This document shows positions 1-4,770 of a stretch of 4,770 nucleotides of DNA, one piece after another. Under the pieces are notes generated by a model. That model was given only the letters and a program-made list of their open reading frames with translations. It ran no database searches and was not told the origin of the DNA. Source of the DNA: a virus. Taxonomy: Duplodnaviria > Heunggongvirae > Uroviricota > Caudoviricetes. The stretch is taken from the IMG/VR virus record IMGVR_UViG_2663763159_000004; one strand, 5' to 3'. Each line of letters starts with the position of its first letter. Positions within the stretch are counted from its first letter, which is position 1. Made by a program: the position numbers and the translations under genes.

Positions 1-119
1 AGAGGTACACCGACAAGCGGCATCGACGCACACACTCCCTCTGGCGTCACCGGGCATGGCACGCATCTGCCTTTACGGGGATTTACAACGATTTGGCCGC
101 CGCATCGACCTTCGAGTGA
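1..119 (+). CDS. K: Probable 3' end of tail tip assembly protein K (5'-truncated by the window edge), overlapping the start of I
   Basis: Frame 3 is open from the window edge to TGA at 117-119 (translation ...AFTGIYNDLAAASTFE*). In lambda, K and I overlap by about 100 nt in different frames; here the lambda-equivalent I start (about nt 14-17) to this stop is about 106 nt, the same geometry. The I-J spacer (60 nt) also matches lambda exactly. Identity inferred from synteny and overlap geometry, not from recognising the K sequence itself. Confidence 0.45.
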   Translation, partial: RYTDKRHRRTHSLWRHRAWHASAFTGIYNDLAAASTFE

Positions 120-664
120 AAACGGGGTCCGAAGCCATCCGGGCGCTGGCCATGCAGATCCCGGCGTTTCGTCAGAAACTGAGCGACGGCTGGTACCAGG
201 TACGCATTGCCGGGCGTGATGCAGGTGAAACCGAATTGTCTGCCCGTCTTAATGAGCCGCTGGCAAATGGTGCCGTGATCCACATCGTGCCGCGTCTGGC
301 GGGAGCTAAAAGTGGCGGTGTGTTTCAGGTGGTGCTGGGGGCGGCGCTGATTGCGGTGGCATGGTGGAACCCTGTGGGCTGGCTGGGTGCCGCGGCTGTA
401 TCGGGCATGTATGCGGCAGGGGCCAGTATGATCCTGGGCGGAGTGGCGCAGATGCTGGCACCGAAAGCCAGGACGCCCACGGCAGCAAGTACAGATAACG
501 GCAAACAGAACACCTATTTCTCCTCACTGGATAACATGGTTGCCCAGGGCAATGTTCTGCCCGTTCTGTACGGTGAAATGCGCGTGGGGTCGCGGGTGGT
601 CTCTCAGGAGATCAGCACGGCAGACGAAGGGGATGGTGGTCAGGTTGTGGTGATTGGTCGCTGA
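56..664 (+). CDS. I: Tail assembly protein I (lambda gpI family); start uncertain, frame open upstream to the window edge
   Basis: 202-aa ORF from ATG 56 to TGA 662-664. Translation (MARICLYGDLQRFGRRIDLRVKTG...KQNTYFSSLDNMVAQGNVLPVLYGEMRVGSRVVSQEISTADEGDGGQVVVIGR) matches my recollection of lambda gpI nearly residue for residue at both ends. Lies immediately upstream of J, as in lambda. The reading frame continues upstream of ATG 56 (..QAASTHTLPLASPG-MAR..) with no stop, so the true start may be upstream or outside the window. Confidence 0.85.
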   Translation: MARICLYGDLQRFGRRIDLRVKTGSEAIRALAMQIPAFRQKLSDGWYQVRIAGRDAGETELSARLNEPLANGAVIHIVPRLAGAKSGGVFQVVLGAALIAVAWWNPVGWLGAAAVSGMYAAGASMILGGVAQMLAPKARTPTAASTDNGKQNTYFSSLDNMVAQGNVLPVLYGEMRVGSRVVSQEISTADEGDGGQVVVIGR

Positions 665-682
665 TGAAAAACGTTTTATGTG

Positions 683-702
683 AAACCGCCTCCGGGCGGT
701 TT
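683..702 (+). promoter_or_regulatory. Perfect 8-bp hairpin with a 4-nt loop in the I-J intergenic spacer; possible attenuator or translational-control element
   Basis: AAACCGCC (683-690), loop TCCG (691-694), GGCGGTTT (695-702): the arms are exact reverse complements. It is followed by an interrupted T-rich tract TGTCGTTT (703-710). It sits 19 nt after the I stop and ends 10 nt before the J Shine-Dalgarno. I recall a near-identical hairpin at the same place in lambda. Confidence 0.4.
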
Positions 703-724
703 TGTCGTTTATGGAGCGTTAGGA

Positions 725-3700
725 ATGGGTAAAGGCAGCAGTAAGGGGCATACTCCGCGCGAAGCGAAGGACAACCTGAAGTCCACGCAGTTGCTGAGTG
801 TGATCGATGCCATCAGCGAAGGGCCGGTTGAAGGTCCGGTGGATGGATTAAAAAGCGTGCTGCTGAACAGTACGCCAGTGCTGGACACTGAGGGGAATAC
901 CAACATCTCCGGCGTCACGGTGGTGTTCCGGGCCGGTGAGCAGGAGCAAACACCGCCGGAGGGATTTGAATCCTCCGGCTCCGAGACGGTGCTGGGTACG
1001 GAAGTGAAATACGACACGCCGATCACCCGGACCATCACGTCGGCAAACATTGACCGACTGCGTTTTACCTTCGGCGTGCAGGCACTGGTGGAAACCACCT
1101 CAAAGGGGGACAGGAATCCGTCGGAAGTCCGCCTGCTGGTTCAGATACAACGTAACGGTGGCTGGGTGACGGAAAAAGACATCACCATTAAAGGCAAAAC
1201 CACCTCACAGTATCTGGCCTCGGTGGTGGTGGGTAACCTGCCGCCGCGCCCGTTCAATATCCGGATGCGCAGGATGACGCCGGACAGCACCACAGACCAG
1301 CTGCAGAACAAAACGCTCTGGTCGTCATACACCGAAATCATCGATGTGAAACAGTGCTACCCGAACACGGCACTGGTCGGCGTACAGGTGGATTCGGAGC
1401 AGTTCGGCAGCCAGCAGGTGAGCCGTAATTATCATCTTCGCGGGCGCATTCTGCAGGTGCCGTCGAACTATAACCCGCAGACGCGGCAATACAGCGGTAT
1501 CTGGGACGGAACGTTAAAACCGGCATACAGCAACAACATGGCCTGGTGTCTGTGGGATATGCTGACCCATCCGCGCTACGGCATGGGGAAACGTCTTGGT
1601 GCGGCGGATGTGGATAAATGGGCGCTGTATGTCATCGGCCAGAATTGCGACCAGTCGGTGCCGGACGGCTTTGGCGGCACGGAGCCGCGCATCACCTGTA
1701 ACGCTTACCTGACCACACAGCGCAAGGCGTGGGATGTGCTCAGTGATTTCTGCTCGGCGATGCGCTGTATGCCGGTATGGAACGGGCAGACGCTGACGTT
1801 CGTGCAGGACCGACAGTCGGATAAGGTGTGGACCTATAACCGCAGTAATGTGGTGATGCCGGATGATGGCGCGCCGTTCCGCTACAGCTTCAGCGCCCTG
1901 AAGGACCGCCATAATGCCGTTGAGGTGAACTGGATTGACCCGAACAACGGCTGGGAGACGGCGACAGAGCTTGTGGAGGACACGCAGGCCATTGCCCGTT
2001 ACGGTCGTAACGTCACGAAGATGGATGCTTTTGGCTGTACCAGCCGGGGGCAGGCACATCGCGCCGGGCTGTGGCTGATTAAAACAGAACTGCTGGAAAC
2101 GCAGACCGTGGACTTCAGCGTGGGTGCCGAAGGGCTTCGCCATGTACCGGGCGATGTCATTGAAATCTGCGATGATGACTATGCCGGTATCAGCACCGGT
2201 GGGCGCGTGCTGGCGGTAAACAGCCAGACCCGGACGCTGACGCTCGACCGTGAAATCACGCTGCCATCTTCCGGCACCACGCTGATAAGCCTGGTTGACG
2301 GGCAGGGGAGTCCGGTCAGCGTGGAGGTTCAGTCCGTCACCGACGGCGTGAAGGTAAAAGTGAGCCGTGTTCCTGACGGTGTTGCTGAATACAGCGTATG
2401 GGGGCTGAAGCTGCCGACGCTGCGCCAGCGACTGTTCCGCTGCGTGAGTATCCGTGAGAACGACGACGGCACGTATGCCATCACCGCCGTGCAGCATGTG
2501 CCGGAAAAAGAGGCCATCGTGGATAACGGGGCGCACTTTGACGGCGACCAGAGCAGCACGGTGAATGGTGTCACGCCGCCAGCGGTGCAGCACCTGACTG
2601 CCGAAGTCACCGCAGACAGCGGGGAATATCAGGTGCTGGCGCGATGGGACACACCGAAGGTGGTGAAGGGCGTGAGCTTCCTGCTCCGTCTGACCGTGAC
2701 AGCGGATGACGGCAGTGAGCGGCTGGTCAGCACGGCCCGGACGACGGAAACCACTTACCGCTTCACACAACTGGCTCTGGGGAACTACAGGCTGACAGTC
2801 CGGGCAGTAAATGCGTGGGGGCAGCAGGGCGATCCGGCGTCGGTATCGTTCCGGATTGCCGCACCGGCAGCGCCGTCGCGGATTGAGCTGACGCCGGGCT
2901 ATTTTCAGATAACTGCCACGCCGCATCTTGCGGTTTATGATCCGACGGTACAGTTTGAGTTCTGGTTTTCGGAAACGCGGATTACCGATATCAGGCAGGT
3001 TGAAACCACAGCCCGCTACCTTGGCGCGGGGCTGTACTGGATAGCCGCCAGTATCAATATCAAACCGGGCCATGATTATTACTTTTATATCCGCAGTGTG
3101 AACACCGTTGGCAAATCGGCATTCGTGGAGGCCGTCGGTCGGGCGAGCGATGATGCGGAAGGTTACCTGGATTTTTTCAAAGGAGAGATAGGGAAAACAC
3201 ACCTGGCTCAGGAGCTGTGGACGCAGATTGATAACGGTCAGCTTGCGCCTGACCTGGCTGAAATCAGGACGTCCATTACGGATGTCAGCAATGAAATCAC
3301 GCAGACCGTCAATAAGAAACTGGAAGACCAGAGTGCGGCAATTCAGCAGATACAGAAGGTTCAGGTTGATACAAATAATAACCTGAACAGCATGTGGGCT
3401 GTGAAGCTGCAGCAGATGCAGGACGGACGCCTTTATATCGCGGGTATTGGTGCCGGTATTGAGAACACCCCTGACGGCATGCAGAGTCAGGTGCTGCTGG
3501 CGGCAGACAGGATTGCGATGATTAATCCTGCGAATGGCAACACAAAGCCGATGTTTGTTGGGCAGGGCGATCAGATATTCATGAACGACGTGTTCCTGAA
3601 ACGCCTGACGGCTCCCACCATTACCAGCGGCGGTAATCCTCCGGTATTTTCCCTGACACCGGACGGGCGGCTGACGGCGAAAAATGCCGATATCAGCGGT

Positions 3701-4204
3701 AACGTGAATGCGAACTCCGGTACGCTCAACAACGTTACGATAAATGAAAACTGTCAGATTAAAGGGAAACTGTCAGCCAACCAGATTGAAGGCGATCTCG
3801 TTAAAACAGTGGGCAAAGCTTTCCCCCGTGACTCCCGTGCACCGGAACGGTGGCCATCAGGGACCATTACCGTCAGGGTTTATGACGATCAGCCGTTTGA
3901 CCGGCAGATTGTTATTCCGGCGGTGGCATTCAGCGGCGCTAAACATGAGAGAGAGCATACTGATATTTACTCCTCATGCCGTCTGATAGTACGAAAAAAC
4001 GGTGCTGAAATTTATAACCGAACGGCTCTGGATAATACGCTGATATATACGGGTGTTATTGATATGCCTGCAGGCAGTGGTGTAATGACACTGGAATTTT
4101 CTGTATCGGCATGGCTGGTAAATGGCTGGTATCCCACAGCAAGTATCAGCGATTTGCTGGTTGTGGTGATGAAGAAAGCCACTGCAGGCATCACGATTAG
4201 CTGA
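725..4204 (+). CDS. J: Host specificity protein J / central tail fibre (tail tip attachment protein, lambda gpJ family), 1159 aa, with a divergent C-terminal receptor-binding region
   Basis: Long ORF ending at TGA 4202-4204. ATG 725 gives the N-terminus [34 protein letters not shown]..., which matches lambda gpJ as I recall it, and GGAG at 713-716 is a Shine-Dalgarno 8 nt upstream. The ORF track starts at a GTG at 680, which lies inside the hairpin and has no SD, so I prefer 725. Residues 1 to about 820 (through ...[18 protein letters not shown]) read as near-identical to lambda J; the rest diverges apart from one conserved block ([24 protein letters not shown]). Confidence 0.95.
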
Positions 4205-4222
4205 ATTTTATAACCCAGATAC

Positions 4223-4250
4223 GGGCGCCAGAAATGGCGCCTTTTTTATT
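4223..4250 (+). terminator. Rho-independent terminator downstream of J (end of the late/tail operon)
   Basis: GGGCGCC (4223-4229), loop AGAAAT (4230-4235), GGCGCC (4236-4241): a GC-rich 6-7 bp stem, followed directly by TTTTTT (4242-4247) and ATT. It starts 19 nt after the J stop codon. Confidence 0.7.
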
Positions 4251-4271
4251 GCAGAAAAGCGAGAGGTAATT

Positions 4272-4770
4272 ATGCGTAAATTATGTGCTGTTATTTTGTC
4301 CGCAGTAGTCTGGCAGGTCGCCGCTGCTACGCCAGCGAGTGCAGCAGAACATCAGTCCACGCTGAGCGCGGGGTATCTCCATGCCTCGACGAACGTTCCC
4401 GGTAGTGATGATCTGAACGGGATTAACGTGAAATACCGTTATGAGTTTACGGACGCGCTGGGGCTGATTACGTCCTTCAGTTATGCCAATGCTGAGGATG
4501 AGCAAAAAACGCGCTACAGCGATACCCGCTGGCATGAAGATTCCGTGCGTAACCGCTGGTTCAGCGTGATGGCGGGGCCGTCTGTACGCGTGAATGAATG
4601 GTTCAGCGCGTATGCGATGGCGGGTGTGGCTTACAGCCGTGTATCGACTTTCTCCGGGGATTATCTCCGCGTAACTGACAACAAGGGGAAAACGCACGAT
4701 GTGCTGACCGGAAGTGATGACGGTCGCCACAGCAACACGTCTCTGGCGTGGGGGGCTGGCGTGCAGTTTA
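4272..4770 (+). CDS. lom: Lom outer membrane protein (Ail/Lom/OmpX family beta-barrel; lysogenic-conversion moron), 3'-truncated by the window edge
   Basis: ATG at 4272-4274 with SD GAGAGG (4261-4266) 5 nt upstream. The frame is open to the window end. Translation MRKLCAVILSAVVWQVAAATPASA|AEHQSTLSAGYLHASTNVPGSDDLNGINVKYRYEFTD...RWHEDSVRNRWFSVMAGPSVRVNEWFSAYAMAGVAYSRVSTFSGDYLRVTDNKGKTHDVLTGSDDGRHSNTSLAWGAGVQF closely matches lambda Lom as I recall it. It has an N-terminal signal peptide with an AxA cleavage motif and sits directly after J, as in lambda. Confidence 0.9.
   Translation, partial: MRKLCAVILSAVVWQVAAATPASAAEHQSTLSAGYLHASTNVPGSDDLNGINVKYRYEFTDALGLITSFSYANAEDEQKTRYSDTRWHEDSVRNRWFSVMAGPSVRVNEWFSAYAMAGVAYSRVSTFSGDYLRVTDNKGKTHDVLTGSDDGRHSNTSLAWGAGVQF

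Follow-up and report, generated by a model that had tools for sequence, protein, structure and literature searches.

A mosaic junction in gene J of a lambda-like Escherichia coli prophage borders a probable exchangeable tail-fibre cassette

Results

Tail genes in the window

The locus belongs to a lambda-like E. coli prophage and covers its tail-tip gene J. In the window, meaning the whole 4,770-nt stretch of DNA that was analysed, the following genes were annotated:

56 to 664, + strand: gene I, tail tip assembly protein I (open reading frame; same annotation in matching phage and E. coli records)
725 to 4204, + strand: gene J, tip attachment protein or central tail fibre (open reading frame and Pfam architecture)
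4272 to 4770, + strand: an Ail/Lom-family outer-membrane protein gene, of which only the start lies in the window (translation; annotation of matching records)

The open reading frames of the window and the annotation of matching phage and E. coli records agree with the lambdoid tail-module order K - I - J - lom. The real start of gene I is possibly upstream of nt 56. Gene J begins with the ATG at 725 (MGKGSS...) and encodes 1159 aa, lambda J having 1132. Its product contains a FNIII-A domain, the Phage-tail_3 hub, two Ig/FNIII domains, the tail-tip fibre and a C-terminal Ig-like receptor-binding domain, and all six of the six Pfam families scored above their cut-offs, in the order FNIII-A_GpJ, Phage-tail_3, Ig_J, Ig_J_second, Phage_Tail_Tip, Ig_GpJ_C and at coordinates as in lambda J. 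A 52-aa open reading frame in another frame (3228-3386) lies inside the J reading frame, has no support and was ignored.

Identity to lambda J ends abruptly after DFFKG

A sequence-only reading of this DNA had proposed that J is nearly identical to lambda gpJ up to about residue 820 and then switches, directly after DFFKG, to a different and longer segment. Indeed, 801 of the first 820 residues are identical to lambda J (97.7%), as are 2361 of 2460 bases across nt 725-3184 (96.0%), and the stretch at nt 3031-3184 matches lambda at 154 of 154 bases. The second FNIII domain is of lambda type, with a small divergent patch at about 2975-3030 in the identity profile. With blastn, the window aligned to lambda as far as nt 3190 and then again only from 3391 on, at 77% identity. 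In 60-nt sliding windows, identity falls from 0.98 (3125-3184) to 0.22-0.35 (3185-3334), is back to 0.90-0.95 at 3545-3664 and drops a second time past about 3725, in the receptor-binding domain. Identity to lambda is therefore not uniform along J but collapses at 3185, and such a switch, with 154 of 154 bases identical on one side and unalignable sequence on the other, far exceeds what chance would produce. These boundaries divide the C-terminal part of J as follows:

2870 to 3178, + strand: FNIII-2 of J, the second Ig/FNIII domain, aa 716-818 (Pfam PF24489 at aa 716-818)
3167 to 3183, + strand: probable left crossover interval, CTGGATTTTTTCAAAGG, 17 nt, codons for LDFFKG (three-way comparison)
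3185 to 3391, + strand: cassette part B, putative lower alpha-helical shaft, allele-specific, ending NNNLNS (length and alignment data, Pfam gap)
3233 to 3319, + strand: residues without a lambda counterpart, aa 837-865 (phmmer gap; MAFFT gap at the same spot)
3392 to 3571, + strand: cassette part C, putative top of the beta-prism or central straight fibre, ending PMFVGQGD (alignments; AF2 model)
3572 to 3754, + strand: conserved block D, right boundary of the cassette, ending NVTINENC (identity and class divergence)
3755 to 4201, + strand: receptor-binding region of type 'RBD1', a module separate from the cassette (Pfam Ig_GpJ_C at aa 1029-1159)

The divergent block spans nt 3185-3571 (aa 821-949), with sharp identity steps at conserved boundaries on both sides, 3183/3184 on the left and 3571/3572 on the right. 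Part B is only 14% identical to lambda, and the span from DFFKG to MWAVK measures 69 aa in the window versus 41 in lambda (+28 aa), with a corresponding Pfam-free gap between Ig_J_second and Phage_Tail_Tip, containing part B, of 53 aa versus 26. The segment had also been described as Q/N-rich, and the counts bear this out: the 69 residues include 9 Q, 7 N and 7 T, versus no Q and 2 N among the 41 of lambda. In part B, a Gly/Pro break (NGQLAP) precedes some seven heptad-like repeats. Part C is closer to lambda (60% identical in amino acids, 67% in nucleotides), and from QIFMNDVF at nt 3572 similarity is regained, one base from the position of about 3573 at which re-convergence had been placed; 56 of the 61 residues of block D are identical to lambda. 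The RBD1 region of the window is 41% identical to the LamB-binding domain of lambda and 59% identical to the OmpC-binding A8 domain.

A three-way comparison narrowed the left junction. The window last sides with lambda against the QPSDDAS/long type at nt 3166, and it first departs from lambda at nt 3184. The 17-nt tract enclosed by these sites is common to long and short alleles (see below) and to both upstream types. Neither strand of the window contains a Chi site.

Composition does not mark the junction

The block had been called visibly AT-richer than upstream J, and its GC is indeed 0.483 at 3185-3391 compared with 0.598 for J aa 1-720. As a signal of the junction this difference failed: the fall begins at about 2885-2950, roughly 300 nt before the junction and within lambda-identical sequence, and neither GC nor GC3 shows the compositional change expected at about 3183. 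The 300 nt before the junction have a GC of 0.523 and a GC3 of 0.590, the GC3 of the block is 0.594, and the equivalent block in lambda has a GC of 0.512. Because the drop begins upstream, GC3 is flat across the junction and the lambda block is also low, composition is no evidence of foreign origin, and we rejected that idea; the AT-richness of the block is due to its amino-acid composition.

Two discrete alleles assort with both neighbours

We compared 156 loci and 123 distinct J tails (IMG/VR loci plus lambda) with a DFFKG junction. Anchor motifs were loosened to take in variants such as FMNEVFLKY. Since locus samples were picked by similarity to the window, all counts are conditional frequencies, and 'two alleles' applies only where J has the DFFKG junction; E. 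coli also has a third lineage of 69 aa, 72% identical, with the upstream end ...YLELFRE (P0142 cluster, 523 members). Queries with the C-terminal 409 or 520 aa returned near-identical E. coli fragments only and were useless for the mosaic test, and the assortment set was made up of loci selected solely on the 101 aa upstream of the junction.

Across these loci and tails, the block from DFFKG to QIFMNDVF fell into exactly two discrete classes, one of 41 and one of 69 aa (DFFKG to MWAVK), with no intermediates. Linkage between parts B and C was complete: 75 tails were long/long, 48 short/short and none mixed. DNA divergence was 0.02-0.11 within classes versus 0.27-0.44 between classes in 3392-3571, the earlier part of the block being unalignable between them. 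In both flanks, the right one from nt 3572 on, between-class divergence equalled within-class divergence. A lambda-type upstream end was found with 62 short and 25 long alleles. In the upstream-selected set, 9 long alleles carried RBD1 and 4 carried RBD2; of the short alleles, 10 carried RBD1 and 27 carried RBD2. Both alleles thus occur with the same FNIII-2 type and the same RBD types, so that all four gametes are represented and the cassette shows free assortment with respect to both neighbours, the FNIII domain upstream and the receptor-binding domain downstream. Together, the two discrete classes, the undifferentiated flanks, the four-gamete result and the 17-nt left tract uphold the modular recombination that the sequence-only reading had suggested.

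The complete linkage of parts B and C is most simply explained by mutual fit in the refolded state (see below), although the lack of homology inside the cassette would by itself suppress crossovers.

The cassette aligns with the shaft and prism top of lambda J

In lambda, the FNIII trimer is clamped by a bundle of three helices made up of J residues 809-861 (Ge and Wang, 2024, PMC11101478; PDB 8IYK/8XCI), and upon LamB binding this bundle flips, with residues 841-861 becoming beta strands atop the prism (PMC11101478). A phmmer search of solved lambda J chains (8iyk, 8xci and others) aligned query residues 1-36 and 66-160, which puts the block between residues 801-836 and 838-932 of lambda. The unmatched aa 837-865 are extra residues that fall between lambda J ~836 and ~838. 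The block therefore sits immediately downstream of FNIII-2 and upstream of the beta-prism, colinear with the alpha-helical shaft (AHS, 809-861) of lambda, and motifs xIxxxHLxxEL and MWAVK...AGIG are common to both proteins. The window cassette is Q/N/T-rich with a Gly-Pro break, in contrast to the E/K-rich lambda segment.

Part B showed a hydrophobic periodicity of 3.5-3.67 with heptad-like spacing. AF2 monomer models placed helices at aa 826-836 and 844-876 when run on the single sequence (pLDDT 41.7) and at 811-823 and 841-854 when run with a 26-sequence alignment (pLDDT 55.1), with local pLDDT of 30-46 for these helices and across aa 819-889 in both models, which makes them uninformative for the shaft. 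Part C was modelled with the alignment as beta strands at pLDDT 58-77. By position, the cassette would comprise the lower alpha-helical shaft and the top of the beta-prism (the central straight fibre), and the label 'linker' given to it earlier does not fit such a stretch. On the sole grounds of flank homology and periodicity, the extra residues may be helical shaft too. The cassette would then correspond to the receptor-triggered refolding segment of lambda rather than to the receptor-binding domain. By homology to the solved lambda J structures, it is probably the fibre's mechanical and triggering part and is not expected to determine receptor specificity.

The central fibre of F-type pyocins is homologous; its trimeric helical shaft leads into a beta-prism (PMC12874032; PMC13455828), and the F7 pyocin shaft is reported to turn into beta-prism upon target binding (preprint PMC12874032). 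The F2-pyocin fibre 25vf_A gave a weak phmmer match to window aa ~859-955 (E=5e-4). The pyocin shaft differs in being far longer, with a 163-residue switching segment, and the F2 shaft bears side fibres (PMC13455828, PDB 25vf). By eye, the pattern SxSxxMxxLxS had one relaxed match and no clear match in the window. The possibility that the Gly-Pro kink is a side-fibre dock, as on the F2-pyocin shaft, was considered and rejected for lambdoid phages; in Ur-lambda the side fibres are attached as a collar where gpV meets gpM.

The long allele is the commoner form

Of 5426 complete E. coli genomes, 3616 contained the long allele (7152 places) and 2650 the short allele (4275 places), so the long allele is the commoner one and lambda's short version is the minority allele. 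Phage 21, cdtI, mEp460, Ayreon, VT1-Sakai, Stx phages and PhiR isolates, the last with E. coli C, K-12 or ECOR13 as recorded hosts, carry the long allele at 94-99.5% DNA identity, which indicates that it works in viable phages. The same long cassette is present in vB_EcoS-640R1, and many long-cassette phages differ from the window in having another upstream FNIII-2 end or another receptor-binding domain. The whole window was matched at 94-95% by vB_EcoS-640R1 and PhiR55_1; its exact combination, at 99.9% identity, was found in some E. coli chromosomes only.

Across J-like fibres more widely, the segment ranges from 41 to 409 aa (with classes including 69, 76 and 108), and its ends are conserved, starting with xIxxTxLxQxL..ID and ending with NSAAIQQ...GKLSAMWxVK. 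Over the 25 aa before MWAVK, the long allele is 36% and lambda 20% like distant family members, but as these relatives came from a search with the long allele, the difference is no more than suggestive.

Discussion

We conclude that nt 3185-3571 are very probably the long allele of an exchangeable shaft and prism-top cassette of J that was put in place by homologous recombination. In this mechanism, recombination would have set the long allele beside a lambda-type FNIII-2, with the crossover falling within the shared tract at nt 3167-3183. Compared with lambda, the long allele would insert 28-29 extra residues, or four heptads, between the two helical parts of the shaft. The cassette would join the FNIII domains of the tail tip to the receptor-binding domain, with the QIFMNDVF...GGNPP block (from nt 3572) as the bridge to receptor-binding domains that are exchanged independently.

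Other accounts of the block fit the data less well. It belongs to the C-terminal third of J, the part that governs specificity, and in the biased sample RBD1 was found on 70 of the 75 unique long tails, as would be expected of a part of the host-range determinant that travels with the receptor-binding domain and helps to set the receptor. The association dissolved in the upstream-selected set, in which RBD1 was shared almost evenly (long 9, short 10) and RBD2 occurred with both alleles (long 4, short 27), and a conserved 183-nt block without between-class differentiation parts the cassette from the receptor-binding domain. Moreover, the engineered lambda gpJ chimeras A8 and 1A2, fused at lambda aa 964 (Brodel et al., 2024, PMC11338833; PDB 9wca), switch receptor to OmpC yet keep lambda's shaft, and we regard a host-range role for the block as very unlikely.

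Fast divergence in place, with an 84-nt indel in one lineage and no recombination, would account for the similarity that the ends of part B retain between the alleles, and this residual similarity does indicate that the alleles are homologous and ultimately derive from one ancestor. As the origin of the window's junction it is refuted by the incongruence of flank and cassette: the same lambda-type flank occurs on both alleles, divergence rises from 0% to unalignable within a few bases, and the classes are far apart compared with their internal variation while the flanks are undifferentiated. An acceleration of rate would give graded edges and intermediates, neither of which was seen, and we give this account hardly any credence. 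Tail-fibre genes are typical targets of diversity-generating retroelements (DGRs), and a targeted hypervariable region such as a DGR variable repeat might be imagined here, but the variation consists of two fixed, highly conserved alleles and not of adenine-focused scatter. Neither a template repeat nor a reverse transcriptase gene near J was found within the window. The longest direct repeats there are 22-33 nt at 71-82% identity, none of them a template-like repeat of the block, and only two (D1 and D2; 31-33 nt, 71-73%, chance-level) have a copy inside the cassette. We consider such a system vanishingly improbable at this locus.

The junction is real and its reading as recombination is supported; mosaicism of this kind is ordinary and already documented in these phages, mosaic J genes being a textbook property of lambdoid phages. 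With the long allele present in phage 21, the Stx phages and most E. coli genomes, the finding is minor in itself. Its practical value lies in base-precise natural boundaries (3183/3184 and 3571/3572) for a second swappable J module, upstream of the one already used for retargeting lambda particles. The A8 and 1A2 chimeras swap the receptor-binding domain only, and their fusion point lies inside block D, the right-hand bridge of the natural cassette; the junction in the window is the other, upstream module boundary.

A further idea, which we hold to be rather unlikely, is that shaft and prism top form a co-adapted fold-switch unit whose lengths could set the stand-off distance and the energy stored in the ejection trigger, and that the polymorphism is selected. 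If so, selection, for example by the thickness of the host surface layer, and not neutral persistence would keep the long/short polymorphism, and the natural alleles would be a length series for testing how receptor binding leads to tube opening in non-contractile tails.

Only lambda's shaft has a solved structure, and that version is the shortest and the rarer one. For the design of J chimeras, and for applying the trigger mechanism known from lambda to Stx or other prophages, it matters that the shaft of most relatives is 28 residues longer.

An abrupt junction in J of a lambda-like prophage

The window covers the final part of a lambda-like prophage's tail-tip module and contains the following features:

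56-664, ORF of gene I
680-4204, mechanical ORF of gene J (tip attachment protein, central tail fibre); counted from the ATG at 725, where the lambda-equivalent start MGKGSS lies, the protein has 1159 aa
from about 4272, an Ail/Lom-family gene, start only

The I reading frame is already open at the first base (AASTHTLPLASPGMARICLYGD), so nt 56, the start given above, need not be the true one (window 1-160). The whole window was 99.9% identical to chromosomal prophages of several E. coli strains, and the phages vB_EcoS-640R1 and PhiR55_1 matched it at 94-95% across its full length.

Using J of NC_001416 as the lambda reference, we found near-identity up to DFFKG (801 of 820 aa), with nt 3031-3184 identical and nine gap openings in the blastn alignment of window 1-3190. 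Immediately after DFFKG no alignment was possible: blastn ended at 3190 and restarted at 3391 at 77%. The stretch from DFFKG to MWAVK spans 69 residues in the window against 41 in lambda, and from QIFMNDVF (nt 3572) onward identity is high again (90-95% DNA, 56/61 aa), to drop once more past about 3755, in the receptor-binding domain (RBD). The sequence-only reading had described this switch, the extra length and the re-convergence correctly to within a few bases in every element, and only its remark on base composition needs qualifying. The block is indeed AT-richer (GC 0.483), but GC declines from about 0.60 already near 2885-2950, within lambda-identical sequence. Since that fall lies upstream, GC3 does not change across the junction (0.590 before it, 0.594 after) and lambda's own block has a GC of 0.512, a Q/N/T/K/I-rich protein, rather than a foreign-DNA signature, lies behind the AT-richness.

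The RBD itself (window 3755-4201) is 41% identical to lambda's and hence not of its LamB type; among solved structures it is closest to the OmpC-binding 'A8' domain (PDB 9wca, 59% identity), which in nature is found as RBD type 3, for example at locus L085.

Two alleles with sharp edges

We sampled 80 IMG/VR loci for which the only criterion was resemblance to the 101 aa that precede the junction, and 80 further loci picked on the whole C-terminus. The DFFKG-to-MWAVK stretch was 41 or 69 aa, and no other length, in the 156 loci with a DFFKG junction, the J genes to which the two-allele statement is limited. The J tail was cut into five segments: A, the end of the second FNIII domain (FNIII-2); B, DFFKG to MWAVK; C, MWAVK to QGD/QGN; D, a conserved block; and E, the receptor-binding region. 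Among 123 unique sequences, A and D each formed one class, while B and C formed two classes each that were perfectly linked (75 long/long, 48 short/short, 0 mixed). DNA divergence in 3392-3571 was 0.27-0.44 between classes versus 0.02-0.11 within a class, and the two were equal in both flanks, before 3184 and after 3572. The right edge of the cassette was resolved to a single base (3571/3572); comparing the window with lambda and with long-allele loci that have a different upstream end placed the left crossover within 17 nt, CTGGATTTTTTCAAAGG (3167-3183), common to all types.

A third E. coli cassette lineage (J proteins P0142, P0144 and P0146; 523 members in its 90% cluster) is also 69 aa long and 72% identical to that of the window; it is preceded by ...YLELFRE or ...YLDFFRG in place of ...YLDFFKG and was missed by the DFFKG-anchored census.

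The lambda-type upstream end occurred with the short allele 62 times and with the long allele 25 times. In the sample unbiased for downstream sequence, RBD type 1, that of the window, was joined to 9 long and 10 short cassettes, and type 2 to 4 long and 27 short. Because the lambda-type end and the RBD types each occur on both alleles, the cassette has recombined repeatedly with both neighbours. Divergence in place, without recombination, is contradicted by these incongruent combinations together with the step-like edges and undifferentiated flanks; the junction is real and the recombination originally proposed for it is right. Hypervariation of the kind produced by a diversity-generating retroelement is excluded, as there is no template repeat in the window and each allele is conserved internally. 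A host-range role for the cassette is unlikely given that the same RBD types sit on both alleles and that lambda's shaft was retained in engineered receptor switches, and a role in docking side fibres is likewise improbable, the attachment site of the Ur-lambda side fibres being the gpV-gpM collar.

Upstream of the junction, a patch of about 55 nt in FNIII-2 (window 2975-3030) is only 77% identical to lambda, with 95-100% on either side. Either version is found in other loci, making this a second, smaller mosaic patch, and such patches show that exchange is pervasive in this region.

The long cassette would lengthen a shaft that refolds in lambda

The putative function of the cassette comes from homology. 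Pfam Ig_J_second covers aa 716-818 in both proteins, and Phage_Tail_Tip starts at aa 872 in the window and 845 in lambda, so that the window has 27 aa more between the two domains without Pfam coverage. With phmmer against solved lambda J chains, window aa 801-836 paired with lambda 801-836 and 866-960 with 838-932, leaving 837-865 partnerless. In lambda cryo-EM structures, residues 809-861 form an alpha-helical shaft, a three-helix bundle beneath the FNIII-2 trimer, and next come the beta-prism 'central straight fibre' and then the RBD; when LamB binds, the shaft flips, 809-840 become shorter and wrap around the prism top, 841-861 turn into extra beta strands, and the FNIII domains then part and the tube opens (PMC11101478). 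The extra residues of the window would sit exactly between lambda's two helical parts and would lengthen the second, refolding one. The amphipathic helical periodicity of the window block peaks at 3.6-3.67 (lambda 3.5), and direct reading reveals heptad-like units after a Gly-Pro break. Both AF2 monomer models of the window's J place some helix in the block at a pLDDT of only 30-46, and model part C as beta strands (58-77). As B folds back on C and extends it in lambda's open state, co-adaptation is a natural explanation for the complete B-C linkage; lack of homology within the cassette would likewise block crossovers and may account for the linkage just as well.

A search of 1.84 billion representatives returned 567 relatives. 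In aligned J-like fibres, the segment from the FNIII-2 end to MWxVK is 41 aa in the lambda type, the shortest shaft seen, 69 aa in the window type (with divergent 69-aa relatives at 55-72% identity), and 76, 108, 122, 185-222 or 409 aa in others, the 108-aa cluster including Burkholderia phage BcepGomr. All share the start xIxxTxLxQxL..ID and the end NSAAIQQ...GKLSAMWxVK. The long allele is closer to the family consensus than lambda's, a comparison in which it was also the search query. The fibres of F-type pyocins are distantly homologous (25vf_A, E=5e-4); their 163-residue coiled coil is reported in a preprint to switch to a beta-prism, driving penetration, and like switching is predicted there for many siphophage fibres (PMC12874032).

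Distribution of the two alleles

Of 5426 complete E. coli genomes, 3616 carry the long allele, at 7152 places in all, and 2650 carry the lambda-type allele, at 4275 places. With one genome scanned per species, E. coli, E. ruysiae, E. albertii and Shigella yielded the long allele, and an Escherichia sp. and two Citrobacter species the short one. Frameshifted long-cassette copies in Shigella flexneri SFBU0723 (L170:1501-2154) and E. coli ECMA0423 (L186:1501-2145) point to decaying prophage J genes, and a 'Collinsella' MAG has a long-allele J fragment on a contig of 1350 nt (L164). Low-coverage contigs in assemblies of unrelated species carry lambda-identical J segments (loci L172-L182, L187, L188); three are about 48.4-48.5 kb (in Pseudomonas sp. 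30_B and NFX15, and in Shewanella canadensis), and other sources include Bradyrhizobium, Kitasatospora, Neobacillus, Oceanobacillus, Leeuwenhoekiella and a Chromatiales MAG. These are almost certainly lambda control-DNA contamination and not prophages.

We came across no paper describing this exact cassette with its boundaries; the phenomenon, protein, domain and allele are nevertheless all known already from the literature and databases. The object is an everyday and very common allele of a structural module of J that is itself known. At 94-99.5% identity it is carried by phage 21, cdtI, mEp460, Ayreon, VT1-Sakai and many Stx phages, as well as by recent isolates with E. coli C, K-12 or ECOR13 as recorded host, and its presence in these phages and isolates shows that the long allele works in viable virions.

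Follow-up and report, generated by a model that had tools for sequence, protein, structure and literature searches.

The tip attachment protein J encoded in the window, the 4,770-nucleotide stretch of tailed-phage DNA analysed here (IMG/VR record IMGVR_UViG_2663763159_000004), is most probably an OmpC-binding J that makes no use of LamB, as judged from its sequence and from published tests of a close relative. The homology and fold of its distal receptor-binding domain (RBD), the allele class to which this RBD belongs, the prevalence of that class and an identity of ~97% to a tested, OmpC-dependent chimera are established. A preliminary description, made from the sequence alone, had predicted a receptor other than LamB, and this is also the best prediction from our analysis, given that the nearly identical chimera, 1A2, depends on OmpC and works in lamB-deleted cells.

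The J gene lies at 725..4204 on the + strand and encodes 1159 aa followed by a stop codon. Its start was assigned to the ATG at 725, matching lambda and the RefSeq annotation, and the GTG at nt 680 was regarded as a mere upstream extension of the open reading frame (ORF). Six Pfam gpJ families (FNIII-A_GpJ, Phage-tail_3, Ig_J, Ig_J_second, Phage_Tail_Tip and Ig_GpJ_C) were found above curated cut-offs across aa 86-1159, indicating a complete gpJ domain set, and a phmmer comparison with lambda J (8iyk) gave E=0. The genes are ordered as tape measure, M, L, K, I, J and Ail/Lom, that is, as in a lambdoid tail cluster (K-I-J-lom). J is thus a lambda-type tip attachment protein, since the domain set and the gene position both fit. 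Furthermore, the full length of J, the presence of all gpJ domains and the K-I-J-lom order in a complete-looking prophage support the reading that the distal region is the RBD of an intact J. The peptide quoted in the preliminary description is the exact C-terminus of J (ORF 680/725..4204, +); the start given there, 3790, does not coincide with the start of a codon. In that peptide, the codon for K1027 starts at nt 3803, and the domain itself (IEGD...) begins at aa 1021, nt 3785.

Upstream of J, the gene for the tail assembly protein gpI was located at 56..664 (+; Pfam Lambda_tail_I, E=1.5e-23). Its product is 77% identical to lambda I, with conserved N- and C-terminal parts and a replaced central hydrophobic part. 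The lambda-type ATG at nt 17-19, which is ATG in lambda and in the closest chromosomal copy of the locus (NZ_CP033884.1), is GCG in the window, and a third base difference from that copy near the gpI start was found at nt 23. Given the loss of this ATG, gpI would start at the first in-frame ATG, nt 56, and would be 13 aa shorter. Note that the differences at nt 17-23 also fall in the 3' end of gene K, which overlaps. Between J and lom, a terminator-like hairpin and T-run at 4223..4250 (+; hairpin 4223-4242) comprises an 8-bp stem, in which 6 of the pairs are GC, and then TTTTTATT. The gene for an Ail/Lom-family outer-membrane protein then occupies 4272..4770 (+; Pfam Ail_Lom, E=7.7e-103) and continues beyond the window end. 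Its identity is only 35% to lambda Lom, against 86% to its homologues in phages 434 and Chlobot, so that the non-lambda stretch extends past the end of J.

We compared J with lambda J (NC_001416) by scoring identity per 50-aa bin. Identity was 94-100% per bin up to aa 750 and 86% at aa 751-800, then fell to 50% (801-850) and 28% (851-900), rose to 60% (901-950) and 94% (951-1000), and was 56%, 46% and 30% in the successive bins past aa 1000 to the end. At the DNA level, nt 1-3190 of the window showed 92% identity to lambda by blastn, and no blastn match to lambda DNA was obtained after nt 3765. As judged by these alignments, J is a three-part mosaic. The first part, aa 1-820 (725..3184, +), comprises the lambda-like hub and FNIII/Ig domains and has ~98% aa identity to lambda J. 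The second, aa 821-1020 (3185..3784, +), is a straight fibre of the phi21 type, consisting of an alpha-helical shaft and a beta-prism, and was assigned from per-bin identities to phi21 and Chlobot: in 20-aa bins over aa 826-1025, J was 80-100% identical to phi21 and 90-100% identical to Chlobot. Compared with lambda, this shaft and prism are 10-50% identical at aa 826-925 and 90% identical by aa 946-1005, and the helical shaft is 28 aa longer in the window J. The third part, aa 1021-1159 (3785..4201, +), is the distal Ig-like RBD, which was assigned to the allele class of 1A2 and O157 prophages from Pfam, the structural model and alignments.

The divergence of the last ~135 residues from lambda J, pointed out in the preliminary description, was borne out: identity was ~40% over aa 1021-1159 and the drop was sharply local, with 39.9% identity for the last 133 aa by tblastn. 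On the other hand, the placing of the module start at about aa 1020 has to be corrected, because the non-lambda segment already begins at aa ~821 (nt ~3185); on these comparisons the recombined module is ~340 aa long, not ~135 aa. The described AT-richness of the J end was confirmed, the GC content being 0.448 in the last 250 nt, 0.489 in the RBD and 0.589 in aa 1-820, with GC3 of 0.46 in the distal stretch versus 0.71 in aa 1-820. The RBD of lambda has a GC content of 0.557 (GC3 0.63), and those of phi21, 434 and Chlobot have ~0.47. That the specificity region of J is replaced as a module has been documented before (Maddamsetti et al. 2018), lambda J 960-1132 behaving as an independently recombining module (PMC6646904).

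The distal region was matched by the Pfam family Ig_GpJ_C ('Tip attachment protein J, C-terminal receptor binding domain') over aa 1029-1159 with E=1.2e-36, C-terminal to all the other gpJ domains. Modelled with AlphaFold2 from an alignment of 37 sequences, aa 1010-1159 formed an all-beta sandwich with a pLDDT of 81, and the best Foldseek matches of the RBD model were 9wcb, 9wca, 8xck and 8xcj, with TM scores of 0.81-0.84. According to the PDB titles, 9wcb is an open A8 gpJ 713 with OmpC from E. coli EDL933 and 9wca is the closed A8 gpJ; 8xck and 8xcj are the lambda fibre in the closed and LamB-bound states, respectively. A literature search for a paper on 9wca/9wcb (A8 gpJ-OmpC) found none, and the A8-OmpC states are known here by their PDB titles. 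By sequence match and model, the distal region is a homologous Ig-like gpJ receptor-binding domain in a diverged allele. The distal domain had been described as replaced, which holds in so far as the allele differs from that of lambda (41% identity) and fails in so far as it is a diverged Ig-like homologue. A non-homologous domain replacement was ruled out by the Ig_GpJ_C match (E=1e-36) together with the matching fold. Likewise, the description of 'only scattered motifs' shared with lambda is right for WPSGT, FDRQIV and DMPAG, which are conserved islands, but the whole domain is 40% identical and has the same fold.

The search for the nearest characterised RBD led to gpJ 1A2, a lambda chimera. 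Brödel et al. (Nature 2024; PMC11338833) swapped the C-terminus of lambda J from residue 964 for the C-termini of natural prophage J proteins, and scored delivery into lamB-deleted, ompC-deleted K-12 carrying plasmid-borne ompC alleles. In these tests, chimera A8 used both MG1655 and EDL933 OmpC, and chimera 1A2 entered via EDL933 OmpC, not via MG1655 (K-12) OmpC (PMC11338833). Delivery by 1A2 was efficient on 20 of 23 OmpC variants and failed on G1, G2 and G40 (PMC11338833 source data). An anti-STEC therapeutic candidate likewise carries 1A2 as its tail tip (STEC preprint). The 1A2 allele class has thus already been receptor-tested and put to use in engineered particles for delivery (Brödel et al. 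2024; STEC preprint), and the expectation of 'uncharacterised specificity' in the preliminary description was not upheld: a near-identical tip has been functionally tested and therapeutically used, and the sister class, A8, has cryo-EM structures with and without OmpC.

The supplementary DNA of 'GpJ 1A2' is recoded and was read from the machine-read text of a PDF that contains indels and leaves 7 RBD residues unread, and the window RBD (aa 1021-1159) was compared with it by a frameshift-aware protein-to-DNA alignment. Among the 132 cleanly framed RBD codons, 123 were identical (~97% identity), and 5 of the 9 mismatches sit in visibly corrupt text with an in-frame stop or adjacent indels. The robust differences, from window to 1A2, are R1076K, S1118H, V1120H and G1134N, and T1109 is ambiguous (S or T). 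The 1A2 C-terminal segment and the window RBD are thus nearly identical, and they differ at the class's variable positions 1076, 1118, 1120 and 1134. Just upstream of the RBD, aa 1011-1013 read QIK in the window versus RVL in 1A2. For natural 1A2-like proteins, P0005 among them, the identity is 95%. Note that identities to 1A2 of 47-57% from a naive three-frame tblastn were set aside as misleading, because they were caused by the indels in the machine-read DNA.

LamB use was weighed against this comparison. It is very unlikely that the RBD still uses LamB, alone or natively, in the manner of phi21 with its non-lambda RBD. Phi21 is reported to be a LamB specialist, a single I1025T at the prism-RBD junction adding OmpC; residue 1025 is Leu in both the window and 1A2. 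The RBD of phi21 is 47% identical to that of lambda and yet 81% identical to that of OmpC-binding A8, and because a LamB user lies so near an OmpC binder in sequence, class is no strict predictor of receptor. In addition, the shaft and prism of the window J are of the phi21 type (80-100% identity per 20-aa bin), which also favours LamB. However, the window RBD is 61% identical to phi21 versus 97% to 1A2, and 1A2 was scored in lamB-deleted recipients, where its delivery depended on the supplied ompC allele. No high identity to a LamB-using J emerged, in keeping with the preliminary description: we found 41% to lambda J 993-1132 and just 61% to phi21 J 1021-1160.

The differences from 1A2 were then placed on the structural model, in which aa 1032-1045, 1076-1079 (plus one isolated break at 1071), 1102-1104, 1115-1118 and 1132-1143 lie outside strands. 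Loop 1 (aa 1032-1045; 3818..3859, +), non-strand in the model, aligns with the lambda residue-1012 hot spot. The loop 2 region (aa 1071-1079, GAKHEREHT; 3935..3961, +) includes a short strand at 1072-1075 in the model and is hypervariable in the class; its R1076, which is K in 1A2, corresponds to lambda V1048 in the alignment. Loop 3 (aa 1102-1104, LDN; 4028..4036, +) aligns with the region of the lambda 1077-1078 indel hot spot. In the PAGSGV segment (aa 1115-1120; 4067..4084, +), S1118 and V1120 are both H in 1A2, and loop 4 (aa 1132-1143; 4118..4153, +) contains G1134, which is N in 1A2 and aligns with lambda D1107. Strand alternation in the model suggests that PAGSGV is probably a top (fibre-side) loop, and from strand alternation we also infer which of the window loops, including loop 1, would face the receptor. 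In lambda, positions 1012, 1048-49, 1077-78 and 1107 of J are indel and diversification hot spots (Maddamsetti et al. 2018; PMC6646904), residues 1012 and 1107 are required for the laboratory shift to OmpF (PMC6646904), and four bottom loops of the RBD, L1-L4, insert into LamB (Ge and Wang; PMC11101478).

Natural members of the class vary mostly in three segments, HEREHTD, PAGSGVM and AWLVNGWYP, and the window departs from 1A2 in exactly these. Note that the homologous proteins compared for loop variation are mostly C-terminal fragments with few full-length J proteins, a set unsuited to allele frequencies. That the 4-5 differences from 1A2 lie in the most variable segments of the class would count against the OmpC reading. 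Accordingly placed substitutions could in principle have retargeted this sub-allele to OmpF, OmpX, BtuB or a similar protein, or made it multi-receptor, which we consider unlikely. R1076 and G1134 do align with the lambda receptor-shift hot spots 1048 and 1107, phi21 and lambda gain OmpC or OmpF by one to four substitutions, and the J of Salmonella Gifsy-1 binds three outer-membrane proteins, OmpC, OmpX and BtuB. However, SGV, NG and the variable positions 1076-1080 recur in many natural class members, and OmpC itself is hypervariable in its loops. Since the loop variants are recurrent and the OmpC loops hypervariable, tuning at the allele level within OmpC is the simpler reading.

OmpC use by the exact sub-allele of the window, and the OmpC alleles that it accepts, are what we infer from these comparisons. 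Because few residues can change a receptor, as in phi21 I1025T and in the three receptors of Gifsy-1, we hold OmpC use to be highly probable and stop short of certainty, and we regard it as possible, though doubtful, that the 4-5 substitutions relative to 1A2 give this sub-allele a measurably different receptor range. If they did, the sub-allele might accept OmpC alleles that 1A2 rejects (K-12-type G1/G2, or G40); alternatively, it might be adapted to the OmpC of its own lysogen, which is of the 2xe2 type, or use a second porin. It would then be a natural case of loop-level retargeting inside one RBD class.

If J binds OmpC, the trimeric RBD at the tail tip would dock on the trimeric porin OmpC, not on LamB, and the distal RBD loops would insert into the extracellular face of OmpC. 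Binding would trigger a closed-to-open change of the fibre, as in lambda-LamB and A8-OmpC, in which the RBD base would spread, the prism twist, the shaft flip and the tail tip open, leading to DNA ejection. This opening mechanism is borrowed from the lambda-LamB structures, where LamB binding opens the RBD base and the change propagates up the fibre (PMC11101478), and from the fact that A8-OmpC structures exist in both states, closed and open.

The prevalence of the allele class was examined by megablast with nt 3790-4204 as the query. The RBD allele was matched in 58 phage records, including PhiR46_1 (96.4% nt identity), VT1-Sakai, PPompW prophages, many Stx2a phages and the infant-gut phage 2G7b. 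Furthermore, 3,371 of 5,426 complete E. coli genomes (62%) matched the allele class over 80% or more of the query; nt identity was typically 88-97%, and the median was two copies per genome. The 1A2-class tip is arguably the most frequent J tip among E. coli prophages. At the protein level, the RBDs of VT1-Sakai and many Stx phages are ~96% identical to that of the window. The exact window RBD sequence was present in just five records. PhiR46_1, which was propagated on ECOR13, agrees with the window in the loop variants SGV and NG and differs from it in aa 1021-1159 by only L1025I, R1076Q, E1077D and T1157S; going by this comparison, the sub-allele type of the window occurs in a viable phage. 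The sole paper found on the PhiR series, a preprint on the SNIPE nuclease that used PhiR46/PhiR55 phages, is without outer-membrane receptor data. The RBD of engineered A8 gpJ (9wca/9wcb) has the same sequence as the last 140 residues of J from phage Chlobot (PP925838.1), and this phage is thus a natural deposited source for that OmpC-binding domain. A literature search for the phages Chlobot and HannyBb gave no papers, and Chlobot does not belong to the BASEL phages.

Over its whole length, the window has 99.9% identity to prophages in the chromosomes of several clinical E. coli, for example NZ_CP033884.1, in which RefSeq places J at exactly the corresponding coordinates. This closest copy (NZ_CP033884.1 3796224-3840993, locus 25023-28827) belongs to a prophage beside ybhB-bioA in which head genes of the HK97 type are combined with lambda-type tail genes. 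Downstream of lom, the side-tail-fibre region is annotated as several fragments or pseudogenes, and given these fragmented genes, the prophage may not form fully wild-type particles. The OmpC of the same lysogen (NZ_CP033884.1, extracted-locus 43079-44173, - strand) has 100% identity to the clinical OmpC variant of PDB 2xe2. Several of its extracellular loops differ from those of K-12 OmpC, one of the differences being a deletion of 3 aa, and by score it is about equally distant from the EDL933 and K-12 OmpC chains and identical to neither.

It is very unlikely that J is a decaying remnant of a defective prophage whose C-terminus has no current function. The side-tail-fibre genes annotated as fragments in the closest genome copy and the lost lambda-type start codon of gpI in the window both speak for decay, but J has an intact ORF of 1159 aa and every domain, and its aa 1-820 are 98% identical to lambda. 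Lambda PaPa, moreover, is without functional side fibres. Near-identical RBDs are also carried by the plaque-forming phages PhiR46_1, 2G7b and VT1-Sakai, which argues against a remnant and for a J that probably serves in OmpC recognition.

For annotation, these results mean that 'gpJ' in E. coli prophages is not to be equated with 'LamB binder', the OmpC-type 1A2 class being the majority. Natural sub-alleles that differ at few variable positions offer a ready panel for matching RBD residues to OmpC alleles, and such a panel would be useful when choosing tail tips for phage-based delivery.

Among known systems, lambda gpJ (8xck, 8xcj) shares with the window J a homologous Ig-like RBD whose distal loops contact the porin, probably the trigger mechanism, and aa 1-820 at 98% identity; it differs in its RBD (41% identical), its LamB receptor, a shaft that is 28 aa shorter and a GC-richer RBD. 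The J of 434, a classical OmpC user, is similarly a lambda-type J with a swapped C-terminal RBD and is followed by an Ail/Lom gene 86% identical to that of the window; however, its RBD is 40% identical to the window's and has larger loop insertions. Phi21 J (OL657228) resembles the window J in shaft and prism (80-100% per 20-aa bin) and in length (1160 versus 1159 aa), whereas its RBD is 61% identical and LamB is its native receptor. A8 gpJ (9wca, 9wcb) has the same fold (TM 0.81-0.82) and domain order, and Chlobot, which carries the A8 RBD, is 90-100% identical per 20-aa bin in shaft and prism; OmpC binding is that of A8. Its RBD, however, is 58% identical, with indels in loops 1 and 2, and K-12 OmpC is accepted by A8 but rejected by the tested 1A2 tip. 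The sister class to which A8 belongs has already been solved bound to OmpC. Closest of all in its RBD is gpJ 1A2 (97%, OmpC), whose allele is also carried by O157 prophages such as VT1-Sakai. It agrees with the window J in RBD allele class, length, L1025, conserved framework and location at the end of a lambda-type J, and differs in that the chimera keeps the lambda shaft whereas the window J has a phi21-type shaft.
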